DNA of 64,000 nt, taken from Octopus vulgaris. Its lineage: Eukaryota. The notes below the pieces were generated by a model. It was not told the origin of the DNA. It did no database searches and was given only the letters and a program-made list of their open reading frames with translations. How positions within the stretch are numbered: the first letter of the stretch is position 1; each line of letters starts with the position of its first letter. Shown in pieces: positions 1-64,000 of the stretch. The translations under genes were made by a program, and so were the position numbers. The stretch lies in assembly GCA_951406725.2 (NCBI GenBank), contig OX597817.1:160704001-160768000 (forward strand), written 5' to 3'.

Positions 1-300
1 TTTGTTGAGCGAAAACACCTAAAGCTCCACGAGGCTCCGGCAGGGGATGGTGGTGATCCCTGCTGTACTCTTTCACCACAACTTTCTCTCACTCTTACTT
101 CCTGTTTCTGTTGTACCTGTATTTCAAAGGGCCGGCCTTGTCACTCTCTGTGTCACGCTGAATATCCCCGAGAACTACGTTAAGGGTACACGTGTCTGTG
201 GAGTGCTCAGCCACTTACACGTCAATTTCACGAGCAGGCTGTTCCGTTGATTCGGATCAACTGGAACCCTCATCGTCGTAACCGACCGAGTGCTTCCTTC
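1..300 (+). mobile_element. tRNA-derived SINE, family A (cut by the window edge)
   Basis: Nearly identical to 21539-21836; both give the same spurious 67-aa ORF. Confidence 0.9.
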
Positions 301-786
301 CCAGTATTCAAATACAACTCGAATACACTAAGTTATCTCCCTTACACGCATTAAGCGTGCCGCGAGAGACCTCATATGGCCTTTTGGCCTGCAAAAAATA
401 ACAGCCAAATCTCTCTTAAATCACAGTGCTTTCTTAAATCACACACTGTTAAAAAAAAAAGCGTGGTAGGGACACATTGAACAATACAGTTTTTTTTTTC
501 TTCTTGAGAACTATGACACAAAAGGCCGGTTTCCATGGGGGTGTCAAGATCACTACAGCCCTTCTGAACCCAGAACCATGTGGTGTGGAAGCAAACTTCT
601 TACCACACATCAACTCCTATTCCTAGCAGATTAACCGTTCAAAAACGCATAAAAAGAACATGAAATCAAGAACCTTCTAAAGCTAATAGAAGGCGGAGAT
701 TACCGGCGTGGAGTTGTGAAATACATCTCTGTCGCGCCCGCTTGGAATGTGTAAGGCGACAAAGAGATTTGGACCAATATATATAT

Positions 787-1011
787 ACTCTCTTTTACTC
801 TTTTACTTGTTTCAGTCATTTGACTGCGGCCATGCTGGAGCACCGCCTTTAGTCGAGCAACTCGACCCCGGGACTTATTCTTTTTTTGTAAGCCTAGTAC
901 TTATTCTATCGGTCTCTTTTGCCGAACCGCTAAGTTACGGGGACGTAAACACACCAGCATCGGTTGTCAAGCAATGCTAGGGGGACAAACACAGACACAC
1001 AAACACACACA

Positions 1012-1110
<99 letters not shown>

Positions 1111-1273
1111 GACAGGCTTCTTTCAGTTTCCGTCTACCAAATCCACTCACAAGGCATTGGTCGACCCGAGGCTATAGCAGAAGACACTTGAGTAAGGTGC
1201 CACGCAGTGGGACTGAACCCGGAACCATGTGGTTCGTAAACAAGCTTCTTACCACACAGCCACTCCTACGCCT
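787..1273 (-). mobile_element. tRNA-derived SINE, family B (CORE-like middle, internal (TA)n/(TG)n, 3' end gactgaaacaagtaaaagag)
   Basis: Reverse complement of the copies at 17701-18068 and 29260-29665; internal (TA)n expanded at 1016-1109. Confidence 0.9.
1016..1109. repeat. (TA)n microsatellite within a SINE
   Basis: Direct observation. Similar tracts at 44608-44672 and 26233-26261. Confidence 0.97.
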
Positions 1274-1902
1274 ATATATATTTTCTTTTCAACAAACTAA
1301 AGAATGTAAATCTTGAAATGAAAATATTCACACACACATACACACGCACGCACGCACATACAAACATACGTACACTACTTGCGCACACGCACCTATACAG
1401 TTATACTTCTGAGTACGTAGCTAAAACCATTTTTTTTCTTTTAAAAGGCTTTTTTATGTCGTTAGGTATTTATACGTATATGTCAATACCCAAATCCATC
1501 ATAATCATCAACTTTTCCGGATTTTCACAGAGAAATGAACCAACGAAATTGGGAACCTTCCACGCAAACGCTCAACGAGAAAAAAAAAAACAACTGTCTT
1601 AAGTTAAACAAACGATACAACAAAAGGTGGCATGGGAGGTAACTCTTTCCAGTAGACTACAGAGTTATGTAACTTTATAGCAGTCTTAAGTAGAAGCTCA
1701 AAGCCGTGATTGAGAGTAAATAAACTTAAATATCAATCCAAATATGATTGAGAAATATTTTAATTTATGACAGACTGCAGTGGAAAGCTTTCTACAGGTT
1801 CAAACAGTTATTAAACATATTCGAACTGGTATTACGTTGGGAATACCTACACAAGGGTGCTACCCTCTGACATCGTTTCCTCGTAACTTTCAGAAGAATA
1901 AA

Positions 1903-2255
1903 TCCCTCTATATATAAAGCTGAAGTTGTCTAGGTTTGGTAACCTTCAATTAACACTATCTCCTCCGAGACCCTGCGGCGCAAGTTGATCAAAATTGAGA
2001 GTATGATAGAAGAAAGCTTGCTCTTCCTTCCGTAGGAAATAAAATTCAAATCGGACCATGTTAACACCAAAAATTATTTACATCAAAAAGGTCCTTTTTT
2101 TCTAAGAAAATCCCTATTTTTTACGATATTTTACGGCTGTGTCGCCATTTTTCGGTGTATTTCAACCAGAAAAATGTTCACCTAAAGAGAATAACAAGCT
2201 ACATAATACAAAATTCCAATTCTAAAGGGTCAAAACAAACTCGAGCAACTGCTAG
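1903..2255 (+). mobile_element. Non-autonomous Helitron-like element
   Basis: Inserted between A and T; 5' TC(cctctatatataaa); 3' CTAG; no TSD. Confidence 0.7.
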
Positions 2256-2504
2256 TATTTTTAAAGGAGATTTTCAATAAATACAATTCAGATGGTGTAG
2301 ATAACGATTATATCGGGACTTAGTGTTTAAAAAGTTGGTAAATGCGCACACGTACATACTGGCACAGAACAGGTATATCTATAAAATGAGACTTGTAATT
2401 TTGAGAAAATTATGTGTGTGCGCGCCCAACGTTTTTGTTTATACATTAAATTCCACGGATATCATAATCTGCACCAACTGAAAGGTATGTAAGGTACCAT
2501 TTAA

Positions 2505-2730
2505 GAAGAGTGCACTCGCGTACTCGCGCTAGCTAGTCGTGACTAGTCGATCCTACAATGACTACCTACCAAAGTAAAAAAATTTTTTAATAAATCATTT
2601 TTTTCACAAAATAGATAATTTTTTTTAAACAAAGTAAATAAAACACAAAAACACAAAGTATGGATCGACTAGTCACGACTAGCTAGCGCGGATGCGTGAG
2701 TACGCGAGTGCACGCATGGGACCACCCTTC
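2505..2730. mobile_element. Palindromic MITE flanked by TTAA (Kolobok-like termini)
   Basis: gtgcactcgcgtactc...gcgctagctagtcgtgactagtcgatcc is mirrored on the right arm; TTAA at 2501-2504 and 2731-2734; GAAG...CTTC ends. Confidence 0.7.
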
Positions 2731-4892
2731 TTAAAGTACCGGTATTTAATCTCTTGTTTCAAACATTAGACTGCGGCCATGCTTAGGCACTGCCTTGAAG
2801 AGTTTAGTGGAACAAATTGACCCCAGTCTTTATGCTTTTCTTTTAAAGTCTGGTACTTATTCTGTCAGTCTCTTTTTGTCGAACTGTTAACTTATGGGAA
2901 CGCAAACAAATGAACACCGGATGTCAAGTGGTGGTGGAAAACAATAACACACATAAAAACACACACAAAGACATATACGTATAAATACCTAACGACTCGG
3001 GACTATGGTAGAAAACACTTGCCCAAGGTGCCAGGCATTGAAACCGAACCTGGAACCATGTAGTTGGAAAGCAATCTTCTTACCACACAGCCTAGAAACT
3101 TTCAGTTTTAAAATGTCCAGTTTTTTTTTCAGTTATGAGGAAACAAAGTCGTTTTGAGTGAATTATCCGATATTCCTCCTCCCCACCCATTCCGAATTTC
3201 TTTTCCACAATAAATTACGATTTAAATCGGATTGTACACCGTCTGAAAGATACATGTAGAAATTTTCATTAAAAAAATATCCATTTTTCTTAAAGTTGTG
3301 AGGTACAAAGTCGTGGGATGGGGACACACTTGTGTTGGTATGCCTTCAGTTTGTAAACTTTATAAAAACTATTCATTAAACTTTATAAAAATAAGTATTG
3401 TCTGGGAAAGTGAGTTGTACGTGAAGAACGTGTCTTCAAACTGAAATATATGCAGCGTGGAAGGTACATCTTAGCCATTCAAAAACTCACTTAGACCACC
3501 TCCACTCAATGGAGGGCTTCTTTTTTCTGTTTTTATGTGTATCTTTCACCAACTTGCATCAACACTGAAAAAGAAAAGAAAAACAATGAATGCTTTTTAC
3601 GAATATCTCGAAAGACTTTACGAATGAAGTCCCTCGAGATATTTATTCTGTACCTAGTTATAGGCACTCCCTTCTCACTCTCGTTGTCGGAAAGGCAGCA
3701 AACTAGAGATTGGCCTTGTGAAGACCCATAACCAACATTACAGTTCAGTAATCATTATATAATTAAGGCGACGAGCTGGCAGAATCGTTAGGACGTCGAG
3801 CAAAATGCTTAGCGGCAATTTGTCCGCCTTTACGTTATGAGTTCAAATGCCGCCGGGGTTGACTTTGCCTTCCATCCTTTCGAAGTCGATGAAATAAGTA
3901 TCAGCTGAACACTGGGGTCGATATGTTCGACTTACCCCGTCCCCTGAAATTACTGGCCGTGTGCCAAAATTTGAAACTTATTAATTATAATAAACGTAAA
4001 TTGGGCGCTGAAATAGCAGAGTGGTTAAAACGCAGAAAAAGAATGCCTTGTGGTATTGGGTACTGAGTTCAAATACCGTTGATGCTAACCTTGTCTTTTC
4101 ATCTTTTCAGGAACGATAAAAAAAAAAAAAAAGGTACCTATCAAGTTCTGAGTTCTTTATTATCGATTAGTTGCCTCTTCTTAAAATTGTCGGTTTTGTA
4201 TCGCAAGTAAAAACAATTATATGAAATATATAAATTTTTAAAAAGGTATTGGACGCTATAGAATTATTTATGTAAATTCTTTGGTAATTTTATTTTTTAT
4301 CATCATTGGATAGCGGTCATGCTGAAGCACAGCATCGAACAAATCAACTCCAGTATTTATTTTTTAAATCTGACATTTATTTTGTTCGGTTTTTTGCCGA
4401 TCTGCTATGTTACGGAGAGGTAAACAAAATAACACCGGTTGTCAAGCGATGGATGGGTGGACACAAACACAAAAACATACACACACAAACATATACGACG
4501 AGTGTTGCGATCAAGGTACCGCGCAATGGAATTGATCCCAACTGCACGTCGTTGCACAGCGAGATCCTTAACTACGTAGCCATGCCTTCTAGATTGAAAA
4601 ACATTTATAAATATTTTTCTTTTACTGAGTTTTCAACTTGAACTGATATCAGATATAAGCTGTATTGAATATTAACTGTTTTGTTTGTTTGTTTTTTCTC
4701 CGTTCCTAATGTTTGATGTAGTTCTTTTCTTTTTCGGAATTTTCTAAGTATGTCGTCTATCTTAGTAACATTCATCACGTATAATAAATCTCTGTCGTCT
4801 ATCTTAGTAACAAAAATTCATCACATAATTTCATAGTTACAAAAATGACCGGTAAAAAATAACATCGGTGACACCGATAGTGTAACACCGTT

Positions 4893-4902
4893 CAAGATGG
4901 CG
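4893..4902 (+). promoter_or_regulatory. YY1-type motif (CAAGATGGCG) overlapping the APOO/APOOL start codon
   Basis: Exact match to the YY1/Pho core AAGATGGCG, which often overlaps the ATG of housekeeping and mitochondrial genes. Binding is inferred. Confidence 0.5.
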
Positions 4903-4908
4903 CGTCAG
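4897..4908 (+). CDS. APOOL: APOO/APOOL exon 1 (MARQ)
   Basis: CAAG ATG GCG CGT CAG | GTTAGT: good Kozak context, phase-0 donor matching exon 2, locally CpG-rich non-repeat DNA. Very short, so assignment rests on context. Confidence 0.7.
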
Positions 4909-7900
4909 GTTAGTTCAAAGTTTGACATTGACATTTTTTATTTCATTTCTCTTATATTTATTTCCCTTTTTGTCTGTGAAAAATATTCGTGTTGACTTAT
5001 TTATGATTTTGATCTTTGATTTACTTTGTTTTCGTATATTTACTGTAGATATAACGTCTGTAGCAAAGCCAGAGTTAAAGCAGACATCGATAAATAGGAC
5101 GGTGTCACATTCATGCATGCAAGGGCATAAGTAACTAAACTAAAAAAAAAAGCCCAAATTGGATATCAAAAACGCGTCTTTGGCTTAATTTACAAAAGTG
5201 TTACGCTATATTATAATCTCTTTATAATGATGGTGGATGATTTTGAAAATTATCAGAAAATCAGACATTCCGTGAGGGGATACGGTCGATTTCTCGTAGC
5301 GTAAATTTAGATGAAACTGACAGTATCGTTACAGTGTCGGACGAAATACTGAGCAGCATTTCTTCTAACTTAACGCTCTGAGTTCAGACACCGCAGGGGT
5401 CGATAAAATAAGTACTAGATGAGCACTGTAATCGATTTACCCCATCACCCGAAATTGCTGGCTCTGTGTCGAAATTCAAAACCCATATTTCGATGAAACT
5501 GGCGAAGGTAAAGAATACGCACACCCAAGGTTTAAGGTTTGGGGTTAGGGTTACGCCAAAAAACGGGTTGTGTGTGCATATTCTTTACTTCCGTCGATGA
5601 AACTTAATATTGTAATTCGTTTAGACCATGGCTTGCCAACCTGAGACCCGCTGGTCGCATGCGGCCCGATTGATATTTTCTTGAAATGGGTTTATTTAAA
5701 CAAACATTTTTAAAATTTTATCAAAAATTAGAGATTGTAATGAAAAGTAAAAAAGAAAGATAGTACTGTTTTTGCAATGATATTTCATGTTGAACCAACG
5801 ATCATTCATTCATTATTGTAATAATAGCATAAGAAAGCAAAATGCTTTCAATTCTGTCAGTATACGAGCAGCCCTCAAAAGACTTTCTGTGATGAAAGTG
5901 GCCTGCAATAAATTCGAGTTGGTCAGGCCTGGTTTAGACCAACTTTTTGGGGGCGGGGAGTAAAATAAAGTAAATTATTTAATAGAAAATCTAATAAAAC
6001 AAAAATATAAAATTGGTGCTGTAGAAAAATGTTTTTATATATCAGTCAGAGCCTTCTTCACAGTGTTATAGGCCTCTGGGAAAAATCAATGTACTGGGTA
6101 CTACATACATAGATCATTATTGGACCCCTATAAGGACCCTGGGTAACTGCCCAGTGTGCCTATGCCTTAAAATAGCACTGATTTCAGTATTAACCCTTTT
6201 GTTGCCATATTTCTGTTGAGATGCTCTGTGTTTGTTTCAATTGATTTTAAATATAACCAAGAATTTAGTAAAATAACTTACTTATCATTAACCCAGTGTT
6301 AGAAACATAAATTGTGAATAAGGTTTGGTGGAAGATTTTACTTAAGAACTTTTGAATATAAGACAGAGGTGGTTTCAGCCAGGTTGGTATCGAAAGGGTT
6401 TAAAGGACTAAACTGTTTGATAATGAAAGTAAATAAATGATTTCTGTATTGTCACAATTATCATCATCGTTTAACATCTGCATTCCATGCTAGCATGGGT
6501 TAGACGATTTGACTGAGGACTGGTGAACCAGATGGCTGCACCAGGCTCCAGTCTGATCTAGCAGAGTTTCTACAGCTGGATGCCCTTCCTAACGCCAACC
6601 ACTCCGAGAGTGTACTGGGTACTTTTACGTGCCACGGGCACGAGGGCCAGTCAGGCAGTACTGGCAATGACCATGCTGAAATGGTATTTTTTACGTGCCA
6701 CCTGCACAGGAGCCAGTCCGGTGGCACTGGCAACAACCTCACTTGAATGTTTTTCACGTGTCACTGGCACAAGTGCAAGTAAGGCGATACTGATAACGAT
6801 CATGATCAAATGATGCTTTTTACGTGCCACCGGCACGGATGCCAGTTAGCCACTCTGGCAATATCTTGCAAAAGAAAAAAGTACAAAATTACCTTATTTT
6901 TATGGTTACACCTGATAATTGGGTTTAATCTTCTTACTAACAATTTGCTTGTTTGTTATTGACAAGAGATTTTTTTTAAAAAAACATTTCAGTAAAAAAG
7001 AAAAAAAAACTTAACATATTCAGTTCTATTATTTAACTGTCAACTGCAATGTGATTGAATAATTTTTCAGTTCAACTAAGCCTCTTGTTATCTTCCAATT
7101 TGACATGTTTAAACAGCAATTTCCTCTAAAATAAGAGAAGTGATTTGATTTTCTCCTCATGGCCAGCAGTAAAATAGGAGAAATTATGTGATTCCTTTCA
7201 ACAACCACTGAAATTACTCAAAGCTAAATCAGTCACCAGATCACTGAAGAGATCTCAGCTGGAAGTTCCCATAAAGACTTGAATGTTTGGATATTTACCT
7301 TTTGACCAACAGATTTAAAAAATAATTTTTTGTAACTAAACACTTTCAAACTTCGTATATTGGCAGAATGTGTCACATAAAACATCTTTTACTCTTGGCG
7401 TTGTTGAGAAAATTCTGTATTTTGGAAGTTGTTTCTTATTAAAGTTGTCATATTTCTGTAATTTCAACTAATCAATGACGTGTATTCAGCTGAATAAAAT
7501 TACTGCCATTGTTTGTCAACAACTTCCGGCAGTGTACATTTCGTTTGTCACTGTTATTTATGACATCGTTCGTGTGTTTGTACTGGTTTTAACTTTAAGG
7601 TTTTAGGGTTAGAGTTATGGAAAAATGAAACACGAACGATTGTGGTGGTGCCATGAAGTAAACATGCTTCAGACACACTCGTTTATTCATACTAACGTAA
7701 CTGAGAGGAAATATGTCATAAATAACAGTGACAAACGAAATATACACTGCCGGAAGTTGTTGACAAACAATGGCAGTAATTTTATTCAGCTGAATACACG
7801 TCATTGATTGGTTGAAATTACCGAAATACGACAACTTTAACAAGAGACAACTTCCAAAATACAGAATTTTCTCAACAACACTAAGAGTAAAAGATGTTTT

Positions 7901-9230
7901 ATGTGACACATTCTGCCAGTACACGAAGTTTGAAAGTATTTAGTTACAATAAATTATTTTAAAATCTGTCAGTCCAAAGGTTAAGATCCGAATGTTTCCA
8001 TTCATAGGAATTTCCTTCGCAGTTGATATCCACCAGTATTCTGTGAGCAAATTTTTCCTTTGATCCTTTCATGGTCCACATCAACTTTTCCCTTTTTGTC
8101 TTCAATGAAAGGCTGACTGTGATTTACAGCATAATTCTGAAAACCCATTATCCTCTCCAAGATTGCCATACACTATCCACCAATCTGACTAAACGATATT
8201 ATCAATCACACTTGTTGACCCCCTTCAGTCACGACTGACTATGGGATTGCACCTAGAAAGTTACCCTCCTAGTCACAAGTCTGGGCAAGGTGGTTTATGG
8301 AAGACCAGCAGTCGCCCATGCATACCGGCCTCCCCTCTCCACGCCACGAGTGTTATCCAAGGGAAAGGCAACGGCCGATACAGCTTGGCACCTGTTACGT
8401 TGCAACTCATTTCTACAGCTGAGTGAACTGGAGCAACGTAAAATAAAGTGTCTTGTTCAAGAACACAACACGCAACCCAGTCTGGGATTCGAGCTCACAA
8501 CCTCACGATCGTAAGCTCGACGCTCTAACCATTGAGCCATGCGCCTTTGCTATCAATCACAACAGTTTGGTAAATTATTGGTTTTAAATTTTGGCACAAG
8601 GCCAGCAATTTCGGGGGTGGGACCAACTCAATTACAACGACCCCAATGCACAACTTGTACTTATTTTATTGACCCCAAAAGGATGAAAGGCAAAGTTGAC
8701 CTCAGCAGAATTTGAACTCATGTTAAGACACTCAATGTTGCTACGCATTTTGTCTGGCGTGCTAATGATTCTGCCAACTCACCACCTTAGTTTGGTAAAT
8801 TATTGACATCAAGTCTTGGTATCCTGCTAATGTACATCACAAAAGTGAGTCACTGTAGATCTGTATCAACTGTTTTATTGGAGCATAAACATTGCAATGC
8901 CTAATATCCCTGGATCAACTGGCTGTGGGCCATAGTTGATACACTGGTGGACAGCACTGGCTTCAAATTCTTGCTCAATTTGACCAATCAGCTGTTGACT
9001 TTCTATAAGTCTTTGATCCCTAAGAAGCATCATTGCACTCCTATTTTAGTACTAATTTGTCCAATACGTGCAGAAGTGGCTGTGTTGTAAGTAGCTTGCT
9101 TACAAACCACATGGTTCCAGGTTCAGTCCCACTGCGTGGCACCTTGGGCAAGTGTCTTCTACTATAGACTCAGACTGACCAAAGCCTTGTGAGTGGATTT
9201 GGTAGACGGAAACTGAAAGAAGCCCGTCGT

Positions 9231-9265
<35 letters not shown>

Positions 9266-12200
9266 TTAGCATCCGTTTTCCATGCTAGCATGGGTTGGAC
9301 GGTTCAACTGGGGTCTGTGAAGCCTGAAGGCTTCATCAGGCCCAGTCAAATCTGGCAGTGTTTCTACGGCTGGATGCCCTTCCTAACGTCGTATATATGT
9401 ATATATATATGTGTGTGTTTGTGTGTCTGTGTTTGTCCACCTAGCATTGCTTGACAACCGATGCTGGTGTGTTTATGTCCCCGTAACTTAGCAGTTCGGC
9501 AAAAGAGACCAATAGAATAAGTACTAGGTTTACAAAGAATAAGTCCTGGGGTCGATTTGCTCAACTAAAGACGGTGTTCCAGCATGGCCGCAGTCAAATG
9601 ACTGAAACAAGTAAAAGTGTAAAGAGAGTACCACTGAAGAGAGATCTTTGGATTGGCTTGTATAGAATGGTCATAAAATTACAAACCCTTGTTTCAAGGC
9701 AAGAGCCTCATTAAACATCGAGTGCAGTGAAGAGAATGATTAACTCTGACCTTTCCCTGAGCTGTCAGCTAAGCTGCAGTTTAGGATGTTACATTTTTGT
9801 TTCTGACTCAGCTAAAGTGCAACACAGATTAAAGCATCCATGACTAACACCCTACAATCGAAGGTTAGCACAGCAGGCCGTCCTGCAAGCCATGAACTCA
9901 CTTCATATGTCAGGTCTTCGCAATCACAGCATATCTCAGAGGTCTCGGTCTTTCGTCATTGTCTCAGCGAGCTGGCAGAAACGTTAGCACGCAGGGCGAA
10001 ATGCATAGCCGTATTTCGTCTGCCGCTACGTTCTGAGTTCAAATTCCACCGAGGTTGACTTTGCCTTTCATCCTTTCAGGGTCGATTAAATAAGTACCAG
10101 TTACACACTGGGGTCGATATAATCGACTTAATCCATTTGTTTGTCCGTGTTTGTCCTCTCTGTGTTTAGCCGTTTGTGGTTAGTAAAGAAATTGGTATCA
10201 CATCTACAATATCCATGATGAAAATAATCCTTTCTGCTTTAGGCATAAGGCCAGAAATTTTGGCAGAGAGGTTTAGCTGATCACATCAACCCCAGAGTTC
10301 AACTGACACTTATTACATCAATCCTGAAAAGGATAAAAGGCAATGAATTAAAAGTATGTATATGCGTGAAATCTGATCCATGCAGTCATAGAAAAACAGA
10401 CGTTAAAATAGTGATGATGATTACTTGTCACCAAGTGACAAATTATAACAGTCGTATTGTTAAGGCGGCGAGTTGGCAGAAACATTAGCATGCTGGGCGA
10501 AATGCTTCGTCTGCCGCTACATTCTGAGTTCAAATTCCGTCAAGGTCAACTTTGCCTTTCATCCTTTCAGGGTCGATTAAATAAGTACCAGTTCCGCACT
10601 GGAGTCGATATAATTGACTTAATCCATTTATCTGTCCTTGTTTGTCCCCTCTGTGTTTAGCCCCTTGTGGGTAGTAAAGAAATAGGTATTTCGTCTGCCG
10701 CTACATTCTGAGTTCAAATTCTGTCAAGATCAACTTTGCCTGTCATCCTTTAGGGGTCGATTAAATAAGTACCAGTTCCGCACTGGAGTCGATGTAATCA
10801 ACTTAATCCGTTTGTCTATCCTTGTTTGTCCCCACTGTGTGTAGCCCCTTGTGGGCAGTAAAGAAATAAGAGTGCAAAGGATAGAATATTGGCTTACAGT
10901 ACACTCACTAATCGTGAGAATACACTCGCCTTACAAATGTATTAGTTTATTTATCTAATCCTTTTGTCAGTATAAAATTGGCTGTTGATAATAGAAAAGT
11001 ACTCTGAAATCTCTGGCCACTGTTTGAATATGTTGAATCTGTGAAGTTATTGATGTTGTTCAATATGGTGTTTTTTTTCTTTTTCTTCTTATTTTTGAAG
11101 GTGTTGAGACTTGGATCAATGGGCTTCCCTGTTTACTTCGCCGCTGTTGGCCCTGAAGAGGCCAAAGATAATATAACAATGACAATAGCTGATGTAAGTA
11201 TGACACGTACTGACCTACCCTACCCCATAAAGCTCAAATGGACCCCATTCCTGTTGAATTAAATGTATCAGGGCTGCTATTACACACATGACACAACATC
11301 TTGGTCTCAAGCATTTGTCTTATGAAGAAAGGCTGAAGACACTCGACCATTACTCTCTCGAAAAACGCTGACGCTGTGGTGATCTCATTCTCGCTCACAA
11401 CATCATAAGCAGAAAGTGTAACCTCTCGAAAGAGCTGTTCTTCACTCCTGCTCCAGAATGTGGGCTGCAGGGTCACTCTGAAAAGCTCTATCTACGACGA
11501 TTTCATCTCAGTCGAAGGAGAGGGGTTTTCTCCGTCCAGGTTGCGGATCTGTGGAATAAGCTACCGGACAAGATGGTGAAGATGCCGACGACCGCTCAGT
11601 TCAAAGTCTCTCTTGACCAGAAATGGCCTGAACTCTTTGTATGACCACCCTCCCTGTACATAACTCCCTGTCCCCCTACATGGCCTTGCTTTTGCTTTTT
11701 GAGCCAATAAAAATTGAATTGAAAAAAAATTAAAAAGCATGGTTTTATGGTTAAGGCATTTGCTTCACAGTTATATGGTTCCAGGTTCAATCTCACTGTG
11801 AGTCTGTGTCTTCTGTCATAGCCTCACATTAACCAATGCACTGTTCATGGAATTTGGTATATGAAAACTGTACTGAACCTTGTTGCTTTGTACACACACA
11901 CATATATCTTCTGTAGCTGTATTGATTGTTTCTGTCCATAATTTTTTGTCCCAAACAGTAGGACTGAACCTAAGGCCACGTGATTTGCAAACAAGCTTCT
12001 TAACCACACAGACATCCCTGCTCATTGTACCTCACCATAATTTCAAGCAGCTCTGCCCCTCATTTCTCTTACCAATCTCTAACTATATACATATATATAT
12101 TTTTTAATAATATATTATTATTAAAATTAGGAAATCAATATCAAAACTCCTCTGAAAGATATACACATGTGAAAAATAATTATTGTATTAAAAATATATA

Positions 12201-15200
12201 TATAAATGAATATAACTATGTATAAAAATATATGTATAAGTATAAATATATAATGTATATGACAGTTTAAAAGTTTTGAATTAATTATTTAAAGCATCTT
12301 ATGATTGTTTCACAGAAGAGTTGTCCCTTTAATGAAATCCTATATTGATAAGCATTTAAAGACAACGCTTCTGCTCTTCAGAGATATAAAATTTGAATTC
12401 TGTATAACAGAATCTCTAACTATGTAATAAACTCTGTTTCTTTATTTATTTGTTCTTCCTATTGTGACTTTTGCATTATGATTTTCTTCCATCTCCAGCT
12501 GCCAATATATGAACCGGCTCCAAAGAAGTATGTCTATCAGTTTGTACCTTCTGAGCGAAATATTTTGCAGAAAGGAATTGGAAGTGTACGCAGGTTCTTT
12601 GCAGAATATCAAGAATCAATGAAGGTATGGAAGATGATTCTTTGTCTTCTGCCATTTTCATCAATGACATTCTAAAAATAAGCAATCTTATCATTGAAAT
12701 CTCAAAGCTACGTGGTAAGGCATTATTAATTCAAAGTAATGTGAATAAAGAAGCATTACATTTGACAGAATAATCCGAATGCTACAGAGTTAAAGTACTG
12801 AATTATGGTCAGGAAGACTTTGAGTTCAATTCACATCAGTGGAATTGAGGAGACAGAAACTGTACTGAAGCCTGTTGAGGATTATAACTGTCCTTAAGTG
12901 GTAGACTTAACCACTCAATCTGTTTAACACCTCCGCCTGACCCTTTGGTGCATTTAGCAGAGTGCACTCTTTTGATGCATTGAACCAGGAAGACTTACAA
13001 TAAAGTCCTGGTGGTTGCTGCTGCACTTCATCTGAATAAGCCATAAGAATATTGGCAAAATCTTTGTAAAATTGAGGATACATCTTCATCATCATCATCA
13101 TTTAACATTCGCTTTCCATGCTAGCATGGGTTGAACGATTTGACTGAGGTCTGGCGAACCAGATGGCTGCACCAGGCTCCAATCTTGATCTTGCAGAGTT
13201 TCTACAGCTGGATGCCCTTCCTAACGCCAACCACTCCGAGACTGTAGTGGGTACTTTTACGTACCATCAGCACGAGGGCCAGTCCGGCGGTACTGGCAAC
13301 GGCCACACTCAAATGGTGCTTTTTATGTACCACCCACGCCAGTCCAGCGGCACTGGCAATGACCTTGCTTGAATGTTTTTTCACCTGCCACCAGCACAAG
13401 TGCTAGTAAGGCAATGCAGGTAACGATTACGCTTGAATGGTGTTTTTAACATGCCTTCAGCATGGAGACCAGCTTGTTGCTCTGGCAACGATCTCACTCG
13501 TATGGTACTCTTAGTGCTCCACTAGCATGGATGCCAGTCATCGAATTTGATTTCAATTTCACTTGCCTCAACAGGTCTTCGCAAGCAGAGTTTAGTGTCC
13601 AATGAAGGAAAGGTACGCATAAGTAGGCTGGTTACATCCCTGGCATAGGCCACAAGGTTATGGTCTCACTTGCGCTTGCCGAGTCTTCTGCAGCACAGCA
13701 TATTTCCAGAGGTCCTGGTCACTAGTCAACTGCATGAGTTGTGATTTTATATGGCTCGCCAGGGGTTACACAACTAACTGTCTATGTGTCATAAGGCTTA
13801 TTCAGTTGGGACCCATCAAACCAAATGAAATTGCAGTCGTGCCTGATACCAGTGTTGAATAACTGGCACTTGTGATGGTGGCACTTAAAAAGTACCCTTC
13901 AAACTTTAGGCCACACTAAGGCAGTGACAAGTGACTGAGACCTTTGACTCGGTCACTTCATGCTCCAGAAGACCTGTCAAGCCAAGTGAAATCACAGTTG
14001 TGGCCAATGCTGGTGTTTTGTAACTGGCACCTGTACTGGTGGCATGTAAAAGGCACCCACTACACTCTTGGAGTGGTTGGCATTAGGAAGGGCATCCACT
14101 GTAGAAACCATACCAAATCAGATTGGAACCTGGTGCAGCTCACCAGTTTTCAGTCAAACTGTCCAACCCATGCTAGCATGGAAAATGGACATTAAATGAA
14201 GATGATGATGATGTTGACTCACCTGGAGTTAAACAGCAACAACAATAACATAGAGCCTTTTTTGTTATTTACAGAATTTCTCAGAGAAAGTGTCATATAA
14301 ATGGGAAGTTTCCAAGGCCCACACTTTAGGTGAGTATTACCTTACACTCAGACCTTAATTTCAATGAGTGATATGCTACACTCAAACCCTCAATTAATTT
14401 TACCTTGAGACAGTCATACTTTTAACTGATACACATCAGGACGTTTGTGTTTTTTTACATAAACATTATAGGCCCAGGTGTGGCCATGTGGCAAGAAGTT
14501 TGCTTCCCAACCACATGGTTACAGTTTCAGTACCACCATGTGGCACTTTGGGCAAGTGTCTTCTGCTTTAGCCCTGGGTTGACCAATCCTTGTGAATGGA
14601 TTTAGTTGACATAAAACTGAAAAGATGTCCAGTGTGTGTGAGAGAGAGAGAAAGAGGGGGAAATAAAGAGATTTTGGATGAGAGAACTGAAAGAGATTTT
14701 CTGAAGTACAAGGGTGAGTCAAAAAGTGATGCCATTTTGTTTAGGACAGGTATAACTACCAACACAGGAACATATATCATACATTAAAATGAAGTTTGTC
14801 CTCTGTGGATCACATCCCTACTCCTCATCATAGTCACCGTTTCTATGTTCCACCCTCGAATGAGAGCATGTATCCCTGCCCCATAAAATTCTGTTGACTG
14901 TTCTTTGAGCCATTTCTTCACTACAGTTTTCACGTCCACATCACTGGAATAATGTTTGCCCCTCAAACCCTCTTTCATGGGGCCAAAGGGATGATAGTCC
15001 AGTGAAGAGGAAGTGAAAACTGTAGTGAAGAAGTGGCTCAAAGAACAGTCAATAGAATTTTATGGGGCAGGGATACATGCTCTCATTCGAAGGTGGAACA
15101 TTGCTATTGAGAAAAACAGTGACTGTGTTGAGGAGTAGGGATGTGATCCACAGAGGACCAGCTTCATTTTGATATATGATACAGTTTCCTGTGTATCATA

Positions 15201-18200
15201 CCTGTCCTAAACAAAATGGTATTACTTTTTGACTTACCCTTGTGCAAACAACACTGTTTCATTTACCAACCATGACACTGCTCTATACCCTGATGGACAG
15301 TGAAATATCAATGTCTGTATTGAGTAGTGGCACGTGGCTTAGTGTATTTAGCTTATGATCGTAATGTCGTGAGTTCATTTTTTGGTGGCATGTTGTATCC
15401 TTGAGCAAGACACTTCATTTCACATTACGCTAGTCCACTCAGCTGGCAAAAATCTATTTCAAAACCTGTATTTCAAAGGTCAAGCCTTATCACATTCTGT
15501 GTCACACTGAATCTCCTTGAGGACTTCATTAAGAGTTATGCATGTCTGTGGAGTACTCAATCAATCCCACGTTAATTTCATGAGCAGGCTGTTCTGTTGA
15601 TTGGATCAACTGGAACTCTCATCACCATAACTGATGAATGCCAGTTTTTGTTTTTTTTTTCTCGGAGTGGTTGGCGTTAGGAAGGGCATCCAGCTGTAGA
15701 AACACTGCCAGATCTGACTGGCCTGGTGCAGCCTTCGGGCTCCCCAGACCCCAGTTGAACCGTCCAACCCATGCTAGCATGGAAAGCGGACATTAAATGA
15801 TGATGATGATGATGATGTCAGTGTGTGATTTGTGAAAGCTGTTTAAGCAATATGGAAATGGTCTTATGGTGCATAGGATGTTGAATAGGAAAAGTCGAGT
15901 GGTGTGTTGGATGTGTAATATTGAGTGGAGATAGACTGAGTGTGGTGTTTTGGAAGTGTAATCTTGAGTGGAGACTGGTTGAGTGTGGTGTTTTGGAAGT
16001 GTAATGTTGAGTGGAGACTGGTTGAGTGTGGTGTTTTGGAAGTGTAATGTTGAGCAGAAACTAATTGAGTATGGTGAGCTGACAGAAATGTTAGCATGCC
16101 GGGCGAAATGCTTAGCGGTATTTCGTCTACCGCTGCGTTCTGAGATCAAATTCCGCTGAGGTCAACTTTGCCTTTCATCCTTCCGGGGTCGATTAAATAA
16201 GTACCAGTTATGCACTGGGGTCGATATAATCGACTTAAACCGTTTGTCCTTGTTTGTCCCCTCTGGGTGTAGCCCCTTGTGGGCAGTAAAGAAATAAAAA
16301 ACTAATTGAGTATGGTGTTTTGGAATTGTAATCTTGAGTAGAAACTAGTTGAGTATGGTGTTCTGGATGTATAGTGTTGAGTGGAGACTGGTTGAGTGTG
16401 GTGTTTCGGAAGTGTAATATTGAGTGGAAACACAAGTTGTGTGTGATATGTTAGATGTGCATTGTTGAGTGGAGTGTGTTGAATATGAAATGTTGAGAAG
16501 AAACACAGGTTTGTAAGTGTGAATTGAAACAGATGGCTGTCCATTTACAACTGCATTGTCATTTCCATTTCAGGTCTTATTGATTATATCCAAAATGATC
16601 CAAATGTACTAGCCCGAGCTGGAGTAATCACAGTGGCTGGTCTAGGTGGCATCGTAGCTGGTTACAAAGGTAAGCTCATTTTTTTATTTTTTGCTTCGTT
16701 TATGTTTATTGAGCATTATATATTTCTCATAATTTCACAATATTTACAGAGAGTTATTTCTTGAAGAGGGTCAACTTATCAGCCATGTTATAAGGATTTT
16801 TCATCAAAAGTAGAGTCCACATTAATCCATAGGTAGGAGAGGTGCAGCCGGAGGGTAAAATTTCCAAAAGAGAATCTGTAAAGGGTAGAAAGGTAGAAAG
16901 TCCAGCGGAGAAGTTCGTGGGTGATGAGAGGTGACAAGATCAACTGGTGCGACCAGGTGAGCGTGTGATATATGGGGAGAATTCATGAAAAAAACAAAAG
17001 ACGAAGACAGGTGATGTAGGCAACAAACAGATGTATTAGTATAATGCTCAGGAATTGAAAAAGTCTTTTACAGAAAGAAACAAGGAGAGAAAAAATGTGT
17101 GTAGTGGCTACGGATCTATCATGGTGATGATAGATCGGTAGCCACTACATACATTCTTTTCTCTCCTTGTTTCTTTCTGTGTTCCTTTCTGTAGAAGAGC
17201 GTAGGCTCGAAACGTTAAAGACTTTTTCAATTCCTGAGCGTTATACTAATACATCTGTTTGTTTTCTACACCACCTGTCTTTGTCTTTTGTTTTTTTCAT
17301 GATATAAGGAGTTCATGTCTTCTCACTAACACTGCACTGTGTCCAAGGCCCAGATACTTTCTACAGCCTCGTCCACCTTGCTGTATGGTAGAGACCTGAC
17401 TATGTGATAGGTTATTAGCTTTACAGTCGTCATCCTTCAAGCAGGGAGTGGATTTAGAGTGTCCCCTCTGACACACCTCACCTCTCTACAACATCAATCA
17501 TCTACGGGAAATTTCTTTCCATGTCTGTCAGTTTTTCATTCTAGGTACAGGTGTGAATGTGTGGTTGCTTCCCAACCATGTGGTCTCAGATTCAGTCCCA
17601 TTGCACAATACCTTGGGCTGGTGTCTTCTACTCTTGCCCCAGGCCAACCAAATCCTTGTGAGTGAATTTGGGAGATGGAAACTGAAAGAATGTCATCATG
17701 TAGGCGTAGGAATGGCTGTGTGGTAAGTAGCTTGCTTACGAACCACATGGTTCCGGGTTCAGTCCCACTGCATAGCACCTTGGGCAAGTGTCTTCTACTA
17801 TAGCCTCAGGCTGACCAAAGCCTTGTGAGTGGATTTGGTAGACAGAAACTGAAATAAGCCTGTCGTATATATGTATATATATATGTATGTGTGTGTGTCT
17901 GTGTTTATCCCCCCAACATCACTTGACAACCGATACTGGTGTGTTTACTTCCCTGTAACTTAGTGGTTCGGCAAAAGAGACTGATAGAATAAGTCCTGGG
18001 GTCGATTTGCTCAACTAAAGGCTGTGCTCCAGCACAGCCACAGTCAAATGACTGAAACAAGTAAAATAGTATCACTGCTTAGTGTTAACACAACATATTT
18101 TTTAAGATCTTTATACTTTAAACTCTTAGTGGTTTTTTTTTCTTTAATTTTCAGGAGGTAGAATGAAGAAAGTGACATACAGTTCCATAGCCATCGTGTC

Positions 18201-21200
18201 TGCAGCCTCCCTCTGCTACCCAAAACAGGCAGCTAATGTCACCTATTCTGCATATGATGGAGTTGTTTCTCAAAGCTGCAGACTGTGGAAATTCTTAACG
18301 GCACCACCACGTATGTATAACTTTGCAATCTTAACCGTGCTGAATATATTATTGGCTGTGGCCTAAATTAATTAACTCTTAAGTAGAACAATGAAAAGAC
18401 TCATATGGTAGACAGAAACTGAAAGAAGACTGTCATGTGTATATATGTGTGTGTGTGTGCATGTATGTGTGCAAGCATACATGTGTTGGTGTGTTTGTTT
18501 AACATTGTCCAAGCAGAGCAGCTGCTACTGTTGGAAACCCAGAGTAAATCTGCAGTATTCAAGTTGTCCACTAAAAAACAAGGTGTGACCCTCAGATTTA
18601 TCTTCCTACTTATACCTATTTCTTTACTACCCACAAGGGGCTAAACACAGAGGGGACAAACAAGGACAGACAAAGGTATTCAGTCGATTACATCGACCCC
18701 AGTGCGTAACTGGTACTTATTTAATCGACCCCGAAAGGATTGAAAGGCAAAGTCGACCTCAGCGGAATTTGAACTCGGAACGTAACGGCAGACGAAATTC
18801 CGCTAAGCATTTCGCGCTGCGTGCTAACGTTTCTGCCAGCTCACCACCGTGCTTCCTACTTATACCATATCTCTGATTAACCAAGGTCCTTACTGTTTAA
18901 TATGCATTGATCAATTGTATAGAATACAATATGACAATCTGGCTCTTTCCACTGTCGGCCTATTTTTGTCTGCCCATAAACTCTACTGTAGGTGGACTGA
19001 ATCAGAGTGCTATAAGAGCTACAACTTTTACAAGTTCTTCTGCACTTATTGATTGTTGGTTCTGTATATCCTAGCATCATGTAACATCAACAGCTGTCAA
19101 AATGGTTGTGTTTCAAATAGATTCAAATCTCCTGTGTTGTCCCTACAGCTGCATGTCCACCTGAGCCTGTCAAAGAAACAGCAGTGAAAGAAGAAAAAGC
19201 TCCTGCACAGAAATCAGACGGGAAAAATGTTGTGGTAAGTCGTCCTTTAAAATTCTTTACTTGTTTACATGGAATCATCGTTTAACGTCCGTTTTCCATG
19301 CTAGCATGGGTTGGACGGTTCAACCGGGGTCTGGGAAGCCAGGAGGCTGCATCAGGCTCCAGTCTGATCTGGCAGTGTTTCTACAGCTGGATGCCCTTCC
19401 TAACACCAACCACTCCGTGAGTGTAGTGGGTGTTTTTACGTGCCACCGGCGCAGGTGCCAGGGGAGGCTGGCAATGGCCACGATTGGTTGGTGCTTTTTA
19501 CTTGCCATCGGCACGGAAGCCAGTCAAGGTGACTCCAGCTTCCAGGTAAACTTATACATTAAGTTGAAGCTAAGTTGTATCTTAGCTTAAGATTGTAGTA
19601 ATACAGGGGCAGTATAAACAATATAAGTGGTTGTTTACACATAGAAGTTGATTTCAGTTCTGTGGCACTGCAATACCCCTTGTCAAGTGTCTTCTACTAC
19701 AACCCTGGGCAAACCAAAATATTATTGAGTGGATTTGGTGGATAGAAACTGAAGAAAGCCTGTTGTGTTTGTGTTAGTTTCTCGTTGCATTGACACAGTG
19801 TGGTAGCCATAAATGGGTGTCACTTTGGTGTCCTTTGTTTCCAATCTTTTGTGAAATCATGTCTGATCATGCAGAAAATATTGCCTTGCTTGGAAACAGG
19901 TGATGATTGGCAACAGGTCATTTCACTGGAGAAATTCTGTCCAGCCCAGGTAAGCATGGAAAAATCATCACCATCATCGTTGAACATCCATTTTCCATTC
20001 TGACACGGGTTGCACAGTTTAACTGAAGCTGGTAAGGCCACCAGCCTCCATTGTCTTTTCTGGCATGGTTTCTACAGCCTGATGCCCTTCCTGGTGCCAA
20101 CTATCCACTGAATGTACTGGGTGCATTGTATGTGGTGGCACCAGCACCAACATCAGCCGTTCAAGAATTTGGACCTGGAGATATCCATTTCCAGCGACTT
20201 CGAGGGCCACCTCCCAGTGGTGTCGGGCGTCAACGAAGAGCCCTCAACTACAAGACGACCAGTTTTTTTTTTTTTTTCCCAAGGTCTGGGGTCTCCTGCC
20301 CCTAAGCCCTAGACCATCACCTAATCACCCTTACCCGTCTTGTTGCTTAACAACAACACCAACAACATCAATTCTGCTATGGTGAATGAGCCTTTGTGAG
20401 TGCCGCACGGTGCCAATGCTGATATGTTACTTAGTAATATTAATTATTATTTTGAATTATCTTGTTATCTTTATGAAAATCATCTTTATAAAGTCTGGTG
20501 CCCTACATAACACTTTTTTTGTCTTCATGTGCCATGCCTACAGGTGTTGACAACCACAGACCTCCACTTTCTTTTATCCTATACACTGCTTAGCAAATTC
20601 ATCCAATATCTTCTATCCCAGTTTTCCCTCTCTTCTTTTCACCAAGTGTTCATGGCCTTGTCTTCTTATATGGTGCCCAATAAACTTAGCCTGTTGCCTC
20701 TTTCTGCTGGTTCCTGCTCATCTAAGGGCTTAGACATTTGTCTCCCTCTATATAGGATATTTTCAGCTATCATCTAAGGAACCACATCTCTGCAACATTG
20801 ATAAGATTTTGCGGTTGTTGTCAGTCACAGGATTATACACAAGGGCTCTCTACCCTTACAACACTTTCCTTCACTCTTATTGCTATCTTCTTTATTTAAT
20901 AATTTGTTTGATCTCACGAAAAGCAACTTTAACTTCTTCAATTGTTGATTTAATTTTTTTTATGCTGCATAGCACTAACCATAGATGCAATAGAAGTATA
21001 TGTTTTGGAGTAAGTAAAATTTATACTATTTCATTCCTTATCTAGATATACATGACTGAAACTTGTGTGCTTGTGATTATATTGTAACTTCAGTTATTTT
21101 ATGATGAAGTGTTGCACACTTCTGAGTTTTATTCCAGCAGTTTTTTAATACATTTTTTACTGTTTTTTAGTCTTTTAAAAGGTTGTTTTTGTGTCCTAGA

Positions 21201-22275
21201 TGTAACTTATCTATGATCTCAGAGTCGAGTTTAAGCTATCAATTCCAAGAGGGTCAATTGCTTTTAGCCCATCACCAGCCCTGTATCCATGGCCAAACAG
21301 TTCTTCATTGGATCAGACCACTGAGACATAAATGAATGAAATGTGTGGAGCATTTCCACTGTGTGTTGAATGCTTAATTCATTTAAAGGTGGTGCTCTAG
21401 CATGGCCACAGAGAAATGACTGAAACAAGTAAAAGAGCATATAATGTTCATGTGGAGGCGCAATGGCCCAGTGGTTAGGGCAGCGGACTCGCGGTCATAG
21501 GATCGCGGTTTCGATTCCTAGACCGGGCGTTGTGAGTGTTTATTGAGCGAAAACACCTAAAGCTCCACGAGGCTCCGGCAGGGGATGGTGGTGATCCCTG
21601 CTGTACTCTTTCACCACAACTTTCTCTCACTCTTACTTCCTGTTTCTGTTGTACCTGTATTTCAAAGGGCCGGCCTTGTCACTCTCTGTGTCACGCTGAA
21701 TATCCCCGAGAACTACGTTAAGGGTACACGTGTCTGTGGAGTGCTCAGCCACTTACACGTTAATTTCACGAGCAGGCTGTTCCGTTGATTCGGATCAACC
21801 GGAACCCTCGTCGTCGTAACCGACGGAGTGCTTCCATCCATATAATGTTCAGTATTTGTGAAAAAAGCGAATGGGAAATCTTGGACCAGAGTCCTATTAT
21901 CTGGGTCAAACTTGTCATTAGTTCTTATTAATTGTTGGTGTAGAAAGAGCTCCCTTTCTGTTGAGGTCATCAGAAAGGCATTCTCCACCAGGTGGCTTTG
22001 TTGTTTGATCACAAGGAATGGCACACATGAGAACTAAACATACAAAACAGATGTTATGTTTTTATCCACTGCATCACTGTCGTGCCTTGTCTGAAATATA
22101 TGTAACGATTTGAATGATTGTAAAGAAAGTATTTCATTATTTGTGAAGTTATGATTGTTTTATTTAACATCAGGTCAACCTCACCAAGACAGATTCTTCA
22201 AAAATTAAACCGGTTGAGAAAGATTTTGGACAAAGTTCAGAAGAAGATAAAGACTTGTACACAACTCGAGGTTAA
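4897..22275 (+). CDS. APOOL: MICOS complex subunit MIC26/MIC27 (apolipoprotein O / O-like family), 8 coding exons: join(4897-4908,11101-11193,12499-12624,14275-14329,16574-16669,18155-18310,19149-19234,22174-22275), 726 nt, 241 aa
   Basis: All introns GT-AG with compatible phases (0,0,0,1,1,1,0). Translation contains ApoO-family hallmarks: LPIYE, a Gly-rich TM (RAGVITVAGLGGIVAG), a basic loop (YKGGRMKK), ASLCYPKQA, and C-terminal DFGQSSEEDKDLYTTRG*, which resembles the MIC27 C-terminus. MIC26 vs MIC27 assignment is tentative. Confidence 0.92.
5501..5595. mobile_element. 95-bp Mutator-like mini-MITE
   Basis: 24-bp imperfect TIR (GGCGAAGGTAAAGAATACGCACAC / GTGTGCATATTCTTTACTTCCGTC); 9-bp TSD GATGAAACT (5492-5500, 5596-5604). 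Confidence 0.78.
5627..5931. mobile_element. hAT (Charlie-like) MITE
   Basis: 8-bp TSD GTTTAGAC (5619-5626, 5932-5939); CA...TG ends; internal gcggcccg motif. Confidence 0.8.
7289..7989. mobile_element. Foldback MITE with ~280-bp TIRs and an 8-bp TSD (Mutator/Merlin-like)
   Basis: Arms ~7289-7566 and ~7713-7989 are inverted copies; GAATGTTT at 7281-7288 and 7990-7997; GGAT...ATCC termini. Confidence 0.88.
8211..8550 (-). mobile_element. tRNA-derived SINE, family D (CORE-like), full length with 11-bp TSD
   Basis: Minus-strand head ggcgcatggctcaatggttagagc...gagctcgaatccc; TATCAATCACA at 8200-8210 and 8551-8561. Second copy ~39547-39885 (+); fragments ~28093-28155, ~38858-38950, ~53250-53460. 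Confidence 0.9.
9070..9625 (+). mobile_element. SINE family B interrupted by an antisense RTE 3' end (~9233-9386)
   Basis: Family B head and tail are separated by a catcatcat...tggatgcccttcctaac segment; CGTCGTAT is duplicated at 9225-9232 and 9387-9394. Confidence 0.85.
10462..10870 (+). mobile_element. SINE family C, head-to-tail tandem (full copy plus a repeat of its 3' part)
   Basis: ggcggcgagttggcagaaac...gttctgagttcaaattcc...gcctttcatcctttc.ggggtcgat.aaataagtaccag core repeated twice. Other copies at ~3765-3980, 8585-8788(-), 9968-10195, 18615-18848(-), 25875-26088(-), 34027-34243, 36203-36418(-), 48117-48325, 55403-56015(-). Confidence 0.88.
11101..11193 (+). CDS. APOOL: APOO/APOOL exon 2 (VLRLGSMGFPVYFAAVGPEEAKDNITMTIAD)
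   Basis: Long polypyrimidine tract + AG before 11101; GTAAGT donor at 11194; 93 nt, phase 0/0. Confidence 0.85.
11290..11730 (+). mobile_element. CR1-clade LINE 3' end, decayed
   Basis: Translates HLSYEERLKTLDHYSLEKR*RCGDLILAHNII...GHSEKL...FSVQVADLWNKLP...FKVSLD, the canonical CR1 ORF2 C-terminus. Confidence 0.88.
12499..12624 (+). CDS. APOOL: APOO/APOOL exon 3 (LPIYEPAPKK...RFFAEYQESMK)
   Basis: ctccag acceptor; GTATGG donor; 126 nt; ApoO-domain start LPIY. Confidence 0.92.
13085..13730 (-). mobile_element. RTE-clade LINE 3' end: ORF C-terminus plus a long modular 3' UTR and (TGA)n tail
   Basis: Minus strand begins TSDQDLWKYAVLQKTRQAQVRP* (RTE-type D..W...V C-terminus), followed by five ~60-nt repeated units and the gttggcgttaggaagggcatccagctgtagaaac...acgttaaatgatgatg end. 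5'-truncated copies at 6460-6860(-), 13830-14212, 15660-15817, 19275-19530(-), 31240-31568, 32810-33130, 45213-45545(-), 56250-56683, 62690-62965; ORF-end fragment at ~9850-9968(-). Confidence 0.8.
14275..14329 (+). CDS. APOOL: APOO/APOOL exon 4 (NFSEKVSYKWEVSKAHTL/G)
   Basis: ttttgttatttacag acceptor; GTGAGT donor; 55 nt converts phase 0 to 1, as exon 5 requires. Confidence 0.88.
14709..15242. mobile_element. Palindromic mariner-derived MITE made of two inverted transposase 3' ends
   Basis: TIR CAAGGGTGAGTCAAAAAGT...ACTTTTTGACTTACCCTTG with TA on the left flank. Both arms encode the mariner C-terminus (DYH.FGPMKEGLRGKHY.SD..VKT.V.KWLKEQS.EFY..GIH.LI.RW). Confidence 0.88.
15880..16520 (+). 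repeat. 43-bp G/T-rich minisatellite (GAGTGGAGACTGGTTGAGTGTGGTGTTTTGGAAGTGTAATGTT)n, split by a SINE
   Basis: Unit starts at 15966 and 16009 (period 43); resumes after 16299; explains the repetitive ORFs 15793..16149 and 15864..16097. Confidence 0.88.
16073..16298 (+). mobile_element. SINE family C inserted into a 43-bp minisatellite, with TSD
   Basis: AAACTAATTGAGTATGGTG occurs at 16058-16076 and 16299-16317, flanking the SINE. Confidence 0.88.
16574..16669 (+). CDS. APOOL: APOO/APOOL exon 5 (GLIDYIQNDPNVLARAGVITVAGLGGIVAGYK/G), first TM with GxxxG
   Basis: tttcag acceptor; GTAAGC donor; 96 nt, phase 1/1. Confidence 0.93.
16983..17302. mobile_element. Palindromic Penelope-like remnant
   Basis: Long inverted repeat centred near 17125; the right arm contains ...GAAGAGCGTAGGCTCGAAACGT..., resembling the minimal hammerhead motifs of PLE terminal repeats. 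Confidence 0.55.
17545..18068 (+). mobile_element. SINE family B: partial head followed by a full copy
   Basis: Two successive tRNA-like heads (ccatgtggt...cagtccca...ccttgggc) and one full 3' end. Confidence 0.85.
18155..18310 (+). CDS. APOOL: APOO/APOOL exon 6 (GGRMKKVTYSSIAIVSAASLCYPKQA...LTAPP)
   Basis: Poly-T + tcag acceptor; GTATGT donor; 156 nt, phase 1/1; conserved ASLCYP motif. Confidence 0.93.
19149..19234 (+). CDS. APOOL: APOO/APOOL exon 7 (PACPPEPVKETAVKEEKAPAQKSDGKNVV)
   Basis: ccctacag acceptor; GTAAGT donor; 86 nt converts phase 1 to 0, as exon 8 requires. Confidence 0.8.
21451..21838 (+). mobile_element. tRNA-derived SINE, family A, full length, young, with 13-bp TSD
   Basis: Pol III A box (TGGCCCAGTGG) and B box (GGTTTCGATTCC); flanked by CATATAATGTTCA at 21438-21450 and 21839-21851. 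Older copies sharing the 3' part at ~15330-15645 (+), ~33600-33918 (-), ~52495-52780 (-). Confidence 0.92.
22174..22275 (+). CDS. APOOL: APOO/APOOL last coding exon (VNLTKTDSSKIKPVEKDFGQSSEEDKDLYTTRG*)
   Basis: aacatcag acceptor; in-frame TAA at 22273-22275; conserved D.GQS..ED.D.Y.TR C-terminal motif. Confidence 0.92.
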   Translation, partial: VNLTKTDSSKIKPVEKDFGQSSEEDKDLYTTRG

Positions 22276-22397
22276 CCAAAACATTTTGTAATTATCTACA
22301 TTTAATATTTATTTTCCACAAGTTCTTAAACTAGAAAACTGAGAATACAACCCTCTCTGTATATAAATATATAATGTGAATTGATATGATGGAATTT

Positions 22398-22403
22398 AAT
22401 AAA
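22398..22403 (+). terminator. Candidate proximal poly(A) signal of the APOO/APOOL gene
   Basis: AATAAA about 120 nt after the stop codon. Confidence 0.35.
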
Positions 22404-22960
22404 ATCTTGTTTTAGAGACCATATAACATCTGAGTTTGTTTTAAATATCAAAGCAGAACAAAACCAGGCATCTCTTGTTCTCTCTGATGACTGGAACATG
22501 ACAAAATTTAAACATACATTCACCGTTTGTAATTTTAAATTGCACATTTTCATATTTACATGATTTTCTTGCGATAAACAATTCAACAAATAACTGAAAA
22601 GAACACAGAAACACACGTTTTGAGGGAGTCACAACTATAATCTTTTAACTAATTTTTATTTGGTTTTTATACCTGGAGCACTTGCATGTGCTAACACCTA
22701 AACAGCGGTCTGAATGCAGGAAAAAATACCAGGCCCTAAAGTTGTAATGTTGATTTGATATAGTGGAACCCAACAGATACATGTGCAAACACACTTGTAC
22801 ATACAAGGTTATGGCAAAGTTTGACATATTGCTGTGATACTTTATGATGCTTTGTGTTCAAATAGAAATTTGTTGTCTTTGGATTTATATTTTCATTGGT
22901 CACTTCTTGTTTGTGTTTAATTTCTACGGAGGGCATTACTGATTTTGATGGTTTTAAAAA

Positions 22961-22966
22961 AATAAA
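22961..22966 (+). terminator. Candidate distal poly(A) signal of the APOO/APOOL gene
   Basis: AATAAA followed by a U-rich tract, at the end of a repeat-free AT-rich 3' region. Confidence 0.4.
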
Positions 22967-25900
22967 ATCAATATTTATTTTCTTTTACTATTGGGTAATA
23001 GTTGTTGAAATTCATATGTGACTTATTGCTGCAAGTCTTTCTAAAGTTAGATGTTGGCCCTGATATCAGCTTGACAGACTGAAGCAACATCTTATGTAAG
23101 TTTGAATTTGTGACCTTAGTAAGTAGTAGTCCAGCACCTTACTCTCGCAAACACAGAGTCATCAGAGAGATATTTAGATGTGTTATGGTAATGTCATGAG
23201 CAAAAGAAAAGAAAAAGGTTATAGAATGTACAGCCCTTTTAGAGGTTATTTTTAAAATATATTTAAAATCTGTCAAAGACAATACACTACTAAATTGTAA
23301 TGCTATTTTTCATCACAACATTTCACATCTCAAAAATAGTTTGGTTAAAACACTCTTTACTCTTCATGTAGTTTCCAGTCCTAAGCAATTAATTTCTGTC
23401 ATGTTCTATGATTCTATTGTAAGGTTTTAAACAATTTAGGCCAAAATACTGTTTAGTGATTTTTTTCCCAAAAATTTACTTTGAACTATATTTGAAAGTA
23501 TTATTGAGACATTTTGGTTTTATGTGCTTTAAATATAGAGATTATACTTTAGAAGTGTAAGCAAATAATGTGTGTGTGTGGTTAAGAAGTTTACTTTCTC
23601 ACCACATGGTTTTAGGTTCAGTTCTGCTGCATGGCATTCTGAACAACTGTCTTCTACTATAGCTATTGGCCAGCCAAAGACTTGTGAGTGAATCTGGTGG
23701 ACAGAAACAAAAGCAGCCCATCATGATGATGGTGTGTGCATATCTATGTATGTTTATGTTTGAAGTCTATGAAAGTCATTTGCTGTGAGTGGTGTGGTCA
23801 TCACTTCCATTAACAAATCACCTGCTTACTTTGGACCTTCAAAAATGTGTGAAATAGATCACTTACTTGAAAAAGGGGTTAGGGTTAGTGATGGCAAGAG
23901 TATCTTGCTATAAAACGTCTCAATAATGCATTCATCTAACCCATGCTTGCATGGAAGAAATAGACATAAAAAGGAAACAAACGAGATTATAAATATCAGT
24001 TATATAGTTATCAGTACTACCACACTGTAAAAGACTGGGATTCTAGATTCTTTTGTCCTAGTTAGTAAAGTAAAATATTAAAAAATAATAAATTGCTAGT
24101 GAAAGGTATTGAACACCTGAATCAACTGATTGCTATCAGTTAAGCTGGTCAAACTACCAATGGTAAGAAGACATTGCTAGTGAGCTGTTTCAACCAACTA
24201 ACTTATAAGTATAATAGGTAGGTGGTGATGTACTGAATGTCATATTAAAAAAAAAAAATTTGAAATATTTGTGTAGAAAGTAAACAAAACCACAGAGGTA
24301 ACTCTTAACACTTCTCAAAGAGGAGGGGAAATAATTTTAAAACCAATTTTTCATAAAATTGTGATTCATGCTATAGTGAAAGAAAAAAAACAACATTTGA
24401 TCTTAACAAAGTAACAGCTATAGATATGTTTCTATCTTTAAAACTTCAATAGTGAATGTTCCAATCAAAGCTAGCCTGAAAAAAACCTTGGGCTTCATTG
24501 AGGTCTAATTAGACTGTCCTCTTGGCTGCTAATTAAGATCATATATTTCCTCAGCATGAAAATTTAATTTTTGCTGAAATTACCTGAATTATTTAAATTC
24601 TTGCTATTTACCCATTTGAGTTATTTCCTTTTGCTCTTTTGTAATTATGAATTAATCTTGCTTAGTTTCATAATAAATGATTGAATTAAAGTGCCCTAAT
24701 GATCTGGTACCCAAGCACCCCAACCCTGTCATTACAGATGATCTTGTAATTGAAATACTATAACCTTATTTTAAAATTAATTGAGGATTAACAAAGGGAA
24801 GAGCATTCAGCTGTAAAACAATGCTCCATCAATATACATTCATCTAATTCATGCTAGCTTGGAAAAAGAGACCTCAGCTTTCTGATATATCACGAAACTT
24901 TTCTCATCCCAAGTAATTAATTAGCTATCTGGAAAGTGCCAAAAAAGTTAAATGCTTGTCTTAATAGAAAATAAATATCTTCTGGTTCCATAACATTATT
25001 CAGAAGAAAAAAAGAGAATTGCACAAGTCACAGAGTTTTGACTGAATTTGAATATCTCTTAAATAAGTTAATATTTTGGACGATCATAGGTTGGTGTGAC
25101 ATTGTTATCAGTTAAAGTTGTCCCTTGTGACTTGAAAAATCATTCAACGGACGGAATCAACTTAATGTATATCTGATCTTGAGAAAGATATCTGGGAAGG
25201 AAATAATACAGTGTATATATCATTTATGTTGCACATGGCGTTAATCATTTATCTGTCCACTACATCAACATGTTTTGAGTGAAGAGTGTGTGGGGGAAAT
25301 AAACTGTCAGAGAATATCTGCAGTAAGTCAGCAAGGGAGATAACTAGCAACAATAACGTCTCTCATTTAAAAGGAGAGATAACAATAGGTTGGAGTAAGA
25401 CAAAAAGGGAGATAATTCTTAGCATTTTTTTAAAAATGATAAACAAACAAAACAAATGCCAGATTTAGACAACAGGGGAGATAACTAATGACAGCCAATC
25501 TGAATTAGACACGAAACTCGGAAATATGCTAAAATAATAACAATAAACATAAATGATATGATCAATATTTTGGTTAAAACCTTATAACAAATGGACTGTA
25601 TCTATAATTATGAATTACAGGCAAAATATCACATCCATTTATCCATAATCTGTAGATTTAGGATGACAGGACTGACTGAAATACTGAAATATTAATCACC
25701 CACACTCGTTCCATTATTCCTATCACACACACACACTATTAATAATTAGCAGACGTTACAGAGTGACTCAAGGGCCAAGAGTTTCAAAGATTGGAACTTA
25801 TCAAACTTTGTTGATAAGTATCAATACAAGAAACTCTTGGCTCTAGAGTTACTCTGTAACTGAAGCCAATTATTAATTTCAAATTTTGGCACAAGGCCAG

Positions 25901-26228
25901 TAATTTCGGAGGAGGGTATCAGTCGATAACATCGACCCCAATGCTCAACTGGTGCTTATTTTATCGAGTCCGAAAGGATGAACTGCAAAGTCAACCTCAG
26001 CAGAATTTGAACTCAGAATGTAAAGACGGATAAAATGCCGCTAAGCATTTTGCCCAGCATGCTAATAATTCTGCCAGCTCATTACCTTACTTCTGCCAAT
26101 TATCAATAATAAAAATATATATATATATATTCATGTTTTAAGCCCTATTTTCCTGTTTGCATCCCCAAAATTAATAGCTGTCTATCTATCTATCTATCTA
26201 TCTACCTCTGTACATATATACTTGCATA

Positions 26229-26264
<36 letters not shown>

Positions 26265-27605
26265 ATGATGATATGACATTATTACCTAGTTTACATCAGT
26301 ATAATTTAATGCTGGCAGAGATAGGGATAAGTGTTAATTCATTTTTTTTTTCTTCATAGCAAATATAAAATCTGAGATTTAAGCAAAGAGTACCCACGAG
26401 ATAAATGTTATCTTTGGCAGCTGAATACATATATATAAACTTTCACCTACATACACACCTACCTATATTTTGTGGTATTGTATGTTCTTTTATTGGTTTC
26501 AATTATTGGACTGTAGCCATGCTGGAGCATAGCTAATTTTCTGTAACAAGTAAATGATTAGTACTTATTTTATCAACCTCAAGCGGATGAAAGGTAAAGT
26601 GAACCTGGGCAGGATTTGAACACTTAACATAACCAAATACAGCAAAGTGTTTTGTCCAATATTCTAGCCATTCGGCTATACATACTGTCTAGTATGTACA
26701 CATATATATAATACATACACACACATACACTCACCAATCACATATACATATACACTCACACCCTTATACAGATATATACATAGATATGTACATATAGATA
26801 TATGTGGACATGTATAATACATTAAAATGTGTGCAGCTATCTCAGTCTCTCTCTCTCTCTCTCTCTCTCTCCCTACATATATACACACTTGTGCACACAC
26901 ACACACACACACAAACACATACACATATTGTTTGGGTTTCAAATATGAACCATGTTTTGATATAACATATTCTTGAACAACCAACTGCACAAGCAAAGAA
27001 TGATGATATCTCATGAATGGACAGAGGACAAATTTGACAAACATGGACCAAAATATATATCACATGTGGTGGAATGAAAAAAACAGCAAGAGGAGTTGAT
27101 TGTTTAGCTTCAGGTCAACTCTGATTGAGTAGACCTATGATGAAAAGCATGACCATTCAGCTATGACCATCCCATCTAGGATTGCTTTATCTAATATGTG
27201 TCCTTTTTTTTTTAAGATGATGGAGAGTGATTTGAGGGAGGGAGATTTAGCAGCTATTTGTAGCAGGTCAAACGACTACATAGTCACCCTCATTGGATCA
27301 TTGATTGTTGAATATATCAAAGGGGTGTCACAATGAGTCTTCTCTCCATATTGTTCCAGATTTTAAGTTTTATCAAACAGACACATATACTTCAATTCTC
27401 TCTCACACACACACACACACATACACAGTTATTTGTACATGCATACAGACACAAAGTTGTATGTGTATGTGTCAGGTCGTGGTGAAGTTGTGGTGAGGCG
27501 GTTGACAATAGTGACACAACGTATCATTGTATCACTGATGTCACTGAGCTATCTTATGACCTCAGCCACTGTCCATCAATGCCACTGACCCCCCAACATG
27601 CTGTT

Positions 27606-27768
27606 TCAGTTGTAGTCATCGAAGTTTTCTCCCTTCACTACCTCTGACTGGTGATAGCGGTTGCGACTGGCAAAATCTTCATTGTCTTCGGTGAGCTGGG
27701 ATGCAAAGGTTTGGACTGCTGGTGTATTGGGTGGTACCACATACTGTTCTTTCCCTGACTGACTGCCC
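27606..27768 (-). CDS. SLC12A8: SLC12A8 last coding exon ([13 protein letters not shown]...[30 protein letters not shown])
   Basis: ttttcacag acceptor; TGA at 27608-27606; conserved C-terminal QLT..N.DFA.R.RYH.S. Confidence 0.93.
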
Positions 27769-29408
27769 CTGTGAAAATACATTGGAAAGAAATAATCAAA
27801 TTTTATCGTCAGTTTATTGAAAGAAATGCAAGATCAGACATGGGAAAAAAAAGGAAAAGAGAGAATGATATACAAAAAAATAAAAGAAAGGTCTTTTTTC
27901 AATTGCAGAAAAAATGATGTGCGGAAGGTATGACGATTACATAAATATATACATGTAATTTATAGGTGTCTTAAGTAAGTCTCATAACCCAGATATGTAT
28001 GTGACTAGGATTGTATAGATTTATTAATCAGCTAGCCTAATGAGGTGGAATAATAGTCATAACTTTCCATAACAGGTCTTGGAAGATAGAGATTCGAACT
28101 CACAACCTCATGATCGTAAGCTCGACACTCTAACTACTGAGCCATGCACCTTCACGATAGTGCTATATGTATGTAATATATACATAAACATAAATGTAAC
28201 AACTTATACGCACATATATATTTCTTTATATGATACACGCATATATATATAAGCACACACATACACATACAATGTGCTTTCACACATTTACCAAATTCAT
28301 CACATGCTTGTTTAGTATCTGTATTGCACTACAAAGGGTAGATCAACAATGTGTTTGCTCTATTTAAAGAAGAAAAGAAATTTTTAGATTTAAAAAAAAA
28401 AAAATTTGAGACTAGAATTTGTCAGTCGTACACTTACTTTAAACATACCAAACAGCCTCTTTTAATCCAGTCATATAAATTAAATTCAGCTATACCTGCA
28501 AAAAAGAAATGGTAAAATTTATGTTATCAAATTTATAATCACTTCAGATAAAGGAGACTCTTAAAGAAAATACATCAAGGTATATATTTTATTTGGTGTC
28601 CGTTAGAGATTAATGACGCATCCCTAATGAGAATACGCTATATGTTTTAATTAGGAGATACCTTTCTCTTACTGGTTTCACTTGTTGGACTGTGGCTATG
28701 TTGGAGCACTGTCCTGAAGGATCTTAGTCAAACAAATCAATCTCAGTACGAATTTCTTAACATGGATGTAAACAAACCAACACCGATTGTCAAGCAGCAG
28801 TTGGATAAACACAAACACACACACAGTATGTATGTATGTTTGTATATATTTGTATGCATGTACGTATGTATGTATGTATGTATGTATGCATGTATGTATG
28901 TTTATGCTGGGTCCCCATCCAGTTTCTCTCCACCAAATTCCCTTCCAAGATATTAGTTAGCCAAGGGCTATAGTAGAAGACACTTGCCCAAGGTACTGCA
29001 TAGTGGAACTAAACCAAAAACCACATGGTTGCAAAATGAGCTTCTTAACCACATAGTGATCTTATGAACTACGTATCTCAAGTTTGAAATATTTATTTAC
29101 AATATTTATATCAATCCTATATTCTGTGACATGAGCTGTCTAGTGAATAAGAATGCTATTACCCTTAGTTTCCTGTACCCAACCTCAAATAAAACATGTA
29201 GTGATCATTGGAGATTAAACTGATCCAAATGTAGAGTAGATATATGCACATATATATACCATGTGGTAAGTAGCTTGCTTACCAACCACATGGTTCCAGG
29301 TTCAGTCCCACTGCGTGGCACCTTGGGCAAGTGTCTTCTACTATAGCTTCAGGCCAACCAAAGCCTTGTGAGTGGATTTTGTAGACGGAAACTGAAAGAA
29401 GCCCATCG

Positions 29409-29439
<31 letters not shown>

Positions 29440-32400
29440 TTGTGCACACACATTTGTGTGTCTGTGTTTGTCCCCCCAACATCGCTTGACAACCAATGCT
29501 GGTGTGTTTACATCCCCGTAATTTAGCGGTTTGGCAAAAGAGACCGATAGAATAAGTACTAGGCTTGCAAAGAATAAGTCCTGGGGTCGATTTGCTCGAC
29601 TAAAGGCGGTGCTCCAGAATGGCCACAGTCAAATGACTGAAACAAGTAAAAGAGAGTAAAAGAGTATAACTCTAACAGGTAATGTTATTAGTAACAATGT
29701 ACCTCAGATATTTAGGCAAACTATTAATACATTTTGCTTGTTTTTCTTAACATGGGGCTTAAAATGAAATTCTGAATAAACTTTAACGTGATAAAATTTT
29801 GATAGAAATTTTAATTTTAAAATGGCAAGTTTCATGCAATATGAGGTTGTATCAAGAGAGAACAATTAAATGTTATGGCAGCCAGTGTCTTGTTTCATTT
29901 TCTTCAACACTCTCTTAAAATAAGTCATGGCCCACTTTATAACGTGTGTGAGTGTTTGTACAAAAGCTGACGTGGTGGGCATATGTGCAAGAGAATGCAT
30001 TTGCAAAAGAGAGTGCATGTGAGAAAAAAGCAGGTGATGAAGAATGTGTGTGCAAGTGTGTGTGCATATGTGTGTGTGTGCATGTGTTTGTGTGTGCATA
30101 TGTGTATGTGTGCATGTGTGTTTGTGTGTGCATATGTGTGTGTGCATATGTGTATGTGTGCATGTGTATGTGTGCATGTGTGTATGTATGCATGTGTATG
30201 TGTGCATATATGTGTGTGTCTAAGGTAGTATGAGCATGCATTAGTATGTGCGTGAACAGAGAAATTTAAATGGAACTTACCAGGAAAATAACCAGGTGTA
30301 GCCTGTCCTATATACATATATATACCAATAAAACATAAAATTTCTCCAAGAGCATATAACCATTGTATGGAAAACATAACAATGATACAGATGAAGGTCT
30401 GAAAGAGAAGAATTTCATAAGAATAATTCAAATATTTGGTTACTCAATAACAACAGCTTCTTTAAATTTATTATATACATTCATCATCACACCTTCAGTG
30501 GTATGACTATAGATTTAGGAATGTTTGTTTAGTGGTTTATTGATTGACTGATTTCTTACATTAGTACAGCACTTCAGATTTTTACAGTAAGCTTATGAGA
30601 GCTCAAAATCTCTCGTGGAGGCGCCATCCAACTAAAATGCAAATATATGGGAAATTACCACCTGTGTCATCTCTTGTGAAGGGTAGGAGAGTCCAGTTTG
30701 CTGGACATTGTTGTAGAGCTGAAAAAGAAGTAATTTCTACTCTTCTCCTCTGGAAGCCATCTACTCGCAACACCAGAGGGCGCACACTCTCCTACCCTGA
30801 TGTAATCTCCAGGGATACAGGCATCCAGCAACAGGACCTCCGTAATGCTATGATGGACCGTGAAGTCTGGCGCAACATGGTAAATTCCATTGTCTCGACC
30901 ACGGTCGAACAATGATGATGATGATGTGAGATGTTCAAACCTTTTTCAGTTCATTAGCAATGTAAGAAAATAAAACAAATAAAACAGTTGCATCAGGGGA
31001 TTGAAACAGGATTACAGAATTGAATTGCACAGATTATGATGGTTTTGTAGGCAATTTTTAATGATTTTTATAAGTTAAACTGCCTGCATCAGTTGTTGAC
31101 TGCCATGACACTGCATCCTTTAAGGCCCTCATGCTTCCCGAAATCCGTCGAAACTACACCTGATTATATATACACTTTAGATGAGTTGTAGTGCACCTGA
31201 GCACTGTACACAATTATTATTATTATTATTTTATTATTGTATTGTTGCCAGAGTGGCTAGCTGGCTTCCGTGCCAGTGGCATGTAAAAGGCACCATTCGA
31301 GCATGATCGTTACCAGCGTTGCCTTACTGGCACGTGAAAATACATTCGAGTGAGGTCATTCCCAGTACCGCCTGACTGGACCCCGTGCTAGTGTCATGTA
31401 AAAGCACCCACTACACTCTCGGAGTGGTTGGCGTTAGGAAGGGCATCCAGCTGTAGAAACTCTGCCAGATCAAGATTGGAGCCTGGTGCAGCTATCTGGT
31501 TCGCTAGTCCTCAGTCAAATTGTCCAACCCATGCTAGCAGGGAAAGCGGACGTTAAATGATGATGATACAAGACAATCAGCCAAGAGGTTGGTGTTTCAT
31601 ATCTTGTGACTAGTAGTGTGCTGGGAGTATGGTCGAAAAATTCAACTCTGAAATAGTTCAATTCACTTAGATGTAAATAGATGCTACAAGTTAAGAGGAA
31701 CACAACCCTTTAAGAAGTGGCAACTGGTGTAAAATTAATAGGTGGTTTGTTAACTTGCAATACTGATTTCAACTTCTGTCTGTCAGGAGAAAACCACTCC
31801 AGTGTCTCTCTCAGACCAGAGTTTCTGAATTATCTCAGCTTGGTTTAGTATTAGATCTGTATTCTGGTTCTGATTACTGGGAAAGATTTAAAAAAGTAAA
31901 TCTCAAGATCAAATTCCTAGCCACTTTCTAAGTCTCTCCCAGTAATCAGAACCAGAATACAGATCTAATACTAAACCAAGCTGAGATAATTCAGAAACTC
32001 TGGTCTGAGAGAGACACTGAAATAGCTTTCTCTAGACTGACAGAAGAAATTGAAATCAGAATTGTGTTGAACTCACAGCTTAATTCTGGTAATTTTAGTA
32101 ACAAGCTGTAAGGGTTATATTTTCTTTTCTCTTAATCTATTCTGCTGCTGCAGAAAGGGAAGTTAGTCACTGTATGAGCAATTCTCGGTCCTTTATATCA
32201 TTCTGTCCATTTCTGTACAAAGTCTCACAAGACTACATAACATTTTTGTGGAGAATATAAAATGACTCAATGCATTGACAAATTGAAAATATCAGCTTAT
32301 CTATAACGAACCTGACTATAACATAAGTGGAGAAAATTTCTGAGAAAATGTCCCAGTATTGAACAAAATGGTAAGAAACAAGACCTTTCAAGCTTGTAAC

Positions 32401-35400
32401 ATCAACAGAAAAAAAATGCATTTAAAGAGAAAGAAAAGAGGAAGAGAAATTGACTTACGCCTATTAAAGATATCCAACGGTTACATAGCAAAGAGTACCA
32501 GGATTGGGGTTGTTGATGAATTTCTGTATTGGGTCCTTTTTGGTCAACTGAAAATAAATGGCAAAATGTTAGGGTCAACTTCTGCTGGTATTGCTGAATT
32601 ATTTATAGGATGATATATGATTTCTTATGCTAATCAATTGGATCAACTGCAATATATACCTGGTACTTATTTTATAAATCTGAGCAATATTTCATTTCAT
32701 AACATAGAGCACAGAAACTAAATACCACAAGGTATTTTGTTGATAGCTCTATTGTTTCTGTTTCTCACATATTCCTCTTTTGATGAATATAGTTATATAC
32801 TAAATTTCACTTCACATGGACGTAAAAAGCACCATCCAAACGTGGCTGATGCCAGCACTGCCTTGACTGGTTTCTGTGCCGGTGGCACGTAAAAAGCACC
32901 AACCAATCATGTCTACTGCCAGCCTCCCTTGGCACCTGTGCCGGTGGCACGTAAAAAGCACCTACTACACTCACAGAGTGTTGGCGTTAGGAAGGGCATC
33001 CAGCTGTAGAAACACTGCCAGATCAGACTGGAGCTTGGTGAAGCCTCCTGGCTTCCCAGACCCCGGTCAAACCGTCCAACCCGTGCTAGCACGGAAAACG
33101 GACATTAAACGATGATGATGATGATGATGATACTGCTCAACTAAGCTGATTACTCTAATAGACTAACTTAACACTGGTAACAGAATAATAATTTGCACTA
33201 AAGTGAGACTTAGCTTAAAGTCTAAAATGACAGTAGAATGCAGTAAAGTTTACTAAACTTACAAATGATAGTTTATAAGTCATGGACAACCTTTTTCCAT
33301 GAAGCAGACCGCATGATACTTGGCTCACCATCAAGCAGACTGCACTACTAAAAAACTTCAAAGTGATTTTTCATGGCACACCATTCAGAAAGAATGCAGT
33401 TTGTCCATGACTGGTTTATAATAATGACATTCCATAATCATGTATAAGATAGATGAAATAATTTACCATAGCATTGAATGTTTAGTTTGTTCATTTTTAT
33501 ATAAAATTAAGTAACAATGACTTATATCAGAGACTCTCAAACTGATAAATAGCAGCTCTCCAACCATATATTAGTTAAAGATATTTTTTCACCCAATTGA
33601 CTGGAACTCTATTGATAGCAGTGATGAAGGTTCCAATAGATCAAATCAACAGAACAGCCTGCTTGTGAAATTAGCATGCAAATGGCTGAGCACTCCACAG
33701 ACACGTGTACCCTTAACATAGTTCTCAGGGAGATTCAGAGTGACACATAATGTGACAAGGTTGGCCCATTGAAATACAGGCACTACTAATTTTTCTCAGC
33801 TAAGTGAACTGGAACAACGTGAAATAAAGTGTCTTGCTCAAAAACACATGCCACTGGTAATCAAATTCATGACCTTACAATTGTAAGCTGAATACCCTGA
33901 CCCCTAAGCCATGCACCTGTTAATAACAAGAAAATAAAACAGAGCTTGCTTCCATATAATTCTTCACTCTTCACTGAACAGGTTTAAAAAATTTTAAGCT
34001 ATCTTTTATTAATCATGGCAATTTGAAGGTAGTGAGCAGGTAGAAACATTAGCATGCTGGGCGAAATGCTTAGTGGTATTTCGTCTGTCTTTACGTTCTG
34101 AGTTCAAATTCTGCCAAGGTCGACTTTACCTTTCATCCTTTAGGAGGTCAATAAATTAAGTATGATTTGCATACTGGGGTCAATATAATTGACTGGCTCC
34201 CTCCCCCCAAAATTTCAGGCCTTGTGCCTAGAGTAGAAAAGATTAATCAGGACAATTTGTCCACACCTTTCCCGACCTTACAGTTTGCTCCTGCCATGAG
34301 AAACACAGGTTAAGAGAATGGGAATGATTGAGAGAAAAATATTTACTCATTGCAGGTTTTGGTTCCACTAAAAGTTTGGTTGTATCTCCTGCATCTTCTT
34401 TGGCATCAGTAACTTTATCTGCATTTTGCTTTTCTAAATGTCTGGTAGTTATATCAAAAACTGCTTCTTCAGGTGTAGTAGGAGAATTTTCATCCAACTG
34501 TTGCCTTGCAAGATGGTGTTGACCACGATGAGTGAGGCGTTCAGGGAAAAGTTTGTCTAAGTCAGTAGCAAAACGCTGGAAAGAATCTTTGTGTATAGTC
34601 TGTTGCTTAGCTTGGTGGGTGGAACCGTAATCTGATGATTCTTTACCGTCCAATTCTGATTTTAAAGTGTTCTCCACAGGCTTTACAGAGTACTTGGCAT
34701 CTTGCTGCTGACGTCTGTCATAGCTCATTGCTAGTGCAAAGTAGGAATAACAAACAGCAGCGTAGGTGAACATGAAAGAGGTGGTGACAACTGGAGCCAA
34801 AGTATTTACATCACCAACGACAACAAACAGAAGAATCACTAATGTCACCACAACAAGAGCATAGACAGGAACCTTGTTAGCACCTTTCTGGAAATAGGGG
34901 AAAAAAAATAACTAGTCAACAAATATCTACCAATGGAACATAGATACAGAGACACACATACATACATGCATACATACATACATATGCATGCATACAAACA
35001 TACCCACACATGCATGCATACGCACACACACACATACATATATACATACATATGCATACAAACATACCCACACATGCATGCATATACATACACATACATA
35101 CATACATACATACATACATACATACATACATACACGCACATATACAAACACATACATACATATATTTACAATGGTTGATAGAATTATAAAGAATAGAAAA
35201 GTTTGGTATAAGAGTTGAATAAATAAATAATCTTTTGTTTTTTTTAATTTCTAATAAAATTTTAACATGAAATAAAGTAAGATGCTATCAGTATACCAGA
35301 TTACAAATCACAAGGTTATGAACTCAAACCTTGCTGTATTACAATTCTCCATTCAACATAAATTATAGACACAAGTCCTATTTTACTGTTTAGGTTTTTG

Positions 35401-38400
35401 GAGACAGAAATATCCTTTAACTACAAATACAACAGCTCCAATAACTCATATACTAATATTCAAAATTTCAAATACCAATCCAATCATTTTAGGCTGTAAA
35501 ACAATATTGTAAATAATTATATTAAAGAAGAAGAAATCAGGCTAAAATATAGAAGTTTTCAATATTGGAAATGCTCACCCCTTGACCAAGTAGTTTGATG
35601 GCAGGAATAACATTTTCATTGGCTATAGACTGGAGAATTCGGGGTGGCCCATATAAACTACCCATACATGAAGAAATTGAAGATATGTATAAACCAGCCA
35701 GAAAAAGAATTCCAATAACAGAAACCTGCAAGAATAGAATGAAATATTTTATTATTGTTACATTGACCAAATAAAATGCAAGATAGCACCTGTTTCCAAA
35801 AAGGTAAAACAATTCACTGAAGAGAGAAATAAAGGAAGTGGTTGATGTCTTATGAGTGAGCAATAACTATAGCCAGCTGCTGTACTTTCATAATCAGATG
35901 CATCCGTTAATGAGTGATTTTATTATTATTATTGCGATGTCAGTAATGACTGGCTCTTTTTCAGCAATATCATTTGTTAATTACTGTGTAGGCGTTCCTC
36001 AGTCATTAAAATCAGGATTTTCTCAAGATTATGATATTTCTGTATTTTCTAAAATTTGCATCTACACAAATGTAAGTATTGAGCAAAACTCTCATCCATA
36101 AATATGAGGTTAACTGTCAAAAAAAATTATAATCTTTTTAACAATAATTTATCTGAGCCATTTGGAGACTTTTGAAAATTTCAATACGAGAACGTGAAGA
36201 TATTCTTTTCTACTCTAGGTACAAGGCCCAAAATTTTTGGGGTGGGGGCCAGTTCATTAGATCGACCCAAGTACACAACTGGTACTTAATTTATCGACCC
36301 CAAAAGGATGAAAGGTAAAGTTGACCTCAGCAGAATTTGAACTCAGAACATAAAGACAGATGAAATACCACTAAGCATTTTGCCTGGTTTGCTAACATTT
36401 CTGCCAGCTCACTGCCTTGAGAATGTGAAGATATTGCAAATTAGAGAGATCAACTGCCACAACCTAAGAGCAATGGATTATTAATCTGATTCACTTTAAG
36501 ACAGTGCTTGATTAAGCTGCATCCATTTAAACAGTTAATTAGTGAGATCAGATCAATATTCCTTTGAAAGCCCTTCGCTATTGATAAGATTAAAGTTGTT
36601 CAATTAGAGATTCTTTGAGTAGATGCTTGTCAAAAAATTGCAGAGGAATGCAATTCTATGAAGGACGACTTGATGTAAGTGTTCAGTGAGGGGTTTGGGA
36701 CCAGGGCAAGATACAAAGGGGTCAGTATGATTTACATGTCTTGGCTGTGGTTGCATCACAGCACTAGTGTATTGGTCAATAGGCTGACAAATAATCAACT
36801 GGATCAGAACTGAAACTTTACGAATCAAATGAAAAAAAAAAATCCATACTCATAACTGATACTAAAGTGATTTATTAGCTTAAAGCAAACAGTAATTTTA
36901 GTGTATTTCATATGACTTACCTTTTCTGCTATCATATAATAACCCTGAAGTGAAGCTCTTGTGCAGGTTGCCCCAAGAACAGTTGCAATAGCAACATATA
37001 AGAAGGTACTATCAAAAGAGAGAAGAAACCAAGTTAACAATACTGAATACTGAAAAGAGTAATGTTTGCATACAAAAATAATACAGAATTTGCATGATTT
37101 CTATGGATTTCCTGAGTTCTGATTGTTTGGTCAATGAAACTATCGACTCAGTTTGTAACGTAAGTAGCTGAGTATACCACAGGCACTTCTACTATTTATG
37201 TAATCCTTAGTATATGACAAAAGTAGGCCTTCTAAACTAAGGTCAAAATGGCATCTGAAAGTGTTTTATCTCTTACTTGTTTCCTTCATTGGACTGCAGT
37301 CATGCCAGGGCACTACCTTGAGGGTTTAGCCAAACAAATTAATCCCAGTTCATATTTTTAAGCTCAGTACTTATTCTATTGGTCCCTTTTAACGAAATGT
37401 TAAGTTACAGGAATGTAAACAAACCACCACTGGTTGTCAAGCATTGGTAGGACTCAAAGACACAGACACATTAATACATACATACATACATACATTATGG
37501 CTGCCCCCTCGTTATCGAGTATGGCCATTGCATGAAGCTTAACTGTTACTGGTGCTGTGATCGAATGTGACTTTTTAGCCCAGCTAAAGATCTACAATGT
37601 CTTGTACAGAATTGGCAACTAAAACCTTTACTGGTAATAGCCGGCTGTAGTTGTAACTGGGCTTCATGTACCTTTGCATGTTGTTTAAGTCCTCTTGCCG
37701 AATTACACTCTCTTCCACATGCCCGACAGATATGATTAGTATGGTGTGTTACACCACCACCAGTGGCCAGGTTGTCACTCATCTGTCTCACTTTATGACT
37801 ACGAAGATGACACACATACATACACACACATACATACATATCAGTTAGTAGTTCATATACATGAAAAAGGAACACACTCTAAAACATTAGAGCAATAGCA
37901 TATTTAGCAGGTTGTTTGTTATGGCCAGTCAAAGAGTGACAATTGGTTTTGCACTTATAAAGTTCTCAGCTGTATAGGCAACTTGTCCGGCTCAAATGGC
38001 CGGAGGTACATGAGCTCCTTACAACTGATGAGAGGAAAACGTCATAGTCAGTTAATTTTATAAACAAAAAAATTGAACTTGATGAGTCAGCTATACATCT
38101 AAGCACTTTGTGGGAGCAAAACCAAAAGTCACTCTCTGACCAGCCATAACAAACAACCTTCTAAGTACACACACACACACACACACACACATACATACAC
38201 ACAATGATTTTCTTTCAGTTTAGATGAAAGGCAAAATGGACCTCAGCAGCATTTGAACTCAAAACATAAAGAGCTGGAAGAATAGCATTTTGTCTGGCGT
38301 GGTAACAGCTCTGTCAGATAGCCAACAATTTAGCTAATAATGAAACCTGTTATTTAGAAGGAAGGAAGGAAGGAAGGAAAAGGAAGAGGGGGAGGGAGGG

Positions 38401-41400
38401 AGGGAGGGGGAGAAGCAGATAGAGTGAGAGACAAAGAAAGAAAGAAAGAAAAAAAGAAAGAAAGAAGGGAATATTCGTTGTTTACTTACGAAACTCCTAA
38501 AGCCGAGAGAGTGCCTGTTGGAATGTTATTGAAAGGATCATGAAGGTCACCACTCATATTAATGCCGGCCAATATTCCAGTAACCGTAGAAAAGAATAAG
38601 CCCATGATGGTAAAAAATGATTCTCCCTCTAAAAAGTCAGACTGGCTGTTGTTGTTCAGATTTGAAGCTAAATAGCCCAATACACCATTTGCTATAAAAA
38701 TATAAAAAAGCAGCATGGACATTATATTTTAATAATAATAATAATGAAATTATTGTATACAGTGCTCAGGTGCACCACAACTTGTCAGAAAGTGCATATA
38801 AAGTACATGCAGTAATGTAGAAATGTCTGGAAAGCGAACAATGTATGAGTCAGATGATAGAATAAAAGGGTAAAGACCCCCTTTGGTCATGAATGTCCAT
38901 GGGATTGCACCTAGAAAGTTCCCCTCTGAGGCACAAATCCGAGGAAGGTTATTCTATCATTTTAGATTTTTAAAAATGATAGAAATAAAAAAACTAGATA
39001 CAAAAGATAAAAAGATTAACTATTTTAAAAAATTCTCTGTAGGGATATATTTTTACTCCAGCCCTAAAATAATTTTGGAGTTATAACCATACTAGCAGTA
39101 TCGCCCGGCATTGCTCAGGTTTGTAAGGGAAATAACTATAAAGCATTTTTAGAGAGTTATAGCCAAAAAATAGCAAAAAAATGGGAAAAAAATGATGGTA
39201 AATTTTTTTTGAAAGTTAAAAAAGGTGGAGTTGCGTCCCCTAGACGGTCTGTGGTTTGGGCTTCTGATTCTCGACCCCATGTCGAATTTATCGATTTTTT
39301 TCAGAACTGGGGGAACTTTTCAAAATTTTCGCTGCGTTAGTTTTGAATTATGACATTGGGCTATGTGTGTGTCAAGTTTCATCAGAATCGGTTGAAAGCC
39401 GTGGTCAGAGTGAGGGTACGAGAAAACAGACACACAGAAACACACACAGACAAACTGCCGTTTATATAGAGAGAGATTAAGTCTCATCTTCAATGCTGTA
39501 AAAATCATCTTTTCTTTTATGTATATTTGTGGGTGTGTGTATGAAAGTACATGACTCAGTGGCTAGAGCATTAGGTTCACAATCATGAGGTAGTGAGTTT
39601 GATTCCCAGACCGGGCTGTGTCTTATGTTCTTGAGCAAGACACTTTATTTCACGTTGCTCCAGTTCACTCAGCTGTAGTAATGAGTTGCAACATCACTGG
39701 TGCCAAGCTGCATCGGCCTTTGCCTTTCCTTTGGATAACATCACTGGTGTGGAGAAGGGAGGCTGGTATGCACGGACAACTGCTGGTCTTCCATAAATAA
39801 CCTTACTCGGACTTGTGCCTCGGAGGGGAACATTCTAGGTGCAATCTCATGGTTATTCATGACCAAAGGGGATATTTACGCTTTTATTTTAGTAAGGAAC
39901 TCTGCACATCCTTATGTCAGGGTCCAAGGTTATAGTTTATAACCTTGGACCCTACCACATGAATGCACAGTTTCTTACTAATCTAAACAATATTTTTAAC
40001 CTGGTATACTAACAGAGATTATAAAGTATTTTGCCCATAGATAATCCCTCATTAATAACTAACTATATACACACACATATATATATATATATACTAATCA
40101 GGAGATAATATTCATGTTTGAATATTTATATAGACATTTATATTGCTATTATTATCAAAGGCAATATAAATAGATGATAATAACAGCAACATTAATATAG
40201 GTGGTTGCATGCCTAAAATAGCATTATATAGCTATAGAATTAAAATTATATCAATCATAAGGATGTATATATACGTCTATCTGCTAGAAATGAGAGTTAA
40301 AACCCACGTTTAAACCATCAAAATAACACTGAAAACAATAACAGAATCTGTTGTTGTTTTCAGTGTTATTTCAATGGTTTAAACAAGAGTTTTAGCTCTC
40401 ATTTCTAGCAGGTAGACATATACATCTGTCCTTATGATATATATATACATATATATATATATTAGACACACATATGCATGGTCAGACATATCTATATATA
40501 TATGTATGTGCATGGTGTATTATGTGTATACCTTTAAATATTGTGACATATAACTGTTCTCAGAGCACAAAATAAAATATAGTACAACTCCAAGACGACA
40601 TGATTATGCAGCTGTAGCACACTATAAATATTGTTGTTCAATTCTTACTTTATGAAATTTGAACAAAAAAATCCAATTTTAATATAGGCAATATCTAGTG
40701 CATTACGTCAAACATATATAAATTTTCCCAAATCAATATTATGTTCTGCCCACGAACGATTTTACAGATACCCTTTATAAGAAATCAACTTACTATCGGC
40801 CAAAATACAACAGGTCACATATGTTCTTTGACCTACAGCTATATTTTCAATACAATCACTGGCTAACTAAAGATACTGGCTATGTATTTCATAATGATCA
40901 CAAATCATGGTTTTAGTAGAATTATAATAATTCTTTTAAAGTGAAATCTTCAAAAAGTACTCTTTAACATAAGTTTTGAGAATATTTATTCTCTTGTAGT
41001 TTGGTGTATTTTTGACCTAATCAACTGCACAACTTTTGTTGTATATACATAGTTGTGACCTCAACCAAAATACTTCTGCTACTGATACTACTACTACAAC
41101 TACAATAATAATAATAATATCAACAATAACATCAATAGCAACAACAATAACAATAATAATCCTTTCTACTATGAGCACAGAACCTGAAATCTTGGTGGGA
41201 GGTGTGCTAGTCAATAATATTGACACCTAGTGCTGGACTGGTACTTTATTTTATCAACCCTGAAGGGATGAAAGTCATATTCAACCTTTGCATATTTTGA
41301 ACTCGGAATGTAAAGAGCCAGAATCAATGCCACAAAGTATTTTGTCCAACACAATAACAAATCTTCTAGCTTGATGCCTTATTAGTATTACTGATAATAA

Positions 41401-41984
41401 TAATAATAGCAACAACAATAATAAATCCTCTGGGACTTTGACTTCCAGACAGACAAGGTATTAGGGCATTGAAAGCTGGGATATAGTAACCTTTATTTGC
41501 ATTATTTGGGACTGTACGCATACTGTGTAAAGTACTGTCCATCTGAGGTCCTTGTTGTCACTTGACAAACAATACAAACCCCTGGTTGACACAATATTTT
41601 CAATCAAGAGTGCCTAATAATTGACATGGCAGTGCCAGGAGATCAACATATCATCATGAAAGAAAGAGAAAAGATTGATAAATATGTAGACCTGAGAATT
41701 GAAATCGCTAAGATGTGATAGCTACGAGAGTCAAACAAAGGTTATCCTTATTGTCATTGGAGCATTGGGTTCAATGCCATCCAATCTGAAAAAGTATCTG
41801 AAAACTTTAGTAATAGCCTACAACCTAGGTGTATTGCAAAAGTTTGGCATTACTTGGAACTGCACGCATATTGCGTAAAGTACTGTCTGTCTGAGGTCCT
41901 TGTTGTGACTTGACAAACAATACAAACCCCTGGTTGACACAATATTTTCAATCAACAACCTCACGATATTGTATACTAATAGTG

Positions 41985-42027
<43 letters not shown>

Positions 42028-42691
42028 GTCTCAAGTTTTGGCACAAGGCCAGCAACTTCAGGAGGGGGCAAGTTGATTACATCGACACCATAGTTCAACT
42101 GGTACTTATTTTATCGACTCCCAAAAGGGTGAAAGGCCAAGTTAACCTTGGCAAAATTTGAACTCAGAATGTAAAGATGGATTAAATGCTAAGCATTTTG
42201 TCCGGTGCACTAATAATTCAGCCAGCTGACCATCTCTGTAGTAATAAAATTCCTTTCTACTATATACACAAGGCCAGCAATTTCAGTAAGGTGTTGGATA
42301 AGTTTATTACATCAACCCCCAGTGCTGAACTGCTGCTTGTTTTATTGACCCTGAAAGGATGAAAGGCAAAGTTGACCTTGGTGGAATTTGAACTCAGAAA
42401 GTAAAGACGCATTAAATACCGTTAAGCATTTTGTGAGGATGATAATGATACTGCCAGCTCACTGCCTTTCAATGATAATAATAATCCTTTCTACTGTAGG
42501 CACAAGGCCTGGAATTTGGGGGAAGGGAATAAGTCAGTTACATTAACCCCAGTGCATAACTGGTACTTACTTAATCGACCTCAGAAGGATGACAGGTAAA
42601 GTCAACTTTGGTGGAATTTGTACTCAGAACGTAACGATGGATGAAATGCCGCTAAGCATTTTGCCTGACCTGCTAACAATTCAGCCAGCTC

Positions 42692-42727
<36 letters not shown>

Positions 42728-43930
42728 TGTTTCTAATTTAGGAACAAGGTCAACAATTTTGAAGGGAAGGGTTAGTCAATACCATTGACTCCAGCACTTC
42801 ACCCGTTCATTACTTCATTGACCTCAAAAGGATAATTAACCCAGTAGATTTTACTGACACCAGAGAAATAGTTGAAAGGCAAAGCCACCCTTGGTAGGAT
42901 TTGAAATGAGAATGCAAAGAACTGAAGAAAAATATCAAAAAGCATTTTGTCTGATGCTTTAACAATTCTGCCAATCCACTACCACCTTAATAATAATTGT
43001 TTGTAACATAGACACAAGGCCAACAATTTTAAGTGAAGAAACTAAGTTGATATCATCAACCCCTAATATTTTATTGAGGGGTCAACAGGATTTGAAATGT
43101 CATCATCATAATCATTGTTCGACCGTGGTCTAGACAATGGAATTTACTATGTTACGCCAGACTTCACAGTCCATCATAGCATTACGGAGGTCCTGTTGCT
43201 GGATGCCTGTATCCCTGGAAATTACATCAGAGTAGGAGAGTGTGCACCCTCTGGTATTGCAAGCAGATGGCTTCCAGAGGAGAAGAGTAGAAATTACCTC
43301 GTTTTCAGTTCTACAACAATGTCCAGCAAACTGGACTCTTCTAATGTAAAGAACCAAAAGAAATACTGCAAGGTTTTTTTTTTCTTTCTAATGCTCCAAA
43401 AATTTTACCATTTTGCCATGTTTAAATTGTTTCTAACATAGACACAAGGCCAGCAATTTTGAGGATAAGGATGGTAAATGAGAATTAAAACATTTGGTAT
43501 TACCTGGATCTGTGTGGACAAAGGATCCAACTAAGAAATCCATCACTGATAGGAAAATAATAACCAGCAACACCAACTGAACTCGAATCACCCATTTAAC
43601 ACCTGCTACATTAATACCTATTGGTGATAAAAAGAGAAAGAGGTAGATATAGGTAGACATATGGCTTTAATTATAGGGTTTTTTCTTCACACTCACCTAT
43701 TAAAATCAATATTTATTTTTCTGGTCATAAATACATGCATATATATATATATATGACCAAAGAGGTTTGAGTTGGTCTATGTCAACAAGACTAATATTAT
43801 GTAGAAAAATCAATAAAAAGAGTACAGAGAATTTTCTGTGAGGAGTGGAAAATCCAACCGTTTGGATGATGTCTTTCTTGAAGGAAAATTTGAACAGAGA
43901 GAAATAAATGAGACAACAGAATTTTACATA

Positions 43931-43973
<43 letters not shown>

Positions 43974-44607
43974 GACAGACAAGCATTCAGTTACATTTGC
44001 TATAAAAAATATATCAGGTCATCCCATAAGTGCTGTATGATTTTACCTTTTTTAAGATTAAATGAAATTTAATAGTATTTTAGAATGTCTAATAGCATTA
44101 AAAATTATTTTTATGCATTTGTGTACATTTAAACTAATTAAATATTATTTTACAGAATAATAGAATTAAAATTTCTTTGATTAAAACCCTTTCTAACATG
44201 GAAGTATCCAAAGAGCATTTGAGGCACTTAATACTTTATGAATACAAAAAAAAAGGAAACTCTGCAGCCTAAGTGACTCGAAACATACACTCAGTTTATG
44301 GGAAAGAATGCTTGAATGAAAGAACTTGCAGAAGACAAAATTCAGAAGTGGAAATTTCAGTCTTGAAGATGAAGATTGAACAGGACATCCAGTTGAGTTT
44401 GATGAAAAGCTCCTTGAGGCATTACTTGAATATCTATATATATACGACAGGCTTCTTTCAATTTCCATCTACTAATTCCACTCACAAGACTTTGGTCAGC
44501 CTGTAGTAATAGTAGAAGACACTTGCCAAAGGTGCCATGCAGTGGGACTGAACTCAGAACCATGTGGTCGGGAGGCAAGCTTCTTACTACATAGCCATGC
44601 CTGATCC

Positions 44608-44674
<67 letters not shown>

Positions 44675-47600
44675 TGAAATGTACATAGAGAGCAAATGAT
44701 ATAAAATGCATCTTGTGTTCATCATAATTTTTTCCCAAATTTCCTTTGTTTACCATAACTAGTAATAATGCTAAGTACAGTGGTAACCACACCACTTTAT
44801 AGGAAGTAGAGAGGGTGATGATGCTCTATGTGGAGCACTAAATTCACCAGTAGCAACTGTACATCTTTCTGTACACACAAGAAACTGCAATACACACACA
44901 CACACACCGTCTCTTCAAACTTCAATGACTTACTGCACTACTTACTGATTATTACATACACAGACAGCCACAATGCATGAGATGATTTATATAAAATAAC
45001 CTTGCTTACCTAAAAGCAGCAACACAACAGCAGTAGCAATCCCTCGTGCAATCCATGGATTAGAGTCTTCCATTAAACCCATAATGGATTCTCCAAAACC
45101 CATTACTGATAAGGAGCAACCAGCAGCCTGTAATAGAGTTATTAATTAATAATTTTCTACCACATATTCTCTACATAGAGTGTAGAGATGTTTGACATTT
45201 CTTATTTACAATCATCATCATCATCATCATTTAACGTCCACCTTCCACGCTAGCATGGGTTGGACGATTTTGACTGAGGGCTGGCAAACCAGACGGCTGC
45301 ACCAGGCTCCAATCTTGATCTAGCAGAGTTTCTACAGCTGGATGCCCTTCCTAATGCCAACCACTCCGAGAGTGTAGTGGGTGCTTTTTATGTGCCACCG
45401 GCACGGGACCAGTCAGGCGGTACTGGCAATGACCTCGCTGGAATCTTTTTATACATACCACCGGCACAGGTGCCAGTAAGGTGACGTTGGTAATGATCAT
45501 GTTTGAATGGTGCCCTTTTATGTGCCACCGGCATGGAGCCAACCAGTATTTTCTTTATTATATGGCATGGTGCCTGTTGTTATTTCTTGTTGTCTGTATT
45601 CGTAATTCTATACCATGTTCTCTGTTTTTTTTGTTTGTTTGATTGCTATTTCTAGCACATTGATTGACCATGAAGATTTGGCAGTTATTTCTAGCATACC
45701 AATTGACTCTCTCTAAGTTTGTTGCAGTTTCTCCCTTTAAGAATTGTTACCTCATGAACTGAAAAAAAATTCTATCCAAAGTAGAAATTCAAATTGATAA
45801 TTACCTGTGAGAAGCAATACATTACACCAACACTGCCACCAATTCTGCCTCCAAGTACATGTGAGATTAGGAAGTAGACTCCTCCACCATCCATCTTACA
45901 CCGCTCGCATACTCCAATGGCACTCAGGGACACAATTAAAACAACTCCCGATGAAAATAAAATAACTACAATAGCCAACCAAATCCCAGTATTGCCCTGA
46001 AAGAAAGAAATTTTTTTATTACAATTTTCATTCCAATGAGGTCGTATTTTATTTCTGAAAGACAGAATTTGAAATAAAGAGAAAAACTAAGATGATAATC
46101 CCACACTTTTTGTTCACTGTTTGGCATCTCTTTCTGAATGTATACATGTGTCGGGTATTAGGTTTTTAGAAACAAATGTGTTTACTGAAAGATATTCTTG
46201 TTACCAATGTCCACTGAAGTATGGAAGTAAAAACAAAACCTTTTCTTCTTTATTTAGCCAAGCAAATTGTTGTAAAACCACAGTAATAAGCCAATCAATG
46301 ATGTATATACATTAAGTATGATACATAGATGGCTATTGAAATACAAGCTATAATAACAGTACAACACAATAGCAGTAGTAGGATTTGAACTTCTGACTAT
46401 ATGGTCAATCGTTTGGCATCTTAGCCTTACAGCTAATAATAATAATGTGATGTATATGACTGTGAACTAGTGCTTAACTAGTGAGTTCCAGTTGTACTGC
46501 AGTTGTTGACTTGCATCACTATGCAAAGTGTTTGACTAAATCATAACAGGTTTTGCATAAATTTCACGAGTGGTTAGAAATAACAAAAGTTCTATGAATA
46601 TGAACAATTGCTAATACAATAACTAATCGATTCATGTTGAAATTGAAAGGCAATAAAAACACAGGAAACAAATTGTTTCCTTTGTCCAGTCTTATGAGAG
46701 AGTGTGTATAATCAAATATTTTGAGTCAGGTATATTACTGGTACATATTTTATTCCAGAAGAATAAATGAATGAATGAATGAATGAATGAATGAATGAAT
46801 GTATGTATGTATGTATGTACATACGTATGTGTGTATGTATGTATAGTTGACTCCATGTTACTGGACTTATATTTTACTCTTAAAATCCATAGCTTTGTGT
46901 AGAAGGAGATGATTAAGAGGAGAAAATTATTCGCATGTGTCTTTGTATTATACAGTCATCATCATCATCATCATGGTTGTATAATAACTCATATTCACAA
47001 CTGAGACATCACAGAAATATTTAATATATTTCTTAGTCATTGAGAAGGTTTTAAACCATTGCAGTTCTGGTTCTGAATAAATAATATTAATAAAGCCATA
47101 AAAGCCACCATCAGACAGGATAGCAGTGCACAAGGAAAAAACAATTATAATTCCATTTTTCAGACATACATTTAATGTGATTGATTTTCTTGGTTATAGG
47201 GTAAATACCATAAAGTAACATGTATTGGTTTAACACATTGACAAAAGGGTACTTTCCTATTTTTTCTTTTTATTAAAGGATTAATAAATAAACTATTTCA
47301 CTTGTGAGATGGGTGTAATAGATGATTGACAGATTTTCAGAATAATAGTTATCATTACCTCAAGGAGTAAAGTACCGGTAAAAATTTACCAGAAAAGTGT
47401 ATGAAAATGGAGGGTGAAAATAAAAAATATTTAAAAAGTTCTTTTACAGCAGGAAACAATCTTCCAATTCTTTATCTTTTTCTTTCTCCATGAGGTAGTG
47501 ATAGCTATTCTGAAAGTCATTGATCAATTATCACACCTGTAATAGTTGATTTCTTATTTATTAATCCTTTAGTAAATCTAAAATTGACTATCAATAATAG

Positions 47601-49853
47601 GGAAGTATCAACAAAGACCACAAGTTGTTAAAGGAGAAGCATAATAAATTTAAATTGATCCAAGTAATTATCTGGTATTTATTTTATCTCAAAAGAATGA
47701 AAGGCAAAGTCAATGACAACAGAATTTAAACTGAATGTAAAGACACAAAATTAAATACTGCAAGACATTTTAAGTCCATCGTTCAATCATTTTTGAAACT
47801 TCCCTGTCAGCTAATAGATATTGATATTAAATGGTTACATGAGTTTGAACAGTGCTGTTCTGATTAACAAATGATTAATGATAGTTATAAATCATGCTAC
47901 AGCTGAACAAAGAGTCAGAGCTAAAATAATGAAATAATTATGCAAGTTCTGTTTAATTTTTGTCAAATGGGATTGATCCTGGTGTTATGAAAAAGCAAAG
48001 TAGTAAAAACTGTCTATTGACTAAAGTATTTGGGAAATTATTCTGTGTACTTCGGTCATGATAGATATTTGTATTCAACTCAAATTATATTACAATGCAT
48101 TACAATGTAAAGAAAAGCAGTGAGTTGGCAGAATCGTTAACATGCTGGACAAAATTCTCAGCAGTATTTCTTCCAGCTTTTTACATTCTGAGTTCAAATA
48201 CAGCCAAGGTTGATTTTGCCTTTCATTCTTTCAGGGTTAATAAAATAAAGACCAGTTGAATATTGGGGTCAGTGTAAATTGATTTTTCCCTTCTATCAAA
48301 ATTTCAAGCCTGTAGTAGAAAAAAGAATTATAATGTAAAGAATGTGAAAACCTCCCAAGCTTGTAGTTTAGGTTTTTTAAGCTAATGAAAGATAAATCTC
48401 TTTCAAGACAGGATTCCTGTATAATATCCTTGACAGGTGAGATGAGGTAATATAAAATAAAGTATTCTGTTCAGAAACATAATGAAATACTTGAAGCTAA
48501 TTTGAACTCATACGAGCAGCTGGTTTAATATCTTGTCTACTGAGCTATTAATGATCTCTTTAATTTCTTGGTCATCCTTTCCTTTTGAAGATGACCAAAA
48601 TGGCAGCTTTTAACTACTAGCAGCATTTCTTAAAAGAGCATCAGCAATGAAGGATACAGTTGCATAATGACCAGCAAATTGCACCTGCTACTACTTATAT
48701 TACTTGTGCTAAACGTGGATTATAATAAAAGAGAGCAGCGCTGGACAGACAGCCTCATTCACTCATTCCCGATTTCCTGGCCCAGTGACAAGGTGAGCTG
48801 AGACAACTAGAGATACACAAGGGATTCAGTAGGATGATCAAGGCAATAGGCATGCCTCTCTAAAGTATGCATCTCACTTTGATGTTGGTAAGTATTGTCT
48901 CTTCAACAGTTGAAGTTTGACCACCAGTGGCTGAGTTTCCTCTGCAATATCTGCTAGAAATCTATTCTTCACAATCACCTGAAGAATTTCATATGTTTAA
49001 AACCCATCCGTTACTTTCATCTTACTCTAACCAGCCAGCTAATGCCTGTGCACAGGAGGTAGTAGACTGATACAGTTTATGGGGCTACAAGTGAGTCATG
49101 AATGTGTGGTGGTAGCTAATGAATAATGAGCTGTCCTGAGAAGGAATTAGCAAGAACCCTACCAAAACATTGCTCCTTTCCAACATCCCATACCTCTTAA
49201 TGTAAGAGAGCTCTGATTATAGATCAACAATACTTTGTAGTATCATAAGAAAAGACTAACTACAACCATTATGAATAGAGAGATCATTCTCATGTGTCAT
49301 GTTGTTTAGTTGTCATTAATTTAAAAAAAATTTTTTATACTGGTTATAGTCGTTGGTAGGTACTTATCTTATTGATTGCTTTTTATTGAACTGCAAAGTT
49401 AAGGGACATAAAAGGGACCATAGAAACAACAACACTGTTTTTTTTTTAGGTTGGTGTTAATATGAACACACAAAATACCAACACATGTATGCACACACAA
49501 ACACACACACGGACACATATGATAGGCTTTAGTACAGTTTCCATGTATTAAATTACACTCATGAGGCTACAGAAGAAAATACTTATGCAAGGTACCAAGC
49601 AATCAGATGAAACCTGAAAACAAGTGGTTGTGAAGTGAACTTCTCAAATACACATCCACATTTGTACCTGAGAGATGTGACAAATTTATAGAAGTAAAGA
49701 AACCAATCTTACCACAATCCATCCCATTCGCAGAAAGATAACAACTCCAAGTAAGTTGATAAGACAGGATGTAAAAACACCATCCCAAGTCCCAAATAGA
49801 ATGGGTTCTGAGATGAAAAAATTGGCTTTCCACCATGGTTTATGGGATAATTG
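27606..49853 (-). CDS. SLC12A8: Solute carrier family 12 member 8 (CCC9), 5'-incomplete; complement(join(49713-49853,45805-45996,45010-45127,43504-43617,38490-38691,36921-37008,35579-35725,34347-34887,32459-32547,30281-30398,28438-28495,27606-27768)), 1971 nt, 656 aa + stop
   Basis: 12 GT-AG exons with consistent phases. Motifs [94 protein letters not shown] and [18 protein letters not shown] match SLC12A8 specifically, including the short C-terminus without the large CCC cytosolic domain. Confidence 0.95.
28438..28495 (-). CDS. SLC12A8: SLC12A8 exon ([20 protein letters not shown])
   Basis: 58 nt, phase 1/2, tttttgcag acceptor, GTAAGT donor. Confidence 0.9.
29260..29665 (+). mobile_element. 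SINE family B (further copies: ~2750-3093 -, ~4305-4585 -, ~28660-29055 -, ~37270-37470 -, ~44440-44605 -, ~49360-49650 -, ~51090-51477 -)
   Basis: Shared consensus ...ggttcagtcccactgcgtggcaccttgggcaagtgtcttctactatagcc...gtcaaatgactgaaacaagtaaaagag. Confidence 0.88.
30045..30220. repeat. Complex (TG)/(TGCA)/(TATG) microsatellite
   Basis: Direct observation; source of His/Thr- and Cys/Val-rich spurious ORFs. Confidence 0.92.
30281..30398 (-). CDS. SLC12A8: SLC12A8 exon ([40 protein letters not shown])
   Basis: 118 nt, phase 0/1, TM11-12. Confidence 0.94.
30590..30926 (+). mobile_element. RTE/RTE-X-like LINE 3' end, ORF C-terminus intact
   Basis: ORF 30595-30915 (...[11 protein letters not shown]...LLLWKP...[12 protein letters not shown]......L...MMDREVWR) is typical of the RTE-like post-RT region, followed by (TGA)n. 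Second copy at ~43100-43343 (-). Confidence 0.88.
31763..32059. repeat. Inverted repeat with a perfect 83-bp core
   Basis: 31800-31882 is the exact reverse complement of 31937-32019, with a 54-nt spacer; outer arms are diverged. Confidence 0.92.
32459..32547 (-). CDS. SLC12A8: SLC12A8 exon ([30 protein letters not shown])
   Basis: 89 nt, phase 1/0, ttttcag acceptor, GTAAGT donor. Confidence 0.92.
33278..33413. mobile_element. Short hAT-like MITE
   Basis: TIR AGTCATGGACAA/TTGTCCATGACTG, flanked by GTTTATA(A) on both sides. Confidence 0.65.
34347..34887 (-). CDS. SLC12A8: SLC12A8 large exon ([11 protein letters not shown]...TM9-TM10...long hydrophilic loop...EPKPAM)
   Basis: 541 nt, phase 0/1; overlaps ORF 34243..34851; ttccag acceptor, GTAAAT donor (weak, but gives the phase the next exon needs). 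Confidence 0.9.
34950..35165. repeat. Complex (CATA)n/(CA)n microsatellite
   Basis: Direct observation, just upstream of the acceptor of the large SLC12A8 exon. Confidence 0.92.
35579..35725 (-). CDS. SLC12A8: SLC12A8 exon ([16 protein letters not shown]...[22 protein letters not shown])
   Basis: 147 nt, phase 0/0. Confidence 0.95.
36921..37008 (-). CDS. SLC12A8: SLC12A8 exon ([29 protein letters not shown])
   Basis: 88 nt, phase 2/0, GTAAGT donor. Confidence 0.94.
37478..37810 (-). mobile_element. LINE 3' end (probably RTE-BovB type) with two C2H2 zinc fingers and a (TGTA)n tail
   Basis: [21 protein letters not shown] and [22 protein letters not shown], then a short UTR (...gccatactcgataacgagggggcagcc) and a simple-repeat tail. 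Confidence 0.75.
38357..38470. repeat. Polypurine tract (GGAA)n(GGGA)n(GAAA)n
   Basis: Direct observation, about 20 nt from an SLC12A8 donor site. Confidence 0.9.
38490..38691 (-). CDS. SLC12A8: SLC12A8 exon (ANGVLGY...[20 protein letters not shown]...LSALGVS), TM6
   Basis: 202 nt, phase 1/2, GTAAGT donor. Confidence 0.95.
39092..39476 (-). mobile_element. Non-autonomous Helitron-like element, full length
   Basis: On the minus strand: A|TC...GC-rich subterminal segment (cctgagcaatgccgggcg)...CTAG|T. Near-identical to 59373-59696; shares its 3' end with 60729-61122. Confidence 0.82.
40255..40438. repeat. ~90-bp-arm imperfect palindrome (MITE-like hairpin) with almost no loop
   Basis: tcataagg...tgctagaaatgagag...aaataacactgaaaacaataacaga|a|tctgttgttgttttcagtgttattt...ctctcatttctagca...ccttatga. 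Confidence 0.75.
41425..41985 (+). mobile_element. R4/Dong-like non-LTR retrotransposon 3' end (REL endonuclease), internally duplicated, embedded in (TAA)n
   Basis: [11 protein letters not shown]..., [11 protein letters not shown]...[36 protein letters not shown]; segment ~41508-41607 repeated at ~41856-41955; followed by (TAA)n at 41985-42027. Confidence 0.82.
42030..43460 (-). mobile_element. Cluster of 5-6 co-oriented SINE family C copies separated by (TAA)n
   Basis: Repeated ...cacaaggcc...aattt...ttattttatcgacc...ggatgaaaggcaaagt...ggaatttgaactcagaa units, with aataataat spacers. Confidence 0.85.
43504..43617 (-). CDS. SLC12A8: SLC12A8 exon ([15 protein letters not shown]...GSFVHTDP)
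   Basis: 114 nt, phase 1/1. Confidence 0.95.
45010..45127 (-). CDS. SLC12A8: SLC12A8 exon ([17 protein letters not shown]...[11 protein letters not shown])
   Basis: 118 nt, phase 0/1, tacag acceptor and GTAAGC donor. Confidence 0.93.
45805..45996 (-). CDS. SLC12A8: SLC12A8 exon ([11 protein letters not shown]...[12 protein letters not shown])
   Basis: 192 nt, phase 0/0, AG/GT boundaries. Confidence 0.95.
46765..46845. repeat. (GAAT)n(GTAT)n compound microsatellite
   Basis: Direct observation. Confidence 0.92.
49713..49853 (-). CDS. SLC12A8: SLC12A8 exon ([47 protein letters not shown]), TM1
   Basis: ctttttcag acceptor; GTAAG donor; 141 nt, phase 0/0. Not in the ORF track in this frame. 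Confidence 0.95.
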
Positions 49854-51882
49854 CTGAAAAAGGAAAGAAAATATACATATATATAATTATACTAAAGAAT
49901 ATTTGCAATAATAATGGTTTGTAACAAGCAAAAGGCCCTTCAGTTTGGTGGGTCAGTACAACTGGCTGAACTGATCTCAGTTCATATACTTAAGAGGATG
50001 GAAAAATAGAGCTGTAATATTTTGTCTCAGAGAAACTTCCTAAAGAGACTTGTATGTTAAAATACACACCAGTCTCTCAGACAGACCAGTGTCACAGCAT
50101 TATAAATGTTATTCACATCACTAATTTAATCTAATGATGTTTCAAATGAATATATTGATAAAATCATTTGAAAATGAGTATCAGATTGATGGAAAGAGAC
50201 TTTGGAATATTGCAATATTTGTGCTGTTCCCTAGAGCATTAGATTAGAATAGATTAGATTAGATGGAACTTGCTACTCTTGATGTGAGGATCAGATATTT
50301 AAATGAATGTCACTGATTCAGTTTGCTTTAATTTCCATCATGACCATCACCACAAAAATAAGAAGAGTAAACATTAAAAAAAAAAGCAATAGAAAAAATG
50401 TGAAGGAAAAAGAAGCCATTCCTTCTATGGTGGACCAAGACACTGTTTAGCAGATGATGGGATATGACCTGTCAACTTCTCAGCTTAGTATGCAAGCACT
50501 CAACCAACAAGACTAGACGTGACTCAACAAAACTATGGCATATTAAAAAAAAAAATAGTTTTTGCTAACTGTTCTGTTAAAAGCTGGTAGTAATTGCTAT
50601 ACATGATATCTGAGTTACTGCTGTAAGTGTGCAATAATTTAGTAATTGTTAATTTGCAATTGGAGAACAAGCAGTGGAATTTCACAATGACTAATTACAA
50701 TTTTCAGGGTTACTATACCATTGTATACATAACTAGTAGAATGACAAGTTACACATTCATTATAAATGTTCTGCACAACTGGTTGTATGGTTAAGCAGCT
50801 AAACTGTTGGTTTAATAGGTAAGGCAATTATTGCTTCACAGCGTTATATGGTGTGGCATGAAATTGAAGCTGTTGAATGTCCTTCAGACATTTTCATTAT
50901 TTTATTTATAGTGAAATTTCAATTCCTGATTGAGCCATTAACTTATCAGGTTTTTTGCTTTTTTGAAATGTTTTATGGACACAATAGTTGCTTGCTAATT
51001 AAGAAACCATTGTAGCAGCAGTAATAGTAAGAGTAGCAGACATTATCAACTGCCAAAATTTTTATATCTATTTAATCATATCTTTTATATTGTACTTGTT
51101 TCACTCACTGGACTGTGGCCATGCTAGGGTACTGCCTTTATACCCAGTACTTATTTTTTAAAGCCTGGTACTAATTCTATTGGTCTCTTTGCCAAACCAC
51201 TAAGTTACAGGGATGTAAACAAACCAAAACCCGTTGACAAAGAGGTAAGGGGACATGTGCAAAGACACTCACACAAATATATATAGAGAGAGGTGGGAGA
51301 TACACACACACACACATGATGGGTTTCTTTCAATTTCCATCTACCAAATCCTCTCACAAGCCTTTGGTCAGCCTGAAAGCTATAGCAGAAACATTTACCC
51401 AAGATACCATTCGGTGGAAGTGAACCCAGAACCATATGGTTCTGAAGCAAACTAAGTTCTTATCGCACAGCCATGCCTGAAGACATACAACATAGATTTG
51501 TCTTTTTAACTATTATTAGTAATGATATGCTACTCTTGTTCAAAAAAACTCTACTAAAGGTACCCACAGTACCAGGTGGTGGTTGTTCAACCAGGCAACA
51601 GATTAAGTTTACCACACAGGTAGGCCATGGGGGAATTTGGATTCAGAATGCAAAGAACCAGAACAATACCACAAGGCATCCAATGTTATTACAATTTTGT
51701 CTTCGATTCACTGCCTTAAATAAACATGTTTCAGAAAAAGTAACAACACCAAATGTAATATAGGGCAAAACAAACAAACAAATGCATGTAAGATCTGTGC
51801 ATTAATAGTGCTCCAGCATGGCTACAATTAAGGGTTTAAAGTTTCTCAGGAACCAAAGAAATAATATTGATTTCTAAGGTAT

Positions 51883-52310
51883 AGTCATGGCTGTGTGGTT
51901 AAGTTTGCTTCCCAACCACATGGTTCTGGGTTCAGTCCCACAGTATAGCATCTTGTACAAATGTTTTCTATTATAGCCCCAGGTCAGCCAAAGCCTTGAG
52001 AGTGAATTTGGTGGATATATATTGTGTGGAAGCTTATCATATATGAATATATATGTTTATGTATGTGTAAATATGTGTATGTTTGTGGCTCCTTGTCTTG
52101 ACTTTGTATGATAGTTACAAATGAGTATCACTGTCAGACAAGCAGTGTTGACTATATCCACTCTTCTGTGAAAACATGTCTGGCCATGGTGAAATATTAG
52201 TTTGCTTGGAAACAAAGGAAGGTTGGTAACAGGAAGAGCATTCAGTCATAGAAAATATGCCTCAACAAAGTCCACCTAATCCATGCAAGCATGGAAAAGT
52301 GGATGTCAGA

Positions 52311-52342
<32 letters not shown>
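51883..52342 (+). mobile_element. Chimeric SINE, family E: family-B head joined to an RTE-type 3' tail ending in (TGA)n
   Basis: Head matches family B; tail aggaagagcattcag...ccatgcaagcatggaaaagtggatgtc...atgatgatg matches the RTE 3' end. Other copies ~19615-19960, ~23570-23970, ~58845-59315(-), ~60330-60660(-). Confidence 0.8.
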
Positions 52343-52343
<1 letters not shown>

Positions 52344-52791
52344 GTCTAATATAGGCACATCACTACAAATTTTGGGGGATGAAACAGTTGATTTAACTGA
52401 CTGCAGTACTTCTTGGATTTATTTTATTGACTCCAGAAAGTTAAAAGGTAATGTCAACTTTTGTAGGATTTAAACACTGGGCTTAAAAGGTTGGACACTC
52501 CATCAATTGTGACAAAGAGTGTTCTAGTTGATTTGATCACCAGAACAGACTGCTCATGAAATTAATGTAGTAGTGGCTGAGCATTCCACAGACATATGTA
52601 TCCTTAATGTAGTTCTCAGGGAGATTCAGAGTGACACAGAATGGGACAAGGCTATCCAACTGAACTACAAGTATAACTCATTTTTGCCAGTGAGTTAACT
52701 GGAACATGAAATAAAGTGGCTTGCTCAAGGACAATACACTACCGGGAATCAAACTCATGGTCTAGTAACCGCTAAGTCAAACATCTTAAAT

Positions 52792-53103
52792 CAGTGGTTC
52801 CCAAACTTTTTCGGGTTGCCGCCCCCTTGACACCCAGGCCACATTACTAGTGACCACACCCCAACTAACCATCACAAACATAGATCTCTTTCTGAAGCAA
52901 ATTTAAAGCAACAGTATTTAACAAATAAAACTTAAACCTAATGAACCCATTATTTTGTTGTTTTTACATGAATCACCACCCCATTATTGACCCAATTTTT
53001 ACATGAATTGTTACCTCATTATCACCTCACTTTTCTTCAACACCCACTTCGAATTTTCCACTGCCCCCAGGGGGAACATTACCACCCACTTTGGCAGCTA
53101 CTG
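52792..53103. mobile_element. hAT (Charlie-like) MITE
   Basis: 8-bp TSD TCTTAAAT (52784-52791, 53104-53111); CAGTGGTTCCCAAA...TTTGGCAGCTACTG termini. Confidence 0.85.
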
Positions 53104-53650
53104 TCTTAAATCGACATAACTAATTACCACATGGTATATATAGTCACTGTACTATTTCAAATACTGATTTTTAACATACAGTTATCATGATAACTCAGAC
53201 TCATAAAACCAGAATTTGACCTAATTTCCATGATGTATAAATGACTGAGATTACAACTCTCCTCTCTGAAATGGATGCTGGTCTGTCACAAGGTTAACAT
53301 TTCAGTTAATGCTGGTACTCATTTACAGTTGAGTGGACTGGAGCAATGAAAAATGAAGTGTTTTGATCAAGAACACAATGCACTACTCAGTCTGGGAATT
53401 GAAACCACAATATTATGTTTGTGAGTGCAACACCCTAAACATTAGGTAATGCACTTTCATCTGGCATATGCTACTGGACTCAGATTATTGATGAAAGAAC
53501 AGTCAATTATATTGACCCCCAGTATTTGACTTATTTATCAGCCCTAACAGAATTTGAAACCACAATATAAAGGGACATAGCTAAATACCACAAGGAGTGT
53601 TGTCTAACACTTTACCAATTTACAATCATTGCTGCTATTTTTGTTTATAT

Positions 53651-53970
53651 AATAATAATAATAATAATAATTGTGTACAGTGCTCAGGTGCACTACAACT
53701 CATCTAAAGTGTATATATAATCAGGTGTAGTTTCGGTGGATTTCAGAAAGCATGAGGGCCTTAAAGGATGCAGTGTCATGGCAGTCAACAACTGACGCAG
53801 GCAGTTTATTCCATGCTTCAGCAACTCTGAGCGTGAAAAAATGTTTCCGAAAGTCATAGGAGCTGTGTTGTTTTCTGACTTTGTAGGCATGTCCACGTGT
53901 GTTAGACACATGGAGATCAAAAAGGTGTTCAGTGTTGTTGTTGATGAGGTGGTTGATAACTTTGTGGGTG
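53651..53970 (-). mobile_element. CR1-clade LINE 3' end with (ATT)n tail
   Basis: ORF 53721..54035: TRGHAYKV......RKHFFTLRVAEAWNKLPASVV...FK; 3' UTR tagtgcacctgagcactgtacacaattattatt. Shorter copy at ~31070-31240 (+); related tail at ~38731-38855 (-). Confidence 0.88.
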
Positions 53971-55729
53971 TTTATAACAATAGAGATTTTTTTGTTTTGT
54001 ATGTAACATCTGTATTTAATTGACTCAATCAACAATAAATAATTTGCAAGAAACTATTGATCTCAACATTTTTTGACATACTTCTATTCTTGATAAAGGA
54101 GATAAAAGAAAATGAGATTTGTTTTTTAGGAAATACAAAGATTAAGCAATGGCTCAATATTGGTAGAAGTTTATGCACTAATATGTACCGATACTGAATT
54201 TGGAGCAAAATTATGTAATTATAACCATTTTATGCTTATTGACATCATTATTATTATTTGATTATTGTTATTACTAAAGGTCACAGGGTTTGATATTTAG
54301 TCACACCTCTTTGCATTCTGAACTCAAATCCTGCAGAAGTCAGTTTCGCCTTTAATCCTTTTAAGTTGTACACAGAGAGATGAAAGACAACATTGATCTC
54401 AGTGGGATTTGAACTCAAAATGTATAGAGCTGGAACAATTACCACAAGACATTTTCCACTAATACAGCTTAGCACCAGTGATGTCACAACTCATTTCTAC
54501 AGCTGAGTGAACTGGAGCAACATGAAATAAGGTATTTTGCTCAAGAACATGACAATTTTTTCACTAATTAAAAACAATATCACATCATTATTTTAAAAGA
54601 AAATTCCATGGGTTGGTAGAGTTAAAAAATTTTGGCCAAAGTAAAGCTTATAAAAATTAGTAGATGGTTGAGCCAGATATTATACATAAGAAAAAGATAG
54701 AGTAAATACACAACGAGAGAATACAGAGAAAGAAAAGGAATGAAAAAGAAAGTAACCAAATTAAAAAAGTAAAGTAGAGACGTAAGAGAAAGAAAACATA
54801 CTAAAATACTAAAAATAAAAGCAGAAGGGGAAACATTAAGAAAGAAAAAAAGGAGAAGAGATAGTGTGAAGTGCTACATTTTAAGGCATCTTTAGTAGGG
54901 GTTTTATAAAGATGTTTTAGTGTCAAGTGGGAATATATGAGGAGGTGCGGAAAAGTTCTTGGCTTTAAGGGTATCGCAAAAGGCCTGGTTGGAGGCCCAA
55001 CCTTCTGAGTTCTTTTACAGGGCTTAGAAAAACTGAAGGACCATTGCAATAAGTGTGTGAATCTGAGAAGAGAATATGTTGGATAAAATCATAATTAACG
55101 AAGCCTCCTGTATTTCTTTCTACCCAAAGCCAGGAACTTTTCAGCAATCCCTTGCATGCTTATAAGAGGAGAAGGAAGAGAAGGTATAAGACAATAAAAT
55201 GAACTTAAAAGAGAGAGGAGATGAGATGAAAAGACATGAAAGGTGAATGAAAGAGTGATTGTGAGGTGAGGGTGCAAGGACACTAGAAAGATATTATGTT
55301 AGTATATGGATTAAGTTGGGAAAAAAAGAAGGATAGAAGATAGATTATTGAAAAGCAAAGTGGAGAAATGAAAAGTACAGAAAGCAGTAAGAACAGATAA
55401 TAATTCTTTCTACTATAGGTACAAGGCCTGAAATTTTGAGTAAGGAGCTAGTTGAATTCATTGACCCACCCTAGTGCTCAGTTGGCACTTATTTCATCAA
55501 CCCAGAAGAAATGCCATGAAGTATTTTATCTGGTTTGTTAAAGATTCTATCGGCTCACCACCTTTGGGATAGATAACAACCCTTTCTAATCTAGGCCCAA
55601 TGTATGAAATTTTGGTGGGGGAGACAGACAGTTGATTATATCTACCCTTGTACTCAACTGGTACTTATTTTATCAACATTGAAAGGATGAAAGGTAAAAT
55701 CGACCTTGGTGAAATTTAAGCTCAGTATG

Positions 55730-55950
55730 TACAAGGAGGTGCTGAAAAGTTCCTGGTTTTAAGGGTGTCATGAAAGGCCTGGCCAGAGGACCAACCTTCC
55801 AAGTACTTTTACAGAGCTTAGAAAAACTGATAGACTGCTGCAATAAGTAAGTGCATCTGATAGGGGAATATGTTGAATAAAATCATAGTTAACAGATCCT
55901 TCAGTATTTTCTGTTACCCAAAGCCAGACACTTTTCAACACCCCCTTGTA
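55730..55950 (+). mobile_element. Mariner-derived MITE (~220 bp, TA TSD) nested in a family C SINE; other copies 54936-55156 and ~61921-62085 (truncated)
   Basis: TA-CAAGGAGGTGCTGAAAAGTTCCTGG...CTTTTCAACACCCCCTTG-TA; internal remnant LEKL.D.CNK.V.L.GEYVE*; the SINE resumes as aagacagac after the insertion. Confidence 0.85.
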
Positions 55951-57624
55951 AAGACAGACAAAATACCCCTAAGCAGTTTGTCCAGCAAGCTAATGGTTCT
56001 ATCAGCTTACTACCTTGGGGATGGGTAATAATAAATACTTATAAAGGGTAAAGGTAGCTGAACATTTTGGTAAAGCTAAGTCACTTTCATAAATACATTG
56101 GAAAAATATTTTAGAATATTCAATTAAGGTTAAAATAAAAGAGTTTACAATAAAACAAAATAAAAGCATATATCAATCTTTACATATGTTTGTGGATAGC
56201 TGCATAAAGAAGCACTGAGCTCTAACTGTGGAGAGTACATGTGGAAGGGGTAAACCTAGGAAGACATAGAACAAAGTGGTAAGAATGGATCTTCAGATGC
56301 TGGGCCTCACTGAGGAAATAACAAGGAACTGGGAGATGTGGTAACTTGCTGTACTTGATAAGACTTGTCAAGCTAAGTAAAATCGCAGTCTGCCACATAT
56401 ACAGGCTTATCCTTTCAGGTGCCAGTTCCACTTAAAAGGCACTCATGCCAATGTTGCATTAATGCACCCTTGCTGATGCTGCATAAATGCACCCATGACG
56501 GTGACATATAAAAAGCACCCAGCACACTCTATTAAGTGGTTAGCATTAGGAGGCACACAAAGCCATAGAAACAATACCACAATAGACAGCTGGGACTCTG
56601 AACAGCTCCCTGCTAGCCAGCTCCATGTCAGACCGTCCAAACCATGGCAACAAGGTGACCGGATATTAAATGATGATGATGATGGCATACATATATGTTT
56701 GTATGTATGTATGTATGTATGTATGTATGTATGTGTGTGTGTGTATCATCATCATCATCATCATTTAAGATATAAAGGACCTACAATTGTCATGGGTACT
56801 GCTCATCTCTCCAACTACATCATAACAGAACCCAAACCCAAGCATATACATCTGCTCCTACCCCCCCCACACACACACATACACACACATTAACATATAC
56901 ACCCACTAGCATAAATTATAGAGTTTACGAAGCATAAATAGCTAAAGTCAACTCTATTGATTAAATCTTTACAACAGCTGTACAAGAAATCACAACTTGG
57001 GTTACACTTATGTCAAATGACAGAGCAATAATTAATTTTTACACACACACACACACACCACACACAACACACCTGGTTATTGTCAGAAGACATTAATTTT
57101 CATGATGAAATTCAAAGCCAAGATTAGCTTAAGCAACAAGTTACATGATGGAGTAGAAATTAAAATAATTGCTGACTATTATAGACAATGAGTTTAAAAA
57201 TCAATGTATTGGCATGAATAAACCATCCACAAAATATTCTATGTAGGATTGAGCCAAGTAATTGGTAACTGTGTTTTGGATTTGTTTTCCTAATGATAGT
57301 ACAGAAGTACCAAATTGATATCAATGATAATGGTGAATCCTCTGAACTTGAGACAGTGTAACCTCTTCCACTCTACTCAACATGCATACATATTTATGTA
57401 TGCTTTCTTCTGTTTATAATTATTTGACATCTTCCTGTTAGGAAAAAGTTAGTTTTTAACAGAGATAGATAGCTGCATCAATTACTGGAATGTAGAAAAA
57501 AAAAAAAAACAAACTTCCATTTTAAACTTGAGAAATGTTTTCCATATTTTAACTGTTCTGATTACAGATTGTATTTGTAATGTGCAAATTAGACGGACAG
57601 ACAGACAGATACTGCAACGGAAAG

Positions 57625-58030
57625 GCTAGAAGCTGTCCACAAAACTCAAGATATACAAAGCTGTCATTCTCTCCACACTACTGTACGGTTGTGAAACATA
57701 GACTCCAAACTGCCGGCATATCACATAGTTGGAACAGTTCCATACAAGATCACTGTGCACAATAATGGGCATCTGCTGGCAGGACAGAGTCTTCAATCAA
57801 GAAGTCCAATGCAGAGCAGAGCCCACAAGTGTCAAGGAACATCTGCTCAAAGCTCAGTTATGTTGGACTGGCTATATCATCAGAATGAATGACCACTGCA
57901 CCCTGAGACAGCTGATGTACAGTGAGTTGAAGGAGAGCACAAGGCAACAAGGAAGAGCCAAATTGAGGTATAAGGACACCCTAAAGGGCAACCTAAAGTG
58001 ATGTGGCGTCCAGCCTCACAAACTCAAGAC
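57625..58030 (+). mobile_element. RTE-BovB-like LINE RT C-terminal fragment, decayed
   Basis: Translates LSTKLKIYKAVILSTLLYGCET*...LEQFHTRSLCTIMGICWQDRV.N.EV...A....V...L.KAQLCWTGYIIRMND...RQLMYSEL....R.QGR.KLRYKDTLK.NLK, with stops. Confidence 0.88.
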
Positions 58031-58478
58031 CACAACCACTATCTTAAAGCCAATACAGTTTGGCCTTAGTGTCATTGCAGACATTGGTGTCAGAACACAA
58101 AGAACAGGTACTGCAAATCATTTTGTCCAAAGCATTACTAGTTCTTCTGCCAATCCCCTATCCTGGGTAATATTTATATATGCAGATACATACATACATT
58201 CATACAGGGCATGAGATGTATTGGCACAGCTGTTTTTGGTAGTGTCTATTTGGCATCACTGATTTGATGCTGACTTATTTGACATGAGATGGTCCAATAT
58301 TTCCATCATTCTTGCCCCACCCTCTCTCTCTCTCTCTCTGTTTACATATTTAATAAAGACAGGTTATATGGATATACCACAAGTGGTATGAATCATTTAC
58401 CCCAAATTTAATGAATCCAATTAAATTAAAATAACTAAGTCATTAATTAGGTAATATTGCAATTATATCTCCCTTTAA

Positions 58479-58698
58479 CCCTTTCGTTACCAACCCGGCT
58501 GAAACCGGCTCTGGTTCTGAGTACAAATGTCTTGTTTTCATAAGTTTTAAAGTAAAATCTTCCACCAAACCTTAGTCACAATTTATGTTCATAATACTAG
58601 CTGAATGATAACTAAGTGATTTTTCTAAATTCTTTGTTATATTTAAAGTAATTGAAAGAAACACAGAACATCTCAAAATAAATACAGTAACGAAAGGG
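58479..58698. mobile_element. piggyBac-like MITE; second copy in the opposite orientation at 6194-6398
   Basis: TTAA TSD on both sides; perfect 12-bp TIR CCCTTTCGTTAC/GTAACGAAAGGG. Confidence 0.88.
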
Positions 58699-59372
58699 TT
58701 AAACAAATTTGTATGCTACCTATATAATATGTTTCCAGTTCTTATATCATAGTACATGTAACCACAAAACTAACATAAAATATACAGCAGAGGAAAAGAT
58801 GTTTGCTTTTTAAGTTCTACAGGACATCAAAGGACAATGCATGCATCATCATCTTTTAGTACACATCTTTCCATGCTTGCATGGGTCAAACAGAATTTGT
58901 TAAAGCAAAGTTTCTATAGCTGGATGCCCTTCCTGTTACCAAACCTCACCTGTTTTCAGGCTAGGTAAAATAGCCCCATGACCAGATATGTTTTTCACGG
59001 AAGACTGGCAATGACCAACCTTGCTTGTATGACAGTGATGCTCGTTTACAACCATTACATGATTTCAAGACAAGTGTACACAGATGCACACACACACACA
59101 CACATACACGCATGCACACACATATGTATATACATACATATACATATGATGGGATTCTTCCAATTTCTGTCAAACAAATCCACCCATTCACAAGGCTTTG
59201 GTCAACCCAGGGCTATAGTAGGAGACATTCACCCAAAATGTCACATGGTAGGATTGAATCCAGGACTACATGGTTATAAGCAAGCTTATTTACCACACAG
59301 CCACACCAGTGCCTATACATACAAATTTGATGGTATCCAAGACACTAATTACTAATAAGCAAGCCTTCCCTC

Positions 59373-59696
59373 GTACCCTCACCCTGACCACGGCTTTCAA
59401 CCGATTCTGATGAAACTTGACACACATAGCCAATGTCATAATTCAAAACTAACGCAGCGAAAATTTTGAAAAGTTCCCCCAGTTCTGAAAAAAATCGATA
59501 AATTCGACATGGGGTCGAGAATCAGAAACCCAAACCACAGACCGTCTAGGGGACGCAACTCCACCTTTTTTAACTCTCAAAAAAATTTACCATCATTTTT
59601 TCCCCATTTTTTTGCTATTTTTTGGCTATAACTCTCTAAAAATGCTTTATAGTTATTTCCCTTACAAACCTGAGCAACGCCGGGCGATACTGCTAG
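59373..59696 (+). mobile_element. Helitron-like element, 5'-truncated, flanked by a 24-bp direct repeat
   Basis: Reverse complement of ~39092-39420; ends CTAG|T. Confidence 0.82.
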
Positions 59697-60728
59697 TTAC
59701 TAATAAGCAAGCCTTCCCTCACCAATACCAAAAAACTGCACCACCCCTCTGTTTCTTCCATTGCTTCTATTCCTCTGCAACAGTTGATGGTACATTACAT
59801 TTGGCTTCTCTTCCCACCTCAATCCTTATCTCCAGAATTTCAACTAAACATTTACCCTGCATATCTCTGTCTTGTCAATTAAGAAGCACTATGAAATTCT
59901 GAAAAAAAAAGCCATAGAAATCTCCCCTCCTCCTCTTCTGACAGCTGCAGTGATATTAAGAGGTATATTAAGATTAACAACACATTGAAAGAAATATATC
60001 ATCATAATCATCATCACTGCCATTGTTGCAACCACTGCTTTTGTTGCCATCATCATCATCATCGTCATCGTCGGTTGTGTATTTAAATGTACAAATCTTC
60101 AGTCTTATCAATGCTAAAATAGTGATGATAGGAGTGAGAAAAAAAACCAAATATTTGTCTGCAGACATAATATAAAAGAATAGTTGTGTGGCATGTTTTC
60201 TAATCCAAGCTATATGCAACCGGATTTTAGATTGCTGCACTGCTGTACCACCTGTTTAGTAACTTTTTTAACATGGCTATTGATATATCATCATCACCAT
60301 CATTACCACAATCATCATTACCATCATCATCGTCGTCGTCATCATTGTTTTGACATTCACTTTTTCATGTTTATGTGGGGCAAACAGAATTTGTTGGAGT
60401 AGATTTTTTAATGGCCAGATGCCCTTCCCGTTGTCAACCCTCACCTGTTTCCAAATAAGGTACCTGTTCTTGAGTGCACAAACAAATGCATGCATGCACA
60501 CACATGTACATGCATGCACAAATGCACACAATGGACACCTTTTAGTTTCTTTCTGCAAAACTCACTCACAAAGCTATAGCTGGTCCAGGGATACAGTGGA
60601 AGACAATTGCTCAAGGTGCCACACAGTGGGACTGAACCCAAAACAATATGCAAGGGAAGCACCTGCATCTTACATATATATATATATGATCAAACGCCAT
60701 GCATCCTTTTCTAAGTTTTATCTATATA

Positions 60729-61903
60729 CTAGCAGTATCGCCCGGCGTTGCTCGGGTTGTAAGGGAAATAACTATATAAGCATTTTTAGAGAGTTATAGC
60801 CAAAAAATAGCAAAAAAATGCATTAAAAATTGAAAAAAAATTAAGGTAAATTTTTTTTAAAATCGTTAACACATCGTAGATATTTTTAGAGAGTTACTTC
60901 CCTTATATAAAAGCGAAAAAATGCATTAAAATGGAAAAATATGATGGCAAAATTTTTTAAAATCGTAGACTCATCGTAGACGTGCGCTAATACCCAGAAG
61001 GGCTCGATATGAATCACGACTATAAGATACCCGCTTTTGGTTAAACTGCACGGCAAAATGTGGGAGTAGTTACGAATCTAAATCGAAGGGGACAGACACA
61101 CAACTTCACTCTTATATAAAGATGCTTTTTTTTTTCAGTCATAGAGTTAGATTTATGAAGGTCTTCAGTAGAAAATCCTTCGAATTCTGACTCGCTGCTT
61201 GATATAATGAAATTCGGATCCATTTTTTGTCAGAATTAAAAATTTTGAAAACACAATAGGAACAAATTTCGGAAAAAAATCTCCCATAATTCACGGAATT
61301 AAAATTACACTTCGATTTTTGTACAAAACTGTATTTGAAGTGTTTACGAAGTATAATACGTGTTTTCACGAATGTACTAAAGAGATTTACTCTGATATTC
61401 TCATTTAAATATGAATAGGTAAATTCGGGCGGTTTGGTAAGGAAAGGGTTTATATAAGTGTCGTCTGTTTATACATAAACACTGTTTCATACTTTCAGTT
61501 TAGTCTTCCTCAAATCACTCTATCGCTAATTTACTCTCTTCCAAGAACATTTTCACTCACTGTTATCTGTTAGCTTCCCATACATTTTACTCATGTATCT
61601 ATCAGCGTGATAGACAGAAACAAATATTACATTTACTTTCATTTTATTCGTCGCACACTGTGTGTGTGCGTTTGCGTGTGGTTTAAACCAGACTAAGAAA
61701 AGCATTTGACACACACACCAGAATGTGAGTTTTCTGTAAATTTTGCTTAATTGGAGTTTAAATTTTAAAAACTGGACCTGGCATGACGCGATGCATTGTA
61801 CTCTTAAAAATGCTAAGTAAATTGTAATTGAAGAAATCCTATATTGTAGAATTCTATAACTCCCAAAGGGAGGCAGATAAAATCTGCCTTTTATAATAAG
61901 AGA
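60729..61903 (-). mobile_element. Composite Helitron-like region: element 61122-60729 plus an upstream segment with a second 5' terminus at 61903
   Basis: CTAG 3' end at 60729-60732; A|TC-(TA-rich) 5' ends at 61122 and 61903; hairpin AGGCAGAT-aaa-ATCTGCCT at 61871-61889. Confidence 0.65.
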
Positions 61904-62313
61904 TATAGACTCTTTGTTTATATAAGTGATACTGAAAAGTTCCTGGCTCAAAGGGTATAGTGAAAGGCTTGGTTGGAGGCCCAACCTACTAAGTTATTTT
62001 ACAAGGCTTAGAAAAACTGAACGACCACTGCAATAAGTGTGTAAATCTGAGTGGAGAATATGTTGAATAAAATTATAATTAACTCAACCATATTCATATA
62101 GGAAGGGCATCCAGCTATAGGAACCATACCAAATCAGTTTGGGACCTAGTGCAGCTCCCTAGCTTACCAGTTTTTAGTCAAACCACCCAATCCACGCTAA
62201 CATAGTAATAAATATCTGTAAATATAAAACCATCCAGATTTCTGAGTACCTTATTTCTTCTAATATATACATATATATATCTATATCTATCTATCTATAT
62301 ATATATATATATA

Positions 62314-62612
62314 TACATACAAAATTTAAAGGACTGCCCACTAAAAGTGGACGGTCAACATGCTAGATATAGACGTCAAATCACTATTTTCCACAAAGAA
62401 TATGTTCTCAAATAAACAATCGAAACTGATCGGTACATGGGTAGGCGTTTTTATTTCGTATATTTTCATTTGTGTTGCTTATTTTTAATGCTTTGGATTG
62501 TGCTGAGTTTTTATTTGAGAACATATTCTCTGTGGAAAATAGTGATTTGACGTCTATATCTAGCATGTTGACCGTCCACTTTTAGTGGTCAACCCTTTAA
62601 ATTTTGTATGTA
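62314..62612. mobile_element. MITE with ~100-bp near-perfect TIRs, inserted next to (TA)n
   Basis: 62314-62416 is the reverse complement of 62511-62612; TA at both ends. Confidence 0.8.
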
Positions 62613-62976
62613 AAAATATTTTAATCTTCGGATTTTTTAATATGCTGGGCCACTAGTTTTAATTGATTAATATCAATTTCTACCCTTAAGCACCATTTGA
62701 CTGTGGCCGTTGCCAGCCTCGCCTGGCCCCCGTGCCGGTGGCACGTAAAAAGCACCATTCCGACGGGTCTGCCAGCCTCCTGGCACCAGTGCCGGTGGCA
62801 CGTAAAAAGCACCCACTACACTCACGGAGTGGTTGGCATTAGGAAGGGCATCCAGCTGTAGAAACACTGCCAGATCAGACTGGTGCAGCCTCCTGGCTTC
62901 CCAGACCGCGGTCGAACCGTCCAACCCATGCTAGCATGGAAAACAGACATAAAACGATGATGATGATGATGACAAT

Positions 62977-63184
62977 GATATATATATATATATATATAAT
63001 ATAAATAATATATAAATATAGGCATATATACATACATATATGTATATACCTACATATATGTATATACATATGTATATATACATATATATGTATATATACA
63101 TATATATGTATATACATATGTATATATACATATATATAGATAAAGGACATAAAAAAATCGTTGAACACAATGAGAAATGAAGAC

Positions 63185-63215
<31 letters not shown>

Positions 63216-63305
63216 CACATACATATATACATATATATACATATAAATATATACATATATGTATAAATATATATATATATATATAAATATATACATCTAT
63301 GTATG
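62977..63305. repeat. TA-rich complex microsatellite
   Basis: Direct observation; source of Tyr/Ile-rich spurious ORFs. Confidence 0.92.
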
Positions 63306-64000
63306 TTTCATAAAATCTGATACAACTCATTCCTAAGAGGAGAATATCACCTCAGTGGAAACAGGTTACATTGATCCTTATTACTTTTCTTAATACTTCC
63401 CCAAAACAAAGCATCATTATTTGCATTTTTTTTCTCTATAGTAAACTGTAAACATAAAGTTTTAAAATCAATAGAAAGATACGTGAGTGCCAACAGAGTA
63501 TTTGACTTAACTATTGTTCCTGGCCAGAAGTCATCTGGTGACCCATTTAAACTAAAACCAAGTTTGATCTTCAAAGAATGATAGCAAAATGTGTATAATA
63601 TCTTTTCTATAAACCGAGCTATGTATATTGATTACATTTAGAAAGCTAAAGAGTTATTTTTATGTAGACACTGATATAGTTGATTGGATCAATCTTAGGG
63701 TATGACAGGTATTTATTTCAATCATTCATGAGCCAACCTCAATGAGATTTGAATTCAGAATGTTGAAAGACCAGACTAGCTAATGCAAGGCATTTTATTT
63801 AGTTCTCTACCAGCTCTCAACCCTTCTCATTCTATCAATCATTTTATTTACATATTCATAGTTGCACACATATGTAAATATATATAAATTTGTGTGTCTG
63901 AGTGTACAGTCACAATAAAAGGACTTATTCAATATCAAATCTTTACACCAGGGATGGGAAATCTTTTTAATCCTATGGGTGAATTGAAAGTGTATAAGGA

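Follow-up and report, generated by a model that had tools for sequence, protein, structure and literature searches.

A tandem 26-nt core in the 3' UTR of an abundant octopus LINE, with a predicted compact H-type pseudoknot fold

Here we describe a 26-nt core that stands in 1 to ~40 copies in the 3' UTR of a high-copy LINE of Octopus vulgaris and that is predicted to fold as an H-type pseudoknot, with stem 1 joining positions 1-5 to 11-15, stem 2 joining positions 7-10 to 23-26, and an A-rich loop 3. The core array is part of the LINE 3' UTR, and thus of LINE origin, and as a very abundant module of that UTR it is real; comparative support for the compact pseudoknot, drawn from differences between subfamilies, is moderate, and the terminal unit of the array probably adopts this fold. 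We propose, with a probability of roughly 0.45, that the core may give the LINE's own protein an accessory handle on the element's RNA. Two stacked stems of 5+4 or 4+5 pairs, with no loop 2, would let a UAAAAA strand lie along stem 1 in its minor groove, and the resulting protein-binding handle would help the protein load onto the RNA that encodes it; selection would act only in active master lineages, with inserted copies decaying neutrally and slippage generating the upstream copies, on which selection would be relaxed. The ligand is the least secure part of this proposal, the ORF protein being favoured by analogy with the R2 elements of birds and turtles.

In the window, by which we mean the whole 64,000-nt stretch of contig OX597817.1 that was analysed, the motif has nine matches with at most three mismatches, against none in 100 shuffles, and an iterated profile scan finds 22 cores in nine clusters (Table 1). 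Profile scanning of 1.93 Mb of the octopus's own genome detects 1036 cores in 305 loci (120 at arbitrary positions, the remainder picked by similarity) versus a single core in the reversed sequence. An arbitrary sample of 1.2 Mb holds 134 cores and 68 downstream anchors, figures that extrapolate to ~310,000 cores and ~160,000 anchors in the 2.8-Gb genome. The repeat is also present in contigs of three further organisms, where no covariation was gained. A sequence-only reading of the window had placed cores near 62690-62830 and arrays at seven sites; two cores indeed lie in that interval, each behind a GCCAG/CTGGC hairpin and within a 5'-truncated LINE end (62688-62979), and the profile scan recovers all seven arrays plus two more. 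The constant hairpin arms and variable loops described there are likewise borne out, the arms being kept while loops of 4-11 nt differ. The proposed unit of ~50-65 nt with its hairpin suits the hairpin-type arrays, in which spacing is 57-67 nt, but not the cores at 13871 and 14032, which stand 161 nt apart, nor an older family that is a hairpin-free concatemer of the 26-nt core.

Table 1. Core arrays and neighbouring elements in the window, with positions counted from its first nucleotide.
Feature	Position	Strand
5' truncation point; last 7 nt of the cut core (AAGCACC)	62688-62694	+
Hairpin 1: GCCAG, 6-nt loop, CTGGC	62712-62727	+
Core 1: predicted H-type pseudoknot, all nine pairs intact	62731-62756	+
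Hairpin 2: TGCCAG, 4-nt loop, CTGGCA	62770-62785	+
Core 2: terminal (conserved) unit; A1.G15 mismatch leaves 4+4 pairs	62788-62813	+
Short CACTC/GAGTG hairpin (predicted)	62819-62831	+
GGAAGGGCATCC module, second conserved island	62831-62871	+
3'-terminal stem-loop, third conserved island	62921-62943	+
(ATG)n microsatellite tail	62956-62979	+
Family C array, four cores, including the AGTG/CATT copy at 6746-6771	6618-6837	-
Family C array behind an ORF end, five units (four scored, the first degenerate)	13250-13530	-
Family D, two cores 161 nt apart; hairpin still core-like	13871-14057	+
Two cores, absent from the list of the sequence-only reading	19429-19515	-
Family C, two scored cores	31269-31408	+
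Family B, two intact cores	32875-32962	+
Family C, two scored cores and one degenerate	45380-45535	-
Old hairpin-free family, decayed cores, absent from the list of the sequence-only reading	56418-56519	+

Other repeats were seen in the same window. A MITE-like inverted repeat (62307-62619; 115-nt arms, 93% complementary, 83 nt apart) lies just upstream of the core copy, an older, 5'-truncated piece of this LINE's tail, free of cores, occupies 62100-62200 (+), and another two-copy repeat, at 59502 (+) and ~39260 (-), fits a generic pseudoknot descriptor (TTCGAC/GTCGAG with TGGG/CCCA).

In longer copies of the LINE the array sits behind the RT ORF, in agreement with the 3' UTR position first suggested for it, and a young subfamily has many near-identical copies in which an intact endonuclease-RT ORF of 1059 aa stands directly upstream. 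This single ORF matches AP endonuclease (PF03372/PF14529) and then reverse transcriptase (PF00078) above cut-off, and contains a weak PHD-like insert below the Pfam cut-off. From the stop codon the element continues through ~95-150 nt to the array, the module, the terminal stem-loop and the (ATG)n tail, with a structured 3' UTR of ~590 nt. Microsatellite (ATG)n tails and 5'-truncated copies are both observed, as in RTE-clade LINEs, and we provisionally assign the LINE to that clade from its ORF motifs and layout; by analogy with other LINEs, the 3'-terminal stem-loop is likely the RT recognition site. Two near-identical young copies at 116.61-116.62 Mb, separated by ~7.8 kb, share their 3' flank and are either a local duplication or an assembly repeat. 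The LINE copy at 45241-45535 adjoins, on the same strand, an exon at 45809-45897 (-) with a weak AA_permease match (E 0.009, below cut-off) that is presumably SLC12-like. The published octopus element RTE-2_OV, in the part of its description available (PMC9115989), is likewise a single-ORF RTE LINE with a microsatellite tail; it differs in its 1109-aa ORF with a C2H2 finger and its mostly microsatellite 3' UTR, whereas the LINE described here has the sub-cut-off PHD-like insert and the structured UTR.

The pseudoknot had been proposed from individual copies whose variants were thought to keep the pairing, and these copies give it no support. Only 37 of the 134 randomly sampled cores (1.2-Mb sample) retain all nine pairs, and A7 stands opposite C26 in 32 cores of that sample and opposite U26 in two. 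The AGTG/CATT variant at 6746-6771 is a CpG-type G-to-A change, with 35 of the 38 copies of its unit type keeping G, and one of its stem-1 pairs is broken too. CpG decay dominates the differences among inserted copies, and the variants said to keep their pairing mostly reflect neutral decay. Copy-level covariation was discarded as evidence, since copies decay neutrally once inserted. Over all cores there is no A7/T26 association (p=0.15). Double changes across the genome, counted by eye, are complementary in 57 cases at pair 4:12 against ~59 expected (first 100 of 277) and in 16 of 46 at pair 9:24 against ~16 expected, with no covariation at inner pairs in either stem.

Changes between subfamilies, on the other hand, lend the fold better support. 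Typing by flanking sequence alone assigned 802 of the 1026 full-flank cores to 21 types of at least four members, with 224 left out. Interlaced stems, a short loop 1 and a loop 3 whose length suffices to span stem 1, with all nine pairs, are found in 14 of the 21 type consensuses; four of the seven broken ones are 5'-most units, and six of the seven types adjoining the downstream module are intact. Pair 1:15 occurs as C-G, U-G and U-A and, in family F, as A-U, while pair 7:26 occurs as G-C and G-U and, in unit 2 of family F, as A-U. Both A-U states are two-sided changes: A1-U15 in unit 1 of that family (A in 23 and T in 22 of 25 copies) and A7-U26 in unit 2 (A in 21 and T in 30 of 31 copies). 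Family F, the source of both, has two tandem blocks of core plus module, not tandem cores. Position 11 is G, pairing with C5, in 16 types and C, pairing with G22, in five, so that nine stacked pairs form either way. Furthermore, position 6 in loop 1 is C, T, A or G; since all four bases occur there, a 6-bp hairpin is not the conserved fold. The simple CGTGCC-ggt-GGCACG hairpin, which the sequence-only reading had named as the competing structure, is contradicted as the conserved structure by an A or G at this position in several lineages, among them the youngest, whose terminal unit has a G (25 copies) that disrupts the hairpin.

When 16 real copies were compared (two singles and 14 that each stand for one of the 21 types, relatedness uncontrolled), 95.2% of cells were paired versus 92.0 +/- 0.9 in shuffled sets, a value reached by 0 of 500. 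Two pairs in this comparison are two-sided, a count that 85 of the 500 shuffles reach, and one of its two A-U cells at 7:26 is the CpG copy cited above. Some master-level changes break stem 2 (type 169 has A8 and type 50 has A10), and the youngest family, with A1.G15 and C1.A15, forms 4+4 pairs only and fails the nine-pair test. Rough energy estimates that omit tertiary terms are -6.9 to -10.2 kcal/mol for the pseudoknot and -8.6 kcal/mol for the hairpin; nested folding in context gives stem 1 only 0.17-0.40, with unremarkable z-scores of -0.8 to -1.4, and a 4+4 pseudoknot with an A-rich loop, a descriptor chosen after the fact, appears in 8 of 1000 shuffled UTRs. Support is only moderate because the inner pairs never covary and the 5' units decay.

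Compact H-type pseudoknots such as the preQ1-I riboswitch and luteoviral frameshift signals combine a stem 1 of ~5 bp with a short stem 2 and an A-rich loop 3. Unlike the former, the core has no conserved ligand pocket (the junction base is G in most families), and unlike the latter it has neither a slippery site nor an adjoining stop codon; it gives no Rfam match to either. A role in stop-codon recoding is unlikely as well, given that ~95-150 nt separate the stop from the first core. The core also has a local likeness to the pistol ribozyme, in which, according to the part of PMC6101554 available, three adenines (AAA) that follow a CGUGG/CCACG stem dock in its minor groove. The core shares with pistol P1 and J1-2 a CGUG-type stem closed by CACG and then a U-AAA strand, and differs in having no P2, P3, cleavage site or catalytic half, the pseudoknot partner following directly. 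Because the unpaired adenines after the CGUG/CACG stem match this docking part, the knot may be A-minor-stabilised. The analogy for function comes from A-clade (avian and turtle) R2 elements, for which the accessible text of PMC12180492 describes a 3' UTR pseudoknot-hinge-stem bound by the R2 protein, with compensatory rescue. As is predicted for the octopus LINE, a non-LTR element there has a 3' UTR pseudoknot upstream of a terminal stem, diverged in sequence and kept in fold. However, as that text presents it, the R2 motif is single, lies within the last 65 nt and is shown to matter, whereas the octopus core belongs to another clade and another protein, is repeated, is predicted only, ends in the window copy 143 nt from the tail instead of lying at the very 3' terminus, and does not occur in one family that has this tail.

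This last family weakens the earlier suggestion of a role in RT recognition, at least in its essential version. The 28 copies analysed have an apparent tRNA-type head followed by the module and the LINE tail, without a core, and with this LINE as their putative partner the core is therefore probably not the essential RT signal. One member lies in the window at 58800-59150 (-), with an apparent tRNA-type SINE head, (TG)n, module and LINE tail. The module itself is common to abundant short animal retroelements (121 metagenome loci), many of which start at one fixed point ~28 nt upstream of the pattern; none of the 121 loci contains a core at a profile score of at least 12, or an RT that belongs with the module to one element. 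Two models that disagree would make the module another A-rich H-type knot, one of GGUUGG/CCAGCY with GGCA/UGCY (187 of 252 own-genome and 4 of 129 metagenome copies) and one of ACAGG/CCUGU with CCGG/CUGG (39 of 129 metagenome copies). Searches of viral contigs with three patterns gave 0, 2 (unrelated) and 0 matches.

The presence of the core in protein-coding LINEs and its absence from this non-coding family are what a need specific to mRNA would predict, and the pseudoknot may accordingly be real and yet bind a host factor promoting the stability, export or translation of LINE mRNA. The structural evidence serves this explanation just as it serves binding by the LINE's own protein. We think it rather unlikely, with a ligand that is purely hypothetical; moreover, if the resemblance to Deu/Nin SINE domains considered below is homology, the motif serves untranslated RNAs too.

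In the oldest family, whose copies are ~78-80% alike, 26-nt cores without hairpins run head to tail in up to 41.7 copies. In family D the 26 nt preceding the core still agree with it at 17 of 26 positions (7-14 of 26 in younger types), and we infer that the GCCAG hairpin of younger families derives from every second core of the concatemer, perhaps when the A-run became complementary to the 5' arm within its own unit. The arms were then fixed while the loops changed freely, type 185 alone having broken arms. Since the loops are related to one another and derive from the core, a CRISPR-like repeat-spacer interpretation was rejected, as the sequence-only reading had already done. Its further view, that the module was amplified by a LINE, holds only in part: the last, terminal copy is the conserved one, and those upstream resemble duplicates produced by slippage while selection was relaxed.

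Pure concatemers of this length, together with a unit number that varies from 2 to 7 across 41 elements, are also what might be expected if the core were a neutral minisatellite unit whose pairing is incidental and whose internal inverted repeats merely favour slippage. Master-level changes that break pairs, the weak statistics on pairing and conservation, and the lack of inner-pair covariation point the same way. We nevertheless hold this to be unlikely, given the comparison of young and old families, in which the terminal core remains alignable (21 of 26 positions identical, 23 with CpG restored) while adjoining UTR segments drop to 49%, 60% and 68% identity. The module (32 of 36) and the 3' stem-loop (30 of 36) are conserved alongside it. 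Measured against four-fold sites, 9 of 30 of which differ, conservation of the core is modest (p=0.026 with CpG restored, an estimated ~0.16 raw). Positions 1, 6 and 11 account for the differences between the families' terminal cores, and two outer-pair changes are two-sided, neither of which sits well with neutrality.

Two remaining explanations fare worse. The unit might act at the DNA level as an array of transcription-factor sites, as we take GCACGTA to read on its reverse strand as an RCGTG hypoxia-type element and the CACGTA hexamer is retained in most terminal unit types, the youngest included; this is very improbable, with the hexamer lost in F unit 1 and type 174 and both the GGTG/CACC conservation and the two-sided changes left unexplained. 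Least probable of all is that the unit blocks a nuclease in the manner of an xrRNA or cleaves itself as a ribozyme, as the compact, repeated form and the likeness to the 5' half of pistol might suggest: the stem-2 partner directly after the A-strand leaves no room for P2/P3, CUGANGA is absent from the window copy and in the young family opens an ordinary hairpin, and neither a class-model match nor a catalytic core was found for pistol, hammerhead, HDV-like or twister ribozymes. The Rfam search advised in the sequence-only reading gave 0 matches in the window at gathering score and, at E<=10, only tail-derived snoRNA/miRNA noise. Its xrRNA suggestion gains nothing from insertion 5' ends, which in 91 mapped chains show no evident pile-up at one site, in a small and imprecise mapping with many untruncated first units and incomplete references. 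An HDV-like interpretation of the GCCAG hairpin, judged by eye, was dropped because the P1 stem has no partner.

A wider resemblance, again by eye, links the core to the conserved Deu/Nin domains of SINEs, which have a stem starting CCCGT and closed by (G/C)ACG, a T(T/A)AA-rich strand and then (A/T)CCC. In the supplementary sequences consulted, BivaMD-SINE1 (PMC4824008) reads GTGGCACG-TAAAGAACCC against GTGGCACGTAAAAAGCACCC in the octopus core, and EbuSINE2 (PMC5786205) reads TGCCGG...GGTGGACGTTAAAGATCCCAC. As far as those sources go, the domains of BivaMD-SINE1, EbuSINE2 and HaSE1 (the last also in PMC5786205) hold two such modules in tandem, the second ending much like the core. Within the first module, one stem-1 pair changes from G-C to C-G between HaSE1 and EbuSINE2, and a loop pairing changes from CGG/CCG to CAG/CUG between BivaMD and EbuSINE2. 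The domains differ in their tRNA-headed SINE bodies, their longer loops and a second-module stem 2 of ~3 bp in ambiguous register, whereas the core sits behind a LINE ORF and not in a tRNA- or 5S-headed SINE body; exact Deu-type motifs are not enriched in the octopus genome (2 versus 8 in the control; 0 versus 1). It is a doubtful proposal that the core is a minimal second module of the ancient Deu/Nin domain and that domain a pair of A-minor pseudoknots; the likeness could equally well have arisen by convergence on a favoured RNA motif as by common descent. The conservation of such SINE domains is called a major enigma in the available part of PMC5804259, which states that none has been found in LINEs.

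A search of the openly accessible literature, which took in the available parts of PMC13282606, PMC9115989 and PMC4758252, found no description of the motif, nor of any pseudoknot in the 3' UTRs of RTE elements or in the conserved domains of SINEs. Structured 3' UTR signals have been mapped for few LINE clades, and RTE-type elements are candidate gene insertion tools. Since the family is young and intact, the motif is directly testable. The extrapolated ~310,000 copies would put potential RNA structure into many host transcripts of the octopus. Were the Deu/Nin link true, an active LINE that multiplies the domain would contradict the absence from LINEs stated in the portion of PMC5804259 cited above, the domains would be RNA handles for retrotransposition that can be tested in an autonomous element, and the octopus LINE would offer a way into the long-standing question of why SINE bodies are conserved across animals.
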